Source: Ionaspis alba
Lineage: Eukaryota
DNA length: 60,500 bases
Assembly (NCBI GenBank): GCA_964255285.1
Contig: CAXUUL010000025.1
Span: 1-60,500, forward strand
Direction of reading: 5' to 3'
Part shown: one piece after another, positions 1 through 60,500 of the stretch
Numbering within the stretch: the stretch's first letter is position 1
Layout of the letters: each line of letters starts with the position of its first letter
Made by a program: the position numbers and the translations under genes
The notes under the pieces: generated by a model
What the model saw: the letters and a program-made list of their open reading frames with translations, nothing else
The model's database searches: none
Told to the model about the DNA's origin: nothing

Positions 1-200
1 GGGCGTTAATGGGAGGGGGGCGGTGGATGGTGTTAATGGTGTCAATGGGAGTTAGATGCGGAGCTATGGGTGATGGGAGATTGGTGGGTAGAGAGTGATG
101 GAGGATAGAAGAGAGGTAAAAGGGAATGGCTGCGTCTGGAGGGTGGATAATGGATGACTGATGAATTGGTGATCTGAGGGCGCATACACTTGGGGTCCAT
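1..200 (-). CDS. Possible 5' end (first exon plus intron) of a gene running off the left edge, divergent from HPM1
   Basis: Minus strand reads ATG GAC CCC AAG T|GTATGC, followed by pyrimidine-rich intron-like sequence with CTAAC/TTAAC branch-like motifs. Product not identifiable. Confidence 0.35.
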
Positions 201-457
201 AGAGGTTTTATCATATGAAAAAAGGGTCCTTGGTCTTTGCCCTTGATTGCCTAGGAATGACGTATCTCAATTTTTTCACCAGAGTAATTCATTGTCCACT
301 GCATCTTCCACTATCCCGCCGTGGATGTATTCTTCTATCCACTTTGATATGAAATCCAGCACTACCAGGATTTTGGTGGGAATGAATTAGCTACTCCTCG
401 CTAAGAACGATTTTCGATACGGTACCGTCGCTGGTTATCTTATCAGTTCCTTTCGTA

Positions 458-2035
458 ATGCCGCCCTTTACCTTCGACTTCGAGGATGAGCATGTCGAAG
501 ATGATGAGAACGACGATGAGATGGATGTTGAAGAAGAGGGAGGTGAAGGCGGAGCTAGAGTCAAAGGGCAGGCGGAGTTGCTGGGAGCGAAATTGCATAC
601 ACTTGATGAAATGGTGAGTTTGAAATGTGCCGGTGTGGGAGTGATGCTCTCTACTTTACGATGATCAGAATCCTCCAAAATTACATTGGAGCGGTGCCGG
701 AGGAACGACAAAAACTTCGGTTGTGGCCTGTTATTCTTGCTTTTTTTGGTTGTCAAATATGAAAGAATCATCTCGAAGCAGTCCAAGCATGCCACAACGT
801 CCACAAAAAGTCGAGACGTCTGCTCTGTCTGCTAGCTTTATATATCCCTGGTGGAACACATTCTCATATTGTCTAGACCCTTCATATGAACTTATCTATT
901 TCTCAGCCCTTTTTGTCTCTCTATCTTAATTGAATACACCACTATCAAGTGTGTTACCTATGGTATCTGCGGGACGATAACAATCGTTTACACAGTAGCT
1001 CACACAACTCCCTTCATCCATAAGCTACACCACATATCTAGCAACCCCCAAATCATCCGATCACAACACATCGAGCCTTCCTCGCCGCGAGCTCTTCGAC
1101 ATCCGTGCTCAGCTCATGGCCGAGGGAGATCCAAGCGGCGCTAACAAGATGCTGTCGTCAGGCTTGTCATCCGACGACATCACACCAAGAGTATATGAAG
1201 GCGGCTTCAAAACCTGGGAGTGCTGTGCGGATCTGGCGAAGTATCTGGAGGAATTGATTCTCAGAGGGAGACTCGTTCTAGAAGGACGGGAAATGCAGAT
1301 AGTGGAGGTAGGTTCTTTCTAACTGGCTCTAGTCCTTCTCTTGCCAAATCAAAGGCGATATGAAGTCACTGATAGCCGCAGCTCGGCGCTGGTACCGCAT
1401 TCCCCACAGCCACTCTTCTCGCTCATCTCCTGACTAAGCCCGTACCGAGTACACCAATCCTACCCATCCGACTAACACTAGCCGACTACAATTACCACGT
1501 CCTCACTCTGGCCACCATCCCAAACCTACTCCTCACTTACGCCTACGCCAAACCAGAACACCAGCCATGGTCTCCTACTGGAGACCTCGAGATAACCCCA
1601 CCCCTCCTTACTGCCTTCACAGCAGCCCTTCAGGAGAGGAATATCACCATCACTGGTATCTCCGGTGCCTGGGGTCCATCGATTGTCTCCCTAGCCAATC
1701 CACCTTCTCCGCGTCCCTCGCCACCACCGAGACAATTCCCATCCCAATCCAATCTACCACCTCCGCTCACTCTTATCTTGGCGAGCGAAACAATCTATAG
1801 TCCCCATTCACTACGATCATTCACGCATACCTTGCTTTCGTTTCTGGAGACAGCTTCGTCTGGCTCTTGTGGTGAAGGTTTGGCTTTGGTTGCAGCCAAG
1901 AGGGTTTACTTCGGGGTTGGTGGTGGGGTGGAGGAGTTCTTGACTACCGTGAGGGATATGGGGGGTTGGGGAAGAGTGATTTGGGAGAGTGGAGAGGGCG
2001 TGGGGAGGTGTGTATTGAGGATTGGGGTGGAGTGA
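458..2035 (+). CDS. HPM1: Histidine protein methyltransferase 1 (METTL18/Hpm1 family)
   Basis: Exons 458-613, 999-1307, 1382-2035 join in frame. Motifs LPRRELFDIRAQLM, VYEGGFKTWEC, VELGAGT (SAM motif I), LADYN, LASETIYS, AAKRVYFGVGGG. Confidence 0.85.
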
Positions 2036-2788
2036 GAGGGGCTGAATGGCGAGGAGATGGAAATAGGGGGATTGGAAGGCAAGGGGAAATGGAAGAAGTG
2101 GATGGGAGATGGAGAGCTATTGGCCTATTTAGTCGGGTTGCGGCAATGGAATCTAGGACCAAGATCATTGACCGATGAAAAGCGAACAGGCGGGACTCTT
2201 GGGAGTGGCTTTCTTTCTGAGGCATGAGGCAGAGACGGACAAAAGTTTCGGTTTCGATTTGCGGACTGATATGCCAGGTTGCCAGATGGGATCAACAGGA
2301 CTGAACAGTCAGATTTCACAATGTGGACCTTGATGTCTCCAAAACGTTGTTGGTGGTAGATGCCCCTTTTGTGTCACCCCGCAGCTCTAGAACGCGTCGC
2401 GTTGTCGATAAGGCGGGAAGTCAATTTGCGCCACTTACTATTGGGAGACAGCATTATCTTGTCAATTGGATAGAGCGGATGTTGTCATCAAACATCTCTC
2501 GCATGGACATTACGCATAAGCTTGCGTGGAGGGAGTTGTAACATAAACGAGCCAGCATGGATGAGTCTTGTAAGAATAGATGAAAAGTGAATGACAAAAA
2601 GTAGGATTTTCCATGTGAAGGACTCCGCGCTAAACTATATTCAACCACTAAGTAAACAACCCGCCCATGTTTCACCCTCACCACCATTCCAAGTTCTCGC
2701 CGAACCTCCCACCATCGTCTTCTGCATCTCCCAATTTCGAGTAAACAGAGACAGAGCTTTGGAAACAACAAACAGAATAAATTCGCTG

Positions 2789-4383
2789 ATGTCGCTCACG
2801 ACAGTCTATCAGTCTTTCCTGGCTGCACCCAGTGCCAACTTTCTGGCTACTGACGATGCCTCGCTCAACTACATCACTACTCTGACTACCATCAAAGGGG
2901 TGGCAGCCATTACAAAACACTTGTCACAGCAGCAGTCTCTCTTGAGGAAAAAGGAGGAGAAAGTTATCAGCGCGATCGAAGGCGGCAATGCTATTAGTCT
3001 CGATGTTGAGACGACAGTTGAATTCATTCGTGGTGGTGGAGCATACCTACCTGGCATTGATGACAACTTCCTTGTGGACCATGTGGCTACCTTGCCGATC
3101 GTCAGTACTCGTCCTGCGAATTGAGATATACACGTTGACTGATGATCTCAAAGGTTCACGTTGTCCACTTCGACGCCAACCAGAAAATCCAACAAATTCG
3201 CTTGTACTGGGATCAGGGTGCCTTGCTTAAAAACGTCGATATCATCGGAGCTCGTGCAAAGAATTGGCCAATAATGGACGGGAAGGATCAAGCTCGTCTG
3301 ATTGCTTCAAGCGCAGCTGCTGCTGCGAAGGTTTCTGGCGGCACTGCAAGAAAGGAGGGGGACGTCGTCATTACAAGCCGACCCATCTCTCCAAGAAAGA
3401 GCGTATCTGGAGATCCTCGATCAGATCCATCACTGCCTAGTGGACAAGAAGCTCCGCATGAGCCATCCCAACCTGCACCACGAGCTTCAGCGAGACCTCC
3501 ACCCCGCGATTACCATGATCTTTTCGTGGGTAACGACTCGCAGGTCTCCCCCGCATCCAAAGCAGCCAGAGCAGCATCACCAACCAAGGAGAACAGAAAC
3601 TCCATGGCACCAAAGGGTGGTGCAGGCAAGAACTTCCAGCCATCTCGTCTATTTGATACTGAGGCGGAACCTGGCAACGGATCTCCGAAGAAGTCGCCTG
3701 TCAAAACCCACCCAACAAAGTACAACCATTTCGAATTCGCCGATGGCCATGACGAACCGAAGCATCAACCAGCACCAAAGCCACGCACAAAGAGCAAGCA
3801 TGATTCTCAGTGGGAATTTGCCGACTTCGTCACTCCAGAAAAAGTGGCCCATAAAGCTCGTCCACAAGACGTCCGTCATTTTGATTTGGATGGCGACAAG
3901 AACAACAATGGGAGCCCTACCAAAATCAAGAAGACCGTGCAACCCCGTCGTGATGCCGAGACGCACTTCGAATTCAAGGAACAATACACCCCAGTCGCGG
4001 ATCACCAACAGTCCGCTCGCCCTCGAGCAGGAACAGCCACCAACAAAGGACTGGGTCTTTATCAAAACAATCTCTACGACGACACCGAGCTGTCCAAGAG
4101 TCCAGAGAAGAAATCCCACCCCCTAAGCACCGTTACGAATCTGAAGGAACGCAAGAAAGACTTCGATCCGCACTTCACCATCGCCGAGTCCTCGCCCAAC
4201 CTCAGCGAGAAAANNNNNNNNNNNNNNNNNNNNNNNNNNNNNNNNNNNNNNNNNNNNNNNNNNNNNNNNNNNNNNNNNNNNNNNNNNNNNNNNNNNNNNN
4301 NNNNNNNNNNNNNGGGGAAGTTTCAGGCGCAGAAGAAACAGATGGCGCCGAATGCGAGTTCGTTGTGGGATTTTAATGGATGA
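2789..4383 (+). CDS. Fungal NTF2-like N-terminal domain protein with long disordered tail (C-terminus spans an assembly gap)
   Basis: Exons 2789-3100 and 3154-4383. Motifs LDVETTVEFIRGGGAYLPGIDDNFL and HVVHFD..KIQQIRLYWDQG are typical of this fungal NTF2-like family. Frame across the N-gap is unverified. Confidence 0.7.
4213..4313. other. Assembly gap
   Basis: Run of N. Confidence 0.99.
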
Positions 4384-5178
4384 GTGGAATGGCGGAGGGG
4401 AGGCTACTGGAGATGGCTGAAGGATGAGGGCGTGGTCATGCTGGTGCTTGGGGAAGGGCGGTATTACGTGCGGTGGAATGGTGCGCAAGGATGGGTTTTA
4501 CTCTCAGTGTCGTTTTATAAGGCTTTATCGGGTTTCTTTATGTGGCTTGGTTCCTCTTTGCGGTAGGGTATGATAGGCTCTTGTATTTTAATTCTATACG
4601 AGATGGTACGTCTGGCTTCGAAGAATATGTTGACGAAGTGAGAAAATCGTTTTGTGGCTATGGAACGACGTGAAAAAGCGGAGGTCTTGTGTGTCTGGTG
4701 TTTACGAATTTCTGCAAAACCGCAACCGAGAACCATAAACACCGGCAGTGGCCACGAAACTCGCAACAACTCCGCAAATTACTCGAGACTTCGAAGAGAA
4801 TAATCCTGAGCGATCTGCATTTGCTTTTACGAACTTTCAATGTGCTGTTAAGAGTTGGCATGTCCCCTGATCCCAGATACAGAAAAATCTAACAGATCGT
4901 AAATCGTTCCGTTACGAACCGCAACAGGTCTGTACAAGGTTCGTACAAACCTGTACAGACCTCTCAGAATACTTTTTGCAAATCTCGCTACAAGAACCAA
5001 AATCATGAGCTAATTCCAGAGCTACACACAAAACGTCCAAATCATCACCTGTTCATCAACAGCATCGCTGGCAAGAACTACTTCCATATCTCAGAGAACA
5101 TCTCTTTACACACAATTTTCAAAGCCTCCAATCTCATCTCCAGCAAGCCCAGTGCCTGATCCACCAAGCCCCTATACA

Positions 5179-7332
5179 ATGTCCAACCTACCCATCAGCC
5201 ACGCCTATCCCCAAGCCAGCGGTCCCGCCGGCACCGGCCTCTTCGCCAGCAAGGACCTCAGCGACGGCGACCTCGTGCTCTCGATTCTCCGGCCACTCGT
5301 CTGCGTGCCAGACACGCCACGGCTCAAAGAGACCTGCTCGTGGTGTTTTCTGCACGTGGAGAGGATCGATGCACCGACGGAGGATGAGCATTGGGCCCAG
5401 GTTATGGGACTCTCGCTGGAGGAGTACTTGACTTGGACGGAACCGGGAAAGATGGATCAGCCGAAGTTGATGAAGTGTGGCGGGTGTGGGGTGGTGAGGT
5501 TTTGTGGGGAGGTGAGTGAGTGCTTTTTGGATTATTTGATTGCTTGAGCTTTGGGCTACGTGGTTCTGGATGAGGTGGGGAAGAGAGGTGGCGGGAGTTC
5601 AGGGGATGTGGAGAGAGGATCGAGATGATGCAGATGTCGGTTTGTTTACTTTTCAAGAGAAAGCAGGGAGGTTGAGGAGGAATAGTTCTCTTCCTCGTTT
5701 CCAGTGTAAGGAGACACAATCAAGAGTTCAAAAGACATGAGATTGTGAATGCGATTGATAGCCACTGCATAGTTTCTGTTCTTTATTGATTCTCCGAAGT
5801 AACATGGAATACGGACAGAACACTAGACTAACATTTCTACGGTGCCTAGAATTGCCAAAAACAATCCTGGAAGCATTCCCACAAATACGAGTGCAAGATC
5901 TACAAGGGCCTTTTCCCGCAAGTCCTTCCTAATACTGTTCGAATGGTCATGCAACTTCTGCTTCGGCGACGGAATGGCGTCCTCCCACCTTCGGACTGGG
6001 AAGCTTTCATCAAACTCCAACATCACTTGGGCGATTTCAAGGCAGTAAACACCCCAGCTGGTAAAGAACATTGGCAGAATATCCAGCTTATGGCTCGAGC
6101 GGCAAAGGAGTACTCAGGTTCGAAGGAAGATTTGGGGCTCGTGGAGGGAATGGTTGGTCGAGTGAGATATCTCCCATTCACAAAATTGCCAACCCACAGA
6201 TATATCATACTTACAAGACTTGCTCCAGCTCCTGATCAACACTCTCACCCACGTAACACCCTCGTATGATTCCCTTGGCTTGGCTCTCAGCCCTGTTGCA
6301 GCTCTCCTAAACCACTCCTGCAACCCGAACACCGTCGTTTCCTTCTCCAACGCAGTCCTCTCTGTCCGTACACTAGCCACCATCCCCAAGGGCACTGAAC
6401 TCACGATCTCCTACATCGACATCACAAACCCCTCTCCCCAGCGACAACTCGAGCTCTCAACCCGTTACTTCTTCACCTGCACCTGTCCCGACTGCACCGG
6501 CCATCTCACACTAGGAAAGCCCGACATTCCACCAGAGCTTCTTGGTAGCGATAATCCCAGCGACTTTCGGAACGCCGCGGACCTGCAAAAGTTCGACAAC
6601 CATATGCTCCAGTACCTTCGTGAAGGTAGTCGCGGCGACTTGATCACTAGGGGGGACGCACTCCTGCGACTGGAGAAGTTGCACCAAGCAATGCGGCGCT
6701 TCGAGTTCCGCGAGAACTACCCTGTGTACCGGCAGCCGTATGCGCGGATCCGAGCAGAGTACATCCTTGCACTGCTGGAAAATCGAAAATGGCTCGAGGC
6801 CTTGATCCACAGCTTGATCATATATTTTCATGTTGATCCCGTGCTGTTTCAGCAGGACTGGCATCCTGTCCGAGTGGTGCATACGTGGGTTCTGGTGCGG
6901 CTCGTGGAGCAGATCAGTATCATGGAAGGCGAAAATGATAAAGGGATGGTGGCGCTACGAGAGTGGTTGAAGCCTCATTGGGGATTCATCCTGGAATTGC
7001 TTATAAGGGAGGTGGAGCGGAGTGTTGGGAAGAGTCATGGTAAGGATAGTGCCTTTGCGAAGGAGGTGAGGATGAAGAGAGAGAACCTAACAAAGAGCGC
7101 GGTTCGACAATTTGGAAGGGAGATCGTGATGACTGAATTGGATGAATTCAGAAATCGGAGGAAATTAAGAAGGATCGCTGATGAGGGGGTGAAGTGGTGG
7201 AGGAGTTGGCTGGAGAAAGCGAGGAAGGGGACGCCGGCAAATTGGGAGCAAAGTGACGACGCGGACGACGCAAACGATGCAGCTTATTCATATTTGGAGG
7301 ACATGGACGATTATCAATGGAAGCAGAGATAA
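5179..7332 (+). CDS. SET and MYND domain lysine methyltransferase (SMYD-like)
   Basis: Exons 5179-5511, 5850-6161, 6229-7332. N-SET GTGLFASKD; MYND CSWC..CGGCGVVRFC|NCQKQSWKHSHKYEC; LLNHSCNPN, ELTISYID; post-SET YFFTCTCPDC. Confidence 0.85.
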
Positions 7333-7727
7333 AACGCATATCTGCTAGACAGCATATCAATATCGATACATGCATAGATCAGAGTACTTTGAAACGACAT
7401 ACTGGAGCGAAGGTTTGAGTTCTACGATGCGTCTGAGGGACATCCGTTCTCTTCGATGAGACTTCTTCAGGTGCAGAAGTGTTGTGTCTTTTGCAGAAAG
7501 GCTTCGATATGTGGTGCAGTAGACTCAGGACAAAGACGTATCGTAGGAGTCTGTGATTGAGTTTTGGTTCACTTTGAGCAACGGATAGCCGAATAGGGAG
7601 GTTTCATCAGGTGCATGACATTTCATATGGGTGAGCATGAATTTAAAGTCATTGGAGCTACCATACTACATGACATACTCCATCGAGCAAAACCACTGCC
7701 CCATCCCCTATCCCTCACACAACACCA

Positions 7728-8495
7728 CTACTTCAATGGGATGAATCGAGAAGAATGCGTAGCACCGATACCCGGTCTTCCATGCTTGACGGGTTTGCTA
7801 CAACCTTAATTAGCGCACATCCTATATACCGAGCCACAACCAAAAAGTCGACTCACTATGATATCGAAAACTCTCCCAGGTAGTGCCCCACCATCTCCGG
7901 CTTGATTTCCACCTGGTTGAATTCCTTGCCCGAGTAGATTCCAATCACACTACCAATCATCTCGGGCACGACAATCATGTTCCGTAGATGCGTCTTGACG
8001 AGATCGGGCTTCTCGTTGGGTTTAGCCTCTTGCTTCGATTTACGAAGTTTCTTGATGAGGCGGAGAGGGCCACGCTTCAGGCCGCGGTTGAATCGACGAC
8101 GGGCTCTGGCATGGACGACATCGCGGAGCTGTTCAGATGAGAGATCGAGGAGTCTGGGAGAGGTCAATTTGTGGGATCTGGAGTTGTTCATTGATGTGGT
8201 GATGCGTACTGGTCAAGGTCGATTCCTCGGAAGGAGAACTTTCGGAACGCTCTCTTCTTCTTGAGCTCTACAGGCAAATAACCAATTAGTCACTGTCGTT
8301 GCTGTGATTCAAAGTTCTAGTCCATCCTTCCTGCCACTCTTTGTGCTTTCGAAGGTAGGAGATTCGAAGAATGAAAACGGGGACTACTGCATGTGACGTA
8401 CCAGCTGCCTCCTCAGCATTCTAGGTATTACTTGTCAGCATCCAAATTTTTATACTAGACTTAGACCGAGTACTTACGTATCCTTCGTCAGCCAT
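7728..8495 (-). CDS. RPS15: 40S ribosomal protein S15 (uS19)
   Basis: Five exons: [31 protein letters not shown]|..[58 protein letters not shown]. Confidence 0.97.
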
Positions 8496-8966
8496 GATTA
8501 CGATTGTAGATGGGTCTTTGACAGGAATGGCGAATAGCTGGCGAAGTGGTCGTCGAATTTTAGCGCATCTTCAGATTGTGGTGTTCGCGAAGGGAGAGGT
8601 GGGAGGCGCTAATCTTAGTGTTGCCCTATAAGATTGGAGGCTTCGCATATTTACAGTATCTACAATGGTTCTAACAAGATCGAAATTAGAGAAAAGATCT
8701 CAAGTAGTATCTACGAGCTTCTCTTTCGAGCGGTATGCAATATTACTTAAACTGTCACTGTATTCTCCTCTGTGATGGCGTTTCGTCGAGCAGGATTATT
8801 GTGGTAGACTCGGATTTTCCTCAAACTTCTAGCTAGGAGTACATGAACATGCTCCTTTAGAAGATGCTCGGGACACGATGAAAAAGCTGCTGGACTGATT
8901 TCCGTAAGCGACTTCTTCCATAGCCAAATGACACAATTCCATCCTTCATATTGACAATGGGAAGGC

Positions 8967-9367
8967 TTAGTCGAAAAGACCGAAACCCATGTCCTCGTCC
9001 GACTCCTCCTTCTCTTCTTCCTTCTCTGCGGGCTTCTCCTCCGCAGCGGGAGCTGCAGCACCACCAGCAGCTGGGGCGGCGGCTCCTCCTCCTCCACCAG
9101 ATCCTCCGGACGGGACAGATGCCAATTTGCTTGAGCCTTCGCTGATCAGCTGCATTAAACGAGTCAGCAATCTAGCTATGCGTCCGAGATTTGCGAAACG
9201 CAGTTTACCTCTTGAAGGTCCTTCCCCTTGAGCTCACTGATCAAAGTATCCAAGCGGCTCTCGTCTGCGTCGATCCCTACGGACTCGAGGACTTCTTTAA
9301 TGTCAGAAGCCGAGGGTGAGGTATTGCCACCGAGGCTGAGGAGGAGATATGCTGCGAGATGCTTCAT
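8967..9367 (-). CDS. RPP2: 60S acidic ribosomal protein P2
   Basis: [15 protein letters not shown] start, intron 9150-9208, Ala/Gly hinge and canonical [14 protein letters not shown]-terminus. Probable 5'UTR intron ending near 9379. Confidence 0.97.
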
Positions 9368-9846
9368 TTTGGTAGATCTAGAATTAGGATTAAGCTCAAG
9401 AACGCGAATAGTTTGTAGTGGCCTCATAAGACCTACTTTAGAAGATTGGAGTTGTTCGAACAAGAGAGTCAATCGATTTAACCGCAATATTGAGCGGAGA
9501 CTGACACGTCAGGTTCTGATGTGTGGTTGTGGATCGGAAATGTTTGTTGATTTGTAGATGTCAAATGTTCTGTGTGGGAGAACTAAAGCGTAGTGAGCCG
9601 AAGCAAGTTGTAGGGCTGGTGCCAAGAATGTCTTGGCGAGGCTCCGCTGCCGCATCTAGATATAGACCTGAACACTCCTCCTTATATCATTTGTACTGGT
9701 CAATATACTCTTTCATGCGGCGCTTTTGACTCACCTGACTTTTTCGTCAACACCTTCCTCCTTTATAAAGACCTTTCCTTCCATGTCATAATGATTCTTC
9801 GACCTACTAACCATCGGCGGTGATACTTCTCAGAAGTTCTTTCACA

Positions 9847-10952
9847 ATGACAAGTGTATGTAGACTACTCTTTGCAACGTTCAGTGGCGTTTCTGACAGC
9901 ACCTCAAGTTCCTCAACTCGGTGCTCAGCACAATCACCGATAGTAGCACACAGCCTGCGACACCTAATACAGCGAGGACAACCCCCAACACGGCCAAATG
10001 TCAAAATAAAAGCGCCACAACCATGAATGCGGCTGTCAGCTCGGGAAAACCTCCTTCAGCCGTCAACGTATCATCCGTCCCATCAAACAGTAAGCGGAAA
10101 GCCGAAGACGAACTTTCTAGGCCAAACGACAAAGTGAGAAAGGAATTGAATACGGTCAAATCCACAGCAAATCTTTCGGTTGCCTCCAGACCTATATCAA
10201 ACGGGAAGCCAACCACGTCTGCCTCTTCTGGTCAGCCGACTGTCCCGTACCGAGGCACTGGTCGTCCATCACCTACCGCTTCTCTCTTCGAAAAAGAAAG
10301 CAAGCCCGCACCCAAGAAAGGATCATTCGCAGAAATCATGGCACGCCAGAAAGCAGCAACCACACCTATCGGCGTCATCACACACAAACCGAAGGAGAAG
10401 CTGAGTAGCAAGAAAGAGCTGGAATTGCATAAACAGGCTATGCGAGACAAGAAGGCGGGAAAACTGCCTCGCTCGGCACCCGGAAGCAGTCGCAATAGTC
10501 CCGGTCCCACGAAGCGGGGTGGCGAAGGCGCTGCAAAGCCTACTGTAGCCAAGTCAGTGGGATATCAAGGTACCGCCAAGCCCAAGCTTCAGCCAGCCTA
10601 CAAAGGCACTATGAAGCCGCAACCTAGCTCTACGTTACGTGGAAAACCTCCGACCGCAACTCACGACATCACTCGCCGCAAGAGTATCTCCGATCTACGG
10701 CGCCGCTCTTCTTACAGTGATGAGGATAATGAGGAGTCTGGCGAGGAGGAAGAAGGTTCTTACATCTCAGAGGAGGACTACTCGGACATGGAAGCCGGCT
10801 TCGAAGATGTGGAGGAGGAAGACGAGAAGGCGGCTAGGATCGCGAAAAAGGAGGATGATTACGAGAAGATGATGCTTGATGAGTTGGCGAGGCAGAAGGA
10901 GGCGAAGAAGAAGCGCTTGGCGGCTTTGGCGGAGAAGGCTAGGAGGCGATAA
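9847..10952 (+). CDS. SPT2: Spt2-family chromatin protein
   Basis: MTS|FLNSVLSTI after intron 9856-9908; PKKGSFAEIMARQK; acidic SDMEAGFEDVEEEDEKAARIAKKED motif and basic helical end. Confidence 0.75.
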
Positions 10953-11554
10953 GGGGAGGCTGTGGGACAATCCCGGGCACGCTGATGACATGGAGTGGTT
11001 TCTGAGTGCGTTTGGTCGATACATGGATTTGGAGCTTTCGAGTTTAGCGGGAGTCTTGTGTTGGCGCTTATAAGTGTATCGGTATTGTTGACTAGCATGC
11101 ATATCTGAATTCAAACTGGAGATGAAATCAAGTATTGCAGATACCTCCATTCTGTGCTCTCGTTACCGATTTGTGCGACATCGTTCCCACTTCTCGCCAT
11201 GCTAATTCTCCCATCATTGAATGACCACAGAAGAGCAATTCGTTAAGAGCAATAACAGCTCACAACCACTAGAGCCCTTTGACAAGCTTCTACGCTTGGA
11301 GGAAAAACCTTGAGCATCCGGCAAGCTACATACTGGGGATGACTTCGGAGAATAGCTTTTGGCATGAAGTTCGAGGTAGCATATTTGAACTGCTGTTCTC
11401 TGGTGTATATGCTGGATGTATTTACTGGTCCAAACTCCGAACAATCGCCAAATATTCGTAGAAATTTCCTTTTCCTGCGACCAAGGGCTTGCAACCATCC
11501 GAACATGAGCTTTTGTGCCTAATATTGCAGCTCCACATTCTGCGCACGTCGAGT

Positions 11555-12847
11555 TTATAGATCATGATCTTTGGCTATCCGGAGTTCTAAGGATTTTCGG
11601 TTCCATGGCAGTTCCTCATCGGTAATGTTAATGCATATGAGAGGTGCATCGTGGGTGCCAGCTTGATACTGGTGTTTGGTGCTGACACTGCATGGATTTT
11701 GAAGTAATTCTTGAGCTTTAGCACTGGCCAAGGCAAGACAGCTGTCGTAGCCAGTTTGAGTTCCGCGCTCGCCTTCATGAAACCGATAGGAGAAATCCCC
11801 TACGCTTGTCTCCAAGGACGATGTAGCCATGGGTATGATGCCTCGTCCAAGTGCACGAAACACGAAGCTCGGGCGATCCTTGAGCCATGCTCTCATGCAT
11901 AATGCAATTCTTTGCTGGTAATAGTACTTACCAATCTCACAAGCTTTTGTTGTAGTTGAGGAAGCAATGGCAGTGGAGCTCATGATGTCATTGGCGACCT
12001 CTAAGATACGAATCTGCAGTTCCTTCATCTTACGTTGGCAAAGCTCTTCCAATCCATGCTCAGAGATAGCGTCCTTGTGAACCTCGTACCGCTCTGGTCG
12101 ACTCAGAAGATGAATAATGACTTCCCTAAAGACCCAATCGCATTTTAGGAGAACGGCAAAGTCCAACATCTGAGTTGGTTCGTTCACACACTCGGCAAGA
12201 AAGACGTCATTGGTCTTGAAATAGAGAAGATGTCTCTGAATATACTGGGCAATCACATCACGGCATCCGTACATATCGGCAACGTCCACAAGGTCTTTCA
12301 CGTAGAGTTCCAATGGGCCGGACGAACACAGTGTAAGATCCACTGGAATATGGTACAAAAGACGTAGAAGCAGCCTGTGAGCAGTGGCATTTCTCTGTCG
12401 GGCTCGGACAATGTCGTCCTTGCTTTCACCCAGTGAGTCAAGGATTGTGGTTTTCATCTCACGATTTTGCTCTTCACGATGCTGTCGAGAGAGTCAGGAG
12501 CCATTCAGAAAGAACAAATATGCCACTGACTCGACGCATCAGAACACCTTCTTTCTGGTCTTCTTCAAAGACAAGGCAATATCTCGACATGGCAGGTCTC
12601 AACATGGCAGGAGTCCCGCTAAACTCCATACTTGGCAGAGTCCATCTGTCCTTGAGGCTTGCTTCAAAGAATGACGAATGCGAGCTAAGAACTAGACTGT
12701 GGAGTCTGTACGTTTCGGATACATCTCGGGTGAGCTGAATCTCGACATCTCCATCTTCGAATTTCGGGAAAGTGTTCTGACGTGTGTCTCGAGCCTATTA
12801 CATAGTCGGTGTTTGGCGGTCATATTAATGGGATCAAGACGTACCAT
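11555..12847 (-). CDS. Fungal BTB/POZ-like domain protein
   Basis: ATG-only first exon (12845-12847), intron to 12795, exon ARDTRQNTFPKFEDGDVEIQL..YRLHSLVLSSHSSFFEASLKDRW (BTB-like), intron ~12482-12531, then joins ORF 11555-12457 (LVDVADMYGC..WVFREVIIHL). Confidence 0.65.
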
Positions 12848-13388
12848 TACAGATGGTGAGGGGAACCAGATTACATCTAGAGTGCGTTGAAGTATTCAGG
12901 TTCACGTCGGATGATTTTCGCGAAAATAAATGCGAGTGCCTCCGTAAGCGTAGAGGAGACACGATGAAGTGTAGCCTTGTATCGCCATTCTCCAAAATCC
13001 GAGCTCGTGCGGGGTACTTCAGCTTTGAAGGACATGCAACCTAATTGGTCTCGGACAATCCTCAAAATCATGCGGCAAAAAAGTTTTGAGTAGGAAGTGG
13101 TTGTAGATCGTGGTATCTTGGTCAGACAGTCAAAACGTCCAATCCTACAAATATTTCCAACAGTGTCCCAAGCAGGCATTTTGGAGCTCAGACGCATCTT
13201 ATGATCGATCAGGATCCTATCGATATCGCTTAGAGACCAGTACATCAGGGATAGTAAAGAGATTTACCTATGGCTAATTGTCAAGAACCTTGCCCTCGGT
13301 TACCATTAACACAAGGACTAGAAGGTCTTCTTCTCGACCAAAGGTCCAGCTCATGCAACTCCCGTGCAAATGATTCTTTTCCGTTGCC

Positions 13389-14352
13389 TCACCACCACTC
13401 CACAGGACCAAGCGCTGACTGCATCATTGAGGCCTAGGGACATTGAATCAGTCAATCGTCTCAAGATATCACGTAGCCAGTTTACCGTGATACTATATGG
13501 GCTTTTGCGCTCCACATTCGCAGCACTCTCGCTCTCAGAGGGAGCAATCGGTGTCTGATCATGCCAATGTTCTTGTTCGATACGTATGCGAACAGTTTCG
13601 TGCTTATCGTAGAAGTACTCTGTTCCTTCATTGTTCCACACCCAGCATTGCTCTTGTGCGTTGCTGGGAAAAAGCGAGTCAGATTCGAGGGTAGCCAAGG
13701 CCATGCCACGCCAGGTAGAAGGAGAGCGGAAGAAGTAGCCACGACGACATCAAAGAGAAATGACACTAGCTGTCTTCGGTGGTCTAACTCACAAGCTACT
13801 ATTGGGAAACATAAGATTGGGAGGAACAAGGATATCCTCGAAGAATTCCAGACGTACTGGAGTCAATGTAAACATGGATTGAGCCAGCATACTGGTACAT
13901 GGACATACTCTTCATCCCCCATTCCGATGCACTGCTGATCTTGCCTATTATGATCTCTCCTTTGAATGGACGAAAAACCACAACTCGAAATTCGACTGGC
14001 AATTGTCAGTGTTAGCTAGACAGGAGCCTAATGAAGGTTCCACACCATTCACATTGACAATGCCAGTGCCATGGCCTATCAAGCCGTCCGAAGCTGTCAA
14101 GATATCGTAGACGTATAGACAGAGCCCAATCTTCTGGATGACCTGGAATTTTTAGCTTTACGTTTCCTCTACCCAGGGATGATCAACACAAACCTTATTG
14201 GCGTATTTGGCATTGAGGTTGTCCTCGATGGCTTCAGCACTGGGCTTTCGAAAGTCCTCAGGTGTGATTTGGACTAGATCCGAGATCGTTGTCTATAATT
14301 ATGAGATATCTGGTGTATCAAGACCACTTCAATTACATACTAGAATGAACAT
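13389..14352 (-). CDS. RPC25: RNA polymerase III subunit C25 (RPC8)
   Basis: Multi-exon: MFIL|TTISDLVQITPEDF..NAKYANK|VIQKIGLCL..DGLIGHGTG|VEFRVVVFRPFKGEII|LEFFEDILVP|..QCWVW..|SMMQSALGPVEWW*. Confidence 0.93.
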
Positions 14353-14594
14353 GTTGATTTCTCATTGTCGATGATGTAGTTAACAGCTGCTAGACAATGT
14401 AAATCCCTTTCGGCTGCCATTTACTTTTCATCACCGGGTATCTAGAAGGTATCTAATCTCAAAGTTCTCCACCGAGTGACAAGCCCTATATCAAGCATTA
14501 CTTGATAAATGGTAACGCACCATTCCAACGCACCAAACGCGACGACTTGACGGCTACGCGGTGAATCCTGCCGTGCGACCAGATATCTTTACAC

Positions 14595-16732
14595 ATGAGC
14601 CACAACTTCATCTTCCCTCCCCCGCCTCCTCCTCCACCACCGGCGGCAGCAAGTCCACTAGGATATGCGCCTTATCCCTCCCAGCAAGGTTATAGTCGAG
14701 GTAGAGGAGGGATCGAGGCATATAGAGGGCCCAGAGGCCGAGGCAATAGAGGGACATCAGGCTACAATGGGCGACCTGCATTCAATGGTGGTTACCGTGG
14801 AACATTTTCCGGGGACCGCAATGCCCATCACATTTCCGTCCAAGCTGGTAGAGGATATTCGCAGCCTCAATATCCTCAATTCCGACATGATCAGCAAGCG
14901 GCAAACATACAGCACTACGGATCAATAGCTACCACTTCAACAAATCCGCAGTATAATCATCCTCTACAAAATACTCATGGACGAGACCAGCCGCATGGCT
15001 ATAATGTGTCACAGATCAATGCTGAACCGAACGCAGATACTGCGAATTCAGGGGTGCATCCCCCAGGTTTAACGATGTCGTCTCCGTTAAGAATGGACTT
15101 TGACGACAGCCGGCCCGTGCATGCAAACGTTCAGGTTGGCTACACCAGCAACCAACCCCCAGGGCACCGCCTACCCTTAGCTGCAGTCAATGGTCATCGC
15201 GGACGCGGACAAAAGAGGCTGCACTCAGATGCCTTTGACAGCTCACGGAGCACGTTGCCCAGAACACTGACATCCCCAGCTGTACCTGCCTTTGGAGCTC
15301 CAAACATTCTTCCAGCAATTGCTCAAATCAATGACAAGAGACTTGGTAAGAAGAAGAAGCGGACACACAATCAGCTTGGTCTCACACCGAGGACGGAAGA
15401 CCACGAATCAAGTGAAGAAGAAGATGTTGATGAGGAGTCGAACCTGGCCGCAAATCAGCCTCAGGTTCTGGAACGTGGAGGACTACAGTTCTCGTACAAC
15501 GGGCGCCGTGCAACACTGAACAGCCCGGCAGAAATCGCAGCCTGGATTGAAGAGCGGAAAAGACGGTTCCCGACCCGCGCGAGGGTAGAAGAAGCTCGTG
15601 AACGAAGAATAAAACTGCAGGAAGCGGACCGAAAGGCGAGAGAGGAGCGCAAGGCGATAGCCGATAGGAGAAACGCAGCACCAAAGCAGGAAGGGAACAG
15701 GGTTTCGAAAATGGCACCAACGGGAGGAAAGAATGGGACGAAAGCAAAGTCCAAAGCAGAGAAGTTACGCAAAGACTTGGAAAAGGCTCAGAAGCGACTT
15801 GCCAAATTTGAAGCAAGAACCGCGAGTTCGCAAACAAGGGATCTGCAAGAGCCTATCAAGTTAGATTTACAAGAGAATGTCACCTCCACAATATCAATTG
15901 ATAGTGTCTCGAAGAATGTCTTTAATTCCCCTGAAATAGGGCAGACTGAAGCTCCGACTACCAGTCAAGGAGTTGGTACTGACGCAAATGCTGTTACTGC
16001 GAGATCTAATGTCAAATCTGCCTTCACGGCTAGCATCACAAGCCCAAATATCCAGCGAGACCGGCCTGTCAACACCGTGTCGGATCTGCTCACTCCCACG
16101 TCCCAGCCTAGCTCTCCAAACGTCGACCCTTCATCCATACCTGCCGTGCGTTCGCCCTCTCCTAGAGCTCCTGGCTCCGATCACACTTCTACAGAAGCAC
16201 AACGGAACCAGGTCGACCGAGCTGCTAGTGTCGATGGTTCAACGGAAGACAGTTATATCTCGACATCAGATAGCTCTTCCGATACCGACTCCGACTCCGA
16301 CGAGGAGACATCATCTAGCGGGTCATCTACCTCTTCTGAGGACGGTCCTGTCGAGTCATCCGCCAAGCATGATGGCGCAGAGAGAGCTCCCGCATCAAGG
16401 CCCGCAGGACCAAGAGCGATATGCCGCGCTTTCCTGAAAAGCGGCCGTTGTCACAGAGGCAAGAATTGCCGTTATCGGCACGAACTGCCCGAGCGGGGTA
16501 GTGGGAGGAATCCTGCCAGCCAAGAAGGCAAAAAGAAGGGTTTCAGAGGTCGTGAGGAAGAGAAGCCGAGAATCAGTCTATATCAACGGGTAAGACGTTC
16601 CCTTCTGTCTACGAGCAACGGCGTTAATGCTTTTTACAGATGCTTGCTCAACAGCAGGAAAAGGAGGATGAGCTGGTCTTACAGTATATAATTTCCCTTG
16701 GCGAGCAGGGTTTACTTGAAGAGCCAGATTAG
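14595..16732 (+). CDS. NUFIP1/Rsa1-domain protein with CCCH zinc finger (box C/D snoRNP assembly factor-like)
   Basis: LNSPAEIAAWIEERKRRFPT (NUFIP1 motif), CRAFLKSGRCHRGKNCRYRH (CCCH), SLYQR|MLAQQ..LVLQYI after intron 16590-16639. Confidence 0.75.
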
Positions 16733-17199
16733 AATATTGTCAAGCCAATTGAGTGATGGACGTTCTTTGACGATCTGCCTGTCACCTGGTACAAAACTGC
16801 ATACGCCCCTTTAAATAAATGAGTTTTGATCAGACAGATCCCATGGTTCATAGCACCAAGCTCGCCCTATTGAGAGATATAGGTTACCAAATTTGCCTCC
16901 GAACTCCGAACAGGTGGTAACTGCTGTGTGAACAAGTGTTTTGGAGATATCAGCCATATATAATCAAGCTAGTGAACTCAGTATGCAGCTTCATATCCTA
17001 GTCCCATGAACTAATCTCGGTGACCTTGTCAGTTGATTGGCTGGTCGAGGTTGAGTATCTCAGGTCTATAGAAGACGCGCGCCAGTCGCGGAGTGAATCG
17101 GAGCTCAGCTGGCCTTTAAAAGTGTCTACCAAGTCTTTCCCTCGAGGAAAAGCAATTGACTGTCTGACGTAGTTCTCGACTTGCCTGAGGCATGTGTAG

Positions 17200-18693
17200 C
17201 TAGAAAGGGCTATACGTGTTCAACACGACTGCTCTGCGTTCACATAACTTCATCAGTTTTCTTGTTTCATGCTCCCGCATCCCACACAGCGTTACGGACT
17301 CCAGCTTGTCCACCGCATCCCAACCCTCTAGCAACAGATCAGCTAATCTTTCCATCACATAAGATGCTTCCACTGCATAAGATAGCACTGTTAGCTTCTT
17401 TAGACTCCTTGGTAGCATGTCAGCTAGCTTCCACTCGTGCGCTTGTGGTGCAGTCTTCATGCGACTTGTTCCCAAACTTGTCCGAAACCTCCTCCCAAAT
17501 CCACCCAGGATCAGTGGGACCTCAACGGACAAGTCTTCAAGCGATTCAAACTCGCTGAAGCCTCCTGGACCGACAGCCCAAGTACCTATCTCGTTGTCGA
17601 CATCAGGATGTATCTCATCCGCCTCGTTGAACGGAATGCCGAAATCCATAAGACTCATGGTCAGGGACAGTGTTTTCAGTGAACGTCTTGCGCGGGCAAG
17701 CAGGATCTCGACTAATTTGCTGGCGGAATATATCGGACTGTGATAAGAGATACGTTGAAAACGAAACACCTCCAAGGTACCTATCTGCGCTCGCTGTAGT
17801 ATAGCCAAGACATCTTGCCATGAAAGGCTGCCCATATTTATAAGCAGCTCCGCCAGTGGCGCCTTAGACCACCATTCGTTCGCTTTTAATGATCGATTGG
17901 CATATCTCTCTTGATCGCGCAGGGGACAAAGTTTGCTATTGTGACGAATGGAGGATTTGACGTACGTCACATTCAGATGCGCTAGAGCAGGAAGTGTGAG
18001 TAAGTTTAGGAGTTTGCATGAATCCATCATATTTTCTTGGCTCATGGCATTCAATACGATCCGTGTCAGAGAAGCAAATTGGTTGAACGATGAAATTGTT
18101 CCCACGCGCACAAGCGTCCCGGGCTTTGTCATATGTTCAAAGGCACGGAGAATAAAGCCATGTGAGCATTGGTAGCTGCAATCAAGTGATTTGAGTCTGG
18201 GCAGGTAGGGAAGTAGAATGGCAACCATGGCCGCTTGGTTGCCTTTCGAGATCTGCTCCTCCCAGCTCACCGCTGCCCATTCTTCCTCAGCCAGCCCGTA
18301 GTCGCCGTATCCCACGCGTTCAGCCATAGAATGAAAGCTGCGGACAAACGCCGCTCGACAAACTTCGTGCACACAGATGTTTTCACCAGATGTGTCAGGG
18401 GATATATTTGACAGGGACCAGCGAGGCTGACAATAAGTAACAGTGAGAGACTGCACGTAGTATCCTAAACTTGGACATTCCAAAATTGATTTCAAAAGCT
18501 CTGAATTGTCAGTAAATGATTCGCCGTCTAGCCTAGCGTATCTAGCATGGAGCGTATGATGTTCTCGGAGAAATGGCTTAGAGAGTCCGTGTACGATCCT
18601 ATTGACGGAGGAGAAAGCCACAAGAGTACTTGGATGGATATGAGGAAAGATGAGGAGGATGACCTCATTTGGAAGCAAGCTGAAGGATGCCAT
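17200..18693 (-). CDS. F-box-like protein with LRR-like C-terminal region
   Basis: Intronless 497-aa ORF. N-terminal FSLLPNEVILLIFPHI..LVAFSSVNR F-box pattern; LPRLKSL, LKTLSL, LPRSLKKLTV repeats. Confidence 0.65.
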   Translation of the reverse strand: MASFSLLPNEVILLIFPHIHPSTLVAFSSVNRIVHGLSKPFLREHHTLHARYARLDGESFTDNSELLKSILECPSLGYYVQSLTVTYCQPRWSLSNISPDTSGENICVHEVCRAAFVRSFHSMAERVGYGDYGLAEEEWAAVSWEEQISKGNQAAMVAILLPYLPRLKSLDCSYQCSHGFILRAFEHMTKPGTLVRVGTISSFNQFASLTRIVLNAMSQENMMDSCKLLNLLTLPALAHLNVTYVKSSIRHNSKLCPLRDQERYANRSLKANEWWSKAPLAELLINMGSLSWQDVLAILQRAQIGTLEVFRFQRISYHSPIYSASKLVEILLARARRSLKTLSLTMSLMDFGIPFNEADEIHPDVDNEIGTWAVGPGGFSEFESLEDLSVEVPLILGGFGRRFRTSLGTSRMKTAPQAHEWKLADMLPRSLKKLTVLSYAVEASYVMERLADLLLEGWDAVDKLESVTLCGMREHETRKLMKLCERRAVVLNTYSPF

Positions 18694-18829
18694 TCAGAAA
18701 ATGAGGATGCTGTTCTCAGTGTTTGCTTTTGAAAGTTCTTGAAGAGTCACGAGAATCATAGGTACTGAATGGTTGAGTAGGTCGCGAAGGTACTGGCAGG
18801 CCAGAAATGTCCAAGTACGAAGACATTGA

Positions 18830-18929
18830 NNNNNNNNNNNNNNNNNNNNNNNNNNNNNNNNNNNNNNNNNNNNNNNNNNNNNNNNNNNNNNNNNNNNNNN
18901 NNNNNNNNNNNNNNNNNNNNNNNNNNNNN
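18830..18929. other. Assembly gap
   Basis: Run of N. Confidence 0.99.
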
Positions 18930-19015
18930 CCTCGATTTCATGTTCAGACCACTTGGGAAGCACCATCATCATCGAGGTTATCATAGCTGAGCAGCCCTTC
19001 TGTATTCATGGTACT

Positions 19016-20802
19016 ATGGCATTGCAAATTGCTAGTCGTTTCGTTATAGTCTGCCTGACCTTCTTGTTGCTTAACTTTGCTTCCCTACTTCTTGCGGATA
19101 CCGTCGTTCATGGCAGAAAATTCGTCCCAGATGCCGTATTGAGAGTCACGGAACAGATATACACTCAATCATGCCTGACGAAGCCGAATGTTGTCTTGAT
19201 TAACGGGTCCTCCCCTGGACCAGCCCTTCGACTGGTCGAAGGCAGGACCTCGTGGATTAGAGTATACAATGATATGGATGACCAGAATCTGACAATGGTA
19301 AGCAACAATGCATCACACTTGCAGCTTCAGTTTTTGAACTCGTCAATCAGCACTGGCATGGCCTAAGCATGGCTGCATCCCCCTTCTCTGATGGGACACC
19401 CCAAGCCAGCCAGTGGCCTATACCTCCACGTTATTTCTTCGACTACGAGATCCTCCCAGAAATCGGTATGGCAGGGACATATTTTTATCACTCGCATGTC
19501 GGATTCCAAGCCGTCTCCGCAGCCGGACCTCTTATCGTTGAAGACGCAGGCAAGGTGCCGTACGGCTACGATGAGGAGAGAATTATTTTCTTTTCGGACG
19601 TCTTCAATAAAACGAATGCACAGATTGAGCATGGGCTTCAGTCAAACCCGTTTGTCTGGAGTGGGGAGACTTTGAATGTTATGATCAATGGAAAGGGGCA
19701 ACTGGCAGGCTGTGGATCACTTGCTACCATCGATGTTCAACCCGGAAAGACATATCGCCTACGCTTCATTGGTGGCACTGCACTATCCTTCGTGTCCTTG
19801 GGATTTGAGGACCACCAGATGACTATAATCGAAGCGGACGGATCTTACACCAAGCCTTTTAGAACAGACATCCTGCAGATTGGAAGTGGTCAAAGATTTA
19901 GTGTACTGCTACACACAAAACCGCGTCGCCAACTCCAGGGACGCAATCAATTTTTCCTGCAAGTAGAGACACGGAACCGTCCGACCCTGACCAGATCATA
20001 TGCGGTGTTGAAATATGGTGGAGGTCTCCAAGCTTCAATAGCTGCTCCCAGGACACCTCCCCTGAGCCTTCCAAATACTACCTATCAATGGCTTGAGTAT
20101 CAGCTTCGACCGCTGCGAAAGAACAATTTCCCTCAGCTTTCGGAAGTGACTCGTCGGGTCGTTATTCGAACCCATCAGATGGTATCTGGCAATGCAGTTT
20201 GGGCTCAGGATAATGTCCCATGGTTCGAGACATTCCCAAAAGAACCATATCTCGTCTCACTCTACAAGAATGATGGTCTTCAGTTTCCCTCCTACGACAG
20301 GGCGATCGCTAATGGTGGCGTGGATCCTGAAACTAAAGCCTTTCCCGCTAAGATCGGAGAAGTCATCGAGTTGGTGATCCAGAATACAGGCTCGGACAGC
20401 GGCGGGATTGACGTTCATCCGTTCCACGCACACGGTGCTCACTACTATGACATTGGCAGCGGGAATGGCACATACGATATCGCGAGCAACGAAGCTAGAT
20501 TGCGAGGCACAGAACCCGTCATGAGAGATACCACAATGCTGTTTCGCTATGGAGAGAAGACTGTGCCCGGCGTGGACGCGAGCTGGCGAGCCTGGAGACT
20601 CCGAATCACAGAACCTGGGGTCTGGATGATCCATTGCCATATCTTACAACATATGATCATGGGTATGCAGACTGTTTGGGTTATGGGGAACCAATCTGAG
20701 CTGTTGAAAGTCCCTTACCCGGATGTTACTGGATATTTGGATTATGGCGGGAGTGTCTATGGGAATGATTCTTATTCCCCAAGAGTGGTACAACTCAAGT
20801 GA
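19016..20802 (+). CDS. Secreted multicopper oxidase (fungal ascorbate-oxidase-like, AA1)
   Basis: Hydrophobic signal-like N-terminus; intron 19298-19350; copper motifs HWHG, YHSH, HPFHAHG, HCHILQHMIMGM (Met axial ligand). Confidence 0.9.
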
Positions 20803-21191
20803 TTGCATCTAGCATTTTGAAGGGACTTTGGAGGATCACTGGGACGGTTTGGCCTTATAGTAATGAGCGTTCCTCGACATTTGAGTATGTGGATGATATT
20901 ATGCAAAGGATTGACCGTAATCAGGATAATGTACCAAATGTAACTTGTGGTTGTGGTCCTGGTTAGCGGACATGACTTTTGAAGCTCTGGAGTTTGTGAT
21001 TCGTCAATTGGCCAATCACATCGGTAAGCCATTGCTAGCACTCATTCCTAAAACTACCGAACTCGACCTCCTCTCCAACGACAGAGCTTGCTTTCCTGCA
21101 GCATCACACCTCCGATCTCAACTCCACCATCAATTGCCATTGAACCTCTTCTTCCCTAGACTTCTTCTTTGTCTCTGGAGAACCTCTCACA

Positions 21192-23074
21192 ATGTTCAGA
21201 AACGCACTGCGGCAGTCGAGTCGCACGGCGGTCGGTGCGATCGCAGCTACGGGCCGGGTGCGAGCAACCGTTCCAGCTCTGACTGCCACATCCAAGCAGG
21301 TCCGAACGTATGCTGAGGCCAAAGCCTCGCCTACTGAGGTCTCTTCGATCCTTGAGCAGCGGATCCGAGGTGTTCAGGAGGAAGCTGGTCTTGCTGAGAC
21401 TGGACGAGTCTTGTCTGTTGGGTGCGTTATTTACCGCCGATCTAGCAACACCAGAAGAAAAATCGAAGCTGACCTAGATCTTGTCGTTAGTGATGGTATC
21501 GCTCGTGTCCATGGTATGAGCAATGTCCAGGCCGAGGAGCTGGTCGAGTATGTGCTATTGGCAACGACAAACAAGCTATCGAGCTTACATACAATCTAGG
21601 TTTGCCTCGGGCGTCAAGGGAATGTGCATGAACTTGGAAGCTGGACAAGTCGGTGTCGTGTTATTCGGTTCAGATCGTCTCGTGAAGGAAGGTGAAACTG
21701 TCAAGCGTACCGGCGAGATTGTATGGCTTTCATGAATCGAGCTCCAGCCTAGCCAAGCTAATCCTTTTTCAAGGTCGATGTCCCTGTCGGGCCTGCGATG
21801 TTGGGTCGTGTTGTTGACGCCCTCGGAAATCCAATCGACGGCAAAGGCCCAATCAAGACAACAGAGAAGCGTCGAGCTCAATTGAAGGCGCCGGGCATTC
21901 TGCCCCGTCGCTCTGTGAACCAGCCAGTCCAGACTGGTCTCAAATCTGTCGATGCTATGGTGCCGATTGGACGTGGCCAGCGTGAGTTGATTATTGGAGA
22001 TCGTCAGACCGGAAAGACTGCCGTCGCTCTCGATGCGATGCTGAACCAAAGGCGTTGGAACAACGGGAATGACGAGACCAAGAAGCTTTACTGTGTTTAC
22101 GTCGCAGTTGGACAGAAGCGATCTACTGTTGCCCAGCTGGTCAAAACTCTTGAGGAGAACGATGCCATGAAATACTCGATCATTGTCGCAGCCACTGCCT
22201 CCGAAGCCGCTCCCCTACAGTACATCGCACCTTTCACTGGATGCGCTATTGGAGAATGGTTCCGTGACAACGGAAAGCACGCAGTCATTATCTTCGACGA
22301 TCTCTCTAAACAGGCTGTTGCATACCGTCAAATGTCGCTCTTGCTCCGTCGGCCACCAGGACGAGAGGCTTATCCTGGAGAGTAAGTTAAGCGTACTTAT
22401 ATTTGCAGATCTAAGCTAACATCAATGTCTCTAGCGTGTTCTACCTGCACTCGCGTCTACTGGAACGTGCTGCCAAGCTGAGTGACAAGCACGGTGGAGG
22501 ATCCTTGACCGCCCTGCCAATCATTGAGACACAAGGTGGTGATGTGTCTGCCTATATTCCAACAAACGTCATTTCCATTACCGATGGCCAGATCTTCTTG
22601 GAAGCCGAACTCTTCTACAAGGGTATCCGTCCTGCCATCAACGTCGGTCTGTCTGTGTCCCGTGTCGGATCTGCCGCCCAACTCAAAGCCATGAAGCAAG
22701 TCGCCGGGTCCTTGAAGCTCTTCTTGGCCCAATATCGTGAAGTCGCTGCTTTCGCCCAATTCGGCTCCGATTTGGACGCTGCTACCAAGCAGACCCTCAG
22801 CCGTGGTGAACGTCTTACCGAGCTCCTCAAACAGAAACAATACCAACCCATGGCTGTCAACGAGATGGTGCCTTTGATCTACGCTGGTGTCAACGGACAT
22901 CTTGATAACGTCCCCGTCAACAAGATCCTGCAATGGGAGTCGGATTTCCTTGGCCACTTGCGGTCGAACGAGACGGATCTGTTGGCTACGATTGACAAGG
23001 AGGGTGCGTTGAGCAAGGAGCTGGAGGGGAGACTCAAGGAGGTCGTATCTTCATTCACCAAGAGCTTCACTTGA
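21192..23074 (+). CDS. ATP1: Mitochondrial F1-ATP synthase alpha subunit
   Basis: Arg/Ala/Ser-rich presequence, four introns, GDRQTGKT P-loop, [26 protein letters not shown]. Confidence 0.99.
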
Positions 23075-23413
23075 GCGGTAATAGGTAAGATTGGTTTCTT
23101 GAGGTAGAAGGTATGCATCAAGACTGACGTGGGGCCAAAGATGTAAAATAGGTAAAATATCGGGCTCGTTCCTGGGAGCTCTCCTGTACCTTACTACTAC
23201 TCACACGTCATCGTGCTGCTAGAGAGTCTACAAAAGCAGAAAGAGCGGTTCAGAGATTCTACTCCCTCTGTGAAAGTAACGCTAGTGCGTGGCATCTCGA
23301 AGCCTCAATTTTGTACTTAGGAACAATTTACGTGTAGCTTTTTTGTCTTCTGTCATCGAAAAGGAGATTTGAGAACCTCGTGCTCTTTAAGTCTATCACG
23401 GGTTGCCCTTGAG

Positions 23414-24472
23414 CTAAGCCAGTTGAGCGATCCAGAGCGGATCCATAACAGACTTTCCCCTACCCAAGTGCCTTTCCACGAAAATCCACATACGCACTTT
23501 GAATGACTCCGTAGTGCAATTCCACATCTTCACTTTGATTAATGTTCTACACTTCAAACACTTGAAATCGTACCTCCGAAGCCCTATGCTTAGCGAATTT
23601 GCCACCATGACCGCTTTTGCAACTCGCAAATCAGTACTGGAGATATGCGGACAAAATGCAATGGGTCCCCACTCGACCAGTTCCTTGCGAATAGCATCCA
23701 CGCTCGTCTTTGCCGCATCCTGAATTGCTGCAAACTGCTTGAAGATGTAGTCACTATGGAACTGCAACGTGTCGCCCATCGCGTAGTACCACTCGTGGTG
23801 GTCATTGATCGGATGGTCGAGAGGATAGTATCTCCATTGTGGTCCGTTACTCGTGTAGAGCATCGTTGGGCCCGAATACTCGAGGACACGTGGGCTTCCC
23901 GGGTAATAGAAGCGGGAGTCGTGCCTCGGCATCATGTCTTTGAGAAGCTGAGTGAAGGCATCGAATTTGAGGGTCCATTTGGGGTGGATCTGTAGAACAC
24001 GGGTGCTGCCTATACATGCACGCGTGATTGCATGAAACCTGGATCGCTCGGTGGCTGTAAAGACGCGGGCTGGATGTAAGAATTTACAGTTGCTGCAGAG
24101 AAGACTGGTGGTTATCGGTTTATCGCGCTCCAGAAGGCACAGATATTCGAAGCGCTCGTCTGGGGAGGATTTAAGATGCTGATAGAGGACTTGAATTGGC
24201 GGGCCAACGCAGTACAGATGTCGGCAGGTAAGCTTGAGGATGCTGACTGCCGGAAGTGGCAAATAGGAAGCGATTATCTCTTGGAGCTCCCTGGGAAGCT
24301 TGACAAGAGGTCGTGTTGTATTGACCATGAACGTCTCCTCATCATCTTCCCGATTTGCTACCTTTAAGCGTGATCCTTGAGCAAGCATCTTTTCTAAGGG
24401 CCACCGAACAAAGTGCAAGATGTATGAAGTGATGGTGAGGGACAATGAATTAACATTGTCAAGATGGTACAT
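23414..24472 (-). CDS. F-box-like protein (start uncertain; alternative ATGs near 24388 and 24328)
   Basis: LVKLPRELQEIIASYLPLPAVSILKLTCRHLY F-box pattern; CSNCKFLHP, FCPH, CLKCRT and RHLG..DPLWIAQ motifs typical of a fungal F-box family. Confidence 0.65.
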   Translation of the reverse strand: MYHLDNVNSLSLTITSYILHFVRWPLEKMLAQGSRLKVANREDDEETFMVNTTRPLVKLPRELQEIIASYLPLPAVSILKLTCRHLYCVGPPIQVLYQHLKSSPDERFEYLCLLERDKPITTSLLCSNCKFLHPARVFTATERSRFHAITRACIGSTRVLQIHPKWTLKFDAFTQLLKDMMPRHDSRFYYPGSPRVLEYSGPTMLYTSNGPQWRYYPLDHPINDHHEWYYAMGDTLQFHSDYIFKQFAAIQDAAKTSVDAIRKELVEWGPIAFCPHISSTDLRVAKAVMVANSLSIGLRRYDFKCLKCRTLIKVKMWNCTTESFKVRMWIFVERHLGRGKSVMDPLWIAQLA

Positions 24473-25399
24473 TTGCAGGAAATAGTAAGCACGACTGCAA
24501 AGTGAAGATGTACGCCACGCAGTAAGAGGAGAGTTTCTAAGTGGATTGCAGAGGTGTTTGTTTTGGATCTGTGTTGACACCCAGCTGGACGAGACAGAGC
24601 ATCTTATGAATGTCTTGTGTCAGTGGCCGGCTACACCAACACCTATCACACGTGATAACAGTGCCACGAACCCCGCTATGCTTACAGCACTCGGACATGC
24701 AGATATTGACTTGAAAATTATTAGGCGCGACCTAATATGGATCTTCTAATAATCACTTTCTCATTGAAGTATCGGGCACGAAAGAATGCATGATGGGGAG
24801 ATATCCAGTCGAAGACTAAGTAACAGCCCCCTGCCGATGAAGTCTCGGGTAAAGTTGCTAGCGTCGGAGGTTTACCACGCCGTTAGAGCTGTGGGAGGGC
24901 ATCAAGAGCTTCTGCCTGGCTCAACTGCTACTTCCTTTCCTCTCCACTTCATCCATTTGTATGGACGACTTAGGTACTGAAAAAGGGTAGACCTATACGT
25001 CATCTTACTCTAGTGCTTATTCGCATATACTTCAGAATCTCTATGACCACTAATCGTTCGCAAACCACTTGACTGCGGGACGACGGCCGGTTGGCTTCAA
25101 TATCTGGCATATTTTTTGGAACGCCTATTCTGTCACTTAGAATCTGGTTGCCAATTGGTTATCTGCGACTACAGTTCTTGTATGCCGAATCGCCGCTGGA
25201 AGGAGTCCAGACCCACTGCGCACAGTCGTCAAGCGGAAGTGGGGGAATCGACATTTCGAAGGATCGGGGCAGAGGAGGAAGGTGGTCTAGGGATATCGAG
25301 TTGAGATCTTGTGGCTACCAGTCCTGAGTCATACTTTGTACGCAGGAAGAGGTCTTGCGGGTTCGGTCTCGTACAGCAACTCATTACATTTTCGACAAC

Positions 25400-28313
25400 A
25401 TGACGCCCACTCCACCCTCAGCTACACCCACAAGTCCTTCAAGCCAGGACCATCATACAGGGTCTATGAACGATCAGTATCGAGTGGTTCGTAAGAGAAA
25501 TAGGGTCCCGTTGTCATGCGCGCCGTGTCGGAACAGAAAGTACGTTGTGCGACTTTCCTCGAATGTCAGCCTACCCAACGCCATTCTGATCGGTCATATC
25601 TAGCCTACAGACGCTGATGAAGCAAATTCTACAGATTGAAGTGCAATAGGTCTGTGCCATGCGAGAATTGCGTAAAGAGAGGGGATGCACCGTCCTGTTC
25701 CTATGCCGCCCCAGGGACTCGGAAGAAGTCGAGCTCGACCAACCACTCTTCGTCGACGGGTTCCGATGACATGCAAAATCGAATTGATCGGCTGGAGGGC
25801 TTGGTACTATCTTTGATGACAAATGGGGCACAATCCGCAGGACCTGCTGCTGCCGCTCGTGCGATTTCTATGAGTGGTAGTTCCAATTCGCAGGGATATT
25901 CGCCAGTCTTGGATACTCCCGACGAAGAGATGGTCAAGGATGAGATGGAGGACCCGGGAAGCGATACGGACAGAATCGCTAGGTCATTGGGGGTTCTTCA
26001 TGTCAACAACAACAATTCCACGTACGTTGGAGATGCACATTGGGCTGCCATACTACACGATGTAAGCGCAATCGTATATTTAATGACAACGATTTTCTGG
26101 ATATTGATTTGTTTTAGATCTCGGAAGTCCGTAATTACTTCTCAGAGCATAAGAAGCTATACGAGGACCAGGTCTTGAAAATAGAAACGGCCAAGAAAGA
26201 GAGTGGATCTTATCATACTGGTCCAGCTTTCTTGTTTGGAGGTAGGAATTTGCCACAACTTGGTGACTTGTTGGCTGCTCTGCCAGGAAGGGACGCGGTA
26301 GATAAGATGGTCAGCCGCTACTTCGATGACTATGATCCATCAATACGTCCGTGCATGGCCCCTCTGCTAAGAAGTAGTAGCTGATCAAGGCGATAGACAT
26401 ATTGCATCGACCTTCGTGGCGGAGAAAGTACGAGAATCACTGGGCTGATCCGTCAAATACCGATGCCGTATGGCTAGGACAGCTTTTTGCAATCCTGTGC
26501 CTGGCGATGCATTCCTACCATAGAGCCAATGAGGAGCCTTTCGAGTACAAGGGCAGGACCCTGGCTCTCGCAACAAACTACCGAATGCTAACGGCTCAAT
26601 GTCTATTATTGGCTGACTACACAAAGCCCGCCAACTACATGATTGAAACAATGATCCTACATATGCACGGAGAGTTTGCGAGAAGTAAAGATGCGGAGGT
26701 TGGTATCTGGGTCCTCGTTGATATGATTGTTCGGTTGGCTATGCGCGGAGGGTATGTTTTCTTAACAGATGTCGAAACTTCATGCTAATTCAACCCCTAG
26801 CTTCCATCGAGACCCCAAGAACTATCCTGGGATTACTCCATTTCAATGTGAGATGCGGCGCCGTGTCTGGACCTACGTTCGGCAAGCAGATCTCCTCTTC
26901 TCCTTCCAGATTGGCCTCCCGAGTATGATTCGACTTGGCGATTGTGATACCGAGCTTCCCAGTAATCTCTTTGACGATGACTTTGACGAAGATATGAAAG
27001 TCCTTCCTCCATCACGGCCACCCACAGTCGCCACCGAAGTGTCATACATAATCGGAAAATCTGACTTAGCTTTTACCTTTGGGAAGATTGTGGAATACTT
27101 ACACTGCATCCATCAGGCACCGTATGAAGAGGTTATGAAACTAGACCAGGAATTGCGAGAGGCTCGTGCCAATGTGCCACCACATCTCCGTCTGCATTCG
27201 CTCGAAGAAGCATTACTGGAACCAGGCAACATACTAATGATGCGCTTCAGTATAGCTATGCTGTACAACAAGAGCCAATGCGTCCTACACCGAAGATTTT
27301 TGTCTAAAGCACGCGAGAACACCCGCTATGCGCATTCTCGACGGACCTGTATGGATGCATCAATGGAACTCTTGCATCACCAGGCAACACTACATTTTGA
27401 ATCTCAGCCAGGGCGAAGACTTCATCAGTTGAAGTGGTACTTCAACTCCCTCACGAGCCACGATTTCCTGCTAGCAGCCACGCTCGTATGTCTCGATCTT
27501 TGGTACACAGAGGAAGTGGAAGCTTCCGGTCGATCTTCAGGTGATTACCAGATGTGGGGTACAGAGAGACGAGCAGAAATGGTTCAGATGATTGAAACCT
27601 CTCGGAACATCTGGATGGAGTACAAAGACCAGTCCATCGCCGCTTTCAAGGCTAGTGAGATTCTAGGCGTGATGTTGAAAAAGCTACAGGCTATGCACAC
27701 ACAGACAGCGACGCGAAATGCCCAAAACGCATACCAATTTGCCAACCCTGCAAATCCCAAATTCACTCCTCCAGAGGACGAGAAGCCCGAGCACTCTGCC
27801 GCTCTAACTCTGGGAATGCTAAGCACCGGCGGAATGTCGCCAAATACAGCTACCATGTTCAATGGTGGCTACAATTTAACACCCGGGAGCTCCGCGACGA
27901 TGGTAGATAATCAATCCACAGGCTTGACACCCAATTTCTCAATGGAACAAGCCCCAAACGGGATTGCCTCTGCTTCTAGCCCCTTCTCGTTTCTGACAGG
28001 ACCAAATAGCGGGACGGAAATGCCACCTGCAAACTTGGATTGGGTAAGTCTCACCTACAAACTTCTTGTTGCCTGTCGGGTTGTCCTAATCAAGATAAAC
28101 TAGGATGCCTGGGACTCTTACATCCAAAACACAAACCTTGAACCTGTCAATGACATGTGGCCTGCAAACATGGATCTGCCACTTGGAGGCGCATCAAGCC
28201 AAGATCAGCAGCAGCTGCAACAACAGCAGCAGCAACAGAATAACATGTTTCTGAACAACGGAGGAGTGTTTATGGGTGTTAATAATACGCCGCCGCCAAA
28301 TAATGGCATGTAG
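25400..28313 (+). CDS. Zn(II)2Cys6 transcription factor with fungal-specific TF domain
   Basis: RKRNRVPLSCAPCRNRK|LKCNRSVPCENCVKRGDAPSC; middle homology region HRDP..EMRRRVW..CDTELPSNLFDDD; five introns; C-terminal LDW|DAWDSY and Gln-rich tract. Confidence 0.93.
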
Positions 28314-28707
28314 CTTTGGGTGTTGCAGTCTCGACGACGGAACTTTAGTCTTGGACTAAGGAGTGGAATGCTTCTTTACTCGGTGGGGTTTGTTCCATAC
28401 CATTCTTTGATCGCATTTGGAAGGCAGGTAGGTGTAATTGATCTTGGCAATAACAATGGGATAGATGACATGATGAGGCGCAGTCTTAGCGGTGGACAAT
28501 ATGTACATCTCGACACGTTGGCGTTGCTTGGACTGGGACTTTGCTCTGGGAGGGTCTATCCACAATATTATTTTGTGATATTTCTCAGATAGGATCATTT
28601 TGCAAGACACGCTAGGATAACATCAAATCTTGTATCTAGTATAGTTCATATATGAGCATCTGTCTATCATACACCACCGGGTTGCCCTTATCATGCCACC
28701 ACATCTC

Positions 28708-30219
28708 TCAGAGCTTACTCATATCCTCCGTCTCTCCCACCACCGTCTTAAACGCTCCCTGAACCTCATCCGTCAAATCACTCGCCTGCAAACTCCTCCC
28801 CTTCTTCATAAACGCCAACCTCGAGCACTCCCTCGTAATCGCACTTCCCCCAAAAGCCACCAACATCAACAGCTCATCCTCCTTCAAGTCCCCCTCCACA
28901 TCCCACAACTTCTCCAGATACGCACCCCTCCACGCGAGTAACGTCCCCAAGCATCCCGTCAACGTATCACCCTGCCCGCCACTCCTCTTCCTGCCGCCCT
29001 CCAAATCACTAACCAGCACCTCCTTCCCATTCGAAATATAATCCACCTGCCCCTTCTGAATAACCAGCACACCCCCCAGCGCATTGGCAACAGCCTTGCA
29101 ATCCTTCCCCCTCTCCTCAACACTCAACCCCTCCTGCGATCCCTTCCCTCCACCCCCGAGCTCGACCCCTACCGCCTTCGCCAGCCTCGCAAACTCAACC
29201 ACGTTCGGCGTCAGCACGGCTTGCTTGTATCCCTTCACGAGCTCGGGATGGCTCTGCACGAGACCCAAGCCGTCGGCATCTAGCACGAAGGGCATATTCC
29301 GCTTCTTGGCCGCTCCGATGATATGTACGATAGTCTCATGCATCAGGGGGTCGCGACCAAGTCCCGGGCCGATGACAAGGACATGAAGACGTGGCAGAAG
29401 GTCGATTATGGGGTCGGCGACTTTTTCGGGGGAGTGGTCGGGAAGAGAAGTGTCGGGTGTTGTGGATCGCATGAGCGGGTGGACCATTAGGTTGGGAGAG
29501 TAGGTTTTGATGACCTGAAAAAAGGGGTCAGTAGGCGGTTTGAGAGCGGGAAGAAGTATGGGAGATTGGGAACATACGGCGGCAGCACCGGGCTCACAGA
29601 TGACGTGGCTCTGAAGCGGGCATTAGTTGTGGGAAGGCGTGCAGAGGGGAGGCGCTGGGCGGACCATATCTGCGCCTAGAGAGAAGAAAGGGTCAGTACG
29701 GATTCAAAAATCCAGAAGATAGAGGGCAGCAGAAAATAGGTACCTAATCGTGCAGAAGCCATGCCGGAGAAGTATGGAGCACCGGTATAACTGACCCGTC
29801 GTCAGGGCATGCTCATGATGATAGTGAGGGGCCGAGGAGTCTTAGGAGCCCGACCTACTCTTGACATCCCCCTATAACAGCTACCCTGCCCAGTTGCCNN
29901 NNNNNNNNNNNNNNNNNNNNNNNNNNNNNNNNNNNNNNNNNNNNNNNNNNNNNNNNNNNNNNNNNNNNNNNNNNNNNNNNNNNNNNNNNNNNNNNNNNAG
30001 GAGCCCGACCTACTCTTGACATCCCCCTATAACAGCTACCCTGCCCAGTTGCCCTAGGAGAAAGTAAGCATAATGTTCCCGACGGTTATGAGTAGGGGAA
30101 TAGGAAGAGGGAAGACTGGATATACCTTTATGGAAACTCTCCAGCATTGGAGGTACCATTTTACGGACTTTGGAAAGGACATCTTTGCTAGCTTTGGAGA
30201 TCATTGGGGGGTTAGACAT
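28708..30219 (-). CDS. NNR2: ATP-dependent (S)-NAD(P)H-hydrate dehydratase (YjeF-C/CARKD family)
   Basis: [43 protein letters not shown]..|..[36 protein letters not shown]. Six exons, one of 11 nt. Ends in SKL. Confidence 0.92.
29899..29998. other. Assembly gap flanked by a 55-nt exact duplication
   Basis: 29844-29898 is identical to 29999-30053. Confidence 0.95.
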
Positions 30220-30585
30220 ATTTTTGGAATGCAAATTGTGAGGGATGAGAGCTGTTTGAGTACTCGCGCAGTGAGAATCGGGTGGACAAGGACGGTCATT
30301 GTGATGTCATGCTCGAGAGGGCTACGCTTGACAGTGAAGGTCTTCAATTATCTGCCGTCCATGGCCAGCAGCGATATTGCATGAAATCACTCCTAAAGCA
30401 TGAATACATTTATTCAAACCTTTTGATACAGCCAGCACTGTCGTTGGTATCTTGAGATAAATATTTGCAAATCCATGAGACTCCATTTTCCGCAAATTCC
30501 TTTTGTCCTCCAACACCCGCTGTACAAATATCCCAGCAACCTATGCATAGACTCGATCAGGACAACGCCTCCCATGCCAATGCTA

Positions 30586-33412
30586 TTATCTCCGTTTCAC
30601 ACCCACATCAATGTTGACCAACGGGGTTGGATTCGCTGTTTTGAGCCATTCTCCATTGAAAGCATTGATGATCCAATTATTCAAGCCTGAGTACCAAATC
30701 AGTAAGCTGGACTTCGAGAGCAGACATCCGACTTACGGCCATAAACCATGCGGTTCGCATTATGAAAGTAGATGCTATGATCAGAGTCCGGGAAGGCGTG
30801 GAAGTCGTAGTTCGACACACCCTCGAGATCGAGTTTGTCCAGCAAAGTGAGCGAGCTTTGCATATGAACGTTGTCATCCGCCACGCCGTGCATCATGAGG
30901 AAGCGGACGTTGCTTTGGAGAGCAGTCATGTTGGTGATAGTAGCATTTTGGAAGCCACTAGGATTGTGTTGAGGTGTGTGCATGTAACGCTCCGTATAGA
31001 CGGAGTCTGTCAATAAATCAGCGTCTTTGAATTCGAGTGTAGGGCATGGGTAGACTGCGTACCGTAGAATCTCCAGTCTGTGACGGGAGCGACCGCCATG
31101 CCGTACTGGAACGTCCGTCCAGCATCCTGCTCCAATGTCTTCAAAGTCATGAAGCCACCATAACTCCATCCCCAAATGGCAATCCTGCTAGCATCTACAT
31201 ACTTCTTCTTGGCCCAAATCTTCGCAGTCTCGATCTGATCCCTAGATTCGAAGTGCCCAATGTTGCCCCTGATAGCACACCTCGCTTTCCGTCCAATGAA
31301 TCCTGTTCCACGTCCATCCACGGTTACAACAAGGTAGCCAAGATTCGCTGCCATGTACGCTTGGAAGTCAACCGTGAATTTCTTGTTCACGGTCTGCGAG
31401 GCCGGTCCATTGTACAGGTGAAAGATGACAGGGTACTTTTTCTTTTCGTCGAAATGTGGTGGCCGTCTCTCAACAACCTGCAGCTCAAAGCCGTCGATCT
31501 CGACCGTAGAGTAAATCTCAATTGGCAGCTCGTGAGCAGCGGCAAACTTGGCCAAAGATTTATTTTCTTCCATAACTAGCTCGAACTTACCAGGATGGCT
31601 AGGAGTGCTAACGACCTTCTGATTGGGAATATCGGGACCCTTGTAGGAGAGCAGAGCATATCCGGCACCTGTGGAGAACGAGACTTCGTAGTATCCTTCT
31701 TTGTTGGTGTCGGTCACGGATCGGAGATTCTTTCCGTCTAGATTGACGCAGTAAACATGACGCTGTATAGGTGATTCCTTAGTAGCCACGAAATAGACCA
31801 GGTTCTTCTTGAGATCAACGGCAGAAGGGGCTTTGACCACCTCCCACTTTCCAGTTGTCAGCATGAGAGGTTCAGGGTTGTCGAGGGGCGAGAAATACGC
31901 TAGATGATCGTAGCCATCGTGTATGACGGTGTCAATGTAACCATCGTGTGGACGGCCGTTGGAGGGATCGCTAGGTATGTATTTTGTATATTCAGAAACC
32001 TCGAACCAGCCACCGTCGAGCTTCTGGACGTCAACTGACCGGACGGTCTGCCCACTCCGTCGACGGACATCAATTAGGACAACTTTGAGAGTATCACTCT
32101 CACGATTTGTCTCCCTGACGAGGACTTTTCCATCCTTCCCTGCCCAAACCACTTCAGTAATAAGACGATTGTCATCGGCGTAATCGTTCTCGATGTTGAC
32201 GTTGAACACTTCTCCCTTGGCTACATCATAGAAACGCAGATCGACCACTGGGTTCGGTGCGCCAGCCTTTGGATACTTGATCTCTCGTACTTCCGGGTAG
32301 TTTTCCTGACCAGGTTCTGGCCGTTTTCCACTTGGGCGAGAGACGAAATATTGAATAGGATATTCCGGAACGCTTGTTTCATTGGTCCGCAAGAACGCAA
32401 CATAATCACCTCTCTCGGAGAACCAGGTAGCCCTGTTGTTCTGGAATACTTCTTCCTCGTAGACCCAATCAGGAACTCCATTGAAGACCTCTGATCCTCC
32501 GTCTTTGGTGATTGGTATGACAGTCTTCGAGTCGAGCTTCCGAAGAAACAAGTTGTTATCTCTTGTGAAAACGATTGAGTCGGAAGTTGGAGACCACGTA
32601 GCTAATTGAATCCTTCCATTCGGCTTTGCGGGATCAAGTGCTTGTGCCGACTGTGTCGCAACGTCGAAGATCCAATATTTCCCTGTACTCGAGTGCCGCC
32701 AATTCCGCTGTCTTTCGGACTGGATGAGAACTTTCTTCAAGTCCTCACTCGGCCATACTTGATTTGGATATACCTGTACCCCGTCGACTTGGAATCCTCC
32801 GTCTTTCATAAGCGTGAGTCGGTCGAAAGAACTAACACCATCCTTCCGTGATCTCACATCCTCAACCACCAGGTAATCCCTTCCGTTTCCTCCTGCGCGC
32901 TCCATTATAAGTCCATCCTCTCCTGTCGCACCTTTGATCCACGATAATTTCTTCGATCTTGCTGCCCATTGCCCTCCCAGCACTTGGTCGAGCGTGACGG
33001 TTCTGCCGGATCCTCGAGATGTCGTTGCAATAGGGTCGTGTGGTCTGGTAGATGAATGTTGATAGGTGCCCGTGCTTAGAAACAGGAAAAGAGCCAGAAA
33101 CCATCCTCCCAAACACAAGCCACACAGAGTCCAGAGCACAAGCTTCACTTTCGTACTTGGCAGCTGCTCCTGCCCACTTTTGTACTTGTTATCTTCCTCA
33201 TCGTACTGTCCCTCCTTGTCCCGGATCAGAGGTGTCCGTGGATTGGTCTTTGGGTGTCCATTTCCGTCTGCTTCCGCCGAGCCGTTCAGATGCTCGAGTA
33301 CCACGGACGTTGAACTAGCGACGGAATCGATCGAGTGCCGTGACTGGCTTGTATCTGGTGAGTCTTGGAACGGTTTTACCTCGACCTCGTCCAAATACCG
33401 ATGATCGGGCAT
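30586..33412 (-). CDS. DAP2: Dipeptidyl aminopeptidase B (S9B, type II membrane)
   Basis: N-terminal transmembrane anchor, DWVYEEE, YPKAG, GWSYGG nucleophile motif, [13 protein letters not shown]; introns 31008-31062 and ~30687-30735. Confidence 0.95.
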
Positions 33413-34110
33413 TGTAGTCAACGTGTCTTGAAAGAGTGAAGAATTGCAGAACAGAAAACTATTCTATGTATGTAAAGAGTGTAAAGAATGAAGAAAGCAT
33501 GGATTTAAAGTCATCATCCAAAGTCCCCAAGCTTGTTGATCGCCAACATGTTGTCCTGTTGGTAGTTGTGAGCTTCCTCAGCAAACTGTAGCTGCGCCGT
33601 CGATGGGCTTAGATGTCCCATCCCAAAATGGACTAGTGAGCAACATCCGAGGGCAAAATCCTTTGTCTTCGAGTCTCCTAAACATTTCTTATTGAGGCTT
33701 CATTGCGGTATTGATGTTCATGATCGATTCTTATTCGACCTAAGAGGCTGCAACCAATGAAACGGAGTGGCTACGAGGGACCTACCACGTTTTCAAGTGG
33801 AAAGAAATTTATGGCACGTTGTGGATTGGTGCTGAGTGCCCAAACATATGAGCAACACACAATACACGGCACGACCACGGAGCTTTCGTAGTTGTTGCAT
33901 TAGTTATGAAATCTAGTAATCTCGAAGTTTTTTAAGTCATTCTGATGGTTCACATCTATCCTCTATATCCAGACGGATGTTTCATTAATCGACCATGATC
34001 TATGCCAGTCTTTTTCGTCATTCGAATTCACACCTCTCAGCTCAAGCCGCAAAAAATATTTCCCACCCTGGTACCTAACTTTTATGAGCAAAAGCTCGGG
34101 TATAGAACAA

Positions 34111-34782
34111 TCACAAAGTGCTAATACCAGTTAGCACAGGAGGTTCATGGAAGAAGACAATTACCGACCCTAAGTAGTCCTCCTTGACACTACCAATAGC
34201 AAACATACTCCCAACATCACTCCTCGTACCAATGAGCTTGATTCGTAAATGCGTTCCTTTCTCAATAACTTGGTCACCGTTGTCAGTGTATTGCGGTGGC
34301 GTAGCATTTGGATCCCATTTAATATCAGACGGAATAAGCTTCAGACCTCATCAGTATTGTGGCTCATGGTAAACGATACTCGGATTACATACATGGTTTG
34401 AGACGAAAACAGGGAGAGGGCCGACGTCTGCAAATACTCCCATCCTGTTCACGGAGCTCACTATGGCATCGACCTATATGGCAAGTCCTTCAGCATATAA
34501 GAGGCACTGGAATGCTTCGAAAGATAGACAAACCGTTTCACCCTTGAAAGGTCTCCATACGACCGCCCGATAGTGTACCGTATATTCTGCAAGCGCGCTT
34601 CCTGGCATCACCTTGCCTTCTGAGATATCAAATGCGTCCATCACGCATATAATGTAGTATTGTCCAGTACAGGTACCCTCAACGTCCTCCAACAATTTGT
34701 TTGTTAGGCGCTCTTTGATGTGAGCCCCAAAGAATGATGGATGGAGCGTGATGACGCGTTCAAGTTCATAAAGAAAAAACAT
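34111..34782 (-). CDS. RPB7: RNA polymerase II subunit Rpb7
   Basis: MFFLYELERVITLHPSFFG..VEGTCTG..WRPFKGET|VDAIV..GPLPVFVSNH|LIPSDIKWDPNATPP..AIGSVKEDYLG|TL*. Confidence 0.97.
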
Positions 34783-34876
34783 TGTGTCGAAGGAGTGTAG
34801 AAGAAGAATTTCAACGGTCGTCCAACGGTTCCACCCGAACTATCGAATTATCACGGTCTCAGAACGAAAAGCAAGA

Positions 34877-35336
34877 CGATGTGACAAGCGCCGTCACCTC
34901 GAGACTGTTCCGAGTGCTCCTCAAGGTGAATTTCTTTTCTCTAGGCGTCCAAGATGTTCGGGAGGCTGCGAGCCTTGCCAGTCCTCGCAACAGCAACGAG
35001 TCCAACACTAGCAGCAGGGTCGCACTGGCAAAGGCAAAGTTCGAAAGAGAGAGTGAAAGCTTCGATCGAAGACCTTCACATCAGCAAAGTCCAAACGCAG
35101 TGAAGCGCTAGACAACGTACTGCAACGAACTTCACCAGGTCGAAGGAGTGGCAGCGGCGCAAAGAGTGTACCGGGGCTGCAAGGTCTCGGAGACCTATCG
35201 AAGAGCCTGCGCAGCGTTCCCCAGCACTCGAAGACCGTTAGACCACGTAAGGAGTGAGGTGGCGAGTTGACAACAGGTGTGTTTTGGGAGAGAGGTCTGG
35301 TCGTCGGTGCAACTGCGCGCAGGTGCTTGTGCCTAA
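34877..35336 (-). ncRNA. Candidate large structured RNA, box H/ACA-like architecture
   Basis: At least six hand-identified stems whose G-U pairs work only on the minus strand; AGAGAA (ANANNA) at 34942-34937, followed by a 10-bp hairpin and ACA at 34882-34880. Confidence 0.5.
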
Positions 35337-35528
35337 AAGTTCGCAAGGCTGAGATGTGCGATGAGGGATGTGGTAGCACATGTCATTTTCTGCGGAGCCT
35401 TTCGTAGGACAATGCGACCTTCACTCCGCTGGAAGTCACATCTAGCTGACCACCGAGTACCATGATTCTGAGATTTTGAGTATTTTGTCCTTGTATTGCT
35501 CAACTATCTCACAGAGGAGTGCTCAATT

Positions 35529-36235
35529 ATGGCACTGAACCTCGAGAAGCAGCTGCTGTTTGTAAGTTCATGCTCCGCAGCTCCGCTTGAGCTCTAGCTG
35601 ACACGGCTCTCCAGTATGGCTCCTACCATCACAATCCGGTAGGCCATGGTCAACGTCCTCCATTATCGTACAGAAGCTCATAGAGAATTTACCAGGTGAA
35701 CATAGCTATTCACGTAACCTGTGTCCCACTCCTACTCGCAACGGGAATTCTATTCGGCACCAATAGTCCAGCTCTAATACCACTCCCCTCATGGCTCACA
35801 ATTCCTAACCTTCCTCCAAACATCGGCACCATAGCCGCCATCGTCTATGGCACCCTGTACATACTCATGGAGCCCGTAGCCGGGGGATTTCTCGCCCCTC
35901 TCCTCCTTGCGTGGACAGCCTACGCGAAGCACCTCACAAGCACCTACGGGGCAACAGCAAACTACTGGGCCATAGGTGTGCACGTCGCCTCCTGGGTGGC
36001 TCAATTCATCGGGCACGGAGCTTTTGAGGGCCGAGCACCTGCCTTGCTGGATAATCTTACACAAGCTTTCTTTCTGGCGCCGTTCTTCGTGTGGATGGAG
36101 ATCCTGTTTTTCTTCGGTTACAGGCCGGGATTGAAGGGACGGCTTGACAAGGCTATTGAGAAGGAGATCGAGAAATATCAAAAGGGGAAGGAGCAGGGTA
36201 ATGGAACCGTTGCTAATGGGAAGATGAAGGGCTGA
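35529..36235 (+). CDS. MPO1: Mpo1/DUF962 family ER membrane dioxygenase
   Basis: MALNLEKQLLF|YGSYHHNP|VNIAIHVTCVP..SWVAQFIGHGAFEGRAPALLDNL; lysine-rich C-terminus. Confidence 0.85.
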
Positions 36236-36649
36236 AGGAAGCTGTGTGAGAATGAGCTTGTTCTCTGGGCTCTATACCCGAGCCGCTATGCAAATTGTTG
36301 AGAAGGAGGTGGGAGGCGGCTTCCGTGGGATTTTTACATACTGGACTTAAGAAATCGTGAGGATGGTCTCGTTGATCACAATTAATGTATAGCATCATCC
36401 CCGTGTATTTTGAACACTCGTACAGAGCACACAGACCAGCTGCTGTCGTTACGAGATTGTGAGAGCCTGTTCAAAAATCATTTTTATACCTCTTGCCGTG
36501 CTGTCAACATGACATTCTGAATCTTTTTGAGACCATGAGCCTGCTACCTCATCAAGATCTGCTAAGGGCATATCCTCAATACTATCATTGACTCTTCAGT
36601 CTGCAGACTGACTTACACGAAGAATGCTGCGGAGCACGTCGAATCCGAC

Positions 36650-37900
36650 TCATGGAATGAGGCCGCTCTGATCCACGTGTTCTTCTTGTATGTTATCCCC
36701 TATCCATCGCACTTTCCGTACTAGAAGATGCACATACATGCCTGTGCGATGAATATCCTCCAGTGCTTGGCGTATAGGATGCTGTTCGTCCAGTACCGAG
36801 ACCTCACTTCTCGGAATATACTCATAAACAGCAACTTCCAGAGATCTAAGGTTCGTACAGCGAAGCGCCATCTCGCGGAGGTATTGGGCTGGTTTGCCCG
36901 ATTGGCTGGGCAAGACCATTCTCAGAGCAAGGTACTGGACACTGCGAGGGATATTGGCTAGCCGTGTATCGAATTTGCCAATCTGAATCTCAAGATAGAT
37001 AAGATTGGGAGTGTGAGGCGGGCAATCGTGGCTATCATTGACTGCTTTTTCGAACCTTCTTGCGCTGAGACCGGGTATACTAGTGACTTTCAGCTGGAGA
37101 CGGCCTTCCACACTGAGGCCTGCGTCACCGGTTACTTTCTCCCTTATGGGCACAATTGGTTTGTTTTGCGATGAAGAGAATGATTCGTGGGAAAACCTCG
37201 CTTGCCAGTTCCATCTTGATGCAAAATATGGTCCTCTCTGGAAAGGCATGCCCAGCTGTAGACCTTCAAGACTGCTCAGATCGGTTTCGCCCCCAGTGAC
37301 TGTAGTCAATTCATTACCATTGATCCGCAATGATCTCAGATTTGGTATATGGTTAACGATGGCAAGATTGAAAGATCTGCCATCCATGGAGCTAAGCTGC
37401 TGGAGGTTTCTCAGTCCCCGGATGGCAGCGGTGAATGAAGGCGAGACATTTGGATCGAAGCCCAATGTTGACCAGTCTGGGCCACATGGCTCCTGGTAGA
37501 ACCTCAAGTCCTGCACATTCGGAATAAAACTGAGGATCTTGGCCCATGTCTCGAAGGCAATCTCGCGTCCCCATACCCCTATGTCCATAGAACGCCATGA
37601 TAATCTTAGACATATTCGACGGATCAGTTTGCTATGAAGGTTGCCAATGGTTCGCAGCCATTCCAAAGTTGTATGAGGTGCACTGAATTGGAAGAGAGGT
37701 TGTCCATACAAGTGAGGAGATAGCTCATCATGTATCTGTGCGCAAGTCGACAGAAGCTTGAACGGAGAATGCTTCAAAGATGATTCACGAGTATTGAAAC
37801 GGATCTCGCCATCAAAATTGATACCCATGTGGTCCGTAGTAATACATTCGGACCAGATGATGTCTCTGATCTCCCGGGGAAGATCGAGCAAGCCTACCAT
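36650..37900 (-). CDS. Hypothetical F-box-like/LRR-like protein
   Basis: Intronless 416 aa; GLLDLPREIRDIIW, LLSTCAQIHDE..LY..F.F, WLRTIG pattern; LRNLQQL, IPNLRSLRI, CTNLRSLEV repeats. Confidence 0.55.
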   Translation of the reverse strand: MVGLLDLPREIRDIIWSECITTDHMGINFDGEIRFNTRESSLKHSPFKLLSTCAQIHDELSPHLYGQPLFQFSAPHTTLEWLRTIGNLHSKLIRRICLRLSWRSMDIGVWGREIAFETWAKILSFIPNVQDLRFYQEPCGPDWSTLGFDPNVSPSFTAAIRGLRNLQQLSSMDGRSFNLAIVNHIPNLRSLRINGNELTTVTGGETDLSSLEGLQLGMPFQRGPYFASRWNWQARFSHESFSSSQNKPIVPIREKVTGDAGLSVEGRLQLKVTSIPGLSARRFEKAVNDSHDCPPHTPNLIYLEIQIGKFDTRLANIPRSVQYLALRMVLPSQSGKPAQYLREMALRCTNLRSLEVAVYEYIPRSEVSVLDEQHPIRQALEDIHRTGMYVHLLVRKVRWIGDNIQEEHVDQSGLIP

Positions 37901-38374
37901 CGGAACTTACGAGACGTAATCCGTGAAGGGTTGAAACAGTGCATCGGCCACGATCTCTTACAAGTACGGTTGAGCATGACCGCGTGAAAATAGATAGAGC
38001 GCTAGTGAAAGTCCAATAGCCGACGATCAGGAACTTCTCTCACCGACTGTAGTTAGTGATTCTTAAGAAATCTTTTCGTCCTTCTTCATGGGTACGCACG
38101 GAGGTCCTCATAGCTATACCTATGCTGGATCGTGGTGCAATTTCACTGAAGTCACAGATCATGTCTGTTCTTCGGCACTCTTGGAGTCGTTCATATAGGT
38201 AGACAGAACTGTACCATTGCGCTCATCTACCAAAAACGCACTATCTTCAATCTTAGGGGCCATGACACCGCATCCCAAAGGCATTAGGCTCCGCTGCCCC
38301 TGAGTCAAAACTCTCCCAATCCCAAAGTCCCAAGTAGCAGTATCAGACGTCGTTGGCCTACCTAAAGCCCACAA

Positions 38375-39560
38375 TCACGGCCTCTTCCTAAGCACCCTTC
38401 GACCAGCAGGAGGATCAACCTTCGCCGAAGCTACCTTCTTCCCTGCCGCACTGACTGCAGCAACTTTGGTTTTCGCAGAAGCCGCAGCCGCAGCCGCTCC
38501 TCGCGCTGTCTTCTTCACAACAGTTGTGCCCGTCGACGTACCGGATGCATTGCTACTACTACTGACGGTCCTACTGTCCGGTGGATTAGGAGCGTTCGCA
38601 TTACCACGCTTTGCACGAGTGACGGCTGCTTTTGTCGGTGCGACCGGTTTCGAGGCTTTCCGTGTGGTGCTGGGTGCAGCCCTTCCAGGCTTGAGCTTTT
38701 CACCAACCATACTGGCCAGGGAACTCGTCGCGGCGACAGCGGCTGCCTTTGCTGGCGAAGGTGGCTTGACCGGTGATACCGGCTTCAATGGCGAAACTGG
38801 GCGCGCAAGATATGATTTTTGTGGAGAGGCGAGCATAGGTCGGATAGGAGAGTGTGGTAAAGTGCGCGAATTCGAAGATTTCGGAGATAGTACGCTTGAT
38901 GGGTTCGTTACTTGTCGACTTACACCTCCTGGAGCTGTTTTCGTGCGCTTCTTGGGGTTCGGGATAGGTTGGCTAGGGTCGGGTGTGTTCTCTTTGTCGA
39001 CTTCGATCTCATCGCTGATTTTGATGTCAGTGATGTTTAGTTTCCAGGCCTCGTATTCCGGACAACGTACCTGACTCGCTTTACACCTCGAGGCTGTGCA
39101 GGATGTGTCGGCTTCACTATCTTTAGGTGCTCGACATGGACCTTCTTTGCTACAGGTTTAACAGTCGCTGACTTCTTGACATGAAGCGGGGCGGCTGTCT
39201 CTTCCTTCTCCTTCTTCAGATTTTCCGCGTACTTAGAAAGAAGCTCCCCCATGGTAGCTTTCCTCAAGGACGTCGGTATTCGATTGACACGTAGTTCAAC
39301 TCGTGTACGTAGGCTTTGAGCCTGTAATGCATATTGTGCACGTAGCTTTCGTGCACGTTCGGTGACTTGTAGATTTAGTATTTGACTATGAGGGAAATAA
39401 ATATGAAACCCATACTTTCGAGCTGTAAGTTGTTGATCAAGGCCTGCTTCTGGCCTTGAGTAATCATCATGCGCGGTTTTTTTACTGTGCTCTGTTCTGG
39501 TGTTCTAACTGGTGACCGAGCGGCAGAAGATTTGCGCTCCGTACCGCGTAGAGGTGCCAT
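38375..39560 (-). CDS. Borealin/Nbl1 N-terminal domain protein (chromosomal passenger complex)
   Basis: QKQALINNLQLE|ITERARKLRAQYALQAQSLRTRVELRVNRIPTSLRKATMGELL; KEN motif and SP-rich tail; two introns. Confidence 0.8.
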
Positions 39561-39871
39561 GACGCGTTGGGATTCTTGTTATACAGCGTCCGATTTAGGT
39601 GGATTCGTCAAGAGATGCTGGACCAGGAAAGTTGTAGTTGGGTTTGTTTACTTCGAACTTGCGCAGTTTGCATAAGCCTTCGATATGCTAGTGCCTCTTG
39701 CATAAAAGTGCATAACGCCTCGAGCTCCAAGCACAAGCTACAAGTTAAGAATACCTCAGTGACAGTTAAACCTCCATCATCATCCACTATTTCTGCACGC
39801 TATCACTCCGCACCGAGGTCGTTGTTCTATACTCATTTAACATTTTACTATCAGCTTCTTCCTTCACAAGG

Positions 39872-40957
39872 ATGGTACTGGAAGCCACCATGATAGTGTG
39901 AGTTGAGCTCTTCGTAGAACAATCAGAAATGGAGCTTACACTTCATAGGGTGGATAATAGTGAGAGCAGTAGGAATAGCGACTATGTGTGAGGGCTACCA
40001 TACGTCTTTTGCAGTCTATACGGCTGATCTTTACGCCAGACCCTCGAGATGGGAAGCCCAGTCAGATGCCGTCAACAGAATATTCTCCTCCAAAACATCC
40101 GACAACCCAGAATCCTCAGTTGGTTTAATGAGTATGGGTGGAAAAGGTCCGGAGATGCTAGTCACATTGACAACGGACTTTGGCAAGGTTTTGGAGGGGA
40201 TGCACAGGACGAAGATTCGAGGCACTACACATCTAGCTACTGGCATACAAATCGCAGGTGTAGGTCGGAACTTATGACTTGAAACTACTTATGCTTGGTC
40301 ACTGAATCTGGCCTTTCTCAGCTCGCTCTCAAACACCGACAAAACAAGTCCCAAAAACAACGGGTCATTGTCTTTACATGCTCCCCAATACACGAAGGCG
40401 AGGCGGAACTGATCAAGCTGGCCAAGAAAATGAAGAAGAACGGTGTCTCCGTGGACTTTGTTGCGTTCGGTGATCTAGACCCAGACAATACAAAGAAACT
40501 CGAAGTCTTCCAGGAAAATGTTAATTCGGGCGAAGGATCACATCTAGCTATCTTCCCACCAGGCCCTCATCTACTCAGCGAGCAGCTACGACAGACTCCA
40601 ATACTGGGTAATGATGGCTCGGCAGCAAGGGACGCAGACGGCGGAGTTGGCGGAGGTGGCGATGCGGGAGGTGGCGACGCTTTCGAATTCGGAGTCGATC
40701 CAAGCACAGATCCGGAACTAGCTTTGGCGCTGAGGATGAGTATGGAAGAGGAGAAGGCGAGGCAAGACAAGGAGGCGAAGGCGAAGAGTGATGCCGCGAA
40801 GGAGTCAGGCTTAGAGGGTATTCCGGAGGAGGGTGGGGAGAACCAGCCTCTACTGGATCAGAACGGGGAGGCTAGTGGGAGTGGTAGTGCTCCTGCGGCC
40901 GAGGAGAAGAAGGATAAGGACAAGGACGACGATGCGGAGAAGATGGATACGGCATGA
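39872..40957 (+). CDS. RPN10: 26S proteasome ubiquitin receptor Rpn10
   Basis: MVLEATMIV|VDNSESSRNSDY|..RWEAQSDAV..NPESSVGLMSM..|LALKHRQNKSQ; UIM DPELALALRMSMEEE. Confidence 0.97.
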
Positions 40958-41067
40958 TCTCTTAGCATAGCAATGGCGTTGGCAACTAGACTTGCATGGA
41001 AATCACTGTATCATGCACGTTGCCCAAGGTTCTAGAGAATTCTGTTCCTCGTCGTTATGTCCCTGCT

Positions 41068-41372
41068 GGGCTAGATAATCCCCCCTCTCCCAGTGTTCAG
41101 TAAAGATAAAATGAAGTCTCGGAGGTCTCTCTTGAGGCTGGAAGAGGGTTAGGGAGAGCACCACCCCAATAGAGAGGAAAATGATCCTCGTCATGATATA
41201 TATCAGGGCCAGATAGTTCCCTTTCTTCCGTTGTTCAATAAAATTAAAATGAGGTCTCAGAAGTCTCCCCCGAGGCTGGAGGAAATTCAGGGAAGGCACG
41301 TCCCCAATAGATAGAAATCTGATCCCCTTCATCATGTCTATCGGGGCCAGATAGTCCTCTCTCCTCAATGTT
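41068..41372. repeat. Degenerate tandem repeat, 138-bp unit, about 2.2 copies
   Basis: GGGCYAGATA recurs at 41068, 41206 and 41344; shared blocks TAAAATGARGTCTC, GAGGCTGGA, CCCCAATAGA, TGATCC. Confidence 0.85.
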
Positions 41373-41743
41373 TCCTATCCCTTGCCGGACGTCAACTATG
41401 CCGACCGCCAATCTTTACAATGGAAGCATTTTGTCCTTTCAATGACTGCAATTGATCAAATGCTTGAAATCAGGATATAACACAGGAAAGAAGAACCGAA
41501 AATTTCATTATACTCTTGGGACCAGCCAGGCGTGAACAGTAAGAATTAGTGAATAGATTGAGACGTGAATGAGAAGAAGTCGTTCACGACCCCAAAACGG
41601 GCCGAGATATTTTCCGGCCGCCATGCATTCCGTTCCTGAGGATTACATATAACGGCCTCACAATCGCGGAGCCACGGCGTCACTTAGTGGCTCAGGTAGT
41701 CGAACAATAGCCAAAACTTTGCAATCTTTGAGCAAACTCCATC

Positions 41744-42378
41744 ATGGCGGCCTCAGCGCCGACCTCGCGCACTCGGGAGCAGCCAACGGGCGATGAAGAA
41801 GCCACCGCAAGCCTCAAGCTAGGAGAGTTTCAGGATGTGCCTACTCTGACCATGTCCGAGGCAAGATTGCTCATAAACGCAGTGATGGACCATCGTCAAA
41901 AGTCGAGGAAGGTCGAGGAAACAGAGTAAGAAATCCTCCTGGTTTGGACTGGGATATAGATGAAGGGGGGCCTGCAGAGGCAGTGTCGCAGGGACACTCT
42001 GGTGGGCCAGATCTAGACACAGAGACCTCTAGGCTGATCTTCTGGTACGACAGAACTCTCATCAAGACCCAAGATTACCTGGAGGTCTTTGCACGGTTTA
42101 AGCAAAAGGAGAACATTGAGGCTGTGGAGAGGATGCTCGCCGCTCACGACCAGCTAGAGCGATTCGAAAGATCACAGCTTGGTAGGCTCATCTCACCCTA
42201 CTCTACAAGCTTAGGGCTAGGGGCTGACGGAAATGACCGTCAAGGGAGCTTGTGTTGTGGAAGTGCCGAAGAAGCAAAGATGCTAATACCCAGTCTGACG
42301 AACAAGATCAGTGATGCGGATTTGCAGGAACTGTGTACCGAGATCACCAAGTTAAGGAGCTTGGAATTTGTGGAATGA
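41744..42378 (+). CDS. RPB4: RNA polymerase II subunit Rpb4
   Basis: EEATASLKLGEFQDVPTLTMSEARLLI; TLIKTQDYLEVFARFK; FERSQLG|SLCCGSAEEAKMLIPSL; introns 41926-42053 and 42182-42244. Confidence 0.95.
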
Positions 42379-42931
42379 AATCGAGTTCGAAGCATAGGAT
42401 GAACGAGACTCTGAATATCAAGCTCTACGGGCGATGTCGTTGAGCAGATCGATGCATGTCCAATAGTGCTCATGCACAGTATTCGGGGTACAGGCCGAAA
42501 ACCAAGGCAGATAGAGGCTGTGGTGCGCCCTACTGACGCAGTCGATCGAGTATGGGACCTTCTAGGCATACTACTTTTCGTGTACGGGACGCGTCTCGCT
42601 GCATCCGCTGGCTGCTGTTGGTGTTTGCCGTCTGACCAAGGGGAAAGAGGATGGCAAGATAGTATAGACTGTGATCGAAACCTCCAGGATACCTATCCTC
42701 ATACCATGATGCAGGATTCCTGGTCCATGATGTACGTTGTGGCATTTTGAACCGTAGAAATTACATTTCGTGACAGTACGAGTAATACGCGGCATCACTG
42801 GGACCCGCCGCAGTATCCTATGTGCTTTCTCACAACACCAGAATAGAGTCATGTTGGGACCTGGAGCCTATGAGCTACCATGACGGAGAAGTTACGGCAA
42901 CCATAAATTCTTCTTGGTTTACAGAGCTACA

Positions 42932-43481
42932 ATGTACAACTCCTCCGCTTCTCCACCTACTCGTCCAGACCACTAATTTCCATTACCAGGGTTGTCTATT
43001 GCCTGATCATCATCAACAAAGCCGGCGGCCTCGTCTACCAGCGTGACTTTCACGATGGTCTAAACAAACTCTCCGTAAACGATTACCTAGTCCTCGCAGG
43101 GACATTCCACGGGCACGTTTCCCCCCCATGCCGGCGTCCCACACAGCCCTCAAGATTCCTGGCTAACCTCTTCCCAGAGTGCACGCAATAACTCGCTCCC
43201 TCACACCTTCCCCTCTGACTGCCACACTCCCTCGCGCTTCCCTCACTGGCATCGAAGTCCTCGAAAGCGGACTCTTCCGACTCAGCTGCTTCCAGACAGT
43301 TTCAGGGACCAAGTTCTTGCTCTTTACAGAACCCCAGCAGCCGAATGTGGATGTAATAATGCGAAAGATCTACGAGCTGTATGCGGACTATGTGATGAAG
43401 AATCCCTTCTACCAGCTGGAGATGCCGATTAGGTGTGAGGCGTTTGAGAGGAGGGTGGGTGCTTATGTGAGGGCGAGATGA
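42932..43481 (+). CDS. TRS23: TRAPP complex subunit Trs23 (sybindin family)
   Basis: MVVYCLIIINKAGGLVYQR..NDYLVLAGTFHG|VHAI..CFQTVSGTKF..YELYADYVMKNPFYQLEMPIRCEAF; introns 42934-42989 and 43113-43177. Confidence 0.93.
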
Positions 43482-44164
43482 GGAAGAGTAGCGCGGGAAG
43501 AAGGAGTGGATGAGAAGGCAGATTTCCGAGGTTTACGAAGGATTAAAAATCTTTGAGACGAGAGCTATCTGTGCCCAGCGTTCCGGCCGCTTCTCGATTT
43601 CGAACCAGACCAACAATAATATCGAGTTGGGGATATCACCAGCTCGCTATAAGAAACGCGAGTAGCGCTCAAGAAGTCGTTGGCGATTGAACGAGAGACC
43701 ACACATTGACTTTGTAAGGCTATCAAGGTTTATATCGACGAAAGACGACGACGAATGGATACCCTAGACTTACAGGATGGGTTAGATATCTGTAAAAGGG
43801 GAAGCTAGTCCTCCTATAGACCTCAGGAAGCGGCCTCATCAGTAAGAATGACAGCAAACATAGATAGGTGATGCTCCTAATTTGCAGCTCTATCTATGCT
43901 ACCCTCGTAATAGCAAGCTCGCATGCAAGCCTCAAATGATTCTGATTCAGAGAAAAGCAGGCTCCTGTAAGCCGCCATAATACCAGCCATCAAGTTTCAA
44001 AACCGAGATCTCAGCCCAAATGGCAAATAGTGCACAAGCTCCCCTTTTTTCTCGCCTCAAGCCCCAATGCATGGTTCCCAAATCCCAGCCACATCTCCGA
44101 AATAAAACATCATGAAGAAGAAACACCATTCCATCAGGTGCAGAATCAAAGACACTTCAGAAAT

Positions 44165-47161
44165 CTAGTAATTGAGCTCACCGCCCGCAGCTCCACCCAC
44201 AGCATCGAGGTCTTCGTAACTCTTCAAACTCCTTCCTTGCACAGCCTCTCGAGGCCCGACGGTCTGCGCACCAGCGCCATCACCCCACTTGCCGCCGCCG
44301 GTGGCCATACGGCCCATCTGCATCATGTTCATGGGCATTCCACCCATCATGCCACGAGGGGGGCTTAGCCTGCCGTTGTTGCCAGCATAGCGTGGTTGAC
44401 GACGGTCGTAAGGTCCAGATCGCTGATTCTGAAAACGACCACCACCTCGGCGGATGGGACCAGCTTGGTGCATGCCGTTGTCATCAGGCATTATCGGCGC
44501 GCCACCGACCCATCCGGCCGGCATCTGAACAGGATGGTTGCCAAAGTTGGGGAAGCCAGGGAAACCAGCGGGAGGAACGAAGCCTGTGTTGAAGCCGTTC
44601 ATGGTAGGCATGTTTGAGAGATTGAAGCCACGAGGAGTACCGGCCTGCATGTTGTGGTTGTTTGTGGGGAAATGACCGTTACTGTTCGCGTCCGATCGGG
44701 AAGGGGCAATGTGTGAAGGATCGAGGACGTATGTGTTGACGAGGTTGAGCTGGAAGCAGTTAGTGGTATGTCGGAAAATCGAAAGGGAGATGGGCTTACG
44801 TCTTTCTTGATGTTTTCAAACCACTCCGGATGACGTTTCTCCACGTGCTTGCGCCAGAAGACTTCTCCTTTGAACAACTTGGTACACTCGGGCACCTTGC
44901 ACCTGAACTTCGCCTCGTCCTCCTGCTTCACGAACTTCTTCAGCTCCTCGTCTAGACCCTCCTCGATCGGCGTACCACCAAGCTTCTTGACATCGACGTT
45001 TTCAGGCTCGAGGATCTGCAAAATCTTTTCTTCGAACGTCTTGACCCAATTAAAGGCTCGCTGGAGTTGTTGGTCGTTCTTCGAGCCGGTTCGGTGCTGG
45101 AACTTCTTCTCCTCCGTTGGGGACGTGACTTGCATTTCCTCAGCATTAGACTCTCTGCGTTTGAAAGGGAAGGGCTGTCCGTAAGCGCTGGCCTTGGCTG
45201 CAGCTTTGGCTGCGGTACTCAAGCTAGCTCTTGGGCGACGTAGATGACCACCTGGACATTTCCTGATGAGTTCGTGAATTGAGTCGCTTTCAAAGACGCA
45301 GAAGAAGCAGAAATTGTAGACACGACGAAGGTACTCGACGAGGAGATCGAGGTTTTTCTTTTTGACCAGCAGATCTTCATCATCAGTCTCCTCGTCATAT
45401 GCACCCTCATCTTCCTCGTCGTCTTCCTCCTCTTCATCATCTTGCTCGATGTCTTCCATTTCATCAGCATCCATGCCGAGGGCTTGTTGACCCTTTCGAG
45501 ACTTCTTCGTACTCGAAGATCCATTAGCAGAGCTCTGCAGCATGCCTCTGTTGCGAAGATTATCGACACGTTGTGAGACTTGGCCGACACCATCAGCACC
45601 TATCCCGGAATCCTCGTCGTACTTTGAGACGAGACGCTTGGCAAGCTCCAAATCTCTTTCGACTCGCTCTGCAGCCGAGAAGAGATCCCATAGAGCTTTC
45701 TTTCGAGGCTCTCTTGGTGGAACGTGAACCCCAACGTGGCATGTGAAGTCTCCACGAGATTCATCGTAGATGACCTTGCCGTTGATCGCATCCAGAGCTT
45801 TCTCGGCTGTCGAGAGTAGATTCCCTTTCGCCTCAGGTTCGGTTCCGTCCCCGAGCTCTTCATCCTCGTCACGACCGTCACTACGCTCCACAGAAGTGCC
45901 AACCTCCGGGCCAGGATGGAGCATAATCCAACCGATCCTGTGACATTTCTTCAGTGGATTAGGGTCGCTCAGACTGAGCCACTTGAAGCCTCCGTCCTGC
46001 TCGCCCAAGTGCTCCTTACAGAAGTCTTCAATCTTGATACGGCTGACAGTAGGTGCAAGCGTTTTGATGAGAAGAGCTGGATGTAGAGCAGACTCGTCAC
46101 GTATGTCTCCGCCACGACTTGGCACGAGATCTCCAACACCCAATACCTCGGCGGCTGCAACAGTCTCGCCCTCTTCTCGCTCAACGACACCCCCAGCGCC
46201 ATTGCTCTCAGTCTTGTAGATACCCTCAAGTGTGAACTCATCAAAGACACCAGATTCAACGTCATGTGCCCACTGTTGCAGAGCCCCACGTCTGAAGTCC
46301 ATCAGACGTTGGCGGAATGGCTCGCGGACCTCTGGCACATAACGCTCTTTGAACCACTCTTCCGCCTTGTGCTGTTGAACAAAAGTCTTGGCCATCTTAA
46401 CCTGAAGTTCCTCCTTGTAAAGGTCATATGCTTCCTGGATCTGCACTCTCTCCTTGTCTCGCTCTTCTCGTGAGTCTCCCTTGACGACTCGTTCGGATGG
46501 CCGACGTCCGCCATTTTTCTGGCGTTCCTTGTCTTCCTTGATTTGTTGCTCCATACGCCACCATTCTGCAAACCAGTTGAAGCCAACTTGAAAGTCGATG
46601 GTCAGGGGGTTTTGCAATGGATTGACTCGGATCGGTTGTACCGGAGTATCTTGCCCAGGAACATAGCGGTCGATGTTAGCTGGAGGGGGGGTGGGCGCTC
46701 GACGACGCTCCTCTCGATCACGAGAAGCAAAGTCACGAGAGTGAACGTAGAAATCGTCTCGTGGTTGTCGGTCGCTTGGTTGATAGCGATCGATCATGAC
46801 AGGGGAACGAGAACGAGGCCGAGAGCCTCGAGGAGCACCACGACGCTCTTGCATACCTAAGACGATCACGAATAAGCCACTGAAGCAAAGAATACTCAAT
46901 GAATGAGATTGTGCTTGGTATCGAGCAGTACTGTTGCAGACAACAATTATCGTGAAGATAATGCTAATCAGAACAGACAAGCTACCATCATATGAAGATT
47001 CCAAGTACACTTGAAGAAGAAGGGGAGTATTGTGATCGAAAAGCCTTACCAGGAGAGCGCCGTCGGTAGCTATCGACCTGGCGGTCTGGGATCTCATCGC
47101 GTGCCGTCCATCTAGGTTCGGCCTTGATAGAAGGCTCTCGGTAGACCTCGTAGGTATCCAT
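44165..47161 (-). CDS. ARS2: ARS2/SERRATE (Pir2-like) cap-binding-complex adaptor
   Basis: Exons 47161-47050, 46856-44800, 44749-44165; FVQQHKAEEWFKERY, LDLLVEYLRRVYNFCFFC, C2H2 FRCKVPECTKLFKGEVFWRKHVEKRH, terminal RSLKSYEDLD. Confidence 0.88.
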
Positions 47162-48045
47162 ATTGTAAGAGCGCAGGACTTGACGTCGAAAAAGCTTGAA
47201 TTGCGCTTTCGCTGGAGATCTGCTAGTTGAGGAGAGGGGAAATTCGTTAGGTAATTGCTGAGAAATGTAGCCACACGGGACTATCAAGAAGGCTATTTGT
47301 CGCCATCACAACGTTAGAGTAGGCTAAGATGGTAAGGTAGAGGGTAGAGGATCCGGCAATGGTATAAAGAACATAGAGAGAGGAGGGAGTGGGGGTAGCT
47401 GAACGGGGGAAAATAAAAACTATCAAGGCTAGCCTCCGACAAGAAGCCAGAGACAATGAAGGCGGGGAGGGTGATGGAGTAACAAGCTGCCAAGTCAAGC
47501 CGTGATAAAAGACTCACGTTTATTGTGGTGATCTCCCTTCCACAGATGCAATAATGCAGTCGTGCAGAGATGGAGATTGATGGTTGAAGTTGGAGCTCCA
47601 GCACCTGAGGTTGAGCCGCAGCAAAGTTCCTGCTAACCATGATAAGCGTAGCCCCAAACGCGCACGCGGCATAGCATAGGACGAGAGCAAGGAGGGAATA
47701 TGTCTTTCAACCACCAACACAGTCATAGTGTTAAGTGCTTCCATCTTATAGCTAATTCACCCGCGCAGATTTGCAAAGGGGTTTTCGACATTGAATTGAG
47801 TCTTGCTTACCTCTTCCGCTTCTATCCGACCTTCTAATAATACTTCCAAGGTGGTCTATCAATAAGGGTAAGTCTATCTGGTTCAGACGAGAATATTGCA
47901 ATCAAATGCAGCTTTGCAGTCGTGTGTGAAAAGAAGAGAGATTCTACGCACTTGAGGTTCTTCTTATGCACCTTCGCATCCTATCTTCGGAGCTCAGGCT
48001 CATTCACTATTCTGTGAATCACGGGCACTTCTGTTTGCTCTTCCA

Positions 48046-48145
48046 NNNNNNNNNNNNNNNNNNNNNNNNNNNNNNNNNNNNNNNNNNNNNNNNNNNNNNN
48101 NNNNNNNNNNNNNNNNNNNNNNNNNNNNNNNNNNNNNNNNNNNNN
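48046..48145. other. Assembly gap (hides TspO start)
   Basis: Run of N. Confidence 0.99.
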
Positions 48146-48869
48146 GCGGCATCAATCCTGCTGCCCATCGCTGTGGGAACGGGTATTGGGTTCTCGATTA
48201 GTCGTGAGCATCTTGTATTTCACTGGATAGGGCAATCAGCAGCTGATGCAACATGCCGTCTAGCCAAGGAAACCCAAAAGACCTACATGGCGCTTAAGCA
48301 GCCTCCCTACCGTCCTCCGCCTCAGGTCTTTGGCCCTGTGTGGACCGTGCTATATGGCCTCATGGGATATGCCGCGTATCGTGGCTGGTCAAGTGGCATG
48401 GCATCCTTCAATCCTGAGACAAGAGAATTGGCCAAGGTAATGTTGCATTCGTCTTGCTTATTACTATCTAACAGTATCTCTACACTACAGCAAGGTGCAA
48501 CGCTGTACACCATCCAACTCGGTCTCAACTTCCTTTGGATGCCACTATTCTTTGGCCTACACCGTCCCGTCGAAGCCCTTATCGATATCACTGCCTTGAC
48601 CGGAGTCACCATGTACCTTACATACGTCTGGGGTCAAGTTGATGTTGTGGCTGGTTGGGCTCTCGTTCCTTACGTTGCTTGGTTGAGCTTTGCAACCTAT
48701 CTCACCGTGAGTAGTTTTTCTTCCTTGCGAAGCGAGTAGGACCCGATAGCTGATTAACGAATAGGCCGGGACTGGATATCTCAATAACTGGAATTTTGCC
48801 GACAAGGAGCGTACAAAATCAGGTACGGAGGGTGACAGCACGAAATACGTGAATGAGAAGCGAGACTAG
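48146..48869 (+). CDS. TspO/MBR family translocator protein (5' end in gap)
   Basis: YMALKQPPYRPPPQVFGPVWTVLYGLMGYAAYR, YTIQLGLNFLWMPLFFG, LVPYVAWLSFATYL; three introns. Confidence 0.9.
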
Positions 48870-49555
48870 GGATGAGATGAAGGATTTCACACATTCGTTG
48901 AAATCTTAGGGTGAAGTGACATTGCATTTATTCTTCTGCTGTTGAAGTTTACTGTAAAACTGCGATCAAATTTGCTTGGACCGTGTAGCTTTTGTTAACA
49001 GCATTTTGTGTTTGCGAAGTCATAGTTTTCCGAACCCATGGTGTGGGAATACCATTCAAGAAGCTTTACCTGTGTCTCTACTTCAGGATGCCTGTTCCAG
49101 CCTAGCTCCTACTTCCTTTTAGCTGCCATGACTGACCCTTTCCATACCTGTTCATGTCCTCGTGAAAAGTCTATGTGAGTGTAGATACTGATCAAAGCAT
49201 ACCGAAGTCATCCTCGGGAATAATTTTCGACCGTGGGTCCAAGGGAAGGATCGCCCATTGATTTTGTATGTTATATCATTTAAGAAACCTACCTGTGAGA
49301 GGTAATTTCCATTACTGGCATTAGATGCATTTATGACTCGTGATGTTGAGATCGATATCGTTCACATATATTCCAGTCTTCAGCATTAACGTTAGATACA
49401 CCGCTGAAACTCCTTGAAGCATCCTCGCAAATCGCTGTCCGAATAAGCAGATATCCGCCGGGCGTAATTCTCACTATCCAAAACAGAGGCAACAAGTACA
49501 GCACGCTAAGCTGATTTAACAGAAGTGAAGATGTATGGAAAAGCTCGATAGCACC

Positions 49556-51608
49556 TTAGACACTATCTCCGCTACGGTGGATGATGACTCTGTGCACGTA
49601 ATTGATGAGGAGGTTGTCCAAGAAGACAACTGTATGGCCTCATTAGCCTTGTGTGACGAAAGGGGTCTAACATCACAGCTGCTTACCAACACCATAAGCC
49701 AGAAGGACCGTAGGCAACATCCAAGGACTAAAGAGATAGTTGCCAAGGGACGAATCAACACCAGTGTTCAGCGACGGGAGTGCCATCAATGCCACAAGTG
49801 CTAGACCAACACCAACGAAGATCCTAACGAAGACGGACAGGACTTCGCCTCGGAGCTTTCGACGTTTGCCAATCCAGAACAGTACGGCGAGGATGATGAG
49901 GGTGAAGCCGGCAGCAATAAAAAAATAGAGAAAGACGGTCATGAAGACTTCTCCAATACCGACAACAACGTCGAAGGGCTTCTCAGCTGCGGCGGAGCTC
50001 TTCTCCGATGGCCTGATGCCGAAATTCAGGCTGACCCCTTTGGCACTCGATTAGCTGCATTGATCGAGAAGAAGCAGGAATGGAAGTCTTACAGTTGAAA
50101 CCAAGAGCAAAGATATTATCTGTGGCATCAACAATGGTTTCGTTCGTAACCCCAGGATCTTCCAATTGCTTGAAATACGGGGTCGGATCTGGAAGGACGA
50201 ATTCCGAATCCTCGAATTTCTCATACAGAGTGTTGAGCGTTTCGTTCATGTGGGCGATAATCTCTGAAATATCGGCATTTTCACTGAAGTTCGCGAAATC
50301 TTCCGAGAAGGGCACGATGATATCGAGGATCTTCCTCCAGACCGAGAGTCGGCTGAGACCCTCGACAACAAGGAGCACACAGACGTGGAAAGGGAAATGA
50401 AGAATTGCCCAGATTTGCTGGCGCATGGTCCCAACACGCTCCGACTCGGTCTGGTCGAAATACAGCATCCACAAAAAGTCTGCATTAGGAGTGAGCCACT
50501 GCGTTTCCTAGATACGGCAAAGGGTGGCTTACAAATGATTCCAACCGAACAGATGATCATGCCAATGACATCTGGATTGAAGATCTTGTCCGATCCAACC
50601 CTCCGGATAGACCCACACATTCCAATGATACCCTCTCCGAGGATGATTAGTGTTAAAAGACCAAGCCTTTCCACGATGGCCGTGCGTCTGAAACTCAAGA
50701 ATTTCGTTTTCCCAGACACGAGGAAGATGACGATTGCCTCGAAGCCTATGCAGACATACCAAGCGATGAGACCGTTATCTGATGACGAAGGAGAGAAAGA
50801 GAAATAGAGACCCAGATAGATCATAGCGGCCACGAATAGGGTGCCGATATGTGCCAGTATGGGAAGCCAAGCCTTCTTGTATCCACGAAGCGAGACCATA
50901 ACAGCCGAGTATTGACCAGCAAGGATAAGGCGGCTGGCCATGAGGATCAATGTTAGAGTCTTGAAACTATTGAGCGCAGTGAAAGCTTCCTTGGTGTTGG
51001 GCTCCCAGCCGGTCTTGTAACCAGGACCGACGACCGCGAAACCCGTCATGATACCGAATTGCAAGGCTTTGCACAGTCGCTCCCAAGCGGAATCATTGCT
51101 GAATCGGACATCGAACAGGGCGACTTGTAACCAGGTGAACCATAAAATACCGAAAAACCCGACATATGATTTCAGGTCTAGGAGATTGTCAGCTGCTGTC
51201 CCGCGAATCTGTTTGACTCCTTGACTGAAACGTACTCTCGCCATCATCAATCTCATGAACGTTCGTGAACGTAGTCAGATTGGCTACGAAAAAGAGATCG
51301 TAAAACAATTGAATTGTGCTAGATTCATGTGCGCGTTTGAGGACAGGCTCTCCATCAACCTCTTCATGGTGCTCTTGATGTTCCGGTGGAGTGACGTCTC
51401 CATGGGTTTCCTGCACGGTGTGTTGAGGCCGCTTCAGTAAGTTATCTCCATGAGTCCGATGATAGCGATTCCGCTCATGGGCAAGAGGGGAAGCATATAG
51501 GGGGAGATGCTTGGGATGAGTGATTGAGAAAGTGGTCTCATCCTCGTTAGAGACGAGGACCTGATGGAGAGAAGTGACAGGTACGAGCTTGGGGAATATT
51601 TTAACCAT
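49556..51608 (-). CDS. LtrA-like (low temperature requirement A) polytopic membrane protein
   Basis: ESSTIQLFYDLFFVANL, FFGILWFTWLQVALFDVRF, ERLGLLTLIILGEG, LWMLYFD, QQIWAILHFPFH; four introns. Confidence 0.75.
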
Positions 51609-53051
51609 CGTGCCGGACGACGATGGTCACGCAAGCAGAGCTGGAATCACAAGGAGAAAAGCAGAGATCTCGTGCAGGAAGAAGAGCAACGGGTAATCAA
51701 GACGAGATCCGGGATGCCAAAGCAATATAACAATTTCAACATTTCATGTGCCATCGATAGTGCAGCACAGCCAGGCGTTCTTAGGTTGCGGGTTGGGATC
51801 TGAGCAACCTGAAACTCGGCTGGACGAGTGTAAGACGGAGAGTCTTTTGTCCCAACTTTGGTCACGTCGAAAGCCAACTGCCTTTGAATGCGGCGAAGCA
51901 ATCGTGAACCCAGGAGGATGGACCAATACCAACAGCCGGCCACAACGCGCATCCTTGCAACGAAAAGATGGCCTTACCACTAAGGTATGAAAGGCGACTT
52001 CAGTAGTAACTCGTTGAAGGAAGAGGCACGCTTCTTAGTAGCATAGGTGACATGCGGAGAATTTGAGCCGCAACCTCGCAGCTGTCGAGGCCAATAATCT
52101 TGCAGGAGGCCAAGGCGCAGCACCAGTGGAGATTAGGTGGTAAACCATCTCGAGCCGCGAATGGTCCTCTACAAGTAAGATGCTTCATCATCGATGTAAG
52201 CGTACTAGATCGAGTCTGGAGGCCAGCGAGCATTATCGAGACGTGGGACGAGACTGTGCCGCGTTGACGGTTCGCCTTCAGCTGAAGGCTGTGAAAGATA
52301 GACCACCCAATCAGACCGCCTGATCAACACCAAAATTGTCCTGACCGTGGAATGCAGAAGTTCCCTTCACCACCACGAGCGGTGGACTTTAGAGAACGAG
52401 ACGAAGGTTTTACAGGGACTTGTGCAGCTCTCTCTATTCCCATCGACAATCGTCTGAGGTGTTTATTTGTGCTGGACGGGTGCAGCCACTTAATTTACAA
52501 CTTTCGTGGCAGCAACCGGTCCGCCGGTCAGAACGATTGACCTAATATATAGGCTGGAGCGGAAGAGAGCGAAGGTGGCAAGGGCGGCAACCAGCGAAAA
52601 TAGGAGCTTCCTGCCGGGGGCGGCTCGCTCCAATTTAAGTGGACTAGGGGCCCGACTGCCTGAAAGTCCCCAATTCAATATTCGTACCCGCTAATTTTTA
52701 TGTCAACGACCCCGTAAGTCTCGCTCGGAAGTAGCCGATAGGAGGCCAGCTATTCTAGGACTAGTGATGAATCGCGAACTGAGATGACAAAATTTTGTTA
52801 GACCAAAGGTTATATTATTATTTTCTCAAGAACAACCAGCTTTTACTGCAGCTTATGCTGTGAGAGCCTTCTAGCTGCAATTGCTAGCAACGTTGCAGCT
52901 AGACAGTACGAAGAGCCCCCATCTTCAGCAGAATCTCGAGTGGTCTGGAATATTCCCCCTTGAGCATGAGCATACACCAAACTGTACCACTCGATTCTGC
53001 TTTCCTCAACCTCAATGGTCATGTCAGCAATCTCGAAACAAGGTCGTAGTC

Positions 53052-54672
53052 ATGCCTGATCCAGGATTGCCTGCCGATATGTTCCGTCCTCCTGTGGATC
53101 GTGCTATGCGCGTGCTGTATCGTCCGTTCTTCCGTAAGAAAATACCTCTGGCGGTTGCCACGGTGTTCGAGAAGAACCAGATATCAATGTGCAGAGGCTA
53201 TCTAAAGCAGGATCTTCTGAATCTTGACCGTGTCTCGCCTATTCGGTTCGATGCAAGTGCGGAAGATTCCAAGCTCGACCGGAGGTCTCTGCTCTTGAAG
53301 CCGAGTGTTCGGCCAGATGGTAGTGATCCCGCGATCCTTTGATGGAAATGCTGGTTGTAATCTCTGCTTATTTGTTGGATGATATAGAGCCGTCGACATG
53401 GACAAGCAAGATTCAGGAGCTTGTGGACGAGAAGAAAGTAGCCATCCAGCCATATACGTTCGAGATGACTTACGACGACTGGAGTTACCGTACGTATGGA
53501 ACTATTGTCGACACTTCTCCTATGATAATACTGACTATGTGCAGTTGATATACTAAGCTCCATATTACCGGAGCACGATCAAGACGAGTTACCCACTGGC
53601 TTCAGCATAGTCGGGCATGTAGGTAGGCTTTCAAATTCTTGTATGAACGGTTTGATCGAGAAAATAACCTTCTTCAGCACACTTCAATCTCCGAGATCAA
53701 TATCTCCAGTACAAGTATCTCATTGCCGATGTTCTTATGGATAAGAACCCAGGCATCAAGACAGTGATCAACAAAATCGACATAGTCGGTGCAGAAAGCG
53801 AATTTCGGACTTTCAAGTGTGAACTACTCGCCGGGAATCCTTCTCTCGATGTCGAGACCCGACTACTAAACTGCACCTTTCGATTTAACTACTCAAAGGT
53901 GTACTGGAGCAGTCGGCTGACCTCGGAGCATGAACGGATCGTAAACCTCTTCCAAGAAGGAGAAGTAGTCTGTGATGTTATGGCTGGTGTCGGACCTTTT
54001 GCTGTCCCAGCAGGAAAGAAAGGAGTTTTTGTTTGGGCCAATGACCTGAACCCTGACTGTTACACTAGTCTCAAAGAGGCCATATCACGAAACAAGGTAG
54101 GCCTGCAAAGCATAGCTAGTATGGTAGTGACCCAGAAGACAGTCACTGACTGTTTCTAGGTTCCTCTGTTCGTGCGGCCCTTCAATATGGATGGGAGAGC
54201 ATTTATTCGCGATTCGGCCAAAGAACTTCGGGAGGAAACCCTAGAGCTCGAGTACCCCCCGGCCAAACCAAAGCGAGTCTCGAGGTCGGCCCCACCCACA
54301 GATGCGCCTCCTCCACCGCCCTCGACTCTGAAGACTCAACCGAAGACCTTCGACCACTACGTAATGAACCTCCCAGCATCAGCAATCACATTCCTAGACG
54401 TATTCATAGGCCTCTATCACGGTCACGAGGAACTGTTTAAGCCGCACACTTCCAGGAAGCTTCCAATGATACATGTCTACTGTTTCTCTACCAAGAGCGA
54501 TGACAACAAAGCAGAAGCAATCAAGATCTGCAAAGCAATCTCGGATCGGATTGGCTACCAAATCAACCCGGATGACGAGGATGTTAAGATCTGGGATGTT
54601 AGGGATGTAGCACCACAAAAGCGGTTGTTCTGTGCCAGTTTTCGTCTCCCGCCAGAAGTGGTTTTTCGATAG
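53052..54672 (+). CDS. TRM5: tRNA (guanine-37-N1) methyltransferase
   Basis: [78 protein letters not shown]; four introns. Confidence 0.95.
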
Positions 54673-55513
54673 CTGTCCGTCTCGAGGCGGGTGACCAATG
54701 ATATCTAATACCAATTTACAAAAGCACCACAAATCTAGCGGCGTGACCACCTAAGTTCGTTACTGTTGGAATGGCGGCCTCTCCCTTGAATTACTGTGCT
54801 ATTGCATTCGACGGCCGTGTTGAGTGGTTCTGTTGTCAACCATCTCCCTATACCTCAGAATAAGGATGGAGCGGCAAGGAGAGTAGGGGACACTCTCCCA
54901 GATGAGAGCTATATACTTCTGTTGTTAGTGGGATCCTCATATCAACGGTGTAGCTATGATAGAATTTATATCGGTAGGTTGTGTTAGACCGACTAAAGGA
55001 GCAAATAGGGTTATGTGGAATAACCTCGCTGGCTCGTACCAACAATTTAAATGTTTGTAATTCCAACGAGAGTTCGTGTGCGGAAATTCGCATCGGACGA
55101 CCTGTAGCGTGGAGCTGTTGTCTCCTCGGATGTTGTTGAAAGTTCATAGTATTTGTTGGCTGCAAAGGATGGGCACCGTTGTTCCAAATAGCCGTTTGCC
55201 CTGTTGGCGATGTCCTACTGGTGTGGCCCGTTTCGATGACACCTAAAATGGGTGACACAGGGATGCCTGGCCCGTGCAACAGGAAAGCTTAGCTGTCCCT
55301 GATCCCCCAATCATCCTAGCGCGGGGCGGATCCAAGAAATCGGTTTCTGCATTCAACGTTCGTCATCTTCGGTTCATGACGCTGCGTATGATCAAAGGCT
55401 CAGCTGGTTCAGCATTTTTTTTCCCTTTCGATTTCCTCAGGATGCGGTGATATCCTTTTAGGTTCTGTTAGAGTATCTACTGCTACACGTCTGTCTCGGA
55501 GAGTTCTTTCAGT

Positions 55514-58500
55514 ATGGCAGGTCTCAACGAAAACACGCCCGTTAAATCGCTCGATGGAACTGTACGACCGCTCGGAGGAGTTTCAGCTGGTCAGCCTACT
55601 AGAAATGCGGAGTTGAAGGCAGAGCTTGCCTCGAGACCGAAACCAAACGGCAAAGCTTCTTCAAGTGGTATACCTCACGCCGGCCAGATCTTGACTGGGA
55701 AACAAGAACATTGTGAGTGGGGAGCTGAAATAGCCTCGTTCATATCGTTCTGAGCTGATAGCTACGAAAAGACCTCAAACGGGAACTCATATCCCAACAA
55801 GTCGTCTATGAGATATCAGAGCTCTCCTCCCCTACCGCCTTGCAAAGATTCGGAGCTCCGTTCAAATCGGATTATGGAGAAGTTGCACCTGTCGATTCGG
55901 ACCTCCCCCTTCTGCGCTACATCTTCGTCCACCATGTCCGAAACTTCCCTTTTCTGGATCAGGCAAGAGAAAAAGAGTTTTGGCAAGACAAGCTACAAGT
56001 GGTATGGCTAGTTACCATACATGTTATGAGGCGAATCTGACCACGCATGACTAGTTCCTGGAGCTGTTTGCCAACAAGCACATCTCCTCTTCCGAGGACC
56101 GACTTGAGGAGACCAAGAGGAGGAAGCTTGCACTGAAGGCCCAGAAGCTGGTAGAGCTCATGATGGTCTCTGGAATACCTACGGCATCAGGCTACGAGGA
56201 ACGAATACGCTTCTCCGAGCTGGAGGTAGTGGAGCGGGGAGCCAACGATCAAGGTCTTTTGGTGAACGCGCCCGAGGGTCACGCTATCAACGGTTGGGAT
56301 ATAAATGTCGCGGGAGTCCGTACAACGTCTGTAAAGCGGACAGTCAGATATCACCAACACGCTGTAAAGTCCAAATCATCCCAGTGATCTTGGTGGGCTC
56401 CACTAACTGTCGTCAGGAATTTATCATACGTGTGAAGCAGGCTGGAAAGGGCGATGTATATATTGGCCGGAGATACGGAGAGTTCGTAAAGCTGCACAAG
56501 AGACTCCGCACCGAATTACCTGGCAAGGTTCTCCCTCCATTACCGAGGAAGAATAAGAGCTCTACGACTTCCCATTTCCTTGGAGTTGCCGACGACGATA
56601 CGTCCTCTATTTCTTCGGTCTCGACTCAAGGCACGGGACGTGATGACGGGAACTCCCTCAAGGCACTCGTAGGTGGCGGCAGCCATCGACGCTCTGTTTC
56701 AGTCCAGTCATCTCGATCCAACCGCGATTCTAGCGAGCATCGAAGAGAAGTCACTTTGTATCGAGAAGATCAGCGAGTATCTCTACGAGCATTCCTGAGG
56801 ACGTTCCTACAGAATCCCCAAATTGCAAATTCGAAAGCCATGACAGAATTTCTTACTGGAAATCCCATCAGACTCAACGAAGAAGAACTTTGCGATATAC
56901 AACGGCGTAAAGAAATGGACGAAAAAAGAATAGAGGAACAGAAGAAGTTTTATGAGATAGCAAGACAGCGTGCTAAAGAGCTAGACGTGTACATGGAACG
57001 ATTTAGACGAGATATCATTGAAAGCAGTATGTTGCTGTCTATCACCAAGATCCTTCAAGACCCTACTAACAACATGCAGATGGATTGTCGAAGCTTTTTG
57101 CCGAGATCAAAACAAAAGACAAGATTGATGATCTGAGTTTAGAGTACAAGAAGTTTGCAGAGTGGCTTCGAATAGAGTCAGTATCAAGTCCAGTGTCAAG
57201 GAAGTGTGCTGACAATGACCATAGGGTCGCTGCTACGATATACCATCTTTTCCTCGCCGAGGATAATTCTCCCGAGCTGTTTGCCCAAGCTAAACGTATA
57301 CACTCCATGATACCCTACACTGCCCTCAAGCAAGTCATTCGCTTCGCAAATCCTGCATTAGTCATGAGCGGCGTTCTCGACCTTTTCCTTGCACAACCAT
57401 TCGGCTCCAGATCTCTAGCTCAGAGAGTATTCGCAATGGCCCTTCACGACGGCATCAAGTCATTCCAGAAAGCAATAGACGCTCTCGTCACCAAGATTGA
57501 TGATCCTGTACTCTGTAATAAGATCAAGAATTTCTCCGATGCTTCTGAGGACACGAAGAACTTTATACGGAGTGAAGCTGTCGCCGAGGATATTGATCTT
57601 ATTGTCGTCATACTAAGATCTGAAGAATTCAAGCCAGAGTTGACGTCCGAGCAAATCGGCAAGGTCTTCAACGCCTATGTGGCTTGGAACAACGCTGTTG
57701 AGAATGTGAGTCAAGATTCCGGGGCAGAGAGACATAGGTGCTAACTCTTCAGGTGGACGATGAAATGAAACAAGGCGCACAGCTTTTCGCCTCTCTCAAG
57801 CAGCTTCTGAAAATGTATACTCGACAACGGGACAAAGCCATGATGCTAAGTGTCATTGAGGAGGTCAGCATTTTGCCAACACCACCTATCATCAAGCCCC
57901 TTTACTGACATGCCACCCAGCCCGTAACCCTCCAACTCTTCCGCGACCTCTTCACCATCTTTTACGAACCCCTCATCCGCGTCTACAAATCCGCCAACGT
58001 CTACAGCAGCGTCACCGACTTCTCCGCCTTCGCCGACGACATGTTCACAGTCGTCGAACGAGCCCAAAGACAAGACGTCTCCGCTGACCCCAATCAAACA
58101 GTCCAGTCCTTCATCGATCTCTGCGCTCGCCATGAACATAATTTCTACAAATTCGTCCACGAGGTCCATATTCACGACAACGGTCTTTTCACCCAACTGA
58201 TGGGTTGGCTGGAGGGAATTCTCGAGTTTTTGAGACAAGGTCCGAAGGGGGGCAAGCTAGACATGAACGCTCTGTTTCAAGGCGCTGTCGATATGAGCCA
58301 GATCGACAAGCAGAAAGCTATCGATGAGATCAACGCACTGGTCAAATGGCAAGAGGAGCGCAAGAAATGGCACCAGGACAAGACGCGGCAGAAGATGGCA
58401 GCCGAAGGTGCCGGCGGAGCTAGACCAGTAGAAGCGGCACCCGGAGCAGCTACGTTCCGGAGTAGTGATTTCGGACTCAACGAGGTACGTCTCCCTGGCT

Positions 58501-58756
58501 CTTTTCCCCTCCTCAGGGACTAAATCATCAACCACAGTCCGACCTCCAAGATCTAAACTACGACTCCTCCGGCACCGAAGACGAGGAGTCCGAAGACGAA
58601 GCCATGGACCCCATTGCCGCGGAGCGGAAACGCCGAGCCAAGAAACAGGATCATCTGCGCAGGAGTGCAGGTGAGCCGGTGAAGCCGCCGATTAGTGAGG
58701 TGACGAAGTTGAAGCCGGGGTTTTTGGCGATGTTGAGGATGGTGCTTGCGGATTAG
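55514..58756 (+). CDS. PX-domain protein of the YPR097W/Lec1-like family (PXB + PX + DUF3818)
   Basis: LTGKQEHYLKRELI, VRNFPFLDQ..FWQDKLQ, RRYGEFVKLHKRLRTELPGK, REDQRVSLRAFLR, LDLFLAQPFGSRSL; eight introns. Confidence 0.8.
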
Positions 58757-59231
58757 GTCGTTGGTGTGTGGTATGTGACTTGTTTGATACGGTCTGGGAG
58801 GGCCTGTCCCTTGTGGCGAGTGTAGTGGGAGGAGGACGTTGAGATTAGATGTGGGTGTGGAAATGGCAGGTATTGGTTGGTGTGTCGGGTTGGTTGTAAT
58901 GCACATGGAATATATTACATAGATAGAGGGGTATGGTGGCAGGTGATGATATCTATCATGAGCGAATGAATGCATGCATTTGAAGCGGCAAGATTCTTGG
59001 CTGTACTCGTAAATCATTGTATTCATGTTTTGAAAAAGGTGCAGCGGGAGAACTTCCCGTGAAAGGAGTGGCTTTATTTTTATCACAACTGTATTCACGC
59101 TTTCCGCATTTCCAAAAACCAATCAGAAATCTCTCCCCCAAAAAAAACAACCACTTGTACTCCTAACGCCCCACAATATCCATAGCATGCCGATAACCAT
59201 TCCTTCTCTCACTCCGAACCCGCCATATAAC

Positions 59232-59417
59232 TCAGGAGTATATTGGCGTACATGACGTGCAGTTGTAATGGAAGCGACATTCATAAGTAAGACAAACCCA
59301 TACTTGCTGCGACGTAAGATACTGCATTCCCGCCTGCTGGCATTTGCAACATCTGTAGCCTGTCGCTGGGACAGGTTCGGTTTCGGTCGTTGGTGGGGGA
59401 GGATTGGGATCGGACAT
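59232..59417 (-). CDS. Small Cys/His-rich putative zinc-binding microprotein (61 aa)
   Basis: ATG in CACGATG context; YRCCKC-x15-C-x4-C-x2-H-x2-C-x2-C; upstream TATAAA-like element near 59665. Confidence 0.5.
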   Translation of the reverse strand: MSDPNPPPPTTETEPVPATGYRCCKCQQAGMQYLTSQQVWVCLTYECRFHYNCTSCTPIYS

Positions 59418-60237
59418 CGTGATGAGGATTCTTGATGGCTGGAGATGAGGGTCTCTGGTACCGGACGGTGAGGAAGATGCGAAGCGGTGGTGCGAGGTGG
59501 TAATATATGGAGCTGATGAGCGATTGTGTTTGGTGGGATTTGGAGCTGGTCACCCGAAGGTTTTTGAAGATAGCTGGAGTTGAGAGAGCAGGTTTTGATC
59601 GTAGGAGTGTGTGGATATGGATGTACAGGAACAAAGAAGCAAAGAGGAAGCACAGAGGCTTTATAGACTCGAGGACAGGGAGAAGCTCGAGACAAGATGC
59701 ATCTGGTAATAGTGAATGGCCACGAGATTTGGGAATGATATGATAACAAGCTGATTCCATCGCTGGTGAACGACCGCACGATATATGAAATCATTATCGA
59801 ATGACGATAATGATACCGGTGAATGACAGTACAGCTCATGAATGTCGAGATTAATGAAGAAAGCTCAAAAGGAACACAATGACAGCTAGCAATCCTCACC
59901 CTATCAAGTCAACGCGTGCCAAACGACAAAAAACATCTGGTATATGAATCTATGTACATTACCGTCAACAATGTACAAACTCGACCGGAAAGCTTCACCG
60001 AAGGCTTCTCCCAAGGTCTATACCATCACACCAAATTCCCGCACGACCGATATCCAGTCCGCCAATAACCAGCAGTAGCAGCCAGCGGAGTCATTAAACA
60101 AATGCTCGGGATGATACTCCCTGCTTGAGAACCGCCATATATCCATCTACCAGCACCGTCATCCACAACCAACCACCAGCAATCCGGGTATCCCACACAC
60201 TCGCCCCTCCCTCCACTCTCCTCTCCTCTCCTTTCTC

Positions 60238-60462
60238 TCACAACCCACCAAAAACCTCATACCAATACTCCTCATCCACGCCCTCCCTCCCCGGCACCTC
60301 CGGTACCTCACCTCTGCCCTCTCCCAACCTAACATTCAAAAGCCTAATCTTCAACCCATACCCCGCAACCAACCTCAACAACTTGGTCGTCTCAGCCGTA
60401 ATAGGCTGCTGATTCAGCAACATCAGCAAGCCATCCAGCCACTCGGAGGCCAGGGTATGGGT
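60238..60462 (-). CDS. Last exon of an ELMO/CED-12 family protein (gene continues beyond window)
   Basis: CTGAC branch plus CAG acceptor, then THTLASEWLDGLLMLLNQQPITAETTKLLRLVAGYGLKIRLLNVR, matching the ELMO PH-domain C-terminus, with a Pro-containing tail. Confidence 0.75.
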   Translation of the reverse strand, partial: THTLASEWLDGLLMLLNQQPITAETTKLLRLVAGYGLKIRLLNVRLGEGRGEVPEVPGREGVDEEYWYEVFGGL

Positions 60463-60500
60463 CTGGGGGTGGAGAGTCAGGAGGGGGAGTTCTTTTTGAT

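Follow-up and report, generated by a model that had tools for sequence, protein, structure and literature searches.

Our results indicate that the minus strand of positions 34783 to ~35260 in the window, by which we mean the whole analysed stretch of 60,500 nucleotides (60.5 kb), probably encodes a structured leader of the RPB7 mRNA that has not been described before, acts in cis, and controls splicing or translation of this message; we put the probability of this reading at roughly 0.65. It is supported by the conservation of the element, its strand, its position with respect to RPB7, the covariation within its stems, and a depletion of ATG triplets in the segment that leads to the RPB7 start codon. 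As we reconstruct it, the leader would be transcribed from the minus strand with a start near 35230-35260, and its first ~155 nt would consist of a ~70-nt hairpin, a pyrimidine-rich linker, and an intron of 47 nt, most of which is occupied by a second hairpin.

The DNA of the window resembles that of a filamentous fungus. The element is located between two protein-coding genes, the identities of which are indicated by Pfam (SHS2_Rpb7-N, E 3.2e-14; Mpo1-like, E 4.7e-10). A search against solved structures returned Rpb7 of RNA polymerase II as the best match (E 6e-28), compared to E 1e-6 for the corresponding subunit of Pol III. Exon 1 of RPB7 extends over 34531..34782 on the minus strand, as delimited by the Pfam and structure matches, and contigs from relatives skip 34341-34530, which is the first intron. 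The divergent neighbour, MPO1, has its first exon at 35529..35561 on the plus strand, where 11 codons are followed by GTAAGT, and a contig from a relative aligns over 35529-35585. MPO1 begins at 35529, not at 35867, and the spacer from ATG to ATG is therefore 34783-35528, or 746 nt. An earlier note on this DNA had proposed a structured minus-strand RNA of 460 nt at 34877-35336, which falls within this RPB7-MPO1 spacer. Its description of the surroundings is accurate, in that the RPB7 ATG (at 34782) is found 95 nt downstream of the proposed RNA, and the spacer contains no credible ORF, the only ones being of 47 and 49 aa, both of them without a Pfam match.

To place the spacer in a comparative context, we used 80 RPB7 loci obtained by scanning metagenome contigs with RPB7 exon 1, to which they show 67-89% amino-acid identity in the exon. 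A conserved module of ~155-180 nt, corresponding to 35252-35072 on the minus strand, was found upstream of RPB7 in 45 of these 80 fungal loci. A blastn comparison of the spacer with the same loci revealed a single common block, 35134-35072, in 22 of them, and alignment of the larger module demonstrated that this block is its 3' part. The module profile was positive in 43 of the 80 loci, always on the RPB7 strand and always in a single copy, giving 32 unique sequences including that of the window, and two further loci, L056 and the truncated L063, were recovered with a covariance model. The remaining loci comprised 26 that have at least 500 nt upstream of RPB7 and no detectable module, and nine that were too short for the comparison; a second round of profile searching on the 26 negative loci found no module in them. 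A profile built without the window sequence matched 35219-35073 on the minus strand with E 4.8e-19, while the next best match in the 60.5 kb had E 0.22. The covariance model built from a distant clade missed both the window and the L004/5/7 group at E values up to 1, and we place the window in the module family on the strength of the sequence profile.

The position of the module is tied to RPB7. The distance from the start of the model match to the RPB7 ATG is 345-500 nt in 41 of the 45 loci, 286 nt in L076 and L078, and 227 nt in L022, the contig of which contains the intron part only. MPO1 is located upstream of RPB7 in 51 of the 80 loci. It is inverted in nine (L001, L012-L017, L019 and L020; ~1630-2200 on the + strand), where the two genes are in tandem and not divergent, and in these nine loci the place and strand of the module are unchanged. 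The L004 and L011 groups have a tRNA gene between MPO1 and the module, with the position of the module kept, and the RPB7 promoter in these loci is therefore limited to less than ~190 nt. The module thus belongs to RPB7 and not to MPO1. The intervening tRNA gene itself contains an intron, and was identified at L011:2311-2400 (-) as tRNA-Ala with the anticodon AGC, and also at L004:2335-2432 (-).

Conservation is not uniform across the spacer. We compared the region with contigs from three DNA sequencing runs of a single study. Contigs from two other organisms align to it at 80% identity or more only over the RPB7 and MPO1 exons, with the exception of ~50 nt near 35077-35126 in one contig. The second choice of the earlier note, a structured regulatory leader of RPB7, is supported for the upstream third of the proposed stretch. 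The conserved module covers 35252-35072, and 35072-34783 has no alignable counterpart in the 80 loci.

At the 5' end of the module is a flank (35228..35252, minus strand) that the alignments show to be kept among closer relatives only, and transcription probably starts within or just upstream of it, near 35230-35260. This is followed by the leader hairpin (35159..35227, minus strand), an extended imperfect stem-loop of ~70 nt that was delimited by the profile, folding, covariation and an excess of G-U pairs. The long arm with an AGGTCT/AGACCT cap that had been noticed previously is the version of this conserved pre-RPB7 hairpin found in the present genome. When folded singly, 29 of 31 unique homologues form one long hairpin with an energy of -21 to -31 kcal/mol, the exceptions being L065 and L066. 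Helices P1 (GCA/UGC), P2 (GAC/GUC) and P5 (CUCU/AGAG) are common to most homologues, and helices P3 and P4 vary by lineage yet pair (GUCUC/GAGAU, CUUUG/CAGAG, GUCU/AGAC).

When RNAalifold was applied to plain MAFFT alignments, the two clades were shifted relative to each other in helix P3, so that only part of a consensus was recovered (19 and 15 pairs); we therefore drew a 24-pair structure by hand on an alignment of 14 sequences, built a covariance model (R1) from it, and aligned 38 matches to this model. In the R1 alignment, which is fitted to the model and contains related sequences, many of them near-duplicates, 84.4% of the cells were paired, compared to 31-50% when the partners were slid by 1-3 columns; changes on both sides were found in 13 of the 24 pairs (4-10 when slid), and the covariation score was 0.242 (0.072 or less when slid). 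None of 500 shuffles reached the observed value for three of five measures, while eight did so for the fourth and 29 for the fifth. Counted over 27 unique rows, with one spurious match (L011:1358-1418) left out, there were 475 Watson-Crick pairs, 46 G-U or U-G pairs, 14 A-C or C-A cells, and 83 other cells. The mean MFE z of the hairpin over 31 sequences was -2.38 in the sense orientation vs -1.17 in antisense, and the values for the window were -1.96 and -0.78, respectively. Thermodynamic support within the window itself is weak, with this hairpin z of -1.96 and a z of -0.51 for the whole 460-nt stretch. The size and shape of the hairpin match those of precursors of small, microRNA-like RNAs, but we consider such an identity highly improbable, in that conservation is concentrated in the base of the hairpin and the 3' linker rather than in one arm of the upper stem, and P3 and P4 vary freely by compensatory change.

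Downstream of the hairpin, the alignments delimit a single-stranded linker (35121..35158, minus strand) with a near-invariant pyrimidine block, CCAYTCYTT, which ends at the junction between the exon and the 5' splice site. This block is kept even in the intron-less loci L076 and L078. The linker is followed by a putative U2-type 5'UTR intron of 47 nt (35074..35120, minus strand), with GTACGT at 35120-35115, a branch-like CTGAT at 35084-35080, and AG at 35075-35074. Defining the signals as GTRNGT, a CTRAY at least 25 nt downstream of it, and an AG located 6-14 nt after the branch A, we found the complete U2-type set in 25 of the 31 unique homologues, with predicted intron lengths of 47-63 nt. 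The putative 5' splice site occurs as GTACGT, GTATGT, GTAGGT or GTGAGT among the homologues, and this variation looks like that of real 5' splice sites. In the clade of the window, the spacing from branch A to AG is just 7 nt, which is short. The conserved splice signals imply an upstream exon, and the linker and hairpin would be that exon.

Most of the putative intron is taken up by a conserved hairpin of 25 nt (35089..35113, minus strand), with an outer stem GUCUAG/UUGGAC, an inner stem CGC/GCG, and the loop UUCACU. The outer stem differs by lineage (GUCUAG/UUGGAC, GUCCAG/CUGGAC, GUUCA/UGAAC, CCCAG/CUGGG), and the inner stem and UUCACU loop are nearly invariant. The motif is present in one copy in the window and in one copy per locus. 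Not all loci retain this arrangement. L018, L019 and L020 (for example, L018:488-644) have ATACAT at the position of the 5' splice site, where others have GTAYGT, yet keep the intron hairpin, CTGAT and AG; L076:41-200 and L078:46-205 keep the leader hairpin and linker, with the intron and its hairpin absent and the leader ~130 nt shorter; and L039 has diverged at the intron position. Given these exceptions, control of splicing cannot be the sole function of the module.

The rest of the predicted leader, from exon 2 to the ATG (34783..35073, minus strand, 291 nt), is poorly conserved, cannot be aligned between clades, and contains no ATG. It holds the 35079-35053, 35035-34972 and 34929-34894 stems of the earlier note, along with its AGAGAA and ACA. 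In several loci of the more distant clade (L043, L062, L052, L058, L038, L041 and L076), a second purine-rich block, ATGGGGYTGGRGGAG..., is found ~215-220 nt after the start of the hairpin; it contains an upstream ATG, the frame that follows is not conserved in length, and the window has no clear counterpart. A separate candidate, a uORF in the first leader exon, was rejected as no ATG is present there.

To quantify the occurrence of ATG in the leader, we took 22 sequences, removed the putative intron, and counted triplets over the interval that begins with the hairpin and ends at the RPB7 ATG (7,828 nt in all). The spliced-leader segments contained 28 ATG triplets vs 82 predicted by dinucleotide shuffles, an approximately threefold depletion. 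The same segments held 130 CAT triplets, and segments of equal length further upstream (6,941 nt) held 116 ATG. In the leader of the window, no ATG was observed compared to 2.5 expected, and there were eight upstream. A strand-specific loss of ATG that begins at the hairpin is what would be expected of a 5'UTR that is scanned by ribosomes. Taken with the covariation and the G-U excess, the depletion points to an RNA that is made from the RPB7 strand and runs on into the RPB7 mRNA, which is why we interpret the module as a structured leader that acts in cis.

The extent of the ATG depletion also bears on the possibility of an independent noncoding RNA gene of ~100-110 nt, made up of the hairpin and its pyrimidine tail, just upstream of RPB7. 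The 3' end of such an RNA would be formed at the 5' splice site, either by first-step cleavage or by termination, and the RPB7 promoter would be located further downstream. Conservation is indeed strongest in a compact hairpin and its tail, the end of which coincides exactly with a 5' splice site, and the intron is small and structured to an unusual degree. An A at the first intron position has been reported to permit only the first step of splicing in some fungal telomerase RNAs, and one of the present lineages has such an A (ATACAT). There is also a documented precedent in the formation of the 3' end of fungal telomerase RNA by the spliceosome (PMC4299874), where the end of a conserved structured RNA is likewise set by a 5' splice site, with a short intron-like element downstream of it. 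However, ATG depletion spans the entire distance between the hairpin and the RPB7 start codon, one clade has extra conserved patches between the intron and the ATG, and conservation extends to the branch motif and the AG of the 3' splice site, as would be expected for complete splicing. In addition, we see no clear Sm-type site in the linker in the clade of the window, and the module matches no Rfam family. We consider an independent RNA gene quite unlikely. Telomerase RNA proper was rejected as a candidate on the grounds that the spacer is far too short; it also differs from the present locus in that no template is seen here, the 3' splice site has been kept among relatives, and the depletion of ATG reaches the RPB7 start.

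Alternatively, the block could act at the level of DNA. It would then consist of clustered binding sites for transcription factors, some of them palindromic, within the core promoter of RPB7, and the hairpins would be by-products of the palindromic sites. The location within a 746-nt divergent promoter region agrees with this, as does the conservation of sequence, and not of pairing alone, in the linker and in the inner stem and loop of the intron hairpin, and folding in the window alone is not significant. On the other hand, pairing has been maintained by changes on both sides of the stems, G-U outnumbers A-C by 46 to 14 on the RPB7 strand only, and the sense z is below the antisense z. Neither the splice-site-like variation at the 5' end of the intron nor a strand-specific depletion of ATG starting at the hairpin would be expected of DNA sites. 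A promoter element is thus an unlikely explanation in our view.

The interpretation first proposed for this locus was that of a large or orphan H/ACA snoRNA of ~460 nt, occupying 34877-35336 on the minus strand. The stems on which it was based exist, with the minus-strand MFE fold containing the 34929-34894 hairpin, the 35035-34972 arm, the 35079-35053 hairpin, and the long arm around ~35196-35182; a repeat search also pairs 34894-34903 with 34920-34929. The minus strand also folds better than the plus strand (-155.2 vs -147.6 kcal/mol), which fits the G-U pairs on the minus strand that the note had pointed out. The folding energy of the 460 nt is not beyond chance: compared to shuffled sequences, the minus strand has z -0.51, with 31 of 100 shuffles folding equally well, and the plus strand (-147.6 kcal/mol) has z +1.96. 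When the stretch was divided into sliding 120-nt segments (16 per strand), only 35023-35142 on the minus strand was outlying, with z -3.84 using 60 shuffles and -3.26 using 200. As background, 180 such segments elsewhere in the 60.5 kb had a mean z of 0.03 (sd 1.08, minimum -3.41), and three reached z of -3 or below. The intron hairpin falls in this sole low-z segment, and the 35132-35087 arm described earlier overlaps the conserved short intron. Thermodynamics alone is not decisive for an RNA in the spacer. A perfect 12-nt palindrome, CTTCGATCGAAG, is present at 35060-35071, just past the putative 3' splice site and at the tip of the 35079-35053 hairpin, and was not seen in relatives.

Canonical H/ACA RNAs have the layout hairpin-H box-hairpin-ACA, in which the hairpins contain an internal loop that serves as pseudouridylation pocket and the 3' stem is immediately followed by the ACA. 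The window resembles them in having many minus-strand stems, an ANANNA sequence (AGAGAA) followed by a hairpin on the same strand, and ACA triplets, one of which comes after that hairpin. However, the 3' hairpin (34929-34894) is an unbroken stem of 10 bp with a 16-nt loop and no pseudouridylation pocket, and the ACA (34882-34880) is located 11 nt past its base. The segment that bears the H box, hairpin and ACA (34941-34880) aligns with none of the 80 related loci, and it has indels between haplotype contigs of the probable source sample; these indels, at 34952, 34959 and 35010, fall in the proposed H-box region and in the 35035-34972 arm. Rfam 15 produced no match at gathering thresholds over the whole window, and none within 34877-35336 even at E values up to 10. 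The part of the locus that is conserved carries splice signals instead, as a leader exon and intron, and the whole stretch folds no better than its shuffles. We thus consider an H/ACA RNA extremely improbable and reject this reading. This case illustrates that a plausible H/ACA assignment, made from the stems and short boxes of one sequence, can be wrong yet point to a real RNA element.

Other known RNA classes were considered. A C/D box snoRNA was rejected, as CUGA is found only within the branch-like CTGAT, the alignments have no conserved C box, and the Rfam matches to C/D models have E >7 and are located outside the stretch. The TPP riboswitch, RNase P/MRP, SRP RNA and snRNAs were rejected from the alignments and Rfam results. 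Searches of 20 relatives against Rfam at gathering thresholds returned tRNAs only, and in two relatives searched at E values up to 10 the only match over the module was a 15.6-bit hit to an archaeal C/D model (E 0.23, opposite strand), which overlaps the first few bases of the module in L062.

Certain activities can be postulated for a structured RPB7 leader. That the module is transcribed and spliced, and that it has a regulatory effect, we infer. It may set the output of RPB7 post-transcriptionally. The intron hairpin separates the 5' splice site from the branch site in an intron of near-minimal size, and from this position it could decide whether the intron is removed; a stable leader hairpin could hinder the loading or scanning of ribosomes. 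The base of the leader hairpin, the linker and the loop of the intron hairpin, all of which are conserved in sequence, look like a candidate binding site for a trans-acting factor. Rpb7 is itself an RNA-binding protein. It is conceivable that the module acts as a sensor of the supply of the Pol II stalk (Rpb4/7), whereby Rpb7 or a partner would bind to the RPB7 pre-mRNA at the base of the hairpin, the linker and the intron loop, and would switch the intron between removal and retention; in a variant of this scheme, first-step spliceosomal cleavage would free the ~100-nt 5' exon as a stable small RNA. We offer the sensor as a speculative proposal with a low probability of being correct.

Control of this kind would have parallels in other fungal genes. 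In yeast, structured leaders or introns of RPL30, RPS14B and RPL22B control the splicing or translation of their own genes. The RPB7 module resembles these in that a housekeeping gene for an RNA-binding protein has a conserved RNA structure in its leader or at or next to its first 5' splice site, and in a location that permits cis control of both splicing and translation. It differs in that the gene encodes a Pol II stalk subunit and not a ribosomal protein, there is no relationship in sequence or in Rfam, and regulation in the present case is a prediction. To our knowledge, conserved structured leaders in fungi have been described mainly for ribosomal-protein genes and a few metabolic genes, and little has been established about how cells balance the amounts of RNA polymerase II subunits. 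Comparative genomics has also identified conserved structural RNAs in the UTRs and introns of fungal genes (PMC5640933, PMC8216456); the evidence in these surveys is of the same type as ours, namely conservation and covariation in the leaders and introns of fungal protein genes. Their main texts contain nothing relevant under RPB7, MPO1 or related names, and a full-text search of the literature returned no paper that links RPB7 to conserved RNA structure or autoregulation. A further point of comparison is the TPP riboswitch (Rfam RF00059; PMC5882874), which filamentous fungi have in introns of their 5' leaders and which is likewise a structured RNA in or beside a leader intron, the folding of which can decide the use of splice sites. 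Unlike the riboswitch, the module has no Rfam TPP match, is built from one long hairpin and a small one within the intron, shows no sign of a ligand pocket, and is attached to a gene that is not metabolic.

Judged from sequence comparison, the module is an addition to the conserved structured elements of leaders and introns, and it belongs to no Rfam 15 family. An element of this kind that is kept across many fungal lineages provides a concrete, testable handle on the post-transcriptional control of RPB7. If a sensor of stalk supply were to prove correct, it would provide the first example of an autoregulatory RNA element among the subunits of eukaryotic RNA polymerases.

The probable source run contains two contig versions of the sequence at two places in this region. 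At 34901-35042 the versions differ by six letters and five gap letters, with depths of 78.1 vs 50.8, and at 33949-34162 they differ by 13 letters and two gaps, with depths of 122.8 vs 40.1. The presence of paired versions at both places, with comparable depths, suggests that two haplotypes or two strains were present in the sample.
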